NCBI GenBank assembly: GCA_965226375.1
Contig: CBDDCX010000008.1
Coordinates: forward strand, 2,112,001-2,176,000
DNA length: 64,000 nucleotides
From: Longimicrobiales bacterium
Lineage (GTDB): Bacteria > Gemmatimonadota > Gemmatimonadetes > Longimicrobiales > Gaopeijiaceae
Direction: 5' to 3'
The notes beneath the pieces are model-generated. The model was not told where the DNA came from, made no database searches, and saw only the letters and a program-made list of their open reading frames with translations. Both the position numbers and the translations under genes were made by a program. This document shows positions 1-64,000 of the stretch, piece by piece (within the stretch, counting starts at the first letter, position 1; each line of letters opens with the position of its first letter).

Positions 1-2
1 CC

Positions 3-461
3 CTCAGGTTGGCACGAACCCCGGGCCTCGGAGCCCTCTTGGTGCGAGGTGCCAATGCCTTCGCTCGGGGAGCGGTCCGTACCTGCGTGACACGCGCACC
101 CATGTCGAAGGATGTAGCAGCCGGCTATCTGGAACCCTACGACTCCTGGGCCCACCGTATCGCGGTCCATCGCTTCGTGCAGGACATCCCGCTCCAGAAA
201 GGCGACCGCGCCTGGGCAACGGTGCGCGACACCGCGGATTCGCTTCATCGACTGACCGACCTACCGATGCTCCTTTGCTGGGGCATGAGGGACTTCGTGT
301 TCGACGAAGAGTTCCTGGACGAGTGGACCGCTCGTTTCCCGGCGGCTGAAGTCCACCGCTTCCCTGACTGTGGACACTACGTTCTCGAGGACGCCTCGCG
401 GGAGATCGTACCCCTGGTGCGGGGTTTTATCGAGGCGCATCCGCTCCACTCCCCGGTATGA
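3..461 (+). CDS. oleB: OleB-like alpha/beta hydrolase (haloalkane dehalogenase family, beta-lactone decarboxylase), 5'-partial
   Basis: C-terminal motifs RFVQDIPL, LLCWGMRDFVF and DCGHYVLED. The stop overlaps the oleC-like start (ATGA, 458-461). Confidence 0.8.
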   Translation, partial: LRLARTPGLGALLVRGANAFARGAVRTCVTRAPMSKDVAAGYLEPYDSWAHRIAVHRFVQDIPLQKGDRAWATVRDTADSLHRLTDLPMLLCWGMRDFVFDEEFLDEWTARFPAAEVHRFPDCGHYVLEDASREIVPLVRGFIEAHPLHSPV

Positions 462-2143
462 CCGACGAGGCTCCCCCCTCGCCGGCTCCTGCCGCCGGAC
501 ACGTGAACGTCGGAGCATACCTCCCGGAAATGGCGCTTACGCAGCCCGACGCGCTGGCCGTCGCGGTGGCCGCGGGCAGGAATCCGGATGGTACGGGACG
601 TTACGCCGAGCTGACGGCAGCCGAGCTCAATCGGCGCTCCGATCGCATCGCCCACGCCCTGGTGGACATCGGCATCGGCGAAGGAGTTCGCACGGTACTC
701 ATGGTCAAGCCCAGTCTCGAGTTCTTCGCCCTCACCTTCGCCATGCTAAAGATCGGGGCCATTCCCGTCATGGTCGATCCGGGGATGGGCACCAAGAACC
801 TGGGACGATGCCTCGCGGACGCGGAGCCAGAGGCCTTCATCGGTATCCCGAAGGCTCACGCCGCGCGCGTGGTGCTCGGCTGGGCCAAACGGACGCTCAA
901 GATCAAAGTCACGGTAGGTCGCCGCCTATTCTGGGGCGGACACTCCCTTGCAGCCCTGGAGGCCCAAGCGCCGGCGCACTCTTTTCCGACCCTGGATCCC
1001 GATCCGGAACAGACCGCAGCGATTCTATTCACCAGCGGAAGCACAGGGGTTCCCAAAGGCGTAGTGACACCCTTCCGGGTGTTCTCCGCCCAGGTCGACG
1101 CACTTCGCGACGTGTACGGAATCGAGCCCGGCGAGCGCGATCTCGCGACCTTGCCACTCTTCGCCCTCTTCGGCCCCGCGCTGGGAATGGCCTCCGTGGT
1201 ACCCGACATGGACGCCAGCCGACCGGGAGCGTCAGACCCGGCGCTACTCTTCCAGGCGTTCCGTGACTTCGAGTGCACCAACCTCTTCGCCTCGCCGGCG
1301 CTCATCGACAAGCTGGGTTCGTACTGTGACGATCAGGGTCTCGAGCTGACCTCTCTGCGCCGTGCGATCTCTGCGGGCGCCCCGGCGTCGAATCCAGCCT
1401 TGGAAACGTTCCAACGGTGCCTTCCGGAAGGCGCCGAGGTTCTCACGTCGTACGGAGCCACGGAGTCGTTGCCTGTATCGTACCTCGGGAGCCAGACCAT
1501 CCTCCGAGAGACTCGGCACCTCACGGACCGGGGTGCGGGCGTCTGCGTCGGCATGCCGGTGCCCGGCATCGAGGTGCGGATCCTGCCCATCCACGAGGAA
1601 CCCATCGAGCGCTGGTCGAACGACCTCGTTCTTCCCACCGGCGAGATCGGTGAGATCGCCGTACGTGGCCCCGTGGTGACGCCGTCGTACTTCAACCAGC
1701 CTGAGGCCACCAGACTCGCGAAGATCACTTCGCCCGACGGAGGCGTGTGGCACCGAATGGGTGACGTGGGCTACTTCGACGGCAGTGGCCGCCTGTGGAT
1801 GTGCGGCCGAAAGGGCCATCGGGTGGAGACGGTCAACGGCACCCTCTTCACCATCCCGTGTGAGGCTGTCTTCAACGTCCATCCTTCGGTGCGCCGGAGC
1901 GCACTGGTGGGTGTGCCACAGGAAGGCGCCACTGCGCCCGTCCTATGTGTGGAGAGAGAGCCCGCCACAGCCCACGACCAAGATCTCCTCACCGAGGAAC
2001 TCCTCGCCATCGCTCAGCAACATGAGCACACCCGCCAGATCGAACTCGTGCTCTTCCACGCTTCCTTCCCGATGGACGTGCGCCACAACGCGAAGATTTT
2101 CCGGGAGAAACTGGCGGAGTGGGCCAAGGAGAAGCTGGCGTGA
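458..2143 (+). CDS. oleC: OleC-like beta-lactone synthetase (AMP-dependent ligase)
   Basis: Motifs ILFTSGSTGVPKG, YGATESLP, HRMGDVGY and the C-terminal DVRHNAKIFREKLA. Lies between oleB-like and oleD-like genes. Confidence 0.85.
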   Translation: MTDEAPPSPAPAAGHVNVGAYLPEMALTQPDALAVAVAAGRNPDGTGRYAELTAAELNRRSDRIAHALVDIGIGEGVRTVLMVKPSLEFFALTFAMLKIGAIPVMVDPGMGTKNLGRCLADAEPEAFIGIPKAHAARVVLGWAKRTLKIKVTVGRRLFWGGHSLAALEAQAPAHSFPTLDPDPEQTAAILFTSGSTGVPKGVVTPFRVFSAQVDALRDVYGIEPGERDLATLPLFALFGPALGMASVVPDMDASRPGASDPALLFQAFRDFECTNLFASPALIDKLGSYCDDQGLELTSLRRAISAGAPASNPALETFQRCLPEGAEVLTSYGATESLPVSYLGSQTILRETRHLTDRGAGVCVGMPVPGIEVRILPIHEEPIERWSNDLVLPTGEIGEIAVRGPVVTPSYFNQPEATRLAKITSPDGGVWHRMGDVGYFDGSGRLWMCGRKGHRVETVNGTLFTIPCEAVFNVHPSVRRSALVGVPQEGATAPVLCVEREPATAHDQDLLTEELLAIAQQHEHTRQIELVLFHASFPMDVRHNAKIFREKLAEWAKEKLA

Positions 2144-2210
2144 CGTCACAAAGATGCTCGTGCACGACCCGTCGAGATGCTCCGCCGACAGGACGCGCGG
2201 GGGTGCTGAA

Positions 2211-3230
2211 GTGAGGGCGTTGGTCACCGGTGCGGGCGGCTTCCTCGGGGGCGCGATCGCACGGACGTTGAGGGAGCGGGGTGACCATGTCCGCGGCTTC
2301 TCGCGGGGTATTCATCCCGAGCTGGCGGCGCACGGCGTCGAGCAGCTGAGAGGCAACGTGGCCGATCCGGACGCCGTGATCGAGGCCACTCGGGGTGTGG
2401 ATATCGTCTTCCACGTCGCCGCAAAGGTGGCTGCGGGTGGGGCTCGCAAAGACTTCTACGACACCAACGTGACGGGGACGGAGAACGCCATCGCCGCCTG
2501 CCGGGAATGCGGGGTGGGCGCCCTGGTCTACACGTCGACCCCGAGTGTCACGTTCGGGAAGACGGACCTCGAAGGAGTGGACGAATCGATCGGATACGCC
2601 AACCACTTCGAGGCCTTGTACGGTGAGACCAAAGCGGAAGCAGAGCGTCGTGTCCTCGCCGCCGCCTCGGTCAGCTTCCGAACCATCGCTCTGAGACCTC
2701 ATCTGATCTGGGGCCCAGGTGATACGTCCGTCCTACCTCGCATCGTGGAGCGGGCACTCAAGGGTCAACTCCGCCGCATCGACGGCCCGCCCAAGCGCTC
2801 GGACCATGTATACGTCGACGACGCGGTCCGGGCGCATTTGCTCGCCGCCGACCGGCTCCTCGCCGGCGGGGCGGCGGCCTCACGGATCAGTGGGCAGCCC
2901 TACTTCATCACCGCGGGCGAGCCAGTCGAGATCTGGACCTTCTTGAACGGCCTCCTTCACGCCGCGGGTGTGCCTCCTGTAGAGAAGCGCGTTTCGTATC
3001 GGGCCGCCATGGCCGCAGGATGGGTGTTCGAGAAGCTGCACGCTCTGTCCGGGAGCAAGGGCGACCCGCGCATGAGTCGGTGGATCGTCAGGGAACTCAC
3101 CACATCGCACTGGTTCGATATCAGCGCGGCCCGCCGAGACCTCGGCTACGAGCCGCAGGTGCTCATGGAGGAGGGGATGAGGCACCTCGCGGCCTGGGTG
3201 GAAGATCATGGCGGAGTGCCGGGTGTCTGA
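2211..3230 (+). CDS. oleD: OleD-like NAD(P)-dependent 2-alkyl-3-oxoalkanoate reductase (extended SDR / 3-beta-HSD family)
   Basis: GTG start giving MRALVTGAGGFLGG, plus YTSTPSV, catalytic YGETK and LRPHLIWGPGD. The ORF-track start at 1761 lies inside oleC. Confidence 0.8.
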   Translation: MRALVTGAGGFLGGAIARTLRERGDHVRGFSRGIHPELAAHGVEQLRGNVADPDAVIEATRGVDIVFHVAAKVAAGGARKDFYDTNVTGTENAIAACRECGVGALVYTSTPSVTFGKTDLEGVDESIGYANHFEALYGETKAEAERRVLAAASVSFRTIALRPHLIWGPGDTSVLPRIVERALKGQLRRIDGPPKRSDHVYVDDAVRAHLLAADRLLAGGAAASRISGQPYFITAGEPVEIWTFLNGLLHAAGVPPVEKRVSYRAAMAAGWVFEKLHALSGSKGDPRMSRWIVRELTTSHWFDISAARRDLGYEPQVLMEEGMRHLAAWVEDHGGVPGV

Positions 3231-3954
3231 GGAGGGAGCGCGGGCCCAAGATTGGAGACCCGCTTCGGAATGGACACCACCCGTCGGAGACGTCATCGAC
3301 GTGTGGCGTTTGGATCTGAGCGTTACGGACGAGGACTGGGCCCTTCTGAGCCCGGACGAGTCGGAGCGCGCCAACCGCATCGTCGTGGAGGTCAAGCGGG
3401 ATCAGAAGGCATCCGGTAGAGCGCACTTGAGGCGCATCCTGTCGCTCTACGTCGATATCGGTGCTAGCGACCTGCGCTTCGAGTACGGCGAACACGGTAA
3501 ACCCGGCCTACCCGAGCACACCGATCTGAGCTTCAACCTCTCCCACTCGGAGAAGGTCGGCCTGGTCGCAGTGACCTATGGAACGCGCATCGGGGTCGAC
3601 GTCGAGCATGCGCGTGAAGGACGGGACTTCGTGGGCCTGGCACGCCGCTTCTTCTCCACGGTGGAGAGCGACGCCTTGATGGAGCTTACCGAACCGGAGC
3701 GGCTGGCAGCTTTCTACCGCGCGTGGACCCACAAGGAAGCCTACCTCAAGGCACTGGGGACGGGTCTGAGCTTCCCGTCGAACGGCTTCACCATCGACCA
3801 TACCGCTAAGGGTGGAGGACGCGTGGTGAGCACCGACATGCCCGGGGACGACCCCGGGGCCTGGCGCTTCACCCACGTTGAGCTCAGCTCCGCTTTCGCG
3901 GGGGCAGTCTGCTTCGACGGACGAAATCGACTCATTCGGTGGTGGGGGGGCTGA
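3208..3954 (+). CDS. Sfp-type 4'-phosphopantetheinyl transferase
   Basis: Motifs HGKP, FNLSHS, IGVDVE and WTHKEAYLKALG. Confidence 0.9.
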   Translation: MAECRVSEEGARAQDWRPASEWTPPVGDVIDVWRLDLSVTDEDWALLSPDESERANRIVVEVKRDQKASGRAHLRRILSLYVDIGASDLRFEYGEHGKPGLPEHTDLSFNLSHSEKVGLVAVTYGTRIGVDVEHAREGRDFVGLARRFFSTVESDALMELTEPERLAAFYRAWTHKEAYLKALGTGLSFPSNGFTIDHTAKGGGRVVSTDMPGDDPGAWRFTHVELSSAFAGAVCFDGRNRLIRWWGG

Positions 3955-3967
3955 GCGGCACCGGCCC

Positions 3968-4608
3968 TTAGTCCCCCTTCAACGCCACCATCGGATCCAC
4001 GCGGCTCGCCCTGAGCGCCGGCACCACCGCAGCCAAGAGTGCGGTCGCCCCGATAACGCCGCCCACCGCAATAAGAGTGAGCGGGTCCGACCCGTTCACT
4101 CCGAACAGCAGGCCCCCCATGGCACGGGTGGTCAGCACGCCCAGTCCGATTCCCACTCCCCCGCCCACGAGCGCCAAGACGGCGCTCTCGCTCACGACGC
4201 CCCGCAGAACCTCCTCGGAGCTCGCGCCCAGCGCTTTGCGCAGACCGATCTCCGGCACGCGCTGACTCACCGAAATGGAGAGCACGCCGTATACGCCCAC
4301 GCACGCCAGACAAATCGCGATGATCCCGAAGATCTGGAGCAACGCCCGTGCGAAGCGCTCGGTAGCGAGGGACGTCGCCACGATCGATTCCATGGTCTTC
4401 ACCCGTGACATCGGCACCGTCGGATCCATCTCACTCAGGACTCGGCGGGCTACGGGCATGGCGTCGAGCGGATCTCCCCCCTCGGTGAGCATCGCGATAT
4501 ACATCCCCCCCGGAGTCGAGTAGGCAGACGTCAGCGACTGCTTGTACGGCATGTACATCCGGGGCACAGGCTCAGCCGCGATCCGCTGTTCCTTCACGTC
4601 GGGGATAG
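3968..4608 (-). pseudogene. C-terminal fragment of an ADOP-type ABC permease (FtsX domain)
   Basis: GVYGVLSISVSQRVPEIGLRKALGA ... RASRVDPMVALKGD. Similarity ends abruptly upstream of DVKEQ near 4605. Confidence 0.8.
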
Positions 4609-4722
4609 GTAAGTTGCACAAGGTTGGAAGGATGTGTTTGCGTGCACCGGCGCGGCACAGACCGACCCTGTGGAGGTGTTCCGGACGAACTAGCCGCAAG
4701 GAAGCCGCCACGAGTTACAGGC

Positions 4723-4757
4723 AAAGAAGAAGCCCCCGGGCGTGACAGCCGGGGGCT
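4723..4757 (-). terminator. Rho-independent terminator
   Basis: On the minus strand AGCCCCCGG-N9-CCGGGGGCT is followed by TCTTCTTT, about 50 nt after the stop of 4808-5707. Confidence 0.75.
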
Positions 4758-4807
4758 CTCCTAAGCCTGCCGGTGCGATCGGCGCCGGCCTGATCTCCGG
4801 GGAGGGC

Positions 4808-5707
4808 CTAGTCGGCCAGCGGCTGCATGTTCCCGACCTCCCAATGGATCTGCCAGCTTCCGTCTTCGGCCTGTTTGCAGAGAAGCAGGAACGACCCGAC
4901 CGCGAGCGGATCACCGCCCTCGGACGCGTCCACCTGGAACCACCCTCCATCCAGGGCCCACCCCTCTGCGAGGGGAATCGTAGCGACGTCATGGATCGTG
5001 AGGTGAGCGCCGGGGCTCTCGGCCAGGAACTCCTCCAAATAAGCGGTAACCGCCTCGCGGCCTACCGTGATCGGACTGTCACCGCTGGACGTGATGGCGT
5101 CGTCGGTATAGTAGCCCGCCGCCACTGAGGCGTGGCCCATGTTGAAGTGAGTTGCCAACCCACCCAACATGTCCGTCATCGTGCCCTCGTCTTCAGGGGC
5201 ATCCTCTCCGTCCCCCACCACATAGGCCCAGCCCTCGGGGCGAGGAGAGTCATAGTTGGTAACCACCAGGTTGATCTTCCAATCACCCGACTCCTTGGTG
5301 AACGAGGTCAGATACGCGCCCGTGATGGTCATGGGATCCGCACCCTCGGGGGTGGTCTCGACCGAGTAGGAACCCAGGGCGACCGCCAGGCCGTCGAAGA
5401 CCATCATCTCCTCCCCGGTGAGCGATATGTTCGGGGACCCGGCCATCTGAGTCTCGAGAGAGGCCGTGTTGTCCTCCCGCCCCATGACGACTGCGCCGTC
5501 GGCATTTAGCGTGACAACCTCGTCCGTGTAGTAACCGGCCACTACCGACGCATGATGCATGTTGTAGTGTTGCGCCCAGCCCTCGCGAAGCTCGACGAGC
5601 TGTTCCTCGTCCGTCATTTCGGCTGCGGCAGGCGCCTCTTCAGCGTCGCCACCACACGAGATGAAGAGCATGGCCGTGAGCGCGGTCATGAGAGTGCGGG
5701 TCTTCAT
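4808..5707 (-). CDS. Lipoprotein with tandem NTF2-like (SnoaL/DUF4440) domains
   Basis: GGAGG RBS before MKTRTLM, lipobox FISC, and two internal repeats HYNMHHASVVAGYYTDE / HFNMGHASVAAGYYTDD. Confidence 0.75.
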   Translation of the reverse strand: MKTRTLMTALTAMLFISCGGDAEEAPAAAEMTDEEQLVELREGWAQHYNMHHASVVAGYYTDEVVTLNADGAVVMGREDNTASLETQMAGSPNISLTGEEMMVFDGLAVALGSYSVETTPEGADPMTITGAYLTSFTKESGDWKINLVVTNYDSPRPEGWAYVVGDGEDAPEDEGTMTDMLGGLATHFNMGHASVAAGYYTDDAITSSGDSPITVGREAVTAYLEEFLAESPGAHLTIHDVATIPLAEGWALDGGWFQVDASEGGDPLAVGSFLLLCKQAEDGSWQIHWEVGNMQPLAD

Positions 5708-5885
5708 GGTGTACCTCCGACGGATGGTGCGGGATGCAGGTATGCCGCGGGCACGTAGAGTGGGGGCTTTACAAGGGTCCGTCAAATGCCGAGTGACGCT
5801 ATCACCACCGGCTTTCGACCGCGCGGAGTCCCCGACTCACACGGAGCCACCCCACCGGGTCAAAGCCACCTGCCGAAACACCGCT

Positions 5886-8615
5886 CTACTCCTGCTTGAG
5901 CGCCCGGATCGGGTCCACCGAAGCGGCACGCCGTCCGGGCACGAGGGCGGCCAATATCGTGCTGGTCAATACCACCACCGCCACCGTGCCGAAGGTCACC
6001 GGATCGGTGCGGGATACTCCGAACAGAAGGCTCTCGAGGACCCGTGAGGATCCAGCGGCCACCCCCAGTCCGATGCCCACGCCGATGACGCCCAGAACGA
6101 CCGCCTGCAGCACCGTCTTCCGGAGCACCTCACCCGGCCTCGCCCCGAGGGCGATGCGCAGACCGATCTCCCGTGTCCGCCGTGAGACCATATACGACGT
6201 CGATCCGTATACGCCGATCGCACCTAGCAGCAGGGCCGGGAGCGCGAACGTCATGAGAAGTGACGAGAGAAAACGCTCGCCCGCCATGGATGCGTCGACC
6301 TGGTCCGTCATCGAGCGCACCGAGCCCACGGGGATCTCGGGATCCAGACCGGCGAGAGCCCCCTGCACCGCCGCACGTATCTCCTCGGCGGGGATAGAGG
6401 TTCGTATGGTCATCGCCATGGACGGCACGGGGCCAAACGGCACGTCGACCATGGGGAAATAGGACTGAGCGCGGGGTGGTGAGCCCAGACCCCTGGCCTT
6501 CACGTCCCGGACCACTCCCACGACCTCCCGCCACACGGGCTCCGAGAAGTCGATGTTGACACGCTGACCGATCGCCTCCTCGCCGGGCCAGAGCCTCTCT
6601 GCCGCCGTCTCGCTGAGGATCACTACTCCCTCTGGTCGTTCGAGGTCGGATGGCTCGAACAGGCGTCCCGCCACCAGCTCCATATCCAGCGTTTCGATGT
6701 ATCCGGCGCTCACCCAGTTGGGGTCGGCGGCGTGCCAATCGGCATCCTCTACGTTGTCGGGGAGCAAAGGCCAATCGCTCATCCCGCTCTGCATCGGTGT
6801 CTGCCACGACACGCCTGCCGAGATCACTCCGGGCACGGCCTCAATCTCCGACAGCAGGGCCCGATACAGGCGGCGCACCGATTCCAGATCCGGGTACGCG
6901 GCCCTGCTGCCATTGATCTGCACCATGAGCAGATCCGACGAGTCGAACCCCGGATCCACCGCTCGGAGATTGGCGATGCTGCGAACTAGGAGCAGGGCGC
7001 CCGAGATCAATACGACGGCCGCCGAAATCTGCCCTACCACCAGCGCACGCCTCAGTGTGTGGCGAGTGGGTATGGCCCCCGTACGAGACTCGCCCTTGAT
7101 CGTGCGCTGGAGGTCACCTAGAGAGGCGTGTAAGCCGGGCACCAGGCCCGCGAGCAGTCCAGCTAGAATGGTCACGCCGGCACTGAAGAGCAGGACGGTT
7201 CCGTCGAGCCCGACCTCGAAAGGCATGAGGCCGGCCGGAGCCAGCGAGACGAGCATCCCCCGGGCCAGGAAGGCGAGGAGTAGCCCTACGAGACCGCCAC
7301 CGAGGCTCAGAACGACACCCTCCACAATGACGTGGAGGAGCACCCGCCGCTGGCTCGCACCCAATGCGGCACGGACCGCGATCTCGGATGCACGCTCCTC
7401 GCTTCGGGCCAAGAGCAGATTCGTCACGTTGGCGCACGCCACGAGGAGCACGAGCCCCACCGTCGCCAGCAGTATCATGAGTGTGGGACGCGCGTCGCCC
7501 GCGATGTGCTCCCGAAGGGGTACCACCTGCACGTCGCGAGAACCGGCGTTGCCGATCTCGGGGTATAGACTCTCCAGTCTATGCACCGCCCGGACGAACG
7601 CTCGCTCTGCTACCAGCTCGTCCCTCCCAGCCGCCAACCGCCCAACGACGGACAGGTTGTGGAACTCCACCATGCGCGTGTCGAACGCTTGCGGATCGAT
7701 TCGGAGCGGCGTCCAGAAGCTCACAGTCTGACCCGAGGCCACGTATTCACTGAGTGAACGGTGGTCGGGCGGCATGACGCCCACCACCGAGAGACTTTGA
7801 CCGTCCAGCTCCACGGTCCGGTCAAGAATGTTCGGATCCGCTCCGAACGCGGACTGCCAAATACCGTGGCTGAGAACGATCACCGGTGTCGAGCCGGGCT
7901 GTGCCTCTTCAGGGAGAAATCCTCGGCCCATGGACGGACCGACGCCCAGAACCTCGAAGTAGCTCGGCGAGACGCTGAGTCCCCGCAGCCGAAGGGGTGC
8001 ATCGCCACCCGTGAGATTCGCCGCCCGACCCGAGATGGCCGCGATGCTGGCCAGTGCGCCATCCTCCTGGCGAAACTCCCAGAACTCCGGAGCCGACACC
8101 GCACCCGTCTGTCCCGAAGGTAGGTAGCGGTTCTGGACCCAGACCAGCTGCTCACCGGCCGGGTATGGGAACGGTCTCAAGAGCACAGCATTCACCACGC
8201 TGAAGATTGCCGTGTTCGCACCGATTCCCACGGCCAAGGTCAGTACGGCCACCACAGTGAGCGCCGGCTTGCGTCTTAACGAGCGTACGGACTGGCACAC
8301 TTCATTCCATAGGATCTCCATCACGTCCCCCCCTCCCAATCGTTTCAGTTCCCGCGGTCGATCCACTTGCCCTGCCCGCCGTCCCGCCTGCGGCCTCGAC
8401 GTGAGCCATGCTCGGACCGCCGTGCCCAAAAAGTCCCGGAGCAGCCAGACGACGAGTCCCAATTGGGATCCGGGCCCGTTGCTAGGGGTGCGGATCACGT
8501 CCCGGTACGCCTGGATTACGTCGTCCCCTTGCCGCCTCCGGAAGTCGGGCGGATAACACCAGAGGGCCATTCGGAGCAGGCGCTCCAGCCATCCAGGAAG
8601 CGTAGTCCGTGCCAT
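5886..8615 (-). CDS. ADOP-type duplicated ABC permease with N-terminal prefix domain
   Basis: TLAVGIGANTAIFSVVNAVLLRP, LLVACANVTNLLLAR, REIGLRIALGA, DPIRALKQE. Starts 4 nt after a padR stop. Confidence 0.9.
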   Translation of the reverse strand: MARTTLPGWLERLLRMALWCYPPDFRRRQGDDVIQAYRDVIRTPSNGPGSQLGLVVWLLRDFLGTAVRAWLTSRPQAGRRAGQVDRPRELKRLGGGDVMEILWNEVCQSVRSLRRKPALTVVAVLTLAVGIGANTAIFSVVNAVLLRPFPYPAGEQLVWVQNRYLPSGQTGAVSAPEFWEFRQEDGALASIAAISGRAANLTGGDAPLRLRGLSVSPSYFEVLGVGPSMGRGFLPEEAQPGSTPVIVLSHGIWQSAFGADPNILDRTVELDGQSLSVVGVMPPDHRSLSEYVASGQTVSFWTPLRIDPQAFDTRMVEFHNLSVVGRLAAGRDELVAERAFVRAVHRLESLYPEIGNAGSRDVQVVPLREHIAGDARPTLMILLATVGLVLLVACANVTNLLLARSEERASEIAVRAALGASQRRVLLHVIVEGVVLSLGGGLVGLLLAFLARGMLVSLAPAGLMPFEVGLDGTVLLFSAGVTILAGLLAGLVPGLHASLGDLQRTIKGESRTGAIPTRHTLRRALVVGQISAAVVLISGALLLVRSIANLRAVDPGFDSSDLLMVQINGSRAAYPDLESVRRLYRALLSEIEAVPGVISAGVSWQTPMQSGMSDWPLLPDNVEDADWHAADPNWVSAGYIETLDMELVAGRLFEPSDLERPEGVVILSETAAERLWPGEEAIGQRVNIDFSEPVWREVVGVVRDVKARGLGSPPRAQSYFPMVDVPFGPVPSMAMTIRTSIPAEEIRAAVQGALAGLDPEIPVGSVRSMTDQVDASMAGERFLSSLLMTFALPALLLGAIGVYGSTSYMVSRRTREIGLRIALGARPGEVLRKTVLQAVVLGVIGVGIGLGVAAGSSRVLESLLFGVSRTDPVTFGTVAVVVLTSTILAALVPGRRAASVDPIRALKQE

Positions 8616-8619
8616 GGGT

Positions 8620-8988
8620 TCAGGCCGACTTCGTGTCGCTGATCAAGTCCTTGGACCGCGCCACGGCCACGATGTCCGCTAACGTCGCGAGCTCCGACGC
8701 AAGCACATCCTTTCCGTATTCCGTGAGCCGGTAGTACTTCCGTCGAGAGTCGTCCAGATCCGGGTCCGGACGCTGATCCGACTCCTCGATCATGCCTGAC
8801 TCCGTGAGGCGATTGATGGTGAAGTAGAGCGATCCGGGTCCCAGTTTCACGCTCCCCCGACTGCGCTCCGCAACCTCCTGCATAATTCGGTAGCCGTGGG
8901 TTTCCCCATCCGCCACCGCCAAGAGCACGTGAAAAACGGCGGGAGTCATCTTGAACGGTGCCTTCACCGGCGCCTCATTGTTACCCAT
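8620..8988 (-). CDS. PadR-family transcriptional regulator
   Basis: HGYRIMQEV, GPGSLYFTINRL and RRKYYRLT winged-helix motifs. Confidence 0.9.
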   Translation of the reverse strand: MGNNEAPVKAPFKMTPAVFHVLLAVADGETHGYRIMQEVAERSRGSVKLGPGSLYFTINRLTESGMIEESDQRPDPDLDDSRRKYYRLTEYGKDVLASELATLADIVAVARSKDLISDTKSA

Positions 8989-9016
8989 CGGGGCTGTCCT
9001 GTCTCTGGCGATTCAC

Positions 9017-9150
9017 TCAGTAACTGATATATCAGTAACTAGACTAATCGATCAGGACCGGACTGTGAAGGGCGGGATGCTCTGGGAGTTGCCCTCCGAA
9101 CACGCCCTATATAGTTTCCTAGATACCTATATAGTATACTAGTTATTAGT
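9017..9150. promoter_or_regulatory. Divergent promoter region with putative PadR operators
   Basis: AT-rich. Perfect palindrome ACTGATATATCAGT (9023-9036) near the left padR, and two copies of CCTATATAGT near the right padR. Confidence 0.55.
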
Positions 9151-9165
9151 GCACCGGGAGCGCCC

Positions 9166-9489
9166 ATGGGCAAGCTGAAACTGACATATACGACCGCCAT
9201 GGTGCTCCACGCCGTCAGTGAAGGATACCGGTACGGATTCGACATCATGGAAGGTTCCGGCCTCCCAGACGGCACCGTATATCCTGTGCTCCGACGGCTC
9301 GAAGCCTCGGGCCATGTCTGTTCCGAGTGGGAAGACGAGTCGAAAGCCACGGCCGACAAGCGGCCGCAACGTCGGTACTACGAGTTGACGCCGATGGGTG
9401 AGGGTCTACTCCGGGACGCCCGCGATCGCTTTCCGGGATTGCGCGGGTCCTTGGGGTCAAACCCCGTGCGCGGGGTCGGGCCCGCTTGA
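9166..9489 (+). CDS. PadR-family transcriptional regulator
   Basis: YGFDIM, GTVYPVLRRLE, QRRYYELT. The stop overlaps the next start. Confidence 0.9.
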   Translation: MGKLKLTYTTAMVLHAVSEGYRYGFDIMEGSGLPDGTVYPVLRRLEASGHVCSEWEDESKATADKRPQRRYYELTPMGEGLLRDARDRFPGLRGSLGSNPVRGVGPA

Positions 9490-10898
9490 CGACAATGAAC
9501 AGCCAACCGACTCTGCCCCGCCTCTCGCGGGCCATCCTGCGCTCCCTCGGCAAGCTTATCCCGCTCGATCTACGAGACCGCTGGCTCCGAGAATGGACCG
9601 CCGAGTTCGTCCATTGGTGGAACCGATTGCAGCCTAGCCAACGCCGCGGGATTCTCGGTATCCTGCGCCAACTGTATCGAACAGCTCTCGCCGCGATGGA
9701 CGCCCTGCACGTTCGGAGGCTGGAGTCGGCCAACCACCCTGGCGGCCTGATCCGGGATCTGCTCCAGGACGGTGGGTTCGCCCTGCGGTCTCTGGCGCGA
9801 CAGCCGGGCTTCACCCTCGTAGCCATACTGACCATGGGACTTGGGATCGGGGTCTCGACCACGATCTTCAGTCTTGTGAACGGGATCCTCCTCAACCCTC
9901 TGTCCTACCCCGAGCCCGACCGGGTCGTGTCCGTCTGGCCGGAGCGTTGGTTCTCGCCTTCGTTCTTCGAATACCTGGAAGAAGAGACGACTTCCTATGC
10001 CTCCATGGCGGGATGGACGTGGAAGGCTCACGTGGATATCGGATCCGACGGAGCCTCGAGGTTGTGGGGTCCCATGGTCACGGACGGTTTCTTCGATGTC
10101 CTCGATCCCGACCCGATCCTGGGACGCACGTTCGCCAACGGTGAGGACCGAGCCGGTAGCGACAACGTGGCCGTGCTTTCATACAACTTCTGGCAACGCC
10201 GTTTCGAGGGGGACCCCGGCGTCCTCGGCAAGAGCATCGAACTCCGCGGCACGCAACGCGTCATTATCGGGGTTATGCACCCGGGGTTCGACTTTCTTCA
10301 TGCCGGCACCGACGTGGTGCTACCCGTCTCCATTGACCCCGATGCGGTCGGATATGGTGACTCGAGCTACAAGGTCGTGGCCAGGCTGAAGGAAGGCGTC
10401 TCCCGAGAGCAGGCCCATGCCGAGCTCCAGACGCTCGCGTCGCGGATTCGCGAGGAGAACGAGCTTCCACCCGAGTGGGGACTGGATGCCGGGGTCGTGC
10501 CGTTGCGGGAGAGCATGGTCGGTGACATCCGGCCGACGCTTCTGCTCCTCTTCGGGGCGGTCGGGCTCCTCCTGCTCATCGCCACGGCCAACGTGGCGAA
10601 TCTCCTCCTGGCCCGAGCCCTGACCCGTCAACGGGAAGTATCACTCCGGCTGGCCCTGGGAGCCGAGAGAGGTCGGCTCGTACGCCAGTTGTTAACCGAG
10701 AGTACCGTCCTGGGCCTTCTGGGCGTGATCCCCGGGATCGCCGGTGCATGGCTCGGGCTCCGAGCCGTGCTCTCCCTGCTGCCCGCCGATACTCCACGCC
10801 TGTCCGAAGTCAGCGTGGACCTTCCGGTTCTCGTCTTCTCGATGGCCCTGGCGTTGATCACCGGCTGGGGTGGTAGCGGTCGAGGTGGCACTGGCCGA
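9486..10898 (+). pseudogene. ADOP-type permease, N-terminal half only (truncated)
   Basis: Typical ADOP sequence up to ALITGW (~10868), then an out-of-frame VVAVEVALA piece (10870-10896), then unrelated inverted sequence. Confidence 0.8.
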
Positions 10899-11409
10899 CC
10901 AGACCGATACGCGGACCGGCGGCCCCTATCCGAGCCTCGACAGCCGCCAACTTACGGTAGAGGGGATCCCACTTGGCGCCCACGAGGCCGGTCACCACGG
11001 CACCGACGATGGCCAGAAGGGGAATCGAGGCGCCACCCTGGCCCAGAGAAGCCAGCATCCTGCGGGCCTCGGCCCACCCCGCGTCCGGACCACCCCGCAC
11101 GGGCATGTCGAAGATCAGGGACGAGATCATCAGCCCGAACAGGCCGGCCAACACGGACGTGAGCAGATACCAGCCGACCACCGATCCAGCCAGACGCCCC
11201 GCACGTCCTCTCCGCATGAGCCCGGCGATGGCCGGGCTGAGGGCCGCGAAGATCAGGACCGGGACGAGGCGGATGACCCACCGGATCAGGACGATGATCG
11301 CACCGGAAACCGGTGCCAACGGATCCGGGAACAGACCCCCGAGTGCGATGCCCGTGATCAACACCACGAGCATCCATACGTAGCCGGGCACTGCCGACAG
11401 CTTGCTCAA
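10895..11409 (-). pseudogene. Dicarboxylate/amino acid:cation symporter-like membrane protein, N-terminal fragment
   Basis: Hydrophobic helices with IRLVPVLIFAAL ... GRLAGSVVGWYLLTS. Far shorter than a full transporter and collides with the ADOP fragment. Confidence 0.55.
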
Positions 11410-11427
11410 GACGCTGCGGGCCAGGAT

Positions 11428-11871
11428 CTACCTCCGTTCAATGGCATTATCCATGTCCGCAGCGATGAGCCAACGGCCTCGAGCGTCCCGCCGAAGTGCT
11501 AGGAGGAACTTCCCCTGATCCAGCGCCTCGCCGTAGGCGTAGAGCCCCACGATGTAGCCCACGTCGCTTCCGGCCCCATAGGCCAGAGCCTTCAGGACCA
11601 GATCCCCACTCGGGTCATCATAGCGCCCACGGATGGCCGCACGCCCGCGCGCCGGACGTCGCTGGTTCGAGAGGACGAAGCCATCCTCGGTAAAGAGGTC
11701 CGCGAGTCCGTCTCCGTTCCCTGCCTCCCAGCGCTCCTCGTAGTCCCGAAGGACACGGTCGAGCTCGGCCGGGAGCGTTACGTACGGAATGGCCTCTCCC
11801 AACTCGCCGTCCTGGGCCGTCACCCCGCCCGGCAGAACCGTTACCAGCAAGAGCAGAATCAACAGTTTCAT
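11428..11871 (-). CDS. Secreted NTF2-like (DUF4440/YybH) protein
   Basis: Signal peptide MKLLILLLLVTVLPGGVTAQ, and motifs LADLFTEDG, RGRAAIR, GKFLLALRR, WLIAADMDN. Confidence 0.7.
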   Translation of the reverse strand: MKLLILLLLVTVLPGGVTAQDGELGEAIPYVTLPAELDRVLRDYEERWEAGNGDGLADLFTEDGFVLSNQRRPARGRAAIRGRYDDPSGDLVLKALAYGAGSDVGYIVGLYAYGEALDQGKFLLALRRDARGRWLIAADMDNAIERR

Positions 11872-11986
11872 TCTCCCATCCCCGTTCGAAGTCGAGAACT
11901 CCGCGAACGGCCACCGCCGCCGCCACACATCCTGACAGAATAGTAACAGTCCGTAACCTGGGTCCACGCCAGACGGCGACAGCCCA

Positions 11987-13243
11987 CTAGTTCACCAACC
12001 GATTGTATTTCCGAAGCACCTCACGAAGCCGGTCGTGGGGTAACGCGAACACCGTGACATCGTTCGCTCCCGTCATGGTCTCGGCCGCCACAAGGGCGTT
12101 GATCACTGCCTCCTCCGTCGCCTGCACCGTAGCTGCGAAGAGCCCGTTCAGATCACGGTTCGTCAGCATCTCGAGTCCGATCGGGCTCTCGAGCTCCGAA
12201 GCTGAATCCCGGTTAGCCGTGGAGAACGCGATGAAAATGTCGCCGGAACCGTTTCCCGATGTGCTCCCGTTCCGGGCCAGACCCAGGGAGATGCGCCTCG
12301 CCACCCGCTTCAGTTGATGGGGTAGGATCGGAGCGTCGGTCGCGACAATGACGATGATGGAGCCTTCACGGTCCGAGGCGTCCGCACCATCCTCGAGTGC
12401 ACCCTGCTCAGCGTCGGGACGCGCGGGCAGCAGGTCCGGGATTTCCACGCCAACGGGTACACCGGCGACCCGGAAGGGCGGGCGGCCTCCGTAGTTGCAC
12501 TGCACTAGGACGCCCAATGTGTAGGTCGCCCCGTCGTAGTCGACCATCCGGGACGAGGTACCGATCCCCCCCTTGAAGCGGTGGCAGATCATGCCGGTAC
12601 CACCCCCGACCGCACCTTCCTCGACCGGTCCTGTGGAGGCGTTGTCGATGGCCGCAAGCGCGTCGTCCACGGTTACGTGCTGTCCGTACACGTCGTTCAG
12701 AGTGCCATCCCAAGTCTCCGCGACCACGGGGAGCGAGGCCAACCACCGGCCTGGTCCCCCTTCACCGCCGAACACCTTGTCGACCCCCCACTGGATCACG
12801 GCGTGATGGACGATCCCGACACTCAACGTGTTGGTGATCATCACCGGTCCCTCCAGGATCCCCGAGTCCTGTACCCAGGTGGTCCCCGTCATCTCGCCGT
12901 CGCCGTTCAGCGAGAACCAGGCGGCAAAAACCGGATCGGGGACATCGGTGCCGCGCGGGAAGACGGCCGTGACTCCCGTGCGGACGGGACCCTCGCCTAT
13001 GACCCTCGGGCCACTCCCACGGATGATGGTCGAATGACCCACCTCGACGCCGGCCACATCGGTGATGGCATTGAGTGATCCGGGCGTGCCCTCGAACGGG
13101 ATGCCGAGGTCACGGGCTCGAGGCTTCTGCGCGGAGGCCGGCGCGGCGAAAGCGATCAGGACTGTGACGGACACGGCCTGCAAAAAGCGGGTGGGATGCC
13201 ACATCGCTCGTTGGCGGATAGGCAGGTGGTTCGGACTCGGCAT
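11987..13243 (-). CDS. P1/S58-family aminopeptidase (DmpA-like), secreted
   Basis: RARDLGI, NAITDVAGVEVGH, VGGGTGM, FKGGIGTSSR, autoprocessing G|SIIVIVATDAP, GSGDIFIAFST. Confidence 0.9.
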   Translation of the reverse strand: MPSPNHLPIRQRAMWHPTRFLQAVSVTVLIAFAAPASAQKPRARDLGIPFEGTPGSLNAITDVAGVEVGHSTIIRGSGPRVIGEGPVRTGVTAVFPRGTDVPDPVFAAWFSLNGDGEMTGTTWVQDSGILEGPVMITNTLSVGIVHHAVIQWGVDKVFGGEGGPGRWLASLPVVAETWDGTLNDVYGQHVTVDDALAAIDNASTGPVEEGAVGGGTGMICHRFKGGIGTSSRMVDYDGATYTLGVLVQCNYGGRPPFRVAGVPVGVEIPDLLPARPDAEQGALEDGADASDREGSIIVIVATDAPILPHQLKRVARRISLGLARNGSTSGNGSGDIFIAFSTANRDSASELESPIGLEMLTNRDLNGLFAATVQATEEAVINALVAAETMTGANDVTVFALPHDRLREVLRKYNRLVN

Positions 13244-13332
13244 GATCGATCCTCCGGCATGATTCGGGAGCGGCGGCGGAGCACCGAAATGAGCGGTCGA
13301 GCCGTCCCGTTGCAAGGCGACCCCCGTGGGCC

Positions 13333-14447
13333 CTACCGCCCCCCTCCCGCCATGGTGGCACCCGCCGCCTCCACCAGCTCGATGGCCAATCGATCGAGAT
13401 CTTCGATCATGAACGCCCGGATGTCACCGAAGGGATGCGGCTCCTCGAGAATGGTCACACGGTCTCGGCGTAGCCGCTCGAACCACGCGTCCAGGTCGTC
13501 GACCGTGAACGCCACGTGGTCGAACACCTGACCTCGCGACGGGACCAGCGGCTGATCGGTACCGCAACGCCCCTCGACACACTGGCGGGGATACCACGAC
13601 ATGCTGCCGTTCGCGAACCGCACACCGCCTCGCGGACCACGGATCGTCCCGACGGACTCCAGAGACGGCCAGCTCGCCTCCGCCGTGCCCACTTCGCAGG
13701 GATCGTAGAGCGGCCGACGGGACTCGGTTCCCGAGTCGTCTCGCATGGGCGGAAGCTCCATACCCAGATGCTCCACGTACCAGTTTGCTGCACACAGTGG
13801 CTGCTCGTGATAGAAGTGCACGTGAGCGAACGAGTCCCTCGTGTTCGGGCCCCCGACGATCTCGAACAGGGCCCCATCGGGGCCCAGCACGTAGCGGAAG
13901 CCGCCATCCTGCGGGTCGGTCGCTTCGGCCTCAGCGATCAGGGCCGCGGTCCGGATACCCGCGTAGGGCGATAGACCCGAGCGCCATACCCCCTCGGTGT
14001 CCGCGGAGGAGGTAAAAAGGGGCAGGTGGTCCACACCGATCGTGGCGAGCCGGTCCCGAACGTCGGTCGTGTTGGTGTTGGCACCGATGTGCCAGAAGGC
14101 GCTCTGGGCGTCGGCCCGGCCCAGGTCCTCCCGATACGCCCCCGAAGGTGGTGAGTCCACCTCATTGAGAGGACGAACATGTCCCCCTCCACGGCAGAGT
14201 GCCCAGCGACCTCAGTCCTCGACGCCGAGGGCCAGACCCTCAGATACCACTCGATGGCCGCATCCGTGTCGACCGAATTGAGCATGACGTGGTGAAGACT
14301 GGGGGCCGACACTTCGGTCCCCCGGGCCTCGGCACCTCCATCCGGATCGTCGCCGGCGGCACACGCCCCCAAGAGAAGCACCAATCCCCCCACTACGGAT
14401 AGGGCCGGAATAGCGCCCCGGACTCCGAGTCGAACGTACTTCATCAT
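13333..14447 (-). CDS. Glyoxalase/VOC-fold lipoprotein with one apparent frameshift near 14165
   Basis: ORF 13938-14483 gives the lipobox (LGAC) and LHHVMLNSVD. ORF 13333-14160 continues to FDHVAFTVDDL ... IELVE. A single missing base joins them. Confidence 0.65.
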
Positions 14448-14634
14448 CCCATCCCCGTCAGAAAGGAACGTCCATGATCTCACCAGGTCCAGCGACCGTC
14501 AAACCCGGTCCCCTCCTTGCGGGTGCCGGGTCTCCTCTCACCGCGGCGACCGCGTGTCCCGTCCTTGCGGCGCCGCGTGTCCGGCCGTACCGATCGATGA
14601 CCCTATTCCCGTTTCCCAAGCCGGATCGTCGGTG

Positions 14635-15738
14635 ATGAAGAACACGTTGCGCGGCTCACAGTCCGGTCTTGGCCTACTCGTCCTTCTTGTATGCACGGTG
14701 ACGACGTATTGGACTCCCCGGCGGATCACGGCTCAGCAGGCTCCCTCCAACGATCTTCCTACGGTCGTCGTGCTGTCGACCGGCGGAACCATCGCCAGCG
14801 TCTACGACCCCGAGAGAGGCGGATACGCACCGGCCCTCAGCGGAGAGGACCTGATCTCCGCCGTTCCCGGAATCACCGATCTCGCACGCCTAGAGGTCGA
14901 ACAGGTCTCCAATATCGCGAGCACCGACATGACACCCGCGCTCTGGCTCGAGATTTCGAGACGAAGCAACACGCTCCTGTCACGACCCGACGTAGCGGGA
15001 ATCATCGTGACCCACGGAACCGACACTCTGGAAGAAACCGCGTTCTTCCTCGACCTCACGGTGACCAGCGACAAGCCGGTGATCCTGGTGGGGGCCCAGC
15101 GAGCTGCCTCGGAACCGGACAGTGATGGGCCGAGAAACCTGGGCGACGCGGTCCGCGTGGCCGTGTCCGAAGCGGCGCTTGGAATGGGGACGCTGGTGGT
15201 GATGAACGGGGAGATCAACGCGGCCAGGGAAGTGACCAAGACCCACACCATGCGGGTGGAGACCTTTCAGTCGCTCGAGTACGGCCGCCTCGGCACCGTG
15301 GACCCGGACGGGGTGCGGTTCTACCGAGCCCCCCTGAGACGGCAGTCCATTCCGCTCCCTTCCGACAGCGAGTTGGGCCGCGTCGAGATCGTGTCGACCT
15401 ACGCCGGAGCCGACGGTCGCCTGGTACGTGGCCTCATGGCCCTGGGGGGACTCGACGGGCTGGTCGTGGAGGCCGCCGGGGTAGGCAATCTGGCGGGAGC
15501 TCTCTTCGACGCGCTCGTCGAGGTGCGCGACGCGGGCATCCCCGTGGTGGTGAGCACCCGGGTCAATACGGGACGGACGCTGCCGCTCTACGCCGGTAAG
15601 GGGAGCGGCGTGAGCCTCAGCGAGATCGGATGTATCTTCGCGGACAACCTGAGTCCGCAAAAAGCCCGGGTCATGCTGCTGGCGGCCATTGCCGCCGCAG
15701 ACGACCCTGGGGAAATCGAGGCGTACTTCTCCCGCTAA
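14635..15738 (+). CDS. L-asparaginase (type II-like, exported)
   Basis: STGGTIAS and HGTDTLEET catalytic motifs, SDGPRNL, and an N-terminal signal-like segment. Confidence 0.9.
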   Translation: MKNTLRGSQSGLGLLVLLVCTVTTYWTPRRITAQQAPSNDLPTVVVLSTGGTIASVYDPERGGYAPALSGEDLISAVPGITDLARLEVEQVSNIASTDMTPALWLEISRRSNTLLSRPDVAGIIVTHGTDTLEETAFFLDLTVTSDKPVILVGAQRAASEPDSDGPRNLGDAVRVAVSEAALGMGTLVVMNGEINAAREVTKTHTMRVETFQSLEYGRLGTVDPDGVRFYRAPLRRQSIPLPSDSELGRVEIVSTYAGADGRLVRGLMALGGLDGLVVEAAGVGNLAGALFDALVEVRDAGIPVVVSTRVNTGRTLPLYAGKGSGVSLSEIGCIFADNLSPQKARVMLLAAIAAADDPGEIEAYFSR

Positions 15739-16892
15739 ACCGTGGCGACGTCGGCCGCGGGCCTCCCGACAATCCGTTCATAGGACTCGGCATCGGTGGC
15801 TCCCTCGGTCAGGATCACGAGGACACGGGCGTCTTCTCCCAACCGCAGCGCGGCCCTCAGCGACGTCTCTCCTGAAGCTCGTTCAAGTCCCGCCAGACCG
15901 GCCACTCCTGATTCCCCCGCCACCACGGCAACGTCACCGCCCCGGCCTTCGGCGAGCCTTCTCATGAGCGGCTCCACACGCTCATCCTCCGCGGTCATGA
16001 ACGCATCTACCCCAGGGTCCAGGATGGTCCAAGCCAAGGGCGAAATCTCCCCGCAAGAAAGGCCGCCCATGATCGTGTGCAGCGAGCCACGCGCGCGCGA
16101 AGGCTCGCCGGCGATTGCGCTCTGAAGAAGACAGTCGGCCTCCTCGGGTTCGACGATCGTCATGATAGGACGCGCCGCACCGTCCAGCTCCCAGAGGTGG
16201 CCGCACACGGTCGCTGCCAACCCGCCAACGCCGCCCTGGAGAAAGATGTGGGTGGGTCGCACTCCGCTCGGCATCTGTGCTAGTAGCTCGTCTACCATCA
16301 CGCTATACCCCTGCATCACCCAGCGCGGGACATCCTGGTACCCCTCGTAGGAGGTGTCCGATACGACGTGCCATCCGTTGCGCCGGGCGTCTGCGTCGGC
16401 CAGGGCCACCGCCTCGTCGTACGTCCCGGAGACTCGCACCGTGCGCGCGCCGAAAGCCGCGATCTCAGCCACACGCCGGTCCGTCACGTGCTCGGGAAGG
16501 TAGATGACGGATCTACAGCCATGAGTTCGGGCTCCCCAGGCTACCGAACGGCCATGATTACCGTCTGTCGCGGTGGTCACGGTCACCGTGTGGCTATGAG
16601 CATGACGAGCGTCGCCAAGCTCGCGCTCCAGGACACGCAAGACTCCATATGCCCCGCCCAGTGCCTTGAAGCTTCCGAGACCGAACCGCCCTGACTCGTC
16701 TTTTACCCAGACCTCGCCGACCCCCAGCCCGCGAGCCAGGGCGGGGAGAGAGTGCAGCGGGGTTGGAGCGTAGCCTGGCCAGGCCCGGATTTCTGCCGCC
16801 GCCCGCTCGTACTCCGCCAGGCTGATGACGGCCCGCTCAGCATCTCCGTAGAGACGCCCACGGTCGAGATTCGGATTGAGAAGATGAGTCAT
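15735..16892 (-). CDS. dpaL: Diaminopropionate ammonia-lyase (PLP)
   Basis: KDESGRFGLGSFKALGGAY, ATDGNHGRSVAW, QGGVGGLA, TIMGGLSCGE, TEGATD. Confidence 0.85.
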   Translation of the reverse strand: MTHLLNPNLDRGRLYGDAERAVISLAEYERAAAEIRAWPGYAPTPLHSLPALARGLGVGEVWVKDESGRFGLGSFKALGGAYGVLRVLERELGDARHAHSHTVTVTTATDGNHGRSVAWGARTHGCRSVIYLPEHVTDRRVAEIAAFGARTVRVSGTYDEAVALADADARRNGWHVVSDTSYEGYQDVPRWVMQGYSVMVDELLAQMPSGVRPTHIFLQGGVGGLAATVCGHLWELDGAARPIMTIVEPEEADCLLQSAIAGEPSRARGSLHTIMGGLSCGEISPLAWTILDPGVDAFMTAEDERVEPLMRRLAEGRGGDVAVVAGESGVAGLAGLERASGETSLRAALRLGEDARVLVILTEGATDAESYERIVGRPAADVATV

Positions 16893-17042
16893 TCCGGCAG
16901 ACTAGGCGTACCGGGTCACTCTGGCCACTCGTCGATCAAGTGCGGGGTCGCTTCCGACGCCGCTCCGTGGTATAGCTGATAATCGGAGTCGGCCCCAAAT
17001 CGCTGAGCGGCCTCCCGGTCCTGATCCCGTCGAACGGAGCGC

Positions 17043-18203
17043 TTGAGCACCGACATGGCCCACCGTCCTCTCGTCTCACCCCACGATCAGAGCGCGACCT
17101 TCGTGGAGCTCTTCTTCGATTTGGTGTTCGTGTTCGGGATCACGCAGGTCGCAGCGCTACTCCATCACGGCCTGAATTGGACCTCGGCCGCGCAGGGAAT
17201 TGTCGTGTTCTGGATGATCTGGTGGGGCTGGACGCAGTTCACCTGGTCGTTCAACGCCGCCGACACCACACATCCGTTCGTCGAGTTCAGCGCCCTAATC
17301 GCCACGGCCATCGCGTTCTTCATGGCCGTGGCCGTACCCGACGCGTTTGCGGGCGGGGCGCTCTGGTTTGCGGGGCCGTACGTCGCGCTTCGCCTCTTGG
17401 GGTTGGGACTCTACACGACCGTCATGTGGCAAAGCGAGATGGGACGCAGGGCCGTCGGTCTCTTCGCGACGTCTTCTCTGGGCGGTTTCACCGCCGTGGT
17501 CCTGGGAGCGTTCTCGACCGAAAACCAGGCACTGTTTTGGGGCCTGGCCATCTTGCTCGACGTAGTCGCCGCTCTGATCGCAGGGCGCCAACAGGGGTGG
17601 GACCTCCACCCCGAACACTTTGCAGAACGCCACGGACTGATCGTGATCATCGCCTTGGGCGAATCGTTGATCGTGGCGGCAGGAGGGCTCGCGGGCGAGC
17701 CACGTACCGTGGAACTGATGGTCGTCGGCTTGCTCGCCGTCGCCATCACATGCGGCCTGTGGTGGACTTACTTCCCGGTGGCGAAGCCTGAACTCGAGCG
17801 CGCTCTCGAGACCGCCGACGAGAAGGAGCTGGTAAAGCTCGCGCGTGACCCGTTCAGCCTCGGGCACTTTCCGATGTTGTGCGGGATCATTGCGTTCGTA
17901 GTGGCGATCGAAGAAGCAGTGGCGCACCCGGGCGATCCCCTATCGGGCGGCGCACGCTTCGCGCTTTCACTGGGACTCTTCGCCTTCGTGGGGGGCCTTG
18001 CGTTCGCCCTTTGGCGCGCGAGCTGTCGCGTCAGGATCGGGCGTATCATCGTGACCGTAATCACGTCGTGCGCCGTCTACCTGCTAACGGACGTGGCGGC
18101 CGTGGTCAGCCTGGCGGTGGCCTTCGCTGGAGTGGCTACGGTAGCCCTCCTAGAGGAGAAGACCGCGGAGCGGCTCCGGGACCACCCAGCCGCGTCTAGC
18201 TAG
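17043..18203 (+). CDS. Low temperature requirement protein A (LtrA) family membrane protein
   Basis: ELFFDLVFVF, HFAERHGLIVIIALGES, multiple transmembrane segments. Confidence 0.85.
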   Translation: MSTDMAHRPLVSPHDQSATFVELFFDLVFVFGITQVAALLHHGLNWTSAAQGIVVFWMIWWGWTQFTWSFNAADTTHPFVEFSALIATAIAFFMAVAVPDAFAGGALWFAGPYVALRLLGLGLYTTVMWQSEMGRRAVGLFATSSLGGFTAVVLGAFSTENQALFWGLAILLDVVAALIAGRQQGWDLHPEHFAERHGLIVIIALGESLIVAAGGLAGEPRTVELMVVGLLAVAITCGLWWTYFPVAKPELERALETADEKELVKLARDPFSLGHFPMLCGIIAFVVAIEEAVAHPGDPLSGGARFALSLGLFAFVGGLAFALWRASCRVRIGRIIVTVITSCAVYLLTDVAAVVSLAVAFAGVATVALLEEKTAERLRDHPAASS

Positions 18204-18261
18204 TGTGGTTCGACACGAAACCCGCGACCGCCTCGCGGTGCGATGTCTGCGACGGTTCAAT

Positions 18262-18681
18262 CTACAGGTGCTGACCCAGCCGTTCCTGTAGAACCTTGCG
18301 ATACTTGCGAGAGAGCGGGAGCTGCTCGCCGTCCGTCAGGATCACCATCAACTCTCCCTTGAACCAGGGCTGGATCTCCTTGATGCGATCCAGATTCACG
18401 ATGGTAGAACGGTGGATGCGCACGAACTGCCCCGAGTCGAGACGGCGTTCGAGAGCCGTCATGGTGTCACGGACCAGATGATCGTCTTCTCCCACATGCA
18501 GCCGGGCGTAATTCCCATCGGCCCCGATCCAGTCGATCTCCGACACCTTAAGTAGGTGAACCCGGCCCCTGGACTTCACCACAAGCCGGTCCAACGGAGT
18601 CGAGCGCTGCCCCGCCAGGTCCTCGATCAACCCGACCATCCGCTTCCGGAGGTCACCGAGGCCGTCGCCCGTGGTCGGCAC
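18262..18681 (-). pseudogene. LytTR response regulator, C-terminal part (receiver domain missing)
   Basis: IDWIGADGNY, FVRIHRSTIVN, LSRKYR. Upstream sequence switches abruptly to an opposite-strand permease tail. Confidence 0.75.
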
Positions 18682-18682
18682 A

Positions 18683-18751
18683 CTAGGTGCCTATCTGCCG
18701 GCCCGCCGCGTGCTCCGAGTCGATCCGGTGGACGCTTTGAAGGAGGAGTGA
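18683..18751 (+). pseudogene. Last ~22 codons of an ADOP permease
   Basis: Translates as LGAYLPARRVLRVDPVDALKEE*, the same C-terminal motif seen in the complete ADOP genes in this window. Confidence 0.75.
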
Positions 18752-18790
18752 GCGCCCGACCTTTGGCGCTCCGACGGTGTTAGAAGCTGC

Positions 18791-19708
18791 ATGATCGACC
18801 ACGAGACGAGGTCCGCACCCCGAGGCCGCAGGCTGCGGGTAGCGTTCTTGGCCATTGGACTCACGGCCTGCGGCAGCTCCACAGATACGCCTCCTGGCCC
18901 ACAGATCTTTGCGCCGGGTGCAGTGTCCACCGAGCTGCTCGAGTTCGCGGTCACCTTCACACCCGATGCGACGACAGCCTACTTCAACCGCACCACCGCC
19001 GACCGGAGCAGCCTCGCGATCATGGTCTCCCGGTGGGACGGGCAATCCTGGTCCGGAGCGGAGGCGGCCCCCTTCTCGGGCGAGCACTTCGACGTCGATC
19101 CCTTTGTAACACCCGACGGCTCACGCCTCTATTTCAGCTCCACTCGACCCACTGCCCCGGGCGATACCCTCCCCGACTTCAACACTTGGTATGTGGACAT
19201 CGATACGGAAGGAGCCGCGGATCCCCAACTTCTTCCAGAGCCGTTCAACACGGACGCGAGCGAAATCTTCGTCTCGGCGACCGACGAAGGCGTGCTCTAT
19301 TTCGGCTCAGACCGGGACGGAACCTCCCGCACCTACCGCGCGGTTCCAGCAAATCGGGGTGGTACCATCGAGGTCGTGGATATCGACATGAATCTGTCCG
19401 ACGGGGTCGGTAATCCACTCGTGTCACCGGACGAGCGCTTCCTGCTGTTCGCCGCCAGCGCCACCACTGGCGCCGGGGAATCCGACATCTACGTGAGTTA
19501 CCGAACGGCGGACGGATGGACACCGGCGGAGATGGTGGGTGGTGATGTGAATTCGGCCTTCACGGATTTCGCCCCCGCTCTGGGTCCGGACGGTGAGTAC
19601 CTCTACTTCACGTCGGAGCGTCCGTGGATCGCCCAGCCCGTCGAGCCGGGCGTGCGCCCGCCGGGCGATGTCTATCGCATCTCTTTGGAGAGCGCTGGAA
19701 TCCGCTGA
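18791..19708 (+). CDS. PD40/TolB-like beta-propeller lipoprotein
   Basis: Lipobox LTAC, and repeated DPFVTPDGSRLYFSSTR, PLVSPDERFLLF, PALGPDGEYLYFTSER. Confidence 0.8.
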   Translation: MIDHETRSAPRGRRLRVAFLAIGLTACGSSTDTPPGPQIFAPGAVSTELLEFAVTFTPDATTAYFNRTTADRSSLAIMVSRWDGQSWSGAEAAPFSGEHFDVDPFVTPDGSRLYFSSTRPTAPGDTLPDFNTWYVDIDTEGAADPQLLPEPFNTDASEIFVSATDEGVLYFGSDRDGTSRTYRAVPANRGGTIEVVDIDMNLSDGVGNPLVSPDERFLLFAASATTGAGESDIYVSYRTADGWTPAEMVGGDVNSAFTDFAPALGPDGEYLYFTSERPWIAQPVEPGVRPPGDVYRISLESAGIR

Positions 19709-19828
19709 CGAGCCAGCCCAGTCCGGGGGTGGGGCACTCCGTACATCTCGTCACCGAACCGAACCAGCGCCAAGAGCACACCCGACCGAGCGCCCCAACT
19801 CGTTCCAACCTTCTGCGGTTGTAGCCCG

Positions 19829-19870
19829 TCTAGTATTGTAGACCATCTACTATTGTAGACGCTCTACAAT
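19829..19870. promoter_or_regulatory. Putative PadR operator array
   Basis: TCTAGTATTGTAGA (19829) and TCTACTATTGTAGA (19846) at a 17-bp period, plus inverted ATTGTAGA-cgc-TCTACAAT (19852-19870), just upstream of padR. Confidence 0.65.
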
Positions 19871-19906
19871 CGACGAGAGACTGCTTCGCAGAGAATCGAC
19901 TGACCC

Positions 19907-20239
19907 ATGACAGACTCCAAGAGGGAACTCCTGCAAGGCACGCTGGACCTGTTGATCCTCAAGACACTCGCCACCGAGTCCCTGCACGGGTGGGGTGTGG
20001 CGAGACGGATCCAGCAGGCCTCCGGCGACGTGCTGCGCATCAACCAAGGATCCCTCTACCCGGCTCTCTACCGACTGCAGGACAAGGGGCTCATCCGGCC
20101 CCGTTGGGGGGAGTCGTCCGATGGGCGTCGAGTGAAGCTTTACTCACTCACCGCCGCGGGCAAGAAGCGATTCCAGGCGGCCAGCCAGGACTGGCAATCC
20201 GTCTCTGCAGCAGTGAACGATGTACTGGCGATGACCTGA
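19907..20239 (+). CDS. PadR-family regulator (acidobacterial type)
   Basis: LLQGTLDLLILKTL, HGWGVARRI, QGSLYPALYRL. Confidence 0.92.
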   Translation: MTDSKRELLQGTLDLLILKTLATESLHGWGVARRIQQASGDVLRINQGSLYPALYRLQDKGLIRPRWGESSDGRRVKLYSLTAAGKKRFQAASQDWQSVSAAVNDVLAMT

Positions 20240-20250
20240 GGGAGGCGATC

Positions 20251-22932
20251 GTGGATTGGATGTGGACGTGGATGACAAGGGTGAGGAATCTGATCTTTCG
20301 CCGCCGCTGGGATCGGGAGGCCGAGCAGGAGATGGCCTTCCACGTGGAGATGGACACCAAAGAGCGCATCCGACGCGGTGTGGACCCGGACGAAGCACGC
20401 CGCGCGGCGCTCGTCGCTTTCGGCGGCACGGAGCGATTCCGACAGCAGGCCCGGGAGGGCCGCTGGGGAAGCACCGTGGACACGCTGCTCCAGGACGTTC
20501 GTTACGCGGTCCGCGGTCTGATCAAGAATCCCGGATTCTCGCTCGCCGCGATCGTCACGCTGGCCCTCGGCATCGGCGCCAACACGGCCATGTTCAGCGT
20601 GGTGAACACGGTCCTTCTACAGCCCCTTCCCTACGCGGACGCAGATCAGGTCGTGCGCATCCAGAACAGTTGGGTGGGTTCTCCCCAGGGCGCCATTTCG
20701 CCGGCCGAGTTCCTGGACTTCGAGCAGCGCCTCGAGGGCTTCTCAGCCATGGGCGTGTACTCGTTCGGCGCGGTGGGCGTCACCGGCGACGGGGAGCCCA
20801 TCCGGGTGTCGGCGGCGTTCCTGTCGTCGGGCGTCTTCCCTGCTCTCGGATCCACGGCAGCCATGGGCCGGGTCTTCAACTACGACGAAGATTTCGCGGA
20901 CGCCTCCGTACTGATGATCAGCGACGGGTTCTGGAGAGACCGGTTCGCGGCCTCCAGAGACGTGATCGGACGCACACTCAACTGGAACGGACACGACTAC
21001 GAGATCATCGGAGTGATGCGCCCGGATTTCCGCATGCCTGAACTCCTCACGTCCACGTCGCCGGTCCAACTCTACGTTCCGGCCGGAATCACCCCGGCCA
21101 GCGTGATGAACCGCGGAAGCCACTATCTGTTCGGCGTGGCCCGGCGGGCAGACGGTGTGAGCCAAGAGCGGGGCGCACGCATGGTGCAGGAGTTGGCGGC
21201 CGCGATGGTGCGTGAGCACCCCGACGGGTATCCGCAGGACATGCGCTTCACCTCTACGGCCGTTCCGCTCGCTGAGGACGTGACGGGAGACGTCCGCCCA
21301 CTTCTCTGGATCCTCTTCGGATCCGTGGGCTTCGTGCTTCTGATCGTTGGAGCCAACGTCGCCAACCTTCTCATCGCGCGAGCCGACGGGAGAGCGCGGG
21401 AGTTTTCACTTCGCACGGCACTGGGAGCGGGCCGTGGTCGGATTACGGCGCAGTTGGCGGTCGAGAGCCTCGTCCTCGCCACGATCGGCGGCCTGCTCGG
21501 GATCGTTCTCGCCATGGTCTCGATGGATCTTCTGGCGTCCCTCGAGGCCACCAACCTGCCTCGCCTGGCCGAGGTCCACCTGGACCGGCGGGTACTGGGC
21601 TTCGGCATCACGGTATCTCTCGCCACGGGGCTCCTCTTCGGGCTTCTCCCAGGTCTTCAGGTCTCTCCATCACGCTTGGCCGAGTCCCTTCGCGAAGGAG
21701 GGCGTTCCGCAACCAGCTCGCGCCGGAGCCAGCGACTGCGTCAACTCCTGATCTCGGGCGAGATCGCCTTCGCCTTCATCCTACTCTCGGGAGCCGGCCT
21801 GCTCACTCGCAGTTTCGTGAAGCTCCTGAGCGTCGATCCCGGGTACCGGAGCGATCAGGTGCTCACCACACGGGTCACGCTTCCCTCCGGCCGATACGGG
21901 AGTGACGACGAGCGACGCTTGTTCTTCCGGGAGTTCGTGACCCGCCTAGCGGATGTCTCCGGCGTCGATGCCGCCGCCGGGGTCTCGAACCTCCCGCTCG
22001 CCAGTGGTAGACTGGGCGACCTCAACTTCAGGATCGAGAATCGCCCAATCCCCGAGGGTGCGGTCTCGCCCCGAGGAGACTGGCAGGTGATCACCGCCGG
22101 GTATTTCGATGTGATGGGAATGACGCTTCTCGAGGGCCGGGGGATCGAAGCGCAGGACGACGCGACGGCTCCCGGAGCCATCGTCGTCAGTGAGTCATTG
22201 GCGCAGCTCCACTGGCCCGACGGTGACGCCTTGGGCAAGCGGTTCACCCTGGGAGGTGAGGCCGGTCCGGGCATGGTCACCATCGTCGGCATCGTGCGCG
22301 ATGTTCGCCACAGCGGTCTGGACACATCTCCGACGCCCCAGATGTACCTGGCCCACGAGCAGTTCACCTTCTGGAACGGCGGAAGCACCATGGCGGGCCT
22401 CTCCATCGTGGTCCGGTCAGGCATACCGACCGCCGAGCTACGGACGGCAATCCAGGGCATCGCGCGCGCCATGGATCCGCAGCTTCCACTCTCGTCGTTC
22501 CGCACCATGGACGAAGTCCGGTCCGCCTCGGTGGCCCAGCCCCGCTTGCTCATGTTCCTGCTTGGCGGCTTCTCGGTTCTCGCACTGGTATTGTCTGCGG
22601 TGGGAACCTACGGAGTAATCGCGTATATGGCAGGCAGGCGCACCGCAGAGTTCGGCGTCCGCCTGGCGTTGGGTGCACGCCCAGCCCAGGTCTCGAGTCT
22701 GGTACTGCGTGAGGCGATCCGTCTCGGAGCCGCCGGGATCGGAGTGGGAATCGTGGCCACCGTGATCCTCACCCGGGTCCTGGAAGGCCTCCTGTACGGG
22801 GTGAGTGCCAGAGATCCGATGACGCTGGTTGCTGCGGCATCGATCCTGGGCGCGACTGGTCTCATGGCGGCTTACTTGCCGGCGGCGAGAGCCACGCGGG
22901 TGGATCCGGTGGTGTCGCTACGAGCCGACTGA
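20251..22932 (+). CDS. ADOP-type duplicated ABC permease with prefix domain
   Basis: GGAGG RBS with GTG start, prefix EMAFHVEM...EARRAALVAFGG, TLALGIGANTAMFS, and end RVDPVVSLRAD. Confidence 0.9.
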   Translation: MDWMWTWMTRVRNLIFRRRWDREAEQEMAFHVEMDTKERIRRGVDPDEARRAALVAFGGTERFRQQAREGRWGSTVDTLLQDVRYAVRGLIKNPGFSLAAIVTLALGIGANTAMFSVVNTVLLQPLPYADADQVVRIQNSWVGSPQGAISPAEFLDFEQRLEGFSAMGVYSFGAVGVTGDGEPIRVSAAFLSSGVFPALGSTAAMGRVFNYDEDFADASVLMISDGFWRDRFAASRDVIGRTLNWNGHDYEIIGVMRPDFRMPELLTSTSPVQLYVPAGITPASVMNRGSHYLFGVARRADGVSQERGARMVQELAAAMVREHPDGYPQDMRFTSTAVPLAEDVTGDVRPLLWILFGSVGFVLLIVGANVANLLIARADGRAREFSLRTALGAGRGRITAQLAVESLVLATIGGLLGIVLAMVSMDLLASLEATNLPRLAEVHLDRRVLGFGITVSLATGLLFGLLPGLQVSPSRLAESLREGGRSATSSRRSQRLRQLLISGEIAFAFILLSGAGLLTRSFVKLLSVDPGYRSDQVLTTRVTLPSGRYGSDDERRLFFREFVTRLADVSGVDAAAGVSNLPLASGRLGDLNFRIENRPIPEGAVSPRGDWQVITAGYFDVMGMTLLEGRGIEAQDDATAPGAIVVSESLAQLHWPDGDALGKRFTLGGEAGPGMVTIVGIVRDVRHSGLDTSPTPQMYLAHEQFTFWNGGSTMAGLSIVVRSGIPTAELRTAIQGIARAMDPQLPLSSFRTMDEVRSASVAQPRLLMFLLGGFSVLALVLSAVGTYGVIAYMAGRRTAEFGVRLALGARPAQVSSLVLREAIRLGAAGIGVGIVATVILTRVLEGLLYGVSARDPMTLVAAASILGATGLMAAYLPAARATRVDPVVSLRAD

Positions 22933-22972
22933 GGGAGTTGGCGCACCGAGTGGCGTAGCCTATCCTGACGTC

Positions 22973-23662
22973 ATGAAGAACCTCACCGCCTACCGACTCC
23001 GACCCGCACGCGTCGCCGTCACACTTAGCGTCATCGCCGCGGTGCTCGCCATTATCCACGTCGTCGCGATGCAGATCATCTTCAATGACGAGTGGGCCTT
23101 GAGCGAGAAATGGGGCGTGCAGTACTGGCACCTCTCGATCTTCGATCTGGATGAAGAGGCGAGCTTCGGTACCTGGTTCAGCGCGGTGATCCTGCTGATC
23201 GCTGGACGTCTTCTCTTAGTCCAGGCGAGACGCCTCCGAGCAGATGCCGATGCCTGGCACGTGTGGTGGCTGACGTTGGGCATCGGGTTTCACGTCCTGT
23301 CGATCGACGAGGTCGTGGGTACACACGAGCTGTTGAACACCGTCATGGAGGACAAGCCATGGACGGTCGTAGGCTTCTGGATCGTCGCGGTCGTGGGTCT
23401 CGCTTATCTCCCCTTCCTGTGGCGATACCGATGGCGGGCGGCGGGCCTGTTTCTCCTGGCTGGGGCCCTCTATGCAGGAGGAGCGGTCGGGGTTGAGCAC
23501 TGGACCGGCGCCGAGGTGAACTCCCTCCACTACAACATGTGGACCACGCTGGAAGAGGGAATGGAGATGGCAGGCGTGATCGTGTTCATTTACGCGCTGC
23601 TTGATTTCATCCCGGCCAAAGGTGACGGAGGCCTCCGCCTCGACTTGACGTCCGAAGCCTAG
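22973..23662 (+). CDS. Multi-pass membrane protein of unknown function
   Basis: Several TM helices with FDLDEEASFGTWFS, LSIDE...HE and EEGMEMAGV motifs. Confidence 0.7.
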   Translation: MKNLTAYRLRPARVAVTLSVIAAVLAIIHVVAMQIIFNDEWALSEKWGVQYWHLSIFDLDEEASFGTWFSAVILLIAGRLLLVQARRLRADADAWHVWWLTLGIGFHVLSIDEVVGTHELLNTVMEDKPWTVVGFWIVAVVGLAYLPFLWRYRWRAAGLFLLAGALYAGGAVGVEHWTGAEVNSLHYNMWTTLEEGMEMAGVIVFIYALLDFIPAKGDGGLRLDLTSEA

Positions 23663-23755
23663 TCACTCCGCGCCGCGACTATCGGGTCGACCCTGCTCGC
23701 CCGACGGCCGGGCAGGTATGACCCCACCACGGCGATGACCGTCGACACCACCGAG

Positions 23756-24766
23756 TCATAGCTCCAGCTCCCAGGTCTCTTCCACCATGTCCACGCCGAA
23801 ACTCGAGTGGGACGCCTGCTGCACCAAGACGAAGCCGAGATCGGTGTAGATGCGTCGGGCAGCGCTCAACACGTCGTAGGTCCATAGAGTCATCCGGCGA
23901 TACCCGGATTGACGGGCGAAGTCCACGCACTCCTCGGCGAGCCGTCGGCCGATGCCCAACCCCCGGGCCTCGGGTCCCACCAGAAGCATGCGCAGCCGGG
24001 CCACCTCTTCGGACTCCTTGATACAGAAGACCGAGCCCACGTTCTCTCCGTCCTTCTCCGCAATCCAGCACTGCTCCCGTTCGGGGTCCAGATTCTGGAC
24101 AAACCGTGCAACGACATCGGCCGTCACTCCCTCGAACCATTGGTTCCAGCCGAACTCGTCCACATAGAGGATGCCGTGCTGACGGATCACCCATCCCATG
24201 TCTCCTGGGCGAGGCGGGCGGATCCGATACGCGGGTACGTCAGTGGCGCCCCCGGCATGGCCTGCGTGCACAGCATCACCGGCGTCCCCACCATCCACTA
24301 CATCCGCGGTGCCCCCGGCCTCCCTGACGCCGCCACCGAGGAGAATCTCGATGGTGTCCATCGCACTCATGAGACGCTCCTGGTCCTGGCCTGAAAGGGT
24401 GGCGAGGACGTCGGTCACCGCAGCACCGGCCAATTCATCCAACTCTGCTCGGGCTTCCCTCCCCCGTGAGGTGAGTGTCAGAAGGGTACGACGACGGTCC
24501 TCTTCGGAGGGTGTCTTCTCGACCAGTCCGTCGCCATGGAGGCGGGCTAGAATCCGACTCATATAACCTGCCGCGACACCGAGTTGCTTCCCGACGGCCG
24601 TCGCCGAGGTCGGCTCCCGGAGCCCCAACTCCAGGATCACTCGGGCTTCCGTCTCCGAGAATCGGCCGCCCATCGTGCCTTCCTCCAACGCCCGCATGCG
24701 AGATCCATAGAATCGATGGAACCGTCGCACAGCATCGATGGTCTGGGTCAGGTCGGCCTCAGCCAT
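23756..24766 (-). CDS. Bifunctional MarR-HTH / GNAT acetyltransferase
   Basis: N-terminal VRRFHRFY...DRRRTLLTLT. C-terminal PGDMGWVI, ARLRMLLV, ARGLGIGRRL, LWT. Confidence 0.88.
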   Translation of the reverse strand: MAEADLTQTIDAVRRFHRFYGSRMRALEEGTMGGRFSETEARVILELGLREPTSATAVGKQLGVAAGYMSRILARLHGDGLVEKTPSEEDRRRTLLTLTSRGREARAELDELAGAAVTDVLATLSGQDQERLMSAMDTIEILLGGGVREAGGTADVVDGGDAGDAVHAGHAGGATDVPAYRIRPPRPGDMGWVIRQHGILYVDEFGWNQWFEGVTADVVARFVQNLDPEREQCWIAEKDGENVGSVFCIKESEEVARLRMLLVGPEARGLGIGRRLAEECVDFARQSGYRRMTLWTYDVLSAARRIYTDLGFVLVQQASHSSFGVDMVEETWELEL

Positions 24767-24819
24767 GTTCGAACTCCGGAGATCTCTAGGGCCTAGGTCA
24801 CTCCGGGGATGATAGGAAG

Positions 24820-24840
24820 ATAGTTGCCTCAGTCAACTAT
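24820..24840. promoter_or_regulatory. Putative MarR operator
   Basis: ATAGTTG-N7-CAACTAT palindrome about 55 nt upstream of the MarR-GNAT start, with another CAACTAT half-site nearby. Confidence 0.6.
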
Positions 24841-25071
24841 TTGCTTGTGTTTGGCAACTATTCACCGGTCCCAGACCTCCGCCTTCGAAGTTTTCCACAT
24901 TTTTGGCGCACAGGTCTGTGACTGCGCACAAAATATCCCGCACGGTACACAAGGTTCTCCTTGGGGCCGCACCATCGCAAATCGCGCGAATTAACTGCAA
25001 TATGCGATGGTAATCGTAACCATATGTCGTACAACCTCTTACGACATCAGGGTCGCTTCCACGGTCGGTTC

Positions 25072-25087
25072 GGGCACGCCGGTTGCA
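25072..25087 (+). promoter_or_regulatory. Sigma-54 (-24/-12) promoter candidate
   Basis: GGGCACG-CCGG-TTGCA matches TGGCACG-N4-TTGCW at all but the first base. Upstream inverted repeats lie at 24971-25011 and 25024-25047. Confidence 0.55.
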
Positions 25088-25144
25088 CACCGTCCCGTCT
25101 CGTGGCATCGCGATTCAGTGCGCCGATTCAGGCCGTTCTGTGAG

Positions 25145-25869
25145 GTGCCCACAGTACTCCAATCCCATGGGAACGACAAAGGCGGCGGCAACGGGAACGA
25201 CAAAGGCGGCGGCAATGGGAACGACAAAGGCGGCGGCAACGGAAACGACAAGGGCGGCGGCAACGGGAACGACAAAGGCGGCGGCAACGGGAACGACAAA
25301 GGCGGCGGCAACGGGAACGACAAGGGCGGCGGCAACGGCAACGACAAAGGTGGTGGCAACGGCAACGACAAGGGCAAGGGTGGCGGAAACGGTAAAGGCG
25401 GCGGCAACGGCGATAAGGGGACCGGGGGCGGCGCTCCTGGTTCTGGAAAGGGAGGAGCCGCGTACCGTCTGAACATCTGCAGTTGCAACACGTCCGTCAT
25501 CGACCTCGAGACCGAGTACCTCATCGAGCCCGGCAACATGGTCGGCCCCACCCATCAGGGTGTGGAGTCCCTGATCGCCCAGGATCCGGAAGCCTACTGG
25601 GACGAGCGAGAAAACCGGGTGGTAAGCGACTTCGGAGAGGACAGCCCAAGGGTCATCACGGTAGCCCTATTCGATCCCTCCGAAATCCGGACGGGGGTCG
25701 ACAGTCCATACAGTTCAACAACTTCGCTCGCTTCTTCATCGAGAGGCAGGCCTCGCCGCAGGACCCGGTGGTCGGCCGCTTCCTCTTCTACGTCAAAGGA
25801 GCTGGCTCAAATTCCCGCGGCGGGACCCGTACCGGGTCACTAATCAAGCAACTGAGGCTCATTCGATGA
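25145..25869 (+). pseudogene. C-terminal part of a TadG/Tad-domain-like protein with a Gly/Asn repeat, frameshift at the G run ~25693-25697
   Basis: IEPGNMVGPTHQGV...SPRVITVALFDP, then in another frame IQFNNFARFFIE...LRLIR*. The stop overlaps the cpaE-like start. No clear N-terminus. Confidence 0.5.
25169..25420 (+). repeat. 24-bp coding tandem repeat (GNDKGGGN)x8 plus degenerate copies
   Basis: Unit GGGAACGACAAAGGCGGCGGCAAC. Variation is confined to synonymous third positions of the GNDKGGGN frame. Confidence 0.95.
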
Positions 25870-27167
25870 CAGGGCATGAGCAAGCGACAGAAATGACCAT
25901 TCGGCGTGACGGGAAGCCGGAGCCTGTGAGGGCTGCATTGATTTCTGGCGACCAGAGCTTCCGGGCAGCGGTAAACGAGATCGTCGCCGCCACGGAGGGT
26001 CGGGTCGAGATAGGGCTCGAGACCAGTGCCGCCCCCGACACACTCCTTCGTGATCCGGACACGCCTCTCATTGACTACGATCCACACCTTCTGTTCCTGG
26101 AGTTGGGACCGGAGCCGGAGGATGGCCTTCGCTTGGCGGGGGTTCTTTCGAGAGCTCACCCGCACATGGGAATCTTGCTGAGTGGACCGGAGCTGTCTCA
26201 GGGGCAACTCCTCGAGGCGATGCGCGCCGGCGTATCTGAGGTTGTGGACCGAACGGCGGAGGGCACCGAGCTGGCCGAGTCTCTGGACCGGATGATGAGA
26301 AGGCTGGGATGGGTCGAGGAGCACGGAGCAGGCTCCACCGACGGGCGGATTCTGACCTTTTTCAGTCCCAAGGGCGGAACGGGCTGCACCACCGTCGCTA
26401 CGAACGTCGGGGTCGAACTGCACCGCGTCACGGGAAAGAAGACTCTCTTGGTCGACCTTGATCTGGAGCTGGGAGAGATCGCCTCCTTCATGGGGGTGAA
26501 GCCCAAGTTCCACCTGGTAGACCTTCTGAAGAACTTCCACCGGATGGATGACGACCTTCTGCTCTCCTATATCGAGCGTCACGAATCCGGTGTGCACGTC
26601 CTCTCGGCACCCTTCGAGCCGGAAGTGGGTCAGGCGGTCACTGCGGAGGATATCTCGGCCATCCTGACCTACCTCCGGAAGCGATACGACTACGTGATCG
26701 TGGACACGTCGAAGTCGATAGCGCCCCCCGCCTTGGCGGCCCTTCGTCCCGCAGACGAGATCTTCCTCATCACCAACCTGGACCTCTGCTCCCTCCGGAA
26801 CTTCCAGCGGACGCTCCCCATCCTGAGAGACATCGTGGGATCTGAGGGCCAGCGTCTTCGTGTGATCGTAAACCGTTATGTGAAGAACGGGCTCCTCTCT
26901 CTGAAGGACCTCGAGTCGACCGTAGGTCTCCCGGTGCATCAGACCCTTTCCAACGACTACCAATCGGTCATCGAGTCCCTCACCACGGGTAAGCTCTTGG
27001 TCCTGAACAGCAGCTGTCAGTACGCCCGGGAACTGAAGGAACTCGCGGCGCGCATCGCCGGGAAGAGAGAAAAGGCGGGTGTAGGATCGCAGCCCATGTT
27101 GAAGCGGCTTCTCGGAGGTGCGGGCCGGTCCGTGGCCAAATCACGGGAGGCGTTGAGCCATGTCTAA
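25866..27167 (+). CDS. cpaE: CpaE/TadZ pilus assembly protein (receiver-like + MinD/ParA domain)
   Basis: EAMRAGVSE, deviant Walker A FSPKGGTGCTT, LLVDLDL, YDYVIVDT. Directly upstream of cpaF. Confidence 0.85.
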   Translation: MTGHEQATEMTIRRDGKPEPVRAALISGDQSFRAAVNEIVAATEGRVEIGLETSAAPDTLLRDPDTPLIDYDPHLLFLELGPEPEDGLRLAGVLSRAHPHMGILLSGPELSQGQLLEAMRAGVSEVVDRTAEGTELAESLDRMMRRLGWVEEHGAGSTDGRILTFFSPKGGTGCTTVATNVGVELHRVTGKKTLLVDLDLELGEIASFMGVKPKFHLVDLLKNFHRMDDDLLLSYIERHESGVHVLSAPFEPEVGQAVTAEDISAILTYLRKRYDYVIVDTSKSIAPPALAALRPADEIFLITNLDLCSLRNFQRTLPILRDIVGSEGQRLRVIVNRYVKNGLLSLKDLESTVGLPVHQTLSNDYQSVIESLTTGKLLVLNSSCQYARELKELAARIAGKREKAGVGSQPMLKRLLGGAGRSVAKSREALSHV

Positions 27168-28557
27168 TTGGCAAGTGAAAGTGCCCCTGCACGATCAGGG
27201 CACACCCGGGAACGGTGGAGCCTCGCTGGCCACGCAGTCGAACGGCCAGGCCGCGTCCGAGGCGGAGGTCGCTGCCACAACGACGGATCTCCACCAGTTG
27301 AGAGCGAACATACATCGTCAACTCCTGGAGCGGTTGAACCTCTCGAATCTGGACAAGATGGATCGCGTGGAAGTGAACAGGGTCATCGCCGACGTGGTCC
27401 GAGACCTACTAGAGGAAGAAGGGATCCCACTGAACGTGGAGGAGAGGGACAACCTCACTTCTCAGGTTCTGGATGAGATCTTCGGCCTCGGACCCCTCCA
27501 GCCCCTCATGGAGGACCCCACCATATCCGACATCCTGGTGGACACGCATGCCCGTGTCCTCGTGGAGCGCGACGGGAAGCTCTTCGACACTGATGTCCGG
27601 TTTCAGGATGATCGACACCTGCTGAAGGTCATCGACCGAATCGTTTCGGGGGTAGGCCGTCGTATCGACGATTCTTCGCCCATGGTGGACGCCCGGCTCA
27701 TGGACGGATCCCGCATCAACGCCGTGATCCCTCCCTTGGCCGTGGACGGTCCGCACCTGTCCATCCGGAAGTTCAAGACCGACGTCTTTTCGGCTGCGGA
27801 CCTGGTCCGCATGGGGACCTTGACCGAGCCCCTCGTCGAGCTGTTGGAGGGTGTCGTGAAGGCCCGTTTGAACGTTCTCATCTCCGGCGGAACGGGCGCC
27901 GGGAAGACCACCTTCTTGAATGTTCTCTCCTCGTTCATTCCGCCTACCGAACGGATCGTTACGGTGGAAGACTCGGCGGAACTCCAGCTTCGGCAACCGC
28001 GGGTCGTTCGTCTGGAAACCCGGCCGGCGAATTTGGAGGGACAGGGCGCGGTGGACCAGCGTGCGCTGGTGATCAACGCCCTGAGGATGCGTCCAGACCG
28101 AATCGTGGTGGGGGAGGTCCGAAGCTCTGAGGCCATCGACATGCTCCAGGCGATGAACACCGGACATGACGGCTCTCTGACCACGCTCCACTCGAACGCT
28201 CCACGAGATGCCCTGAACAGGCTGGAGACGATGGTGGCCATGGCCAAGCTGAGTCTTCCGGCGAAGGCCGTGCGCCAACAGATCGCGAGCGCCATCCACG
28301 TGGTCGTCCAGTTGGCCCGGTTCTCTGACGGGAAGCGGCGGCTCACCTACCTCTCGGAAATCGTGGGGATGGAGGGAGACGTCATCACCATGCAGGATAT
28401 CTTCCGGTTCGAGCAGGTCGGTGTGGACGCGTCCGGCCAAGTGCTGGGTCAACTCCTCCCCACGGGAATCCGACCGAAGTTCGGGGACCGGCTCCGGGCC
28501 AACGGCATGAACCTCCCGGCCAGCATGTTCACCGACGTACGCCCGGCCTCGGTCTAG
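27160..28557 (+). CDS. cpaF: CpaF/TadA pilus assembly ATPase
   Basis: PMVDARLMDGSRIN, GGTGAGKTT, ALRMRPDRIVVGEVR, AMNTGHDGSLTTLH. Confidence 0.95.
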   Translation: MSNWQVKVPLHDQGTPGNGGASLATQSNGQAASEAEVAATTTDLHQLRANIHRQLLERLNLSNLDKMDRVEVNRVIADVVRDLLEEEGIPLNVEERDNLTSQVLDEIFGLGPLQPLMEDPTISDILVDTHARVLVERDGKLFDTDVRFQDDRHLLKVIDRIVSGVGRRIDDSSPMVDARLMDGSRINAVIPPLAVDGPHLSIRKFKTDVFSAADLVRMGTLTEPLVELLEGVVKARLNVLISGGTGAGKTTFLNVLSSFIPPTERIVTVEDSAELQLRQPRVVRLETRPANLEGQGAVDQRALVINALRMRPDRIVVGEVRSSEAIDMLQAMNTGHDGSLTTLHSNAPRDALNRLETMVAMAKLSLPAKAVRQQIASAIHVVVQLARFSDGKRRLTYLSEIVGMEGDVITMQDIFRFEQVGVDASGQVLGQLLPTGIRPKFGDRLRANGMNLPASMFTDVRPASV

Positions 28558-28566
28558 TTCCTCGTC

Positions 28567-29541
28567 ATGGTCCAAGACCCGCGACTCGTCGTCGTCTTCG
28601 CTGCCCTGGCGGCCATGTTGGCGATTCTCTCCTGCGCGGCCGGCGTGGGGGTCTTCAGGGACTGGCGTCGGCGGCGTTCTGTACGGGATGCCCTCTCGGA
28701 GCTCGAGTCCATTCGGGTCGACACCGCATCCGGTACTGCCGTTCTGCAATCGGAGGGAGGGGACTCGGCCCTCCACCGCCTCGTGGCCCGCGTGCCGTGG
28801 GCGGGAGAGCTCGAGGATCTGCTTGTCAGGTCAGGTCTTCACTGGTCTGTGGAAAGATTGCTGCTACTGACTGGGCTCTGGGCGATCCTGCTCGGCATGC
28901 CCGTCTGGTTTGCCACCAAGATCGCCTGGGTGGCTCTGGTGGCACTGGTCGTCGGCGCTTGGCTACCGAAACTCTACGTGAACTTCAAGGCGATGCGCCG
29001 TATTCGGGCGCTCGAGGCTCAGCTTCCGGGGGCCATTGATCACCTCACACGAGCCGTCCGGGCGGGGCACCCCTTGTCGGCGGGATTCAAGATGCTCGCG
29101 GAGGAGTCGGAGGAACCCTTGGTCAGTGAGTTCAGGGCCGTGTTCGAGGAGCAAAGATTCGGCCTGCCCTTCGAAGAGGCACTGATGGGCTTCGCAGACC
29201 GGGTGGATCTCACCGACGTGAGAATTCTGATCACCGCCATTCTGGTCCAGCGGGAAGTGGGCGGCAACCTGGCGGAGATCCTCGAAAAGGTGGCCGACAC
29301 CATGCGGGTCAGATTCTCCGTCCGGAGGCAGGTGAGGGTCTACACGGTGCAGGGGCGCATGAGCGGGTACATCCTCGCCGCCCTCCCGATGGTCGTGGGT
29401 CTCTTCATCTTCCTGATCAATCGCGAGTACATGGGGCTGCTCTTCACCCACCCTACAGGGGAGGCACTACTGACTCTGGCCGCCACCCTGCAGTTGGTCG
29501 GGTTCTTGTGGATTCGGAAAATCGTAAACGTCGAGTACTAG
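28567..29541 (+). CDS. tadB: TadB pilus platform protein (T2SSF domain)
   Basis: QLPGAIDHLTRAVRAGH, QREVGGNLAEIL, QGRMSGYIL. Confidence 0.9.
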   Translation: MVQDPRLVVVFAALAAMLAILSCAAGVGVFRDWRRRRSVRDALSELESIRVDTASGTAVLQSEGGDSALHRLVARVPWAGELEDLLVRSGLHWSVERLLLLTGLWAILLGMPVWFATKIAWVALVALVVGAWLPKLYVNFKAMRRIRALEAQLPGAIDHLTRAVRAGHPLSAGFKMLAEESEEPLVSEFRAVFEEQRFGLPFEEALMGFADRVDLTDVRILITAILVQREVGGNLAEILEKVADTMRVRFSVRRQVRVYTVQGRMSGYILAALPMVVGLFIFLINREYMGLLFTHPTGEALLTLAATLQLVGFLWIRKIVNVEY

Positions 29542-29552
29542 AGGAGTCTTGC

Positions 29553-30452
29553 GTGCCTTTACTCGTCAGCATCCTGGCTGGTCTCTCCGTCACCCTGGTC
29601 ATGACCGGCGCCTCACAACTCGTATTCGGGCCGGCTCGGAGCGTGAGACGAGAGGTGGCCAGACTGCAGCGGACCGGTCCCGACCCCTTCGGCGTCCGGG
29701 CGAGGAGAGGAAGACGGGAGCGACGGCTCCGTCTGCGGAAGGCCTTCCGAGACCTCGGAGAGCGGATCGAGGACCGACAAGTGGAGATGGAGGGTGTCCG
29801 GCTGCGACTGATCCAGGCTGGGTACTGGGACTCCGACGCGGTCCGTTACTACTTGGCAGCCCGTGTGGTCCTGCCGGCCGGTTTGGTCGGCACAACCCTT
29901 CTGGTCGGAGGCATCCTGGGGGTGCGGATCGGCTCTCTGGGTTGGATCGCCCCTCAGTGGTACATCACGCGGCGGAGATCCCGGCGGTGGCGTGAGGTAC
30001 ACCTCGCTCTTCCAGACGCCCTGGACCTTCTGGTGGCCTGCGTGGAAGCGGGCATGGGTCTGAATCAGGCATTGAGCCGAGTCGCGGAAGAGGTCCGGCG
30101 TATCAGCTCCGTGATGAGCGAGGAACTGGTCATGGTGAACCTGGAGATTCGGGCCGGCACGCCTCGAGCGCAGGCGCTCACGAACCTGGGGATCAGGAGT
30201 GACCTGGTTGACCTCAAGGCCCTGGTGAGCATGCTCGCCCAGTCCGACCGGTTCGGTACGTCCATCGCTCAGTCCCTGCGTGTGCACGTGGATTCCTTGC
30301 GAACCAAGCGACGGCAGGCGGCGGCGGAAGCGGCAGCAAAGACCACCATCAAGCTGGTGTTCCCTTTGGTCTTCTGCATCTTCCCGGCCCTCTTCGTTGT
30401 CATTCTCACACCGGCGGTCATTCAGGTCGTCGAGCAGTTGTTGGCGCTGTGA
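29553..30452 (+). CDS. tadC: TadC pilus platform protein
   Basis: GAGGAG RBS with GTG start, LPDALDLLVACVEAGMGL, QSDRFGTSIAQSLR, KLVFPLVFCIFP. Confidence 0.9.
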   Translation: MPLLVSILAGLSVTLVMTGASQLVFGPARSVRREVARLQRTGPDPFGVRARRGRRERRLRLRKAFRDLGERIEDRQVEMEGVRLRLIQAGYWDSDAVRYYLAARVVLPAGLVGTTLLVGGILGVRIGSLGWIAPQWYITRRRSRRWREVHLALPDALDLLVACVEAGMGLNQALSRVAEEVRRISSVMSEELVMVNLEIRAGTPRAQALTNLGIRSDLVDLKALVSMLAQSDRFGTSIAQSLRVHVDSLRTKRRQAAAEAAAKTTIKLVFPLVFCIFPALFVVILTPAVIQVVEQLLAL

Positions 30453-30814
30453 TGCGCTTCTTTCAGATACAGAACGAGCGTTCCGGGGCCCTTCTGGGTC
30501 AGCGGATCGAGCTTGCGGAGGGCTGGTGGAGCAGAGCCGTCGGCCTTCTCGGCCGATCCGAACTCCTTCGTGGACATGGGATCTTGCTCATTCCGTGTAC
30601 CTCCATTCACACGGTGGGCATGCGTTTTACGGTGGACATCGCGTTTCTGGACGTAGGATGCAGAGTCACGAAGACGCGGGCGAATCTGCCACCGGGGCGG
30701 TTCGCGAGGGGAGGGGGAGATGTACAAGCCACCCTCGAGCTACCGGTAGGAACGCTCGCCGCTACGGACACCCGAGAAGGAGATGTCTTGACCTTTGAGG
30801 AGACGGTCCGATGA
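30449..30814 (+). CDS. DUF192-family protein
   Basis: RAVGLLGR, PCTSIHTVGMRFTVDIAFLD, LELPVG. Confidence 0.8.
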   Translation: MMRFFQIQNERSGALLGQRIELAEGWWSRAVGLLGRSELLRGHGILLIPCTSIHTVGMRFTVDIAFLDVGCRVTKTRANLPPGRFARGGGDVQATLELPVGTLAATDTREGDVLTFEETVR

Positions 30815-32229
30815 GTATCGTTTCGGAAAGGCCCGATATGACCTCCGCGCAACCAGCTCTTCATGGATCCCCGGAGGAGCCCTCGGACCCGATGAAGGCA
30901 AGGTGGCCGGCCCCGCCCGCTACGGTGGAGGAGACCGGGCTGTCTCGTGATCTCGTGAGCGGGCTTCTGGTCAAATCCCTGCATCAGAAGGGTGGTCTCT
31001 CGGGGTTCGGCGTATCAGATGCTCTGGCCCTTCCCTTCGGTCTGGTAGACGACCTGCTAATGGAGCTTCAGGGCGCAGGGCTCATCGAGGTGAAACGAGC
31101 CGAAGGGCCTACCCGGAGTTCCTTCTGGTTCGCCCTTACCAGAAACGGGGGGGAGCGAGCTAGCGAAGAGATGGCCGCCAGCCGGTATGTGGGGCCGGCC
31201 CCAGTGACTTTTCAGAAGTATGTGGACTGGATCCATCGACAATCGGTGGGGGCCGTCCGGATACCCCGTGAACGCCTGGAAGACGGGCTTTCGGAGATGG
31301 TCCTTCCTGAGGGGTTCATCGACCTGCTCGGGCCCGCCGTGCACTCGGGCAAGTCTCTCTTCCTGTACGGGGACCCAGGCAACGGAAAGACCCGCATCGC
31401 CGAGGCGGTTGCAGGCTTGTTCCGTGAGAGCTTCTACGTTCCTCACGCCGTGGATCTGGACGGCCACATCATGGTCCTCTACGACCCCGTGTTCCACGAA
31501 GCGCTCGAGGCCGAGGCTCCGACTCGCGGTGCTGGCCCTGCGCTCTTGAGGGATCTCGCCGAGCACGACCGCCGTTTCGTGAGGGTCAGGCGTCCTGTGG
31601 CCGTGGCCGGGGCCGAGCTGGAGTTGTCACAGCTGGACCTGGGATACGACCTGTTCAGCCGAACCTACCAAGCCCCCATCCAACTCAAGGCGAATGGCGG
31701 CGTGCTTGTCATCGATGACCTGGGCCGGCAAAGGGTTCGGCCCCGTGATCTCCTGAACCGATGGATTGTGCCTCTGGAGCACAGGGTGGACTACCTGAGC
31801 CTGAAGAGCGGGAGGAAGATCGCAGTACCGTTCGATTGCCTCGTGGTCTTCTCCACGAACATCGAGCCTCGGGATCTGGCGGAGGAAGCTTTTCTCCGAC
31901 GAATTCACTACAAGATTCGCGTCCCGGATCCGGATCCAGAGGTGTACGACGAGATCTTCTCGCGGTGCTGTGAAAGTCACGGGATCCCCTTCAGTCCGCA
32001 GGCCACGGAGCTTATTCGCCGCGAGTACTATGGGTCGGGACGCGCAGTGCCTCGAGGTTGCCATCCCAGGGATATCCTGGACCACCTCAGAGATATCGCA
32101 GTCTTCCGGGGAGTGGATCCCGAACTTTCTCCATCTCTTCTGCGACAGGCCTGCGAGTCCTACTTCGTGGCGATGGACGCCGAGGAGGATCCAGGGCAGA
32201 GACGCCTTACCGAAGGAGTGGTACCATGA
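30811..32229 (+). CDS. Tad-associated AAA+ ATPase with N-terminal winged-helix-like region
   Basis: Walker A GDPGNGKT, Walker B VLVIDD, LLNRWIVPLE, FSTN, AFLRRI. Confidence 0.8.
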   Translation: MSIVSERPDMTSAQPALHGSPEEPSDPMKARWPAPPATVEETGLSRDLVSGLLVKSLHQKGGLSGFGVSDALALPFGLVDDLLMELQGAGLIEVKRAEGPTRSSFWFALTRNGGERASEEMAASRYVGPAPVTFQKYVDWIHRQSVGAVRIPRERLEDGLSEMVLPEGFIDLLGPAVHSGKSLFLYGDPGNGKTRIAEAVAGLFRESFYVPHAVDLDGHIMVLYDPVFHEALEAEAPTRGAGPALLRDLAEHDRRFVRVRRPVAVAGAELELSQLDLGYDLFSRTYQAPIQLKANGGVLVIDDLGRQRVRPRDLLNRWIVPLEHRVDYLSLKSGRKIAVPFDCLVVFSTNIEPRDLAEEAFLRRIHYKIRVPDPDPEVYDEIFSRCCESHGIPFSPQATELIRREYYGSGRAVPRGCHPRDILDHLRDIAVFRGVDPELSPSLLRQACESYFVAMDAEEDPGQRRLTEGVVP

Positions 32230-32888
32230 CGGAGACGCATCGGGACAACGAGTACCGGATCAGGGAAGTCTACGCGGTCCTGGATCGACGCATCGAAGCC
32301 CTGGAGGGCCGGCATCGCCGCCGCCGAGGGCTCGTAACCATGTCGCTTCTGGCAGCGCTGGCGGCTTTCGGGCTCTCAACGTTCGGCTTGAGTCGGCTCC
32401 AGCACGCCAACTTCCCGGGAGAGGTCGCTCCGATTCTGGAAACACGCGCCATGGTCCTCCGAGGTCCCGAAGGCCTCGAACGGGGTGCCCTTCGAGTCGG
32501 CGCCGACGGGACGGTGAGCGTGACCCTGAGCGACCAGCGTGCCCGACCCCGGATTCGCCTCTCCGTGCTGGCGGACGGCTCTCCAGGTGTGAGCCTTCTG
32601 GATTCTGACGGGGACACGCGAGCCGTTCTGGGCCTTCTTCCCGACGGAACCACGACCCTCGTCTTCGCCGACGCAGGATCGGTGGCCCGCACCGTCTTAG
32701 CTCTCACACCAGACGGCGCCTCTCGAATCGTTTTCAGCGACCAGTTCGGGGAAACACGAACCGCTGTAGGAGTTGACGGGGAGGGGCGCCCCGAGGTGAG
32801 TACTCTGGTTGTAGTGGAAGGTGGCTGCAGTCAACGACCCCTCGGGTCATCACCGTTATCCCACCGAATTAAATGGCGAACAATGTAA
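32226..32888 (+). CDS. Hypothetical single-TM protein with repeated beta-hairpin units
   Basis: ATGA overlap with the ATPase stop, one TM helix, then ~22-aa repeats (DGSPGVSLLD, DGTTTLVFAD, DGASRIVFSD). Confidence 0.65.
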   Translation: MTETHRDNEYRIREVYAVLDRRIEALEGRHRRRRGLVTMSLLAALAAFGLSTFGLSRLQHANFPGEVAPILETRAMVLRGPEGLERGALRVGADGTVSVTLSDQRARPRIRLSVLADGSPGVSLLDSDGDTRAVLGLLPDGTTTLVFADAGSVARTVLALTPDGASRIVFSDQFGETRTAVGVDGEGRPEVSTLVVVEGGCSQRPLGSSPLSHRIKWRTM

Positions 32889-34078
32889 GAGTCGTGCGGG
32901 GCTGGGTGTGGCCCGGTCTGATTTTTCTGCTGTTGGGTGTCCTACTGGCCACGATCTGGCGGGAAACACCCTGGCTCGCGGGGACGGCTGACGTCTATGC
33001 GCCGGTTGTGTACGGCACTGGGTGGCTTCTCGCTTGGCGTTATCGCCGTAGCCGGGTGGCAGCAGTCCTTCTCGGTCTCTTCATGATGGATGTGCTTCTC
33101 CGACCCTCGAGTTATGCCCTGGAGCCCGGCGTCGGGTCAGTTTGGGATAGCAGCGGCGTGCTGTTCCTGTTTCTACTGCCGGTGGTCGCGGCGACCAAGG
33201 ATCGCAGTGTATCCTCGCCTAGGGGGCTCATCCAGGTCGCAATCATCCTGACGGGATTGACGGGTGGTCTCATGGTTTGGGCGGTGCGTCCCGAGCTCCT
33301 TTGGTGGACTTGGCAAACGCTCATTCCCTTGGATCTCTCGAGGCTTCACTTGTCGGATGCGGCCTTGGCAGTGGGCCTGTTCGCGCTCCTATTCACGGGC
33401 GGACTCGCGGGATGGCGAGGCCATCGCCTGGACAAGAGCTTCTTCTGGATCGCCGTGGCGCTGCTACTGGCGCTGCGAGGGGGGGCCGACTCCCTGGAGT
33501 CGACGATCTACCTGACCATGGCCGGCCTCATGCTGATCGTAAACGTACTCGAAAAGTCATACTCCCTCTCCCTTCATGATGATGTCACGCACCTTCGGGC
33601 AGGAAGAGCATTGCGGCGAGAGATCATGCTCACAGGATCGTCGTATGCCCTGGCCCTTGTGAGCGTCGATCACCACAAGGCGCTTCACGACCGTTATGGA
33701 CGAGACGTGAGCGACCGTGTCATGAGAAAGGTCGCCAACCACTTACGGAAGGCGGGCGCCGACGCTTTCCGTTACAGCGGCGAGTATTTTGCGCTTGTTT
33801 TCGCAGGGAAGGGGCGCAATGAGGTCCTCGGTGACCTTGAGATCATGCGAGCGGAGATCGAGGACTTCCGGTTTTCACTGCAGCCCCAGGCGACTGGAAA
33901 CGGCCACGGCGAGACCGCACGGCATCCCTCGGAGTGGTGGTCCCTGACCGTGACGGTCGGCGTGGCCGAACGCGGAGAAGAAGGGGGGTGGTCCGCCAGA
34001 TACGGCGCCATAGTGCAGGCTGCCCGTAGGGCCCTCCATCGTGGTCAAAAGGCCGGCGGAAACACGGTTTCGAAATAG
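32873..34078 (+). CDS. Membrane protein with degenerate GGDEF domain
   Basis: Multiple TM helices, then DHHKALHDRYG and FRYSGEYF in place of D.FK.INDxxGH and RYGGEEF. Confidence 0.75.
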   Translation: MANNVRVVRGWVWPGLIFLLLGVLLATIWRETPWLAGTADVYAPVVYGTGWLLAWRYRRSRVAAVLLGLFMMDVLLRPSSYALEPGVGSVWDSSGVLFLFLLPVVAATKDRSVSSPRGLIQVAIILTGLTGGLMVWAVRPELLWWTWQTLIPLDLSRLHLSDAALAVGLFALLFTGGLAGWRGHRLDKSFFWIAVALLLALRGGADSLESTIYLTMAGLMLIVNVLEKSYSLSLHDDVTHLRAGRALRREIMLTGSSYALALVSVDHHKALHDRYGRDVSDRVMRKVANHLRKAGADAFRYSGEYFALVFAGKGRNEVLGDLEIMRAEIEDFRFSLQPQATGNGHGETARHPSEWWSLTVTVGVAERGEEGGWSARYGAIVQAARRALHRGQKAGGNTVSK

Positions 34079-34124
34079 AAGCACCGAAACCGCAACGGCA
34101 CCCGCACCTTGGCATGACGGGACA

Positions 34125-34308
34125 CTAGTGTCCTGAGTCAGAAGTTCGGTGCAGAACCGAGGGGGCCGATGCGCCATCCTGGCAAGGCGCGATGACGAGG
34201 GTCAACAACGCGAAGCGTTGTCGGCACCGCTATTGCGAGGAGAGCAACGCGGCCAGGGTGGATGCATCGGGTCATGAATTCCAGCGAACTTCTGACTCAG
34301 GACACTAG
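34125..34308. mobile_element. 184-bp MITE-like element with perfect 24-bp terminal inverted repeats bounded by CTAG
   Basis: CTAGTGTCCTGAGTCAGAAGTTCG (34125-34148) and its exact reverse complement (34285-34308). No transposase inside. Confidence 0.85.
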
Positions 34309-35819
34309 CCCTCCCTCATCCCTGCCCTTCGGTCCACCCGCTGCGAGTCGGTCGGTTCGGGTTCGAGGGTGAAGCGGAGGATGGCCCCCTCACCTACGAT
34401 GCCCTCGCCCCACACTCGCCCGCCGTGGCGGCGCGCGACTCGCATGACGGTGGCCAGCCCGAGCCCGCTGCCTGCGAACTCCGCCTCGGTATGGAGCCGC
34501 TCGAACGCTCGGAAGATTCGGCCACGGTCGTCGTTGTCGAAGCCGATCCCATTGTCGCGGACGTAGTAGGTCGGGACCCCGCTCTCGCCCTCCTCGGTGC
34601 CTAGCTCGATCAGAGCCTCTTTTCTCGGCCCAGTGTATTTCCACGCGTTTTGGAGCAGGTTGGTGAGCAGAAGCCTCAAGAGCGTCTTGTCCCCAACGGC
34701 CGTGATCCCCGGCTCCGCCTCGAACCGTACGTCGCGACCCGGGACGAGTGCCCGCAGTTCGTTGATGATCTCGTGACCCAACGATGACAGGTCCACGTTC
34801 TCTTCCCTGATCTCCGCGCGGGTGAGGTCAGCGAGGTCGCGCAGGTCGTCGATAATGTGTGTCATGTGCCGGCTCGCGGCCCGAATGCGCTTCAGGTAGT
34901 CCTTCAGCGGTTCGGTGAGTACCTCGCCCACGGCTTTATCGAGGTACTCGCTGAATTGGGTCACGGTCATCAACGGGTTCTTCAAGTCGTGAGCGACGGC
35001 GTCGCTGAACGCCTCTAACTCCTGGTTCGCTGCTTCGAGTGCCGCGACCGACCGCTCATGATATTGCTCGATCTGTTTCTGATCGGTCGTATCGCGTACC
35101 TCCACCAGGACCCCCGACACGGAGCCGTCATCCCCGAAGAACGGGGCGTACCGCGCATCCACGTGCCGACGGCCACGCCTCGGCGAATTCCACCAGAAGC
35201 CGAAAACCACCTCCTCACCCGATAAGGAACGATCCAAATGGGGTTTCAGCTTCGTTTGAAAGGCCTCCTCTCCAAACACGTCGGCTACGGTGCATCCGAG
35301 AATTTCCTCCTGGGTAAGCCGGTGTTCATCGCAGTAGGCTTGGTTCACCGCCCGATACGTATAGGTGTCATCAACAAACACCATGAGACCGCTCGTAGCG
35401 GTGACCATGGCCTTATGCCATTGAAGTGCCTCCTGCGTCTGGTCTAGCTCCCCGGCTCCTGACGTGACCTTCTCGGCGGTGATCAGGAGCCAACTCTCGT
35501 CCAGCGGCACCACACGCACCGAGGTAACGCCCGACGGGACCTCCGCATCTTCAAATGCCCCCTCGCCAAGATCGACTATCTCCTGATCTGCGAACGCCTG
35601 CTCGTAGGCATCGAGCTGTCTTGAGCCGAGACCTCCAGGGAACACGTCCGTGATGTTTCGGCCGATGACATCCTCTTCGCGGACACGGCTCCACTCGCCG
35701 CTCATCCGGGCCGCAGAATTGACGTCCAGGATGTCGAACTCTCCTGGCGCTCGGCGCTCGAGGATCACTCCGGGAAATGGAGATTCGTGGAACGCCGCTT
35801 TATGGACGGGGGAGATCAT
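34305..35819 (-). CDS. PAS-domain sensor histidine kinase
   Basis: H-box VAHDLKNPL, N-box NLLQNAWKY, DNGIGF, GSGLGLA, and PAS-like N-terminal regions. Confidence 0.92.
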   Translation of the reverse strand: MISPVHKAAFHESPFPGVILERRAPGEFDILDVNSAARMSGEWSRVREEDVIGRNITDVFPGGLGSRQLDAYEQAFADQEIVDLGEGAFEDAEVPSGVTSVRVVPLDESWLLITAEKVTSGAGELDQTQEALQWHKAMVTATSGLMVFVDDTYTYRAVNQAYCDEHRLTQEEILGCTVADVFGEEAFQTKLKPHLDRSLSGEEVVFGFWWNSPRRGRRHVDARYAPFFGDDGSVSGVLVEVRDTTDQKQIEQYHERSVAALEAANQELEAFSDAVAHDLKNPLMTVTQFSEYLDKAVGEVLTEPLKDYLKRIRAASRHMTHIIDDLRDLADLTRAEIREENVDLSSLGHEIINELRALVPGRDVRFEAEPGITAVGDKTLLRLLLTNLLQNAWKYTGPRKEALIELGTEEGESGVPTYYVRDNGIGFDNDDRGRIFRAFERLHTEAEFAGSGLGLATVMRVARRHGGRVWGEGIVGEGAILRFTLEPEPTDSQRVDRRAGMREG

Positions 35820-35909
35820 TCGTTGTTTCCACCGGATGGACGGGACATTTCTTCAAGTGGCTAACACCATATTGTGCAGCCTACGCGGTCCAGGCGCTAC
35901 CGCGTGTCC

Positions 35910-37178
35910 CTAGGCGCCCAGCTCTCGGATCCCTCGGGCGAACGTGTCCACGTCTCCCAGCGTCGAGAACACATTCGGCGTCACGCGAATGCCCTCCCAT
36001 TCTCCCTCCACGAATCGGGGCCGCACGTGGATCGAATAGCGCTCCTGGAGTAGATCGGTCAGCTCGGCGGCACCGATGCTGTCGATCCCCATCGTGCCGA
36101 GAGCCCCCGCCTGAACGTCGTCGTCCGCCGTGTAGAACCGCACCTTTGGTAAATCCTTCACCTGTTCCATCCAACGGTGGCGAAGGAAACGGAGGCGGGC
36201 GGCTTTGCGCTCTCCGCCGATGCTCTCGTGGAAGGTGATGGCTTCACCGATGGCGTTGGGGATGGCGAGCGGGTACGTCCCGATCTGTTCGAACTTCCGG
36301 ATGTTGTCGTCCATCGAGGCGGGCGCGGGCGTGAGCGCCCAGACTTCCGGGATCAGGGGGCGACGCACGTAAAGCATTCCGGTTCCCACCGGAGCGGTGA
36401 GCCACTTATGAAGGCTTGTCCCGAAAAAGTCGCACCCCAGCTCATGCAGGCTGAACGGGAAGTGCGCGAACGAGTGGGCACCGTCGACCACGCTGGTGAT
36501 CCCTCGTTCTCGGGCCATGCGGCAGATGGCCTGAACCGGGAAAATCTGTCCGGCCGTGTAGCTGACGTGTGACACGTGGACCACACGAGTGCGATCCGTG
36601 ACGTTCGAGGCGAACAACTCCGCGAGCTCCGCAGGATCGTCCGGGGGCGTGGGTACCGGAAACGTGCGGAGCACCACACCGTCACGGCGCTCGCGCTGAC
36701 GCCAGGTGGTGATCATGCGCGGGTAGTCCTGCGTGGTCGTGAGGATCTCGTCCCCCGGCTGAAGCTTCATGCCGAGCTGTACGATCTGGAGCGACTCGGA
36801 GGTATTGCGGGTGATGGCGATCTCTTCCGGATCGGCTCCGGCCATGGTCGCCAAGCGTCGCCGGACAAGCTCCCTATGGGGTGCGAGCATGTCGTCGACC
36901 CAGAGCGACGGGCTCATGTTGGTGATGGTCATGTAGTTCTGGACCGCATCCTGCACCACCCGAGGCGCGGGACTCACGCTTCCGCTGTTCAGGTTGATCT
37001 CGTTCGGGTCGATGGTGAAGGCTCGCCGGATCATGAACCAGTAGGCCTCGTCCTGGGCGACCTCCTGAGGGGTCATGCCCTCTACCAGCCTCGCCGCCTT
37101 CTCGGCTCGCACTGTTGCGTCCGAACGAAGGGCCACGAAGCCGACACCGAGCCGTTCCAGAAATCGCCGCCGCTTCAT
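35910..37178 (-). CDS. Class V PLP aminotransferase (isopenicillin N epimerase-like), Tat signal
   Basis: MKRRRFL twin-arginine signal, ITRNTSESL, VDGAHSFAH, SLHKWL. Confidence 0.85.
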   Translation of the reverse strand: MKRRRFLERLGVGFVALRSDATVRAEKAARLVEGMTPQEVAQDEAYWFMIRRAFTIDPNEINLNSGSVSPAPRVVQDAVQNYMTITNMSPSLWVDDMLAPHRELVRRRLATMAGADPEEIAITRNTSESLQIVQLGMKLQPGDEILTTTQDYPRMITTWRQRERRDGVVLRTFPVPTPPDDPAELAELFASNVTDRTRVVHVSHVSYTAGQIFPVQAICRMARERGITSVVDGAHSFAHFPFSLHELGCDFFGTSLHKWLTAPVGTGMLYVRRPLIPEVWALTPAPASMDDNIRKFEQIGTYPLAIPNAIGEAITFHESIGGERKAARLRFLRHRWMEQVKDLPKVRFYTADDDVQAGALGTMGIDSIGAAELTDLLQERYSIHVRPRFVEGEWEGIRVTPNVFSTLGDVDTFARGIRELGA

Positions 37179-37498
37179 GGGACTTGTCTCCTGATCGCTA
37201 TCGAAAAGAACGGGCCCGGAGCTGCTCGACCGTAGACAGATCCGATCACGAGATTGCTCCGGAATACCGTCGTGAACCGTGAATATGACGTGGCTTGCTC
37301 CGCTACGCACGTCACCGACCGCTGAGTCCACAGCTTCGGTTCGCCCCCGTTATTCGTGTTCGGCAAAGATGCGGTGACCGCTTTGCATGTCGAAGGGACT
37401 GGCCCGGGTGATCGCCCTTCCGTAGGATCGGTACTTGATTCCCGGTGGACGAACGGGGGGGTGGGTGGTGAGGGCCGATTTCGAGCGTTGGAGATGTA

Positions 37499-38119
37499 AT
37501 GAGCAAGAGACCCCTCGCGCTGTTCCTCATCCTGGCTGGCGCTGCCGTGACCGCGGCCTGCGACATCGGACCCGGTGAGAGGATCATGCTCGGACCCCAC
37601 GATGGACTCGAGCTCACGCCCGTGGACACGGGACGGGTGAAGGTGGGGGACGTCGCCCCGGACTTCTCGGCCATGTCCTACGACGGACCGGTGATCACGC
37701 TCTCGGACTATCGGGGGGAGAAGAACGTCGTCCTGGTCTTCTATCGGGGACACTGGTGACCTTGGTGTGCCGGTCAGCTCGGGAAGCTGAGAGAACTTCT
37801 GTCACCGGAGCAGCTCGAGAACACCGAGCTACTCGCCATCTCCATAGACGATCGGGAACACCAGCAGATGATGATCGACCGCGTCGCCAAGGACGACGGC
37901 ATGCTCATCGAGTTTCCGCTGCTCTCGGATCCGGAGCATCGCATCATCGACCGCTACGGGTTGTTCAACCCCGACGAAGCGAAGATGAGGCCGGTACCCC
38001 ATCCGACGACGCTGGTCATCGACAAACAGGGTGTCGTTCGCTGGAAAGTCGTGGAGATCGACTACCGGTTGCGGCCGACCAACGAAGACATCCTGTCCGC
38101 CTTGTCGGCTTTGGACTGA
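37499..38119 (+). CDS. Probable selenoprotein: peroxiredoxin/AhpC-TSA-like redoxin lipoprotein with UxxC motif (Sec87, TGA 37757-37759)
   Basis: Reading through TGA gives VLVFYRGHW-U-PWCAGQL...LLAISID...FPLLSDP, in frame with ORF 37868-38119. A SECIS-like hairpin follows. Confidence 0.85.
37774..37790 (+). promoter_or_regulatory. Bacterial SECIS-like hairpin
   Basis: TCAGCT-CGGGA-AGCTGA, with the first loop G 21 nt after the TGA. Confidence 0.65.
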
Positions 38120-38144
38120 TCACGACCATCCGGGAGGAGTCTGC

Positions 38145-40022
38145 ATGAAGCCGGTGACCGCGTTGATCAGCGTGATGCTCGCGGGTGCCCTCCCCGCTGC
38201 GTCACAGACGCCTCGACCGGTCGCCGACGGAGTAGCGGTACTTCCTGTCTCTGCCCGCGCCGACCTTCCGGCCCGGAACGCGGGATGGGTGGAGCTCGAG
38301 GACTACCTGCTCGTGATCGACGCCGGGCCAGGCGAGAGCGGATCCGAGGTGTTCGAGGCCGCCAGCCGTGCGACTGGCAAGCCCGTGCGTTTCGGGGTTC
38401 GTACCTGGGGCGCCCCTGACCGTGCGTCGGATGGCGCGCCCAAAGGGCTGACCTGGCTTTCGGCCTGGCAGGCGGGTGCCGGGGCCGGCGCTTCGTCGGC
38501 CGGCAGAACAGACGGGACGATGCCCGCCGGTCCTGAGCTGGCCCTCCCGGCAGGAGCAGCGCTGGAAGATTCCACTCGTCGCGTGGAACTCCATCACGTA
38601 GATGATCGGGCGGGGGGTGCTCTAGCGGTCTACGTAGCCGGGACAGGTACCCTCTTCGCCGGTGACCTGGTGGGTATGGGCAGGGGCTCAGCCCACCTTC
38701 CGCTGGACGTCTGGATCCGAGCCCTCGAGAGGCTCGAGCGATTGGACCCCGAGGTGGTGGTCCCCGGAAGCGGTCCTGTGGAGAGCCCTGAGGTGCTAGC
38801 GACGACTCGCACCGCGCTGAAAGAGGTCACGGCGCGGATTTCCGAGGCGATGGCCCGCGGGAACACTCGAGAACAGGTGCTGGCAGCCGTGATTTCGGAT
38901 GACTTCACCGTCCTCCCGGAGGGCACGATCGACCAGGCATACGATGAGCTGGTCGGCCTCCGGCCGGCCACCGCCTTCGTGGAAGGGCTCGGACTTCGGG
39001 AGGGTCCCTCTCCGACAGCCGCCACCCCGGGGTGGACTCGTCCCACCAAGGTCGTGGTGGCCGACTTCTGGCCGGGGCGCACGGAGCAGATCGCTCTGGT
39101 CGCGCCGGGGGTCGAGGTAATCGTGGTGTCCGATCCCGAAGAGGCCGCTGAAGCCGGACGGGACGCACAAGCCGTTCTGGGATGGCTGACGCCCGAGATC
39201 TTCCGCGCGGGCCAGAAGCTGCGTTGGGTCCAGCTCAACGCGGCGGGTGTGGAGAGTTACGTGGCCATGCCGGGCTTCGCCGAAAGCGACATCGTGCTAT
39301 CCAACGCTCAGCGGATCTTCGCCCCGGGGGGAGCGGAGCACGTGCTGGGCATGGTATTGACCTTGAGTCGCCGTCTCCACATCGCACTGGAGTTGCAGCG
39401 CGAGCGTCGCTGGGACATCACACCCCTGACCGGCCCCACACCCTACACGGGAGCGGGCAGCGAACTGCTCGAGCTCCGCGGTCGGACACTACTGGTGGTC
39501 GGGCTGGGAGGCATCGGCACCGAGGTGGCCCGGGTGGCCAGCGGAATCGGCATGCGGGTCATCGCCACGCGGGGGAGCAGCCGCAACGGACCTCCGTTCG
39601 TTGACTACGTGGGCCTCTCTTCGGAGCTCCTCACACTGGCCCCGCAGGCCGACGTCATCGTGAACAGCGTCCCGCTCACATCAGCTACCGAGAACATGTT
39701 CGACGACCGCTTCTTCGCGGTGACGAAACCCACGGCGTTCTTCGTGAACATCGGCCGCGGTCGTACGGTGGATACCGAAGCCCTCATGCGCGCCCTTCGT
39801 AACGGACGGATCGCCGGGGCGGGCCTGGACGTAACCGAGCCCGAGCCGCTCCCCGTCGATCACGAGCTCTGGGGCATGCCCAACGTCCTGATCACGCCAC
39901 ACCTGGGCGGCGACGGAGACGGTCACATGGAGCGTATGTGGCTCCTATTTAGAGAGAACCTCCGCCGATTCGTAAACGGAGAACCGTTGCTGTCCGTGGT
40001 GGACAAGAGGCGGGGGTATTGA
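38145..40022 (+). CDS. Secreted fusion: degenerate metallo-beta-lactamase-fold domain + D-2-hydroxyacid dehydrogenase
   Basis: Signal peptide. N-domain NAGWVE...LVIDAG, LFAGDL, VVVPGSG lacks HxHxDH. C-domain has VGLGGIG, NIGRG, GAGLDVTEPEPL, ITPHLG. Confidence 0.75.
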   Translation: MKPVTALISVMLAGALPAASQTPRPVADGVAVLPVSARADLPARNAGWVELEDYLLVIDAGPGESGSEVFEAASRATGKPVRFGVRTWGAPDRASDGAPKGLTWLSAWQAGAGAGASSAGRTDGTMPAGPELALPAGAALEDSTRRVELHHVDDRAGGALAVYVAGTGTLFAGDLVGMGRGSAHLPLDVWIRALERLERLDPEVVVPGSGPVESPEVLATTRTALKEVTARISEAMARGNTREQVLAAVISDDFTVLPEGTIDQAYDELVGLRPATAFVEGLGLREGPSPTAATPGWTRPTKVVVADFWPGRTEQIALVAPGVEVIVVSDPEEAAEAGRDAQAVLGWLTPEIFRAGQKLRWVQLNAAGVESYVAMPGFAESDIVLSNAQRIFAPGGAEHVLGMVLTLSRRLHIALELQRERRWDITPLTGPTPYTGAGSELLELRGRTLLVVGLGGIGTEVARVASGIGMRVIATRGSSRNGPPFVDYVGLSSELLTLAPQADVIVNSVPLTSATENMFDDRFFAVTKPTAFFVNIGRGRTVDTEALMRALRNGRIAGAGLDVTEPEPLPVDHELWGMPNVLITPHLGGDGDGHMERMWLLFRENLRRFVNGEPLLSVVDKRRGY

Positions 40023-40062
40023 GAACGCATTCACGTGCAGGGAACCTGAAGGAGAATCGACG

Positions 40063-41106
40063 ATGACCAGGACGACAACCTGGACCAGCGTGATGGTGCT
40101 CACGGTCGCCCTGCTGGTGCCCAGGGCCGGAGAGGGCCAGGCGGGAGAGTACCTCTACGTCGAGAACACGGTCGGTGGTGACGTCACCGTCATCTCCATT
40201 CCCGATCACGTGGTGGTAAGCACCATTCCGGCCAGCATCGTGGGCCACGAGCCCGACGACGTCATCGCCTCCTCGGACGGGAGGGCGATCTTCGTAAACC
40301 GTATCGGGGCCGAGGACGTGCTGGTCATCAGTACCGATACAGAAGAGGTGCTCTGGAGCGTCCCGATCGATGGACAACCCAACCACCTGACCCTGTCCGC
40401 CGACGATCGGTGGCTGTACGTGCCGGTGCTCAACGCCACGTACGTGGAGGTCGTCGATACGGAGCTTCGGAAAGTGGTCGACCGCATCGAGGTCGGATAC
40501 GGTCCGCACGGCACCCTGCTATCGGCCAACGGCGAGCGGGTCTATGTGGCCAACATCTTGAGCGATCAGATCGTGGTGTTCGAGGTTGGCACGAACCGCG
40601 TGGTGAAGAACATCTTCCTTCCCGAAGGAGTGCGGCCATTCCAGATATCCCCCGACGAGACCAAGCTGTGGGCCCAGCTCTCCAAGCTGCACGGCTTCGT
40701 GGAGGTCGACCTCGTCACCGACCGGGTCACCAAGACGATCCACCTGCCGACGTTGGGCAAGGCGTTCACCCCATCGCAGATCAATGACTGGCCTGCCTCG
40801 GTGGGCCACGGTATGCAGCTCACGTTGGACAACCAGTACCTGTTCGTCGCGGCCACTCTGTACGACTACGTCGCTATCTACACGGTGCCGGGCCTCGACC
40901 TGGTGGCGACCATCCCCACGGGGAAGGAACCGGGCTGGCTCGCGATGAATCACGACGGGCAGTTCATGTACGCGTCGAACCGGGGCGACAACACCATCTC
41001 CGTGATCTCGATCGCCGAACGGCGAGAGATCAAGCGACTGGAGGCAGGAGAGTATCCGCAACGGATGAAAGCCGTGATGGTGCCGCGTCGACGGGTGGGA
41101 TCGTGA
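40063..41106 (+). CDS. YVTN/YncE-type beta-propeller secreted protein
   Basis: Repeats such as IEVGYGPHG...GERVYVAN and IPTGKEPGW...YASNRGDNTISVI. Confidence 0.85.
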   Translation: MTRTTTWTSVMVLTVALLVPRAGEGQAGEYLYVENTVGGDVTVISIPDHVVVSTIPASIVGHEPDDVIASSDGRAIFVNRIGAEDVLVISTDTEEVLWSVPIDGQPNHLTLSADDRWLYVPVLNATYVEVVDTELRKVVDRIEVGYGPHGTLLSANGERVYVANILSDQIVVFEVGTNRVVKNIFLPEGVRPFQISPDETKLWAQLSKLHGFVEVDLVTDRVTKTIHLPTLGKAFTPSQINDWPASVGHGMQLTLDNQYLFVAATLYDYVAIYTVPGLDLVATIPTGKEPGWLAMNHDGQFMYASNRGDNTISVISIAERREIKRLEAGEYPQRMKAVMVPRRRVGS

Positions 41107-41193
41107 CGGTACGTAGGATCGAGACCGTGCCTGGGAGCACAGCCCTGCGTCGAACCACGACCATGCGCGGAGTCGCGAATGTCCGAGGCGTGA

Positions 41194-42661
41194 TGAGTTA
41201 CCGGATCGCCGGCTGCTCGGTCCTGCTCGCCGTAATGACGGCAGGCCCAACCATGATCCCCCCCTCGCGGCACAGGACAGCGACGCCCTTCGGGACTCCA
41301 CGACGGTAGCCGCCATAGCCGCCGGGCACGCCGCCGAGATCATGTGCTCGCAGGTTTTCCTGTCCGGGCGTGATCCGCTGGACGTCCTCCACGAGGAGCT
41401 CGACGGCATCGCTCTCGTGCCGGCGTCGCTCTTTCCTCGTGGAACTCTCGTCGAACGCCAGTCCCAGTCGGCGGTCTCCGTCTCCGCGTACGGTGAAGAG
41501 CGCCGCTCGGTCATGCGTGACGGACTCGGCTGCGTACCGATGCCCCGTCACACCACGCTGGCCGACACGGTGTCGCTGCCGTCCGTCCGCCTCATTGCTC
41601 CCGAGGGCGACGCCGCGCAGATCGCGTGGCCCGACGGGGACTTGCTCCCACCCGGACCGCTACCTGCGGAGGTGGATCAAGACAAGCTCGAGGAGGCCGT
41701 GGATCTCGCCTTTACGGGGGAGAAGTACCAGCCGAGCGTGACGACCGGGGTGGTGGTCGTGTACCGGGGCCAGATCATCGCCGAGCGATACCGGCCGGGC
41801 TGGGACCTGCACACCGCGTATCGGGCCTGGTCGGCGAGCAAGAGCGTCACCAGCGCTCTCGTGGGGATCATGGTCGGGGAGGGCAAGCTCGCCGTCGATG
41901 AACCCGCACCGATTCCCGAGTGGCGGGAGCCGGGCGATCCCCGGGGTGAGATTACCCTCGAGCACCTGCTCCACATGTCCAGTGGACTCGAGAACGACGG
42001 AGGAGGAGAAGAGTTCCTGTCCCCCACCAACCTGACCTATTGGGGTGGCATCGACACCCGCGAGTATATCGCAAGTCTGAGCCTGGAGGTCGAGCCCTAC
42101 AGCAGATGGCAGTACTCGAACTTCGACGCCATGCTGCTGCTCAGCTCCGTGAAGGCGGTCCTCGAAGACGATCAGGCGTATCTCCGCTTTCCCTACGAAT
42201 CCCTCTACCACAAGATCGGCATGCGCCACACCGTCATGGAGCCGGATGCCTACGGCAACTACATCGGGAGTAGCCAGATCTACACGACGGCAAGGGATCT
42301 GGCGCGGCTCGGGCTGCTATTCCAGCAGGACGGTATGTGGGGCGGTGAGCGGATCCTTCCGGAAGGATGGGCGGAGTACTCGGCCCATCCAGCTACGACT
42401 CTGGAAGTCACGACGGGAAGGGGCGCCCGGGGCTATGGTGCGGCATGGTGGCTATGGGGAGCCGACCCCCGCGTGCCCGACGACACGTACTCCGCCAACG
42501 GCGCCCGGGGCCAATTCGCCACGATCGTTCCGTCGAGGGACCTGGTGGTCGTCCGCCGGGGACTCGACCAAGCGCGATTCCGGGGGAGGGGAAACTGGGA
42601 TCAGGTAGAGTTCGTTGCCGACGTCCTCGCGGCGATATCACCCGAATCGGAGTCCAACTGA
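41194..42661 (+). CDS. Serine hydrolase (beta-lactamase/AmpC-like family), frameshift in the C run ~41258-41264
   Basis: SASK (SxxK), LLHMSSG, YSN, TARDLARLG. The signal peptide MSYRIAGCSVLLAV lies in another frame and is joined by one indel. Confidence 0.75.
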
Positions 42662-42830
42662 CGGGCTAGGGCTTCCGAGCCGGCCGCGTAGTCGACCGAT
42701 CCCGCGCCAGCGTCACGCTGGCTTCGCGTGGGCCCTTCGCGTCGACATACTTGCCTGATCACGGCTGTTGCTTACATTGCAAGCAACAGCCGTGTTGTGG
42801 ATTCGTGTGATGGGAGACCCAGGAGGCTTG

Positions 42831-43422
42831 ATGAACCGGATTGCCGTATTCCTCGCCGTAGGGCTGGCCCTGTTCGGACCGGCTCTACTCGGCGCCCAGA
42901 GCGCGGTCGACCTCTCAGACCCGGTGGCCACCGCCGTACTGCCGCTGCCGGAAAACCTCAGGGAGGGCGCCACCGTCATCGATCAGGCCACTGAAACGAT
43001 CCTACGACAGGGGAACAACGGGTTCACGTGCCTTGCTGACCTGCCCGGCAACGATCGGCTGAGCCTACAGTGTCACCCCTCCATAATCGAACCATATATG
43101 CGCCGAGGGCGTGAACTCTCCTCCAAGGGTATCCGGGGGAGCGAGCAGCGAAGTGTTCTGGCCGCTGAGATACGCACCGGACGCCTCTACCTTCCGTCGG
43201 GGGCCATGCTTCGTAACCTTCTCGGGCGACATCAACGTCGAGGCCGGTGTTCCCGACTCGGTTCGCGTTTGGTCCGAATTCCTGTTCCCCTTCGCCAGCA
43301 CCGCCGAATGGGGGATCCCGGACACCGACCAGGGCCTCGATCCCTGGATGATGCGTCCAGGAGACGTGGGGACTCACGTGATGGTTCGGTATCGATTCGT
43401 GCAGTGGAGCGAGATTCACTGA
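42831..43422 (+). CDS. Hypothetical secreted protein with apparent frameshift ~43220
   Basis: AGGAGG RBS, signal peptide, AVLPLPENLREGATV, GNNGFTCLAD. C-terminal PWMMRPG..THVM is in a different frame. Confidence 0.55.
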
Positions 43423-43459
43423 TCGCCACCGGCCGGCGCCACCACCCACGGTTCCCCGG

Positions 43460-45907
43460 TCAGTCCCGACGTAAAGCCAGCGCCGGATCCACCCCTGCGG
43501 CCCTCTGAGCCGGCAGCCAACAGGCGATCGCCGCAACGAGGGACAGCACCAGCGCCACGGCCGCATACGTAATCGGGTCCGTAGCACTCACGCCGAAGAG
43601 GAGCGTGGCCATGACGGAACTCAAGAGCCACGCCCCGAGAAGCCCGACGCCGACTCCCATTCCCGCCAGCTCCATCCCCTGGCGCACGACCATACTGCGG
43701 ACCTTAGGAGCCGAGGCACCCAACGCCATTCGCACCCCGATCTCGCGGGTCCGCTGGGAGACAACGTATGAGATCACTCCGTAGATGCCGACCATTCCCA
43801 AGAGCAACGCGACGCCGGATGCGACTCCCAGCATGGCGACCGTGAACGACGTTCGTGCCGTCGCCCGCTTCGAGATGTCCGCCATTGTACGGGGGGTCGA
43901 GATGGGGATCCGCGGATTCAGAGTGCGAACCTCTCGGCGAATCACCGACAGGATCGAGGCGGGCTCACCCGAAACACTGACGACGAGCGTCAATTGGCGA
44001 AGGGCCTGTAATCGGTCTGCCGTTCCGATGACGGTCGGGAAGTAGATCATCTCCTCTGCCGGTGTCTCGAGGCCCTCGTAATGGACATCGCCGACCACGC
44101 CCACAATCTCGTACCAGTCCGGAGCGCCCCCGAGTCGCCGACCGAGGGGGCTCGTGTCGGGCCACCACTTACGGGCGAACGACTCGCTTACGATCGCGGC
44201 ACGGGTCTGGTCACCCCGGTCCCTGGGCCGAAATGACCGTCCCTCGATCACGGGGATGTCGAGCGCCTCGAAGAAACCCGAACTGGCAAAGCCGTTGCTC
44301 GAGAAGATCGGCGGGTCGCTCGGGCCGCGGGGGTGATCCTCCAAGTCCTGAGTGCTGAAATGCATGTTGCCGGACAACGGCACTCCGGCCACCAGGCCCA
44401 CGTGCTCTATCCCAGGCTGAGCCTCCAACCGCTCCCTTATCTGCCGGAAAAAGTCTGCCGTCTCAGCGGCGCCCTCGATCTCGGCGGTCGGCACGGCGAG
44501 GTTCACGGTCATCACCCCCTCCCCGTCGAAGCCAGGATCCACCGAGCGAAGGGCCATGAAGCTCCGCAGCATGAGACCTGAACCGACCAGAAGCATCAGG
44601 GCCAATCCAACCTGCGCCACGACCAGGCCGTTTCGCAGCAGGTGCCGCTGTCGGCCGGTCGTGGTGCCCTGCCCTCCCCCGTCTCGCAGTTGGCCCGCCA
44701 GATCCGGCGCACTGTAGCGCACAATCGGGAAGAGTCCGAACAAGAGCGCGGCGAGAAATGAGATGAGCACCGTGAAGCCCAGGACTCGCACATCCACACC
44801 CACCTCCGCCACCCTCGGAATGTCGGATGGCGTGAATGCCGTGGACACCCTGACGGCGACCGCAGCCAATGCCACACCCAGGGTCCCGCCCGCCGCCGTC
44901 AGAACGAGACTTTCGCTCATGAAGGACCGCATCACCTGGAGCCGTCCGGCGCCCATAGCCACCCTGAGCGCAACCTCTCGCTGCCTGACCTCAGCACGCA
45001 CCAGCAGGAGATTGGCGACGTTGGCGCATGCAATGACCAGCACCAGCCCCACCGTCCCCAGGAGTATCCACAGAGTGCGGCTCACGTCACCGACGATCTG
45101 GTCCTTGAGGGGTCGAATAACCGCCCTGAGCTGCACCTCTTCCAGGAAAGCGGGAGCGCCGTCCTCCGGAAATAGTTCGGCGAGACGGCCGATGAGCCCC
45201 TGTAGCTCGGTGTCGGCCCGCTGCAGGGTGGCAGCATCCGCAAGCCGCGCGATTCCCGTCGCGCCGAACGCCGCGAGCGGTGCCCGGGCTGGATCGACCA
45301 CCATCGGGATAAAGAGCCGCACGTCGGCGTTGGGATAGGCGAAGTCGGCCGGCATGATTCCGACGACCCGGCGACTGGTCCCACTCATATCCACCGTGCG
45401 GCCCACGATGGCAGGATCACCCGCGAAGTGGCTCTCCCAAAACGCATGGCTCAGAACCGCCACCGGCTCGGCATCCGGCACACCGTCCTCCGCAATCATG
45501 GCCCGTCCGACCGCGGCATTCACACCCAGGACGCTGAAGAAGGACGGCGTCGCCGAGAGACCGGCGATCCTCTCAGGATCCCCATCTCCCATGAGGTTGA
45601 CCACGGTGGGCCGATACATGGCCACGGATTCGAACGCGCCGGCCTGATCCGCATACAGAAGGTAGAGCCCAGACGACATTGGAAGCCGGTCATCCCCTCC
45701 GCGCCCTTCGTGCCGTACCGACACGAGTTCGTGGGGGTCCGGATACGGGAGCGGCTTGAGGATCACTCCGTCCACGAGCGTGAACACGGCGGTGGTAGCT
45801 CCGATTCCAAGCATCAGAGTCAGCACGGCCACCACGGTGAATCCAGGTGAGCGCCGCAACGCGCGCACAGCGAACTGAAGGTCGCTGAACAGACCGGTCA
45901 TCTTCAT
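43460..45907 (-). CDS. ADOP-type permease without prefix domain and without adjacent padR
   Basis: Begins directly MKMTGLFSDLQFAVRALRRSPGF and has both MacB/FtsX halves. Confidence 0.9.
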   Translation of the reverse strand: MKMTGLFSDLQFAVRALRRSPGFTVVAVLTLMLGIGATTAVFTLVDGVILKPLPYPDPHELVSVRHEGRGGDDRLPMSSGLYLLYADQAGAFESVAMYRPTVVNLMGDGDPERIAGLSATPSFFSVLGVNAAVGRAMIAEDGVPDAEPVAVLSHAFWESHFAGDPAIVGRTVDMSGTSRRVVGIMPADFAYPNADVRLFIPMVVDPARAPLAAFGATGIARLADAATLQRADTELQGLIGRLAELFPEDGAPAFLEEVQLRAVIRPLKDQIVGDVSRTLWILLGTVGLVLVIACANVANLLLVRAEVRQREVALRVAMGAGRLQVMRSFMSESLVLTAAGGTLGVALAAVAVRVSTAFTPSDIPRVAEVGVDVRVLGFTVLISFLAALLFGLFPIVRYSAPDLAGQLRDGGGQGTTTGRQRHLLRNGLVVAQVGLALMLLVGSGLMLRSFMALRSVDPGFDGEGVMTVNLAVPTAEIEGAAETADFFRQIRERLEAQPGIEHVGLVAGVPLSGNMHFSTQDLEDHPRGPSDPPIFSSNGFASSGFFEALDIPVIEGRSFRPRDRGDQTRAAIVSESFARKWWPDTSPLGRRLGGAPDWYEIVGVVGDVHYEGLETPAEEMIYFPTVIGTADRLQALRQLTLVVSVSGEPASILSVIRREVRTLNPRIPISTPRTMADISKRATARTSFTVAMLGVASGVALLLGMVGIYGVISYVVSQRTREIGVRMALGASAPKVRSMVVRQGMELAGMGVGVGLLGAWLLSSVMATLLFGVSATDPITYAAVALVLSLVAAIACWLPAQRAAGVDPALALRRD

Positions 45908-46050
45908 CGTCCCTCTTTTGGGGCATCAATCAAGCGTTGTTGGGGGGCGTAGCGGAGCGGTTCGGATGGGTCCTCCCACGCACGCCTGATTTTGACGCCG
46001 GAGGTACGAAAAGGGTTGCCGAGAGTGCGGATCAAGCGAAGGGCGAAGAC

Positions 46051-48016
46051 TCAGGGACCGCTTCGGAGAGCCTCTTCCAGAGCTTGGCGAGTTCGTGCGA
46101 TCTCCGGATGGGGCTCAGGGAGCAACACCTCTCGCTCTCCCAGCACCCACCGTAGGGCCTCCGCGGCCTCTGGCCTACGTCCGGCCCGGATCAGGTATAC
46201 TCCGTAGTCATGCTTGAGGCGTAGCGTGTAGCGGTGGTTGGGTCTCAGAAGCTCGTCGGCAAGCGCCATGGCCTGCGTGAAGTTGTCGTCGGCCGAAGCG
46301 AAGTCGCCTTCTTGCCACGCAATGTTGGCGATTCCTTGTAATGTGTGGATCCGATACACGCTCTTTCCCCCGGACAGGCGCTCGTTCATCTCCTGAGCAC
46401 GGCCGAAATACGTACGGGCGTCGTCGAACCGCCCCCCACCCACGAGTGAGGCGCCGATGGAGTTCAACGTGACCACAATTCCCGGATGGTCGTCACGCCC
46501 GTGTCGTCGGACCTTGTCTTCGAGGGAAAGAGTGTGGAGATCGACGGCCTCGTCATACTCCCCCACAGATTGCAGCACACCGGCTAGGCCCTCCTGCAAC
46601 CCGGCCGTGGTTGGGTGCAGTGGTCCCACGGCGGCTTCCGACCGTGCGATGGCGTCACGGAAGATCCCTTCCGCCTGCTCGTAGCGACCGAGTGCCGCCA
46701 ACACGAGGGCCCACCCCCCTTTCGCCGAGGCCACTGCGACGTGATCGGAGCCGTAGAGCACCTCGCTCATCTCCATAGCGGTTCTGAGCAGCGGCTCCGC
46801 TTCGAGGTACTGCTCACGAAGCCGCCGGATGAGTCCGACGTTCACAAGGGCCGACACCGCCAGTGGGTGGGGTCGCCCGGTCAGGTCGAAGTCCGCCAAG
46901 ACCGTGGTGAACAGGGAGTCGGCTTCGTCGAAGCGTCCTTCATCGTGAAAAGTGGATGCGAGCCCGAGCAGGACCGTCGCCACCTGGGGACGGGCGTCGC
47001 CGAGGGCACGCTCGGTTTCCAGGGCAGTGGAGAACAGTGCGGCCGCCTCGTCATACCGTCGATTCGCACGGAGCTGCCACGCGAGGGCAGCCTGAGTATG
47101 GGCCAGGAGCGAGTCGGGAAAGGCCACGAGGGGCTCCCGCACGTCGATCGCCCGCTCGAGTGCCTCGATAGCCGCGTCGGGTTCACCGAGCAGCACCATG
47201 AGCTCACCGAGCTGGGCCAGGCTCTCCGAAGCCTCGATGCTTGCTCCACCCAGCTGCGTCTCACGCAACTCCAGCGATCGGCGCACCAACGGCTCGGCTT
47301 GCGACAGTAGACCCAGGCTACTGTACACTGCCCCCAACTGGCCAAGGAGACGTGCCTGGACCACCGGCTGGTCCCCGAGCTCAGCCAAGATGCGCTCGGC
47401 ACCACGATCGAGCATCTCACGGGCCGTTATCGTGTCACCCAGAGCCTCGCTGGGGTCGGACAGCCGGAACAGGTCCATCATGAGGGTCGCGACCAATGCC
47501 GCTTTCTCGGCTTCGTCGGTAGCCAGGGCCGCAGCCTCAGTGGCACGGCGCGCCTGCCAGATCGTTCCGAAGACCCCCGCCATGAGCGTCACCAGCACGA
47601 CGCCGCCGGCGGCGACGACTCGTCGGTTTCTCCGCACGAATTTCGCGAGGCGATAGGGTGCGGTGCGCGGACGGGCCAGGAGTGGCCAGCCCTCGATATG
47701 CCTGCGCACGTCTTCCGCCAATTGCTCGGCGGTGTGATAACGATCCTCGGGATCCTTGGCCAACGCCTTCATCACGATGGCATCGAGGTCACCCTGGAGG
47801 CGTTTGCGCATGCGATCCGGCTTGAGACGTCGAAAGCCGCAAAGCTCCTCTGCCGAGATATCGGTAGGCCTCCCTCGCCGGGTGCGCCGGGCGGGCCTCG
47901 TGACAACACCACTCGGCCGCTCCGGCACCGCCTCGCAGACGATGCGCCGCACTTCTGCGGGTGAGCGCGTGTCGAAGCGATAGGGCCGGTGGCCTGTGAG
48001 CATGTCGTACAAGACG
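46051..48016 (-). pseudogene. Ser/Thr kinase-TM-TPR protein, 5'-truncated
   Basis: Starts at kinase subdomain IX (VLYDMLTGHRPY), GDLDAIVMKAL...RY, a TM helix, then TPR repeats. The ATP-binding and catalytic subdomains are absent. Confidence 0.8.
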
Positions 48017-48269
48017 GTGAGCGGGGGAATCCACCCTCGGCGGCTCCCGTCATCCTGCGCCAGATCACGTAGTTGTAGTAGGCGACGTGCAGGGTCAGAT
48101 CCCAAATACTGTGGCGGTCGGGGGCAGGTTTCCACGCAGCCTCTTCCGGCTTCACTCCGCGGAGCGCTCCGAGCACGCTGGCACCCCCGTGCCAGAGCTT
48201 GGTGCCGGGGGGTGGCTCGAAGAGCCCGAGCGTCATCTCGAGCCTACTGTCTTTCGCCGGGGCCATCAC
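48012..48269 (-). pseudogene. DinB-family protein, N-terminal fragment
   Basis: WHGGASV...AAWKPAPDRHSIWDLTLHVAYY...FPRSPS, then sequence switches to the kinase fragment. Confidence 0.7.
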
Positions 48270-48271
48270 CG

Positions 48272-48823
48272 CTACTCCCCTCCCCCGTGCTTGGCCACGA
48301 GCCGGCGCACGCTCGTCATGTTACGCGCGGTATGCGGCACACCGCCCGTGGCCTTCGTCACCCCCGAACCGAACAGCGGGGACTCACTGAGTTTGCCCGG
48401 CATGAGCCAATAGACCTCACGCCCCGAGAACTGGAAATGGTCGGTGGCACTGCACAGGTCGATAAATCGCGCTTGTAACCCCTCATCTGCGGGAGTGCGC
48501 AGGAACATCACGTACACCGAGGCATCCCCATCCATCTCGCCCCAGGGCGCAACCGGCTCCGACGCGGCAATCGCCGCCAACTCCGATGGAGATCGAATGA
48601 ACGTAGGCACCTCGTATCCGAGATGCTCTTGGAGATGGCGCTCGATCTCTCGTTCCAAAGCCGGGACGTCGTCCGACTGGGCCCCGAAGATGACATTGCC
48701 GCTGGCGATGAACGTGGCGACCCCCGAGAACCCGAGTTCCTCGAAAAGCTCGCGGAGCCGGTCCATCTTGACTCTGTGGCCTCCGACGTTGATTCCCCGG
48801 AGGAGGGCGACGTAGCGTGTCAA
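48272..48823 (-). CDS. DUF1697-family protein
   Basis: YVALLRGINVGGHRVKM, TFIASGNVIF, TARN. The TTG start overlaps the upstream stop. Confidence 0.85.
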   Translation of the reverse strand: MTRYVALLRGINVGGHRVKMDRLRELFEELGFSGVATFIASGNVIFGAQSDDVPALEREIERHLQEHLGYEVPTFIRSPSELAAIAASEPVAPWGEMDGDASVYVMFLRTPADEGLQARFIDLCSATDHFQFSGREVYWLMPGKLSESPLFGSGVTKATGGVPHTARNMTSVRRLVAKHGGGE

Positions 48824-49962
48824 TGCACCGCGAACTTCTGTACGCGCCGACCCGTGGACGCCTCGCCAACGTAGAGGTTGCCGCGAGAGTCGACACTCAT
48901 GCCGTGGGGGCGTAGGAACTGGCCTACCTGACGGCCGCCTCGCCCAAACTCCCCCATCACCTCCAGATCTGCACGCCGGAGGATCCAGACCTTGTGGTTG
49001 GTGCCGTCCGCCAGATACAGCCACTCCTGCTCCGCATCGGGGGACAATCCGATGACGAAGGCGGACCCGGATGCCCGGGTGAGCGGTGCGATGATCTTCT
49101 CTTCCACGAACGTACCGCCGTGCTCGAACACCTGGATCCGATTCCCCCTTCGATCAGCGACGTAGATCAACCCGTCGCGGGATCCCACGAGGCCGTGGAC
49201 CGTGGAGAACTGGCGAGGGGGTGGCCCCGCCGGATCGCGATCGCCGAAGTCGTAATCGTCGACCGGCGCTTCGCCGTACGCGCCCCAGTGTCGCAGGTAA
49301 ACCCCCGTCTCGCCGTCAAACACTATCACGCGTCGATTACGGTACCCGTCGGCGATGTAGACCTCGTCCGTCTCGGGGTCCACCCAGATCCCCGCCGGTC
49401 CGCCGAGGAGATCCAGGTCATTGCTCCCCCCGTTTACATCGTATTCACCCAGGGTCATGACCAGCTCGCCACTGCGGGTGAACTTCATGACACGGTGATG
49501 GCGATAGGTGCCGATCCAGACGTAGTCGTTGTGGTCGACGAAGAGCCCGTGGGCGTTCCGTGGGAACTCCGATACGTCCTGAGTGGACGCATCCCCCCAC
49601 CCCTGCACAACGTTTCCGTCTGCGTCGAATTCGATCACTACGGGAGCGGGCACGCAGCAGGTTCCCAGTGGCGGGTCCTGCACGGCGGACGTCTCCTCGG
49701 GCGTCAATGTCTCGGGGAGGTGGGTCACCCACACATGGTCGGAGGCATCGACGAAGACCGCCGTCACGGCTCCCATGATCCACTTGTTGGGCATTTCTCT
49801 GGGCCACGATGGATCGACCTCGAACGTAGGCACGCCCCCATCGCTTGTGGTCATCTGTCCTTCCGCCTGTGCTGATTCCGACCCGCACGCGACGAGTATG
49901 AGTGGAAGCGTCAGGAGCCATACGAGCGTGAGGCATCGGCGGGATTCCACGGTTCTCTTCAT
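48820..49962 (-). CDS. NHL-repeat beta-propeller lipoprotein (PAL-like)
   Basis: Lipobox LVAC, FEVDPSWP, YIADGYRNRRV, YVADRRGNRIQVF, GRRVQKF. Confidence 0.85.
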   Translation of the reverse strand: MKRTVESRRCLTLVWLLTLPLILVACGSESAQAEGQMTTSDGGVPTFEVDPSWPREMPNKWIMGAVTAVFVDASDHVWVTHLPETLTPEETSAVQDPPLGTCCVPAPVVIEFDADGNVVQGWGDASTQDVSEFPRNAHGLFVDHNDYVWIGTYRHHRVMKFTRSGELVMTLGEYDVNGGSNDLDLLGGPAGIWVDPETDEVYIADGYRNRRVIVFDGETGVYLRHWGAYGEAPVDDYDFGDRDPAGPPPRQFSTVHGLVGSRDGLIYVADRRGNRIQVFEHGGTFVEEKIIAPLTRASGSAFVIGLSPDAEQEWLYLADGTNHKVWILRRADLEVMGEFGRGGRQVGQFLRPHGMSVDSRGNLYVGEASTGRRVQKFAVH

Positions 49963-49963
49963 T

Positions 49964-50755
49964 CTACGCTGGCTCCGCCTTCTCGGCGGTCATCAGAACC
50001 GCCTTCACGCCGTAAGCCTCGCCCGAGTTTTGCGTGGATTCCTTCCGGAAACGGAAGTTGGGAACCACAGCAGATTTCACCCGACTGAACCCGGACTCCT
50101 CCAGAAGCCTGAACATCTCTCCTTCCAGGAGAGCTCCTCCGATTCACGACGCCCAGAGCTTGGGATCATTGACGATATCCTGGGAGAGTTGTTTGCCGCT
50201 GACGATGTCGGTGATCGAGATGCGTCCGCCAGGCTTGAGAACGTGAAACATCTCCTCTATCACCCTGCGCTTTCGGAACGACAGGTTGATGACGCCGTTG
50301 GAGATCACTACGTCCACCGACTCATCAGGTAGCGGAATGTCCTCCATTCTGCCCTCGTGGCACTCCATTTCCGTGCCCGTGGCGGCGGCGTGTGCCTGAG
50401 CCTTGAGGCACATGGACGGGTTGAGATCGACACCGATGACCTTCCCGGTGGGTCCGGTACTCCATGAGGAGATGATGGAGTCGAGCCCCGCTCCGCTCCC
50501 CAGGTCCAGCACGGTCTCGCCCGCCTGGACGTTGCTACGCAGGTGCGGGTTGCCGACACCTGCAAAGGAGGAGACGGCCCCGGAAGGCGCGCGGTCTAAC
50601 CATTCGCTAGGGTAGCCGAAGAGCTCTGCGGCCTGACGGCCGTGGAAGAAATGGAACTCGCCGTCGGGGTTATCGGCCACATCCTCATACATGCGGACGA
50701 TCTCATCCTTGAGAAACTCCTCGAGCGAGGCTTGGGCTTCTGCGGCATCTGACAT
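49964..50755 (-). CDS. Probable selenoprotein: ArsM-like SAM-dependent methyltransferase (Sec204, TGA 50144-50146)
   Basis: VLDLGSGAGLD and VDVVISNGVIN. Read-through gives PKLWAS-U-IGGALLE... to a TAG at 49964, 1 nt before the next ATG. A SECIS-like hairpin follows the TGA. Confidence 0.85.
50117..50133 (-). promoter_or_regulatory. Bacterial SECIS-like hairpin
   Basis: Minus strand CTCTCCT-GGA-AGGAGAG, with the loop G 17 nt after the TGA. Confidence 0.65.
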
Positions 50756-50851
50756 GTAGTCTCTCCCCTGGCAAACACGCCTCGCCGCCGTATGCGGCTC
50801 ACGCCACCCTACGTCGCCATACTGGACCGAGCAAGATACCGGCGCGCGGGC

Positions 50852-52333
50852 TCAATTGGCTACCGGAAGCCCACTGGGCACGCGCTGGGGGACCAGATGA
50901 CTGAGGCTCCGCACTGAGGGGTCCGTGAGGCTCTCCAGGAAGGCCACGATATCGTCGACGTCCTGATCGGATAGAGAGACCGGAGCCAGTTCGTTGGCCT
51001 GGGCAATACGTCCGCGCAGCACCGTTCGAGTCTGGACCCAATCGTCACGCATCAAGAAGGCCCGGAGCCGATACTCGTTCAGCCACCTCTGGCTCACCCT
51101 CGAGCCTACGGCTGTGAGCTCGAGCACCCCCTCCAGTGGGGGGAGCAGACTCCGGTCGAACTTGTAGGACTCCAGCGCCGTTACGGGATCGGCATGGTGC
51201 CGCACGACGGCCTCGAGTGTCTGGTACGCCCCGTCGTGACCCCAGGGGCCGGTGACACCCACATTGCGCAAAGACGGGGTGCGGAATTTGAAATCGTCCT
51301 TCGGACGCTCGGTGACTCCCCCGCGTCCCAGGTCCTCCGGGAACGCCTTCTCCCCCGTCACCGCCCAGTAGCCGGTGTCGCCTCGGTCCGACTTACCCGG
51401 ACCGATCTGGGGCATGCCGATGGCGTGGAAGCCGTGGTCGGTCTGGAACTTGCCCGAATGGCAACTGCCGCAGCCGGCTCTCCCGTAGAAGAGGTCGGCC
51501 CCGCGCTCAGCGCTCCGGCTGAGAGCGCCTACCTGACCGCGCTGGAAGCGGTCGAAGGGACTCTCGTCGGCTCGAAACGCACTGGTCTCGAAAGCCGCGA
51601 TGGCGTTGGCCGCCAGTACGTAATTGACTTCTGCCGCAACGTTCACCCGCGCGGGGAACGCGCGCCGAAACAGTTCGACATACTCCGGGATGCCCTGCAA
51701 ACGCTCCCCGAGTTGCGCCCAAACACCGTCTGGGCCGGCCATGTTCTTACGCGAAGCCGCGTCAGCGATGGAGTTCTCACCGTCTTGGCCGGCCATCTCG
51801 GTCGCTGACACAACGGGGAACATGGCTTGCGCTGCAAGTACGTTGTCGAGTCCCTTGGGGAGCCTCCACCTGGCAGGCGTGATGAATCCACCCTCGTACT
51901 GCCCCTCCGGGTCCGTCTCGACCCGTCCATCGTGGAACAGCCTGGTGAACTCCTCCGCACCCACGTTGAACAGAGCGGACGAGTTTCTGGGCACCCGACC
52001 GTGGACACCGGTGGCCTTTTCTGATCCCGCACGGCGTTCGGGTCCCAGCCCTTGCGCGCCTTCACCCAGTCCTAGGACAAGCCCGTCTGTGGTTCCGAGG
52101 TCGGGGTGATGGCACGTAGCGCAGGCGATGTTGCGATTGCCACTCAGGATCTTATCGAAGAAGAGCACGCGTCCCAGCTCGACCTTTGCCGGGGAAGGCG
52201 CTCCTCCGTGGTAGTAATCGCCGTCGACTACGGCGGCGCGTAGCAGTGGCGGCGGGGCAGCGCTGTCCACCGTTCCATGATGCGACACCATAACGGCGGG
52301 GGCCACCAACAATACTCCTACCAAGGACTTCAT
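50852..52333 (-). CDS. Di-heme cytochrome c peroxidase / MauG superfamily protein
   Basis: ELGRVLFFDKILS, CATCH, CGSCH, FRTPSLRNV, HDG, IVAFLESLTD, and a signal-like N-terminus. Confidence 0.88.
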   Translation of the reverse strand: MKSLVGVLLVAPAVMVSHHGTVDSAAPPPLLRAAVVDGDYYHGGAPSPAKVELGRVLFFDKILSGNRNIACATCHHPDLGTTDGLVLGLGEGAQGLGPERRAGSEKATGVHGRVPRNSSALFNVGAEEFTRLFHDGRVETDPEGQYEGGFITPARWRLPKGLDNVLAAQAMFPVVSATEMAGQDGENSIADAASRKNMAGPDGVWAQLGERLQGIPEYVELFRRAFPARVNVAAEVNYVLAANAIAAFETSAFRADESPFDRFQRGQVGALSRSAERGADLFYGRAGCGSCHSGKFQTDHGFHAIGMPQIGPGKSDRGDTGYWAVTGEKAFPEDLGRGGVTERPKDDFKFRTPSLRNVGVTGPWGHDGAYQTLEAVVRHHADPVTALESYKFDRSLLPPLEGVLELTAVGSRVSQRWLNEYRLRAFLMRDDWVQTRTVLRGRIAQANELAPVSLSDQDVDDIVAFLESLTDPSVRSLSHLVPQRVPSGLPVAN

Positions 52334-52511
52334 TTCATCCCTCTCCTGGCCCGATCGGGCCGGCGGGCTGCCCGGCTTACCCTTGGTCACACGCCAGACC
52401 TCACCGGAGCCAGCCACCGGGTCAATGTAGATGGCATGTCACGGGAGATCCATGTCGGGGGGGATCTATATCGGGCGAGTTCAGGTTGCGGAAGTGGTCC
52501 CAGTCCGGGCT

Positions 52512-55236
52512 CTAGTCCGCCGAAAGCGCCCGGACCGGATCTACACGGCTGGCGCGTAGCGACGGCATCAGGGATCCCAGAATCGCCACGCCGAACAAGG
52601 TGAGCGTGGCTGAAACAAAGGTCCGGGGATCGTGCGTCGAGACCCCGAAGACCAGGCTGGCCAGCAAGCGAGTGCCCAACAGGGCAAGGAGAAGTCCGAC
52701 CGCGAGGCCCATGCAGGTCTGGCCCAGTCCCTGTCCCAGAGTCATGCGGATCACGGCCCCGCGGCTGGCTCCCAAGGCCAGGCGAACGCCGATTTCGCGG
52801 GTCCGGGCGGTGACCGCCTGCGCGCTCACTCCGTAGATACCGATGGCGCTCCATGTCACTGCGATCACGGTGAAGAGGCTCAGAAGTAAGAGGTTGAACC
52901 TGGGTCGAGCCACCGAATCCGAGAGAATGGCCTCGCCCGTGCGAATCGCCTCCAGAGGTTGGTCCGGGTTCACCTCGAGTACCGCACTCTGCAATAGAGT
53001 AGCGAGCTCTTCCGGAGGTCCCGACGTACGCACGACCACTACCATCTCCTGCATCGTGACCTGGCCGTACGGGCGATAAAGGTACGGCTCGGGGATGGTG
53101 GCGAGACTGCTTCCTCGAATATCCGAGAGGAGCCCCACGACCCGGTAGCGGGTCCCCGGATCGTCGGGCCTGCCGGAAAACATGGTACGCCCTACAGGGT
53201 CCTGTCCCGGCCACAACTGACTCGCCAACGCCTCATTGATCACCGCAACCGCGTCATCCACCGAGGCGTCATCCCGCGAAAAACCGCGGCCCGGAAGCAA
53301 CGTCATTCCCATCATCTGGAAATAGGTCGGCGTCGCCACCCGGAAACGAACGTCGTCGACGAATCCGTCCTGCCCACCGGCGCCCTCCCGATGCAGGAGC
53401 GTGCCTCCACCCCGATTGCCACTCAAAGGGAAGACGGATACGGCGCCCGCGGCCGTCACGCCGGGGAGTGCGCCCAACACCGGCAGAAGCTCCTCGAAAA
53501 ACTGGGTACGACTCTCACGGTCCGGGAAGCTGGCAGAGGCGAGGTTGAGCTCGGCCGTGAGAACGTTGTCGGTGCGAAAGCCCGGGTCGACTCCGGACAG
53601 CCGTACAAGGGTCTGGAGCAGGAGCCCCGCACCGATGAGAAGGACCAAAGCCAGGGCCGAACTCGGAAGCCACTAGCCCCCCCCTCACGTGCCGCCCTGC
53701 CCTGCCCATGCTTACTCGAGAAGAGCCGCGCGCCAGCGCACCCATCACGCTGGAGCCAGACACGACGAGCTCGGGGACCAACGCGGCCAGCAGTGCGGTA
53801 AAGGCGGTCAACCCGAGGGCGAATCCGACCGCCGCCCGGTCCATCCGGATCGTATCCATTCTCGGAAAGTTCAGTGGCCCCAACGTCGACAGGGCCTCCA
53901 CCCCGAGGGAAGCGAGTACCAGCCCGAGGCCCGCTCCCAGCGTTCCCGCCACAAGACTCTCGATCGTGACGAGCCTGGCAATCTGGAGGCGACTCGCTCC
54001 GTGGGCGGCACGAACCGCCACCTCCCTCGTTCGGTCGAGGACGCGAGCCACTCCGAGGTTGGCGATATTCGCAGCGGCTACCAACCAGAGAAGGAGCACC
54101 GCGGCCATCAAGGCCGAAAGCGCCGGCCGGACGTCACCTACGGTCTGCTCGAGAAGTCCCACCACACGCATTCCCTCACCCCCGTTGCTCTCCGGGTACT
54201 CCTCGGCCAGGCTTCGGCCCAAAGCGGCCACTTCCAGCTGGGCGTCGCCCACGGTCACGCCTGGCTTGATGCGTCCGAGGACTTGCAGGAGATGATTTCT
54301 CCGGCTGTCGCGCCAGCTCTGGAACAAAGGAAGTGGGCGCCACACCCGAGCCCCACTACCGACCGGGAACTCGAAGCCCGGCGGCATGATCCCTACTACG
54401 GTGTGCGGTGTTCCGTTCAGCTGGAGGACACGGCCGAGAATGTCCGGATCGGCACCGAAGCGGATCGACCATTCCTCATGGCTCAAGATCACCTTCTGCT
54501 GATTGCCGGGTTCATTCTCTTCGGGGATGAATGAGCGTCCCAGGGTAGGCTCGACCCCGAGCAAGGCAAGGAGGTTGGCTGTGATCATGGCGCCGGGAAT
54601 CCGCTCCGGTCTGTCTCCACCCGTGAGCGTGACGCTTGGAAAATCACCGAACATCCAGGCGCCGAGGTCGGTGAATGATCCGGTCCGTTGGCGGGCGGAC
54701 TCCATGTTGGGGATGGAGAAGGGCAGATCGGGTCGGGCGTCACGGGTCTCCCAGACCTGCACCAACTCCTCGGGAGAGTCGAACGGCAGGGGCCGAAGCA
54801 GGACGTGGCGAAACGCACTGAAGACGGCCGTGGTGGCGCCGACGCCCATCGCGAACGTGAGCACCACCGTCGTCGTGAAGCCCACCCGCCGTCTCAGGGT
54901 CCGGAGCGCGTATCGAGTCTCACTGATTATCGCAGCTATCGTGTCACCTCCCCGCCTCCCGGTAATGCCACCTCGTCGGTAGTCGATCGATTCTCCGTGA
55001 ACCAGTGTAGAGCTTGTCTTGCGCGGTGATGCCGCGGTGAGCGCGAGATCTGCGAGGGACCGCAGCCAGAAGACTACGACGGGCACGACGCCGCCCCGGC
55101 CCTGCGCCTGGCGAAGACCGTCCCTAAAGACCTCGACCATCTCGGTCTCGGCCTCCAGCCGGAACCGCTTCGTAAGGAGCCGTAACAGGAGGCGATAGGC
55201 CCGCTCCGAACGGCCCGGTCCACCGCGCCCCGTCAC
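52512..55236 (-). CDS. ADOP-type permease with prefix domain, single-base frameshift ~53657
   Basis: ORFs 53515-55236 and 52512-53648 join as LVASEF/ALALVLLIGAG when one G is removed. The GTG start overlaps the padR stop. Confidence 0.8.
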
Positions 55237-55565
55237 TGAGGGCCACCCTCCGGTACCAGCTCAGAGGCCTCCGCCGCGGACAGCACCTTTCTGAGTCGCG
55301 CGGACTCCGCCACAACGACCTGAAGGCCGAGGCTCGTCAGGCGATGATACTGGCGGCGCTCATCCGAATCCTTCTGATCGGCAGGTGGATCCACCCTCTC
55401 GATAACCTCCTGCTCGCGCATCTCCTTGAGCAGGCGGTACAGGGTGCCGGGCCCTACGATGGCGCCGCCGTCCAACTGCTGGTTCACGTGCTCCATGATG
55501 CCGAAGCCGTGGCGAGCCTCACCTCGAAGACTCAGGAGCACCGCGAAGTGCACAGGCTTAATCAT
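55233..55565 (-). CDS. PadR-family regulator
   Basis: HGFGIM, GPGTLYRLLKEM, RRQYHRLT. Confidence 0.9.
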   Translation of the reverse strand: MIKPVHFAVLLSLRGEARHGFGIMEHVNQQLDGGAIVGPGTLYRLLKEMREQEVIERVDPPADQKDSDERRQYHRLTSLGLQVVVAESARLRKVLSAAEASELVPEGGPQ

Positions 55566-55583
55566 GATGTTCTCGCCGTAGAA

Positions 55584-55618
55584 ATCTTCAATTCCGAAGT
55601 ATATTCGATATTGAAGAT
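55584..55618. promoter_or_regulatory. Putative PadR operator
   Basis: ATCTTCAAT...ATTGAAGAT inverted repeat made of two TTC-N6-GAA boxes 17 bp apart, 19 nt upstream of the padR ATG. Confidence 0.65.
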
Positions 55619-55633
55619 ACCTGTCCGGGCACC

Positions 55634-55861
55634 ATGGACTCGAAGGCGTCCGGCAACGCCTTCGTCCAGTACAACTCGACCACGCGCCAAGTCGACTTCA
55701 ACGTTCGGATGCGCTACAACTTTTCAGAAGGAACGGATCTCTGGATCGTCTATAATGAGGGGCTCAACACCGAACGATCCCTCGATCCGGGACAACCCAC
55801 GCCGCCGCTCTCCTTGTCACGCGCCATCATCGTGAAGTACTCGTATACGTTCCACCGCTGA
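55634..55861 (+). pseudogene. C-terminal fragment of an outer-membrane beta-barrel-like protein
   Basis: Alternating aromatic beta-strand pattern NAFVQYNS...NVRMRYNF...IVKYSYTF. No room for an N-terminus. Confidence 0.5.
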
Positions 55862-55886
55862 GCCAACCTGCACCCACGCACGAGCG

Positions 55887-56573
55887 ATGTCCGTGAACGA
55901 CCTCCGTCCCATGAAGCCCACCGACTGGAGGGTGCGGGCCGAGCTGTACCAACAATTCATCCAGGGCACCGGGCCGCCCTCGCACGTCTCCCTCGCGGCC
56001 GCCGTGGAGATGGATGAAGAGGAAATCGAAGAATGCCTATCCACATTGGCCGGACATCACCTGATCACGCTAAAGGGTGACGCCGGCTTTATCTGGATGG
56101 TCCATCCTTTCTCCGCCGTGCCGACCGCGTACCCGGTGGAGACACTGTTGGGCCTGTTCTGGGCGAACTGTGCATGGGACATACTCGGTATCCCCTCCCT
56201 GCTCGGTGTGGACGCCACCACGCGGAGCAGATGCGCCGAAAGCGCGCAGGATCTGGAGTTGGGTGTGTTCAAGGGTGACGCCTGGGGGGAGGGATGCGTT
56301 CACTTCCTGGTCCCACCCCGGGACTCCTGGAACGACATCGGTTTCACGTGAGCCACCATCCTCCTCTTCCGGTCGGAAGACGATGTGGATCGCTGGTGTG
56401 AGCGCAGGTCTCTCGAGAAGGGCGGAGTGATGAGTGTAGACCAATGCTGGCAGGTGGCTAGGGAGTGGTACGGTGGACGCGAAAAGGCAGACTGGCGGCC
56501 CAAGTCCTCTGAAGAGGCCGAGAGGATCTTTCGGGCGGCCGGCCTTGAAGGACCCCACTGGCGCTTCAGCTAG
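55887..56573 (+). CDS. Probable selenoprotein: MerB-like (alkylmercury lyase fold) protein (Sec155, TGA 56349-56351)
   Basis: N-terminal HTH, HPFSAVPT, WANCAWD. Read-through gives WNDIGFT-U-ATILLFRSE...EWY, in frame with ORF 56385-56573. A SECIS-like hairpin follows. Confidence 0.8.
56353..56388 (+). promoter_or_regulatory. Bacterial SECIS-like hairpin
   Basis: Upper stem TCTTCC-GGTC-GGAAGA (56365-56380) and lower stem CCAC.ATC/GAT.GTGG, with the loop 19 nt after the TGA. Confidence 0.7.
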
Positions 56574-56633
56574 CAGCCGTCCGATCTTCTCTGCGACCCT
56601 GTGAGCGGACGACCCAGCCCGATCGGCAAAGAC

Positions 56634-57803
56634 ATGGCACGAGATTCGGACGAACGAACCCCAGACGACGAGTTGGCCGACGCCACCGTGTTGGCGCAGG
56701 CCGGACAGGCTGTTGACCCGACGACCGGCGCGTTGGTACCGCCCTTACATATGGCGACCACGTTCGGGCGCGACGCCGAAAACAAACTGATCGGCGACTA
56801 CCTCTACTCCCGCTACCAGAACCCCACCGTCGTGCACGCGGAGCAACTGCTGGCCGGGCTCGAAGGAGGAGCCGGGGCCATGCTGTTCGCGTCCGGGCTG
56901 GCCGCGGTGGCAGCCGTGTTCGAGACGGTCGAGAGCGGCAGGCACGTGGTCGCTCCCACCATCATGTATCACGGCGCCCAGGACTGGCTCCACCGGATCG
57001 AGAGTCGCAGGGGCATCGACCTCTCTCTGTTCGACGCCACCGACCCTGACGCGCTGGGTCAGGCACTGAGAGACGGTGCTACTTCGATCGTCTGGATCGA
57101 GACGCCCGTCAATCCGACCTGGGACATCATCGACATCCGGGTGGCGGCCGACCTCGCGCACGAGGCTGGCGCGATCCTGGCAGTGGACAGCACGGTCGCA
57201 TCGCCCATCACCACCCGGCCCCTCGAGCTCGGTGCCGACCTCGTGTTCCATTCGGCCACAAAGTACATGAACGGGCACTCCGACGTCTTGGCGGGTGTCC
57301 TCATTACTCCAGAGGTGGACGAGTTGTGGGAGGAGCTCCAAACGATCCGCAGACTGAGCGGCGGAGTGTTGGGCGCCCACGACGCCTGGATGCTCATACG
57401 CGGCCTGCGGACGCTACCCCTTCGCTTCGAGCGCGCCTCACGGAGCGCGCTTGAAATCGCCCGTCATCTGGAGGGGCACCCGGGCCTGGAAGCCGTGCTC
57501 TACCCGGGACTCGAGAGCCACCCCGGCCACGAGGTGGCGCGGCGACAGATGACCGACGGGTTCGGAGCGCTGATGTCGATCCTGGTGAAAGGCGGCGCGG
57601 AAGAGGCCTTGGCCGTGACGGGCCGACTCCGTGTCTTCGTGCGGGCTACGTCGCTGGGCGGCGTGGAGAGCCTCGTGGAGCATCGTGCAACCGTGGAGGG
57701 TCCCCATAGCCAGGTGCCTCCCAACCTGGTGCGGCTCTCGATCGGCATCGAGGATCCGGCGGACCTGATCGCCGACCTCGACCGGGCGTTGGCGGGGGAC
57801 TGA
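56634..57803 (+). CDS. Cystathionine gamma-synthase/lyase family PLP enzyme
   Basis: YSRYQNPT, FASGLAA, ETPVNP, HSATKYMNGHSD, TSLGGVESL, RLSIGIED. Confidence 0.9.
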   Translation: MARDSDERTPDDELADATVLAQAGQAVDPTTGALVPPLHMATTFGRDAENKLIGDYLYSRYQNPTVVHAEQLLAGLEGGAGAMLFASGLAAVAAVFETVESGRHVVAPTIMYHGAQDWLHRIESRRGIDLSLFDATDPDALGQALRDGATSIVWIETPVNPTWDIIDIRVAADLAHEAGAILAVDSTVASPITTRPLELGADLVFHSATKYMNGHSDVLAGVLITPEVDELWEELQTIRRLSGGVLGAHDAWMLIRGLRTLPLRFERASRSALEIARHLEGHPGLEAVLYPGLESHPGHEVARRQMTDGFGALMSILVKGGAEEALAVTGRLRVFVRATSLGGVESLVEHRATVEGPHSQVPPNLVRLSIGIEDPADLIADLDRALAGD

Positions 57804-57849
57804 GGGCCAACACCCGTTCGAGGCGATTTCGGCGAGGGAACCGGGAGCG

Positions 57850-60597
57850 TTATTCCGACCGCAACGCACCCACGGGATCAATTCGAGTGGCCCTCACCGC
57901 CAGCACCAAGCATGCCGCCGCGGCCACGACTAGCAGGGCCGCCGCCACGCCCAGGTATGTCGGAAGGTCGGCAGAGCCCACTCCGAACAGCAGGGCGTCC
58001 ATGATTCGTGTGAGAGCCAAAGCGGCTCCCAGCCCGACCGCGGTGCCCAGAACAGCAGGAGTCATGCCTCCGCGCAGAACGAGACGCAAAGCGTCGGCCC
58101 TCCCGGCACCCAGTGCGATGCGAATGCCGATCTCCTGGGCCCGTTGGCCGACCTGGTAGGAGATCACCCCATAGATCCCGAGGCTGGCCAAGACGAGCGC
58201 GAGAAGGGCGAACACCCCGAGGAGGACCGTGAAAAAGCGGGGCTCTGCCATCGACTCGGCCAGTACCCGATCCACGGTGGCGATCTCGGAGATGGGCTGA
58301 TTGACGTCCAGACGGGCCATCACCTGGCGCACGCCGGAGACCACCGCCAGCGGATTGCCCGCGGTGTGCAACACGTAGGTCATGCCTCGACGAGAGAACA
58401 GCTCTTGCGAGATGTAGGCCACGAGTGGCGTCTCCTCCCGCAGACCAAAGTGCTTCACATCCTCCACCACCCCGACGATCTCGATCTCCGACCCATACAT
58501 CTGGAGAAAGCGGCCCACGGCCAAGTCACCTCCGAAGGCCACCCGCGCGAGGCGCTCATTGATCACGACCGTGGGCGGCGCGTTCTCCGTGTCCAGCTCG
58601 TTGATGCTCCTCCCTTGGCGGAGCTGAATCCCCAGGGATCGGAATAGCCCCGGGCTCACCTGGATGACCTGTAGGTCCTGCTCGAAAAGCGCAGCAGAAG
58701 GGCCATCCCCCACCACACTCCAGTCGGTCTGCTCGCCCGCACCCTGCATGGGAAAATGACGGATGGATCCCACTTCCAGCACGGCGGGCAGGTCGCTGAA
58801 TCGATCCAGCGCTTCCCGGTGGAAGCCCATGTAGTCGGGCCGTTCCGGGTATGTGGCAGCCGATATGGTGAGTGTTACTGCGAGCCGGTCCTCGATATCG
58901 AACCCCGGATCGACACGCTGTGTCAGCCACAAGCTCCGCAGCATGAGCCCCGCCCCGACCAGCAGGACCACCGCGACGGCCACCTCGACGCCCACGAGCC
59001 AGGGTTGGGTGCCACCGCGGCCCCGCCCGATGCTCCGGCCCCCGACCTTGAGTGCCTCAGAGACGCTCGTGCGCGAGATGGCAAAGGCAGGGAGCATCCC
59101 AAAGAGAATACCGGTGAAGAGGGAGACACCCACCACAAAAGCCAGGACGCGAAGATCCGGGGCCACCTCACTCGCCCTCGGGATGACCCCGGCACTCCAG
59201 CTGGACAGACTTCGAAGGTCGACGAACGAGAGAGCGACCCCCGCCAGACCACCCAAACCCGACAGGACCACACTCTCCGTGAGCACCTGCCGGATCAGCC
59301 TGCCTTTTGGTGCACCCAGCGCGGTGCGGACGGCCATCTCGGTCCCGCGGCTCGTGCCACGGGCAAGGAGCAGGTTGGCCATGTTCGCACAGGCGATGAG
59401 CAGGATGAAACCGACCGCTCCCAGGAGCACGAGCAGAGGTGTGCGGACGTCGCCGACCATTGTCTGGTGAAGTGGTTCCACCGTGGCCCGATTCAGTCCC
59501 TCGTTCGTGTCCGCATACTCCGTACTCAACGCTCTAGCCACAGAGCCGAGGTCATCGGCCGCCGCTGCCACCGTAGCACCAGGAGCCAGGCGACCCACCG
59601 CGTTCAGAAAACGTACGGGACGCAGTTGGAGCGGAATGGACGACGCGGGGATGACCGTGAGGAAGGCCCACATCTCGATTTCGGGAACGGGAAACCGAAA
59701 ACCCCGGGGCATGACCCCCACGACCTCGTAGCCCTCATTCTTCAGCGTCAATGTGCGACCGATGATGGTCGGGTCGGATCCGAAACGCCGCACCCAGGAG
59801 TCATGGCTCAGAACCACGACCCGGTTCTGACCGTACTCCTCCTCTCGTCTGAGGGTGCGTCCGAGGCGGGCGGGAACCCCTAGAGCCTCGAAGAAACCCG
59901 CAGATACATAGGCCGTCTCGACCTCTTCTGCAGGGCCTTCGTTCTGCAGGATGAGGTCGCTGGGGAGCATACTGTAGAGGCCCAGATCACTCAGTGTTGT
60001 CGTGCGCTCGGCCCAGTCCTCGAAGTCGGGAACGGAGAGACCTCCGTGGCCGCCTTCCGAACGAGCGGCCCAAACCCGAACCAGACGCTCCGACTGTGGA
60101 AACGGCAGCGGGCGAATCAGGACACTGTTCACGACCGTGAACATGGCCGTATTCGCGCCGATTCCGAGTGTCAGAATGAGCAACGCCACCAAGGTGAATC
60201 CCGGGTTCCGCAGCAGCGAACGGAGTGCATAATGCACGTCTTGCCAGAGCCCATCCATGTGTCTTCCCCCCGTCATCTTCATCTTCACGTGAATCCGTCC
60301 GTATCGATCGCCTCCCCTCGACCCTGCTCGCCCAGAGCGTGCCCGGTGGAGCATCACCAACGGATGCAGGCGGGCACCGAGTGACGCGAGAGCCATCCGC
60401 CAATACCAACGCCGGGCCCCCGCCACCCCGAGACGGTCCACGACGTGTCCCAGGAACTCCTCGTCCAGGTCACCCAGGATGAACTCGGCCTCCACGCCTG
60501 GAAGTAAGACTCGTAGCAACAGGCCAGCGAGCCGGGGAGCCCGCGCGAGGTCGGGGGTTCTTGAGGTGGGCGGACTGAAATCGTGCAGTCGCGACAT
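57850..60597 (-). CDS. ADOP-type permease with prefix domain
   Basis: Prefix ILGDLDEEF...ARRWYWR, then QDVHYALRSLLRNPGF and both MacB/FtsX halves. Confidence 0.9.
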   Translation of the reverse strand: MSRLHDFSPPTSRTPDLARAPRLAGLLLRVLLPGVEAEFILGDLDEEFLGHVVDRLGVAGARRWYWRMALASLGARLHPLVMLHRARSGRAGSRGGDRYGRIHVKMKMTGGRHMDGLWQDVHYALRSLLRNPGFTLVALLILTLGIGANTAMFTVVNSVLIRPLPFPQSERLVRVWAARSEGGHGGLSVPDFEDWAERTTTLSDLGLYSMLPSDLILQNEGPAEEVETAYVSAGFFEALGVPARLGRTLRREEEYGQNRVVVLSHDSWVRRFGSDPTIIGRTLTLKNEGYEVVGVMPRGFRFPVPEIEMWAFLTVIPASSIPLQLRPVRFLNAVGRLAPGATVAAAADDLGSVARALSTEYADTNEGLNRATVEPLHQTMVGDVRTPLLVLLGAVGFILLIACANMANLLLARGTSRGTEMAVRTALGAPKGRLIRQVLTESVVLSGLGGLAGVALSFVDLRSLSSWSAGVIPRASEVAPDLRVLAFVVGVSLFTGILFGMLPAFAISRTSVSEALKVGGRSIGRGRGGTQPWLVGVEVAVAVVLLVGAGLMLRSLWLTQRVDPGFDIEDRLAVTLTISAATYPERPDYMGFHREALDRFSDLPAVLEVGSIRHFPMQGAGEQTDWSVVGDGPSAALFEQDLQVIQVSPGLFRSLGIQLRQGRSINELDTENAPPTVVINERLARVAFGGDLAVGRFLQMYGSEIEIVGVVEDVKHFGLREETPLVAYISQELFSRRGMTYVLHTAGNPLAVVSGVRQVMARLDVNQPISEIATVDRVLAESMAEPRFFTVLLGVFALLALVLASLGIYGVISYQVGQRAQEIGIRIALGAGRADALRLVLRGGMTPAVLGTAVGLGAALALTRIMDALLFGVGSADLPTYLGVAAALLVVAAAACLVLAVRATRIDPVGALRSE

Positions 60598-60600
60598 GGG

Positions 60601-60945
60601 CTACTCGCTCGCCTGAGCGGCCAGCCCCGCGAGCTTGGACTCCAACCCCTCGGCCATGCTGGCCAACGTATCGTAGGAGCGTTTGAGAGCCTCCGCCCCC
60701 TGAGGCTCGAGATCGTAGTATTTCCGGCGGCGTCCACCTCGAGCCGGCGTGGTGTCGCCAACCCGGGACGCGACGAAGCCCCTCGACTCCAGGCGCTCCA
60801 ACGCGGTGTACACCGCTCCGGGAGACACCTGCCGCCCCGTGCGCTGCCCGATGGCCTGCCGGATGGACACCCCGTGGGCGTCGGCCTCGAGCTCCAGGAG
60901 GGCGAACATCACCAGCTGCTCGAATTCCCCGAGATGCTTGCTCAC
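60601..60945 (-). CDS. PadR-family regulator
   Basis: LGEFEQLVMFAL, GAVYTALERLE, GGRRRKYY. Confidence 0.92.
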   Translation of the reverse strand: MSKHLGEFEQLVMFALLELEADAHGVSIRQAIGQRTGRQVSPGAVYTALERLESRGFVASRVGDTTPARGGRRRKYYDLEPQGAEALKRSYDTLASMAEGLESKLAGLAAQASE

Positions 60946-60968
60946 AGCTACTCCCTCCGCTTGCGGTA

Positions 60969-61004
60969 ACTACAGTGTAGGTGACACGATTACCACACTG
61001 TAGT
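60969..61004. promoter_or_regulatory. Putative PadR operator
   Basis: ACTACAGTGT-N16-ACACTGTAGT perfect 10-bp inverted repeat upstream of padR. Confidence 0.65.
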
Positions 61005-61204
61005 GATTGCTAGAGCGGAAGTCAACGGTCGTCGTCCGCTATACGTATTAGTGAGCTGCCCCTGGACTATCATTCAGAAAACTATAATTTATACGCACCG
61101 ATCAATAGCTAAGGGTTCTGTCGGGGGTTGGGGTGTCGGGTCATAGGGGCGCGGTCATCCATTCGCAATCACTCGCTGACGACCCCTACGACCTGGAGAC
61201 TCCT

Positions 61205-62752
61205 GTGCGACATCTACCGATTTCGGCTTCGCTGCTCACCTTTCTCGCCTTCTTGCTCCCAACTCCCGCCGTCTCGGTGCAAATCACCCAAGAGGGAGTG
61301 AATCGCGCCGACGCTACAATTACCTCATCCGACGTAGCCCAGCACATTGGCGTGATAGCGCACGACTCGATGCTGGGGCGTACGACTCCTTCCGCCGAGT
61401 TGAATCAGGTCGCCGCTTACGTCGCCGGACGCTTCGGGGATCTCGGGCTTCTTCCCCGGGGGGACGGCGACACGTTCCTGCAGGAGTACTCGATCCGCAT
61501 GACCCGCCTGCAGGACGACAAGGTCGGCGTCCAGGTCGGCGGACGAGCACTGAGCGTGGATGGGGAGATCCGCCTGGTTTTCCCCAACGACCCCACCGAA
61601 GCCATTACGGGCGACGTCGTGCTGGTTCGGGGCTCCGCTGCGGCCGGCCTGCCCAAGGCATCCGTCGCGGATAAGATCGTACTCGTCGTGCTCCCTTCAC
61701 CCTCAGGTGCACTCTTTCCAGAGTTGTCCGTGAACATGCCGGCCCTGGCCTCTCAAAGTCCGACAGCCGTCATCATCATCACGGATCGGGAGGCTTCGCT
61801 CTTCGCCGATAGTCGCACCACGTTCCAGCTCGACATCCCACAACCGACGTGGGAGGTGAGCAGCCCCTTCCGGTTCCCCCTATTCGAGACTCGCCGTGAG
61901 ATCCTCGACGAGGTGCTCTCGGGCCACGGGGTCGATCTGGAGCGCGCATTCGCCGAGTCGGGACAGGCGATGACCGTCACTCCGCTCCCGGATCTACAGG
62001 TTGATATCCGATTGCCGCGAGAAGTAGAGAGCACCGAGACCGCGCCCAACGTGGTAGGTGTGTGGCAAGGCAGCGATCCCAAGCTGCGTGACGAGTACGT
62101 CGTACTGAGCGCACACATGGACCACATCGGTGTCGGACCGCCGAAGGCCAGCGGCGACAGCATCTACAACGGCGCCGATGACGACGCCTCAGGAGTGGCG
62201 GCGATCCTGGAGATCGCCGAGGCGTTCGTGGCACTGGGGGTGGCACCCCGGCGGTCGATCATCTTCCTGGCGGTAAGCGGAGAGGAGCAAGGGCTCTGGG
62301 GAAGCGACTTCTTCGCTTCACACTCACCCGTTCCAATGGGGGACATAGTGGCCGATCTCAATCTGGACATGATCGGACGCAACTCACCGGATACCATCGT
62401 GGCCATCGGTCCCGAGCACTCCGACCTGGGCGCGACACTGAGCGACGTCGTGGGACGGCACCCTGAGTTCGGACTCACGGCCATCGATGACCCCTGGCCC
62501 GCAGAACAGCTCTTCTTCCGTTCGGACCACTTCAACTTCGCGCGCTTAGGCGTCCCGATCCTCTTTCTTACCAGCGGAACTCACGAAGACTACCATCAGG
62601 TGACTGATGAGTTGATCAACCTGGATACAGACAAGGTGAGCCGCGTGGCCCGCCTGATGTTTCACATGGCGATGGCGGTTGCCCAGATCACCGAACGACC
62701 CGAGTGGAACGAAGAGAGCTATCGGACGATCGTGGCAGGCGGGGGGCAGTGA
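61205..62752 (+). CDS. M28-family metallopeptidase, secreted
   Basis: SAHMDHIG, NGADDDASG, GEEQGLWGS, NLDMIGR, RSDHFNF, DYHQVTD. Confidence 0.92.
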   Translation: MRHLPISASLLTFLAFLLPTPAVSVQITQEGVNRADATITSSDVAQHIGVIAHDSMLGRTTPSAELNQVAAYVAGRFGDLGLLPRGDGDTFLQEYSIRMTRLQDDKVGVQVGGRALSVDGEIRLVFPNDPTEAITGDVVLVRGSAAAGLPKASVADKIVLVVLPSPSGALFPELSVNMPALASQSPTAVIIITDREASLFADSRTTFQLDIPQPTWEVSSPFRFPLFETRREILDEVLSGHGVDLERAFAESGQAMTVTPLPDLQVDIRLPREVESTETAPNVVGVWQGSDPKLRDEYVVLSAHMDHIGVGPPKASGDSIYNGADDDASGVAAILEIAEAFVALGVAPRRSIIFLAVSGEEQGLWGSDFFASHSPVPMGDIVADLNLDMIGRNSPDTIVAIGPEHSDLGATLSDVVGRHPEFGLTAIDDPWPAEQLFFRSDHFNFARLGVPILFLTSGTHEDYHQVTDELINLDTDKVSRVARLMFHMAMAVAQITERPEWNEESYRTIVAGGGQ

Positions 62753-62815
62753 CGGCACAGACCAGACGGGGGCTGAACGCCGAATACCGGCCGGCCGGCG
62801 CAGGTTTGGGTGCGT

Positions 62816-64000
62816 TCAGCGTCCCAGCCGAACAGCCCGTCCACCGACCATCACGAAGCGAACTCGCTGCAGCGCCTCGATTTCCCCGGCGGGGTCACCG
62901 TCCACCGCAATGATGTCGGCCATCATACCGACGGCGATGGTCCCGATGTCCGCCGACATGCCCAGGGACTCTGCCGCCAGCGACGTGGCCGACGTGACGG
63001 CGTCCAGAGCGGACTGTCCTCCCTGGTGCACTCGGTAGATCAGCTCCTCCACGTTGCGGCCGTGTGCGCCGGCGACCGCGTCGGTGCCGAAGACCGTCTT
63101 GAGACCCGGAACGGCCAGCGCCGTCCGGAAGGCCTCGAGAGCGCTGGGAACCGCGTCGCGCATCTGCTGAAACCCTTCTTCAGTGTAGCCCCCGATGCCG
63201 ATGTAACGGTCCTGGTTGTCGAAGTAGTTCTGGAAGATCAGATGGATGTTGGGGTCGTAGAACGTACCTCGCTCGGCCATCAGCTCGAGCGTGGGGCGGT
63301 CCAGGAGCGCTCCGTGCTCGATGGTGGTGCACCCTGCTGATGTGGCACGCCTGGCGCTCTCGGGGCCATGCGCATGGACGACCGCACGAAGCCCCCGCAC
63401 CTCAGCCTCACCACACGCCGCGTCGAGCTGATCCTGGCTCATTGTCGGACCGCCACCGGTCCGGATGCTCTCCGAGCCGAAGATCTTGATGACGTGGGCG
63501 CCTCGGTCGGCAAAGTCCCTACAGCCGCCCGCAGCTCATCCGGTCCACCCGTGCGAGCAGACACCGAACCGAGAGACGTCAGTACGCGAGGACCCGGGAG
63601 GATTCCTCGGCCCAGGGCCCGAACGACCGGGCCGTCCTCAACGCCTCCAAGCGACTGGACCGTCGTAAACCCGGCCTCGAGCATCCGATATGCGTTCTCG
63701 GTGGCGCGCAAAACACGGTCCGGCATCTCGGTGTCCCGCGCCAGTCGCCCATCCGGCCCGAAGTGCCAACCAAGGTGCACGTGCGTATCGATCAGCCCCG
63801 GAAGCACGGTATAGCTCCGGAGGTCGTGTACTCGATCGCCGCTTGCCTGACCAGGGGCGACGATCTCGGCGATTCTTCCATTGCGGACCACGATGTCCCG
63901 GTCTTCCAATACTCCACCGCGCCCGTCGAGCATGCGTGAGGTTCGGAGGACCGTGACGACCTCCTGCGCGAAGGCCGGGCTTGGGATACAGCCCGAGAAG
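62816..64000 (-). CDS. Metal-dependent amidohydrolase (Xaa-Pro dipeptidase-like), 5'-partial, frameshift ~63518
   Basis: PGLIDTHVH in one frame, and VHAHG, IEHG, FGTDA, ADIIAVDGDP in the next. Confidence 0.8.

Follow-up and report, generated by a model that had tools for sequence, protein, structure and literature searches.

The locus raises the question of whether two same-frame ORFs separated by a single TGA belong to one gene in which that TGA encodes selenocysteine (Sec), and what such a gene would do. The first-pass annotation of the window (the whole stretch of DNA analysed, 64,000 nucleotides) had proposed read-through to a 228-aa protein with Sec at the equivalent of Cys159 of the organomercurial lyase MerB. 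Frame and translation confirmed this layout: the gene runs from ATG 55887 to TAG 56571-56573, with 154 codons ahead of one in-frame TGA at codon 155, and the read-through product carries WANCAWD at residues 92-98 and the motif FT-U-ATILLF (Table 1). Once the TGA is read through, the whole Pfam MerB domain is complete (80.7 bits against a gathering cut-off of 27, model positions 1-126 of 126), and alignment to solved structures placed C95, D98, C116 and U155 on MerB C96, D99, C117 and C159. The codon itself, which the annotation had left to be checked in reads, was spanned by contigs of 4/4 runs from four studies, with no other letter at that position; this agreement, together with TGA in 117 of 119 related loci, indicates that the TGA is no sequencing error.

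Table 1. Features of the MerB-like locus in window coordinates
Feature	Position	Strand	Remarks
MerB-like gene	55887..56573	+	228 aa when the TGA is decoded as Sec (U155); PF03243 match
MerB-like protein regions			N-terminal winged-helix part, MerB catalytic domain, ~30-aa C-terminal extension
C95-x-x-D98	56169..56180	+	Aligned to MerB C96/D99; C and D in 44/44 representative TGA forms
In-frame TGA, predicted Sec155	56349..56351	+	Aligned to MerB C159
Predicted SECIS	56365..56380	+	6-bp stem 56365-70/56375-80, GGUC loop 56371-74
Cystathionine gamma-lyase/synthase-family PLP enzyme	56634..57803	+	Longest ORF from GTG 56601; PF01053, E 8.6e-111

We then compared the Cys159 column across relatives. 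The 119 loci comprised the window, 38 genome loci and 80 metagenome loci that were left after removal of 5 duplicates and of 2 loci with canonical MerB, and the two without TGA carried TGC; the metagenome loci were chosen by TGA-form patterns and best score, so that this sample leans to TGA. TGA occupied the column in 4/4 loci on genome contigs and, among 61 related genomes, in 7/7 other full-length relatives. Of 301 Actinomycetota genomes sampled independently, 34 had a match, and 25 of the 30 loci read had TGA and 5 had Cys. In the sample of the host's own phylum, a full-length copy with one TGA was present in 32 of 301 genomes (host included), the Cys159 column itself being read for 30 of these 32. 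A single-TGA MerB-like gene was accordingly found in about a tenth of the sampled genomes of two phyla, and the TGA-type family as a whole occurs in Gemmatimonadota-type and Actinomycetota genomes and in many metagenomes. C95, D98 and the TGA were jointly invariant in the 44 representative TGA forms. Two weak one-TGA matches were rejected, one (G259) because its TGA is the genuine stop of a canonical MerB and the other (G228) because it is a separate protein with two TGAs. A profile search returned 3,437 clusters (90% identity) at E<=1e-20 among 8,000 scored, which is a lower bound, and among the best 150 representatives (50% identity) 62 end at residue 154, 77 have Cys, 2 have Trp and 9 have another residue. 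Three NCBI records of 150-161 aa, cut at the UGA, bear the name 'organomercurial lyase'.

The predicted SECIS element was assessed by its conservation, because the fold of the single sequence was nothing special (82 nt after the UGA, z = 0.02). The annotation had placed the start of a hairpin 19 nt past the UGA; the GGUC loop does start there, but the stem does not. The E. coli fdhF SECIS has a similar GGUC-type loop at a similar spacing from its UGA. In 108 distinct sequences the stem pairs held in 91-108 and the GGUC loop in 88, and codon choice within the hairpin departed strongly from that elsewhere in the same genes (Arg CGG in 86/96 vs 0.34; Ser TCG in 94/101 vs 0.29; Glu GAA in 87/107 vs 0.35; Leu CTC in 49/49 vs 0.38). 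The closing pair was C-G in 93 of these sequences and A-U in 6, the latter through two synonymous changes. Across 66 of the 108, 95.2% of stem cells were paired with 16 double changes; none of 500 shuffles scored as high and all slid controls were lower, a shuffle test that kinship among the sequences inflates. Constraint on synonymous codons in the predicted SECIS is strong and compensatory changes occur there; the hairpin is absent from the five Actinomycetota Cys forms. A loose TGA-plus-hairpin pattern applied genome-wide fitted 2,510 of 110,345 TGA triplets and lacked the specificity needed to catalogue the selenoproteome.

The Sec machinery for which the annotation had suggested a search is all in the host genome (G000, 90% complete), namely selA, selB, selD (itself with a TGA) and tRNA-Sec. 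In its phylum, selA was present in 32/32 TGA carriers vs 243/301 genomes overall, and in Actinomycetota in 27/29 carriers vs 205/301; the background frequency is high (68-81%) and related genomes are not independent. These background tallies include five genomes flagged as unpublished (G210, G349, G396, G436 and G468), none of which is a carrier. The two selA-negative carriers have selB (G519) or tRNA-Sec (G575), which brings Sec machinery to 61/61 sampled TGA-carrying genomes. Cys forms were found both in genomes that lack selA/selB (G252, G189) and in genomes that have Sec machinery (G318, G192 and four of the five in Actinomycetota). These sequence data indicate that the two ORFs are very likely a single intact gene in which the TGA is recoded to selenocysteine; placement of Sec at the Cys159 equivalent is strongly supported by the structure alignment, the column counts, the conserved hairpin and the sel genes.

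Structural comparison pointed to the same family. The AlphaFold model (pLDDT 96.1, pTM 0.92) gave 11 Foldseek matches at E<=0.001, all MerB or MerB2, and VIA-align against 48,161 chains reached Z>=5 only for MerB2 (Z 18.5, with 190 residues aligned at rmsd 3.1) and MerB (Z 14.6), with the third-ranked structure at Z 4.5. No NCBIfam model had a cut-off that the protein passes. A quick tree with 114 rows grouped the 108 TGA and Cys relatives together, apart from five canonical MerB (support 96-99) and separated from them by a long branch; the ~30-aa C-terminal extension is kept in this subfamily. Many branches of the tree hold TGA forms, and in at least two starred clades Cys forms are nested within these. 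Sec may have come first in the subfamily, with repeated later replacement by Cys; the quick tree, which has an open backbone and no SaoL row, is compatible with ancestral Sec and with repeated gain alike. Judged by sequence, the window protein belongs to a large, uncatalogued MerB subfamily and very probably contains Sec. Many Cys relatives (P0027, P0033, P0043 and others) have three Cys in the arrangement CxxC...C, not CxxD...U, and one Cys branch (P0029, P0038, P0109, P0111 and P0230) has proteins of ~313 aa, of which at least P0230 carries an HTH of LuxR type. The replacement of CxxD by CxxC is a hint of different chemistry in the wider subfamily.

A precedent for Sec at the Cys159 position is SaoL (NF040728; Haft and Gwadz, bioRxiv 10.1101/2022.07.06.499078), a MerB-like organometallic lyase selenoprotein which, in the available part of its description, is rare and comes from anaerobes. 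The first-pass annotation, whose MerB-like Sec protein is strongly supported, had left SaoL unnamed. Common to SaoL and the window protein are the PF03243 fold, the CxxD motif, Sec (predicted here) at that position and database entries truncated at the UGA, and in both the function is predicted. The window subfamily is nevertheless separate and far commoner. The window protein scores 30.9 bits against the NF040728 cut-off of 140 (best E 1.7e-14 among 23 aligned relatives), and where SaoL has C-U its subfamily has T-U (T in 44/44 representatives), an HPFS motif of its own and a C-terminal W-Y..R..GL..FW extension. The nine-gene SAO neighbourhood is absent at the window locus, where a PadR gene, ABC permeases and the PLP enzyme are found instead; a SaoC search of the host genome gave no match, and the controls likewise gave none. 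Canonical MerB (EC 4.99.1.2; NF033555, NF009710; PDB 1S6L, 3F0O) and Bacillus MerB2 (PDB 5C17) have the same fold, and Cys96, Asp99 and Cys117 of MerB are kept. The window protein differs from them by TGA (predicted Sec) for Cys159, by ~20% identity and by scores of 28.5 and 40.2 bits against the NF033555 and NF009710 cut-offs of 200 and 193, and its subfamily lies outside mer operons, mostly without MerA.

A further likeness is to the MerB homologues of MerA-less genomes surveyed by Christakis et al. (PMC8261052), which, according to the available part of that paper, are also stand-alone MerB-family genes of putative activity. As described there, the survey required Cys at 159, so that it would have excluded members truncated at the TGA. 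We did not find the subfamily in the accessible portions of the 2022 and 2026 selenoprotein reviews (PMC9312934, PMC13188914), where the sole MerB entry of the latter is SaoL, and the two MerB-type entries in the portion of deep-Sep at hand (PMC12013277) are both C-U and SaoL-type. A word search of PMC13745706 and bioRxiv 10.64898/2026.04.03.716425 returned no mention of MerB. Within the accessible parts of the open literature, the BSepDB paper (PMC13326102) included and subscription papers being outside the scope, SaoL was the sole MerB-like selenoprotein found.

We also looked for mer genes around the lyase gene. As the annotation had noted for merR, merA and merT, none was nearby: no mer gene occurred among 7 ORFs scanned in 48-64 kb of the window, and mer-operon queries of the 90% complete host genome detected no merT/merP and no true merA. 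Its best MerA-like match scored 387.6 bits against a cut-off of 454.45 and had no C-terminal Cys pair. MerA, MerR, MerT and HMA queries taken from real mer operons (G117, G142 and G188) had no match in the further 142 TGA loci, which total 610 kb with a median of 3.7 kb per locus, and MerA above cut-off was found in 2/32 carrier genomes vs 31/301 overall, with five candidates scored per genome. The neighbours of TGA loci are lineage-specific housekeeping genes (DmpA peptidase, UbiA and CoA transferase; RpoD and RNase H; GNATs). Neither a mer gene nor a recurring metalloid-resistance set appeared among the 131 neighbour ORFs, of 234 clusters, that were scanned against Pfam, the remainder being covered by targeted tblastn only.

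With moderate confidence we propose that the protein is a stand-alone Sec-dependent organometal lyase, predicted to cleave soft-metal-carbon bonds. Organomercurials would be its likeliest substrates; they are the only proven substrate class in the available parts of the literature considered. SelB would almost certainly bind the hairpin and insert Sec155. From alignment and fold, Cys95 and Sec155 are predicted to bind the metal of R-M+ and Asp98 to relay the proton that releases R-H, both as in MerB. In the MerB model as given in the accessible part of PMC10114901, Cys159 donates the proton; a selenolate would not, and the proton source would therefore have to differ. The weakest step is the last, in which the bound metal ion, without MerA, might pass to cell thiols or sulfide. 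Alternatively, turnover might be slow and the protein partly a trap, because a metal-Se bond is tighter than a metal-S bond. Several observations count against the lyase reading, namely scores far below the canonical MerB cut-offs, the rarity of MerA in carriers and the lack of linked mer genes, as does the expectation, voiced in the portion of PMC8261052 at hand, that MerB without Hg(II) removal is harmful to cells.

Among the other readings, the most improbable is that the TGA is a true stop, reflecting a pseudogene, a sequencing error or a two-gene split. Database products are indeed 154 aa long (113 of the best 120 profile-search matches), a 62-aa downstream ORF exists (P0047), and decayed copies of the family occur, including one with an extra TGA, two in all (L141, in G306), and a remnant in G001. 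However, both the 119-locus and the Actinomycetota sets have TGA as the sole stop triplet in the column, never TAA or TAG, the sequence is conserved both before and after it (30-49% identity), and 72 of 108 sequences have no ATG/GTG/TTG within 7 codons 3' of it; the SECIS-type constraint and the agreement of contigs from four studies weigh on the same side. We also consider it very unlikely that the lyase and the PLP enzyme form an organo-S/Se pathway, as the annotation had suggested, or that H2S made by the PLP enzyme precipitates released metal. The next gene does belong to the cystathionine gamma-synthase/lyase family named there: the enzyme is below every NCBIfam cut-off shown, and its nearest solved structures are cystathionine gamma-lyase-like (E 1.8e-94). 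Its probable start (ATG, as in L053 and L180) lies on the same strand 60 nt past the lyase stop, and a promoter and terminator scan of the + strand found nothing, with no terminator-like site between the two genes. The order is repeated in L053 (lyase 81% identical) and, as a remnant comprising the last 20 lyase codons, in G001 (L180, 1377-1436). Yet L053 is the only one of the 142 other TGA loci with this arrangement (L055 has a weak convergent PLP-gene fragment), the PLP gene persists (85-89% identical) in both congeners, which have lost the lyase, none of 8 other relatives with a MerB-family match matches the PLP enzyme at E<=1e-100, and the host genome has three further PF01053 genes. Given this single recurrence and the congeners, the pairing is local synteny, and conserved linkage and a joint action on organo-S/Se substrates, both raised by the annotation, are not supported. 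The PLP enzyme is likely a local neighbour, no required partner, and the lyase gene is dispensable in the host genus. In L053 the N-terminus of the lyase is frameshifted or clipped.

Two further readings accept a real selenoprotein. One, which we regard as improbable, is a selenoenzyme whose substrate is some other organometalloid (methyl-arsenic, antimony or tellurium) or an as yet unknown natural metabolite. It is consistent with a Sec-type arsenite-methyltransferase-like gene 5 kb upstream here and near the PLP gene in congeners, with lineage-stable housekeeping neighbours of the kind expected for a vertically kept gene, and with a TerB gene near the lyase in one group of 4 loci. Against it, an ArsM orthologue was found in none of the 142 other loci, which had one distant methyltransferase, and no metalloid-resistance set recurred among the scanned neighbours. 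An ArsM partnership was rejected, not being conserved in those loci. The other, less improbable and still unlikely, is a non-catalytic or single-turnover soft-metal binder (a scavenger, chaperone or sensor of Hg, Cu, As(III) and the like). Such a role would fit the lack of linked MerA and transporters, the three-Cys site frequent in Cys relatives, the Cys branch fused to a LuxR-type HTH, the copper chaperone NosL among weak fold neighbours (Z 4.5, under the trusted range) and the binding of Cu(II) by MerB D99S reported in the available part of PMC10114901. It is opposed by Asp98, the proton relay of MerB, which was kept in 116/116 covering TGA loci, a sample partly selected by search pattern, and in 25/25 Actinomycetota TGA loci found without that pattern.

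Returning to the organometal lyase, it is possible, though we hold it doubtful, that ordinary bacteria of soil, sediment and marine habitats use a very widespread, annotation-invisible selenoenzyme to demethylate methylmercury in the absence of MerA. If so, accounts of how microbes degrade methylmercury would lack a large component, one filtered out by merB surveys. If the subfamily cleaves C-Hg bonds, environmental merB counts miss a large pool, and the role of MerB without MerA can be tested on a single small protein that nature provides as a Sec/Cys pair; otherwise the MerB fold has a new job. Across phyla, the subfamily hairpin also offers a clean model of a strongly conserved bacterial SECIS.

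Other Sec candidates were observed along the way. The arsenite-methyltransferase-like gene of the window (49964-50755, - strand) has a TGA at 50144-50146 (LWAS-TGA-IGGAL) and is a second hidden selenoprotein candidate, 263 aa on read-through; its ArsM-family scores rise and stay below cut-offs, and Sec-containing ArsM-like proteins are a known kind. Both congeners keep its TGA, and there the gene is directly divergent from the PLP gene. Between it and the lyase (~50800-55800) lie a di-haem cytochrome c peroxidase-like gene, an ABC permease, whose ORFs 52512-53648 and 53515-55236 are possibly one frameshifted gene, and the PadR gene, a block absent from the corresponding place in both congeners. 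The separate protein of G228 (L137, 3918-4571, + strand) is also MerB-like and distinct from the lyase: TGA occupies both catalytic columns (YGA-U-GID and DDF-U-RNS), and a CUUCU-GGUC-AGAAG hairpin comes after the second. The protein sits on a long branch in the quick tree and had no NCBIfam match at 1e-20. A MerA/dihydrolipoamide-dehydrogenase-like flavoprotein in L138 (G188, 3855-5189, + strand) and L139 (G202, 4415-5767, - strand) lacks the C-terminal Cys pair and has TGA where the first redox Cys would stand (GGT-U-VNEGC). It adjoins a canonical-type merB, in L138 together with merR-, merT- and HMA-like ORFs, and is a candidate Sec disulfide or metal reductase inside a mer-like cluster, a type not seen in the accessible part of the 2026 selenoprotein table. 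Finally, contig C2 of the host genome carries an array of 17 tRNAs in ~2.2 kb (1703-3908).
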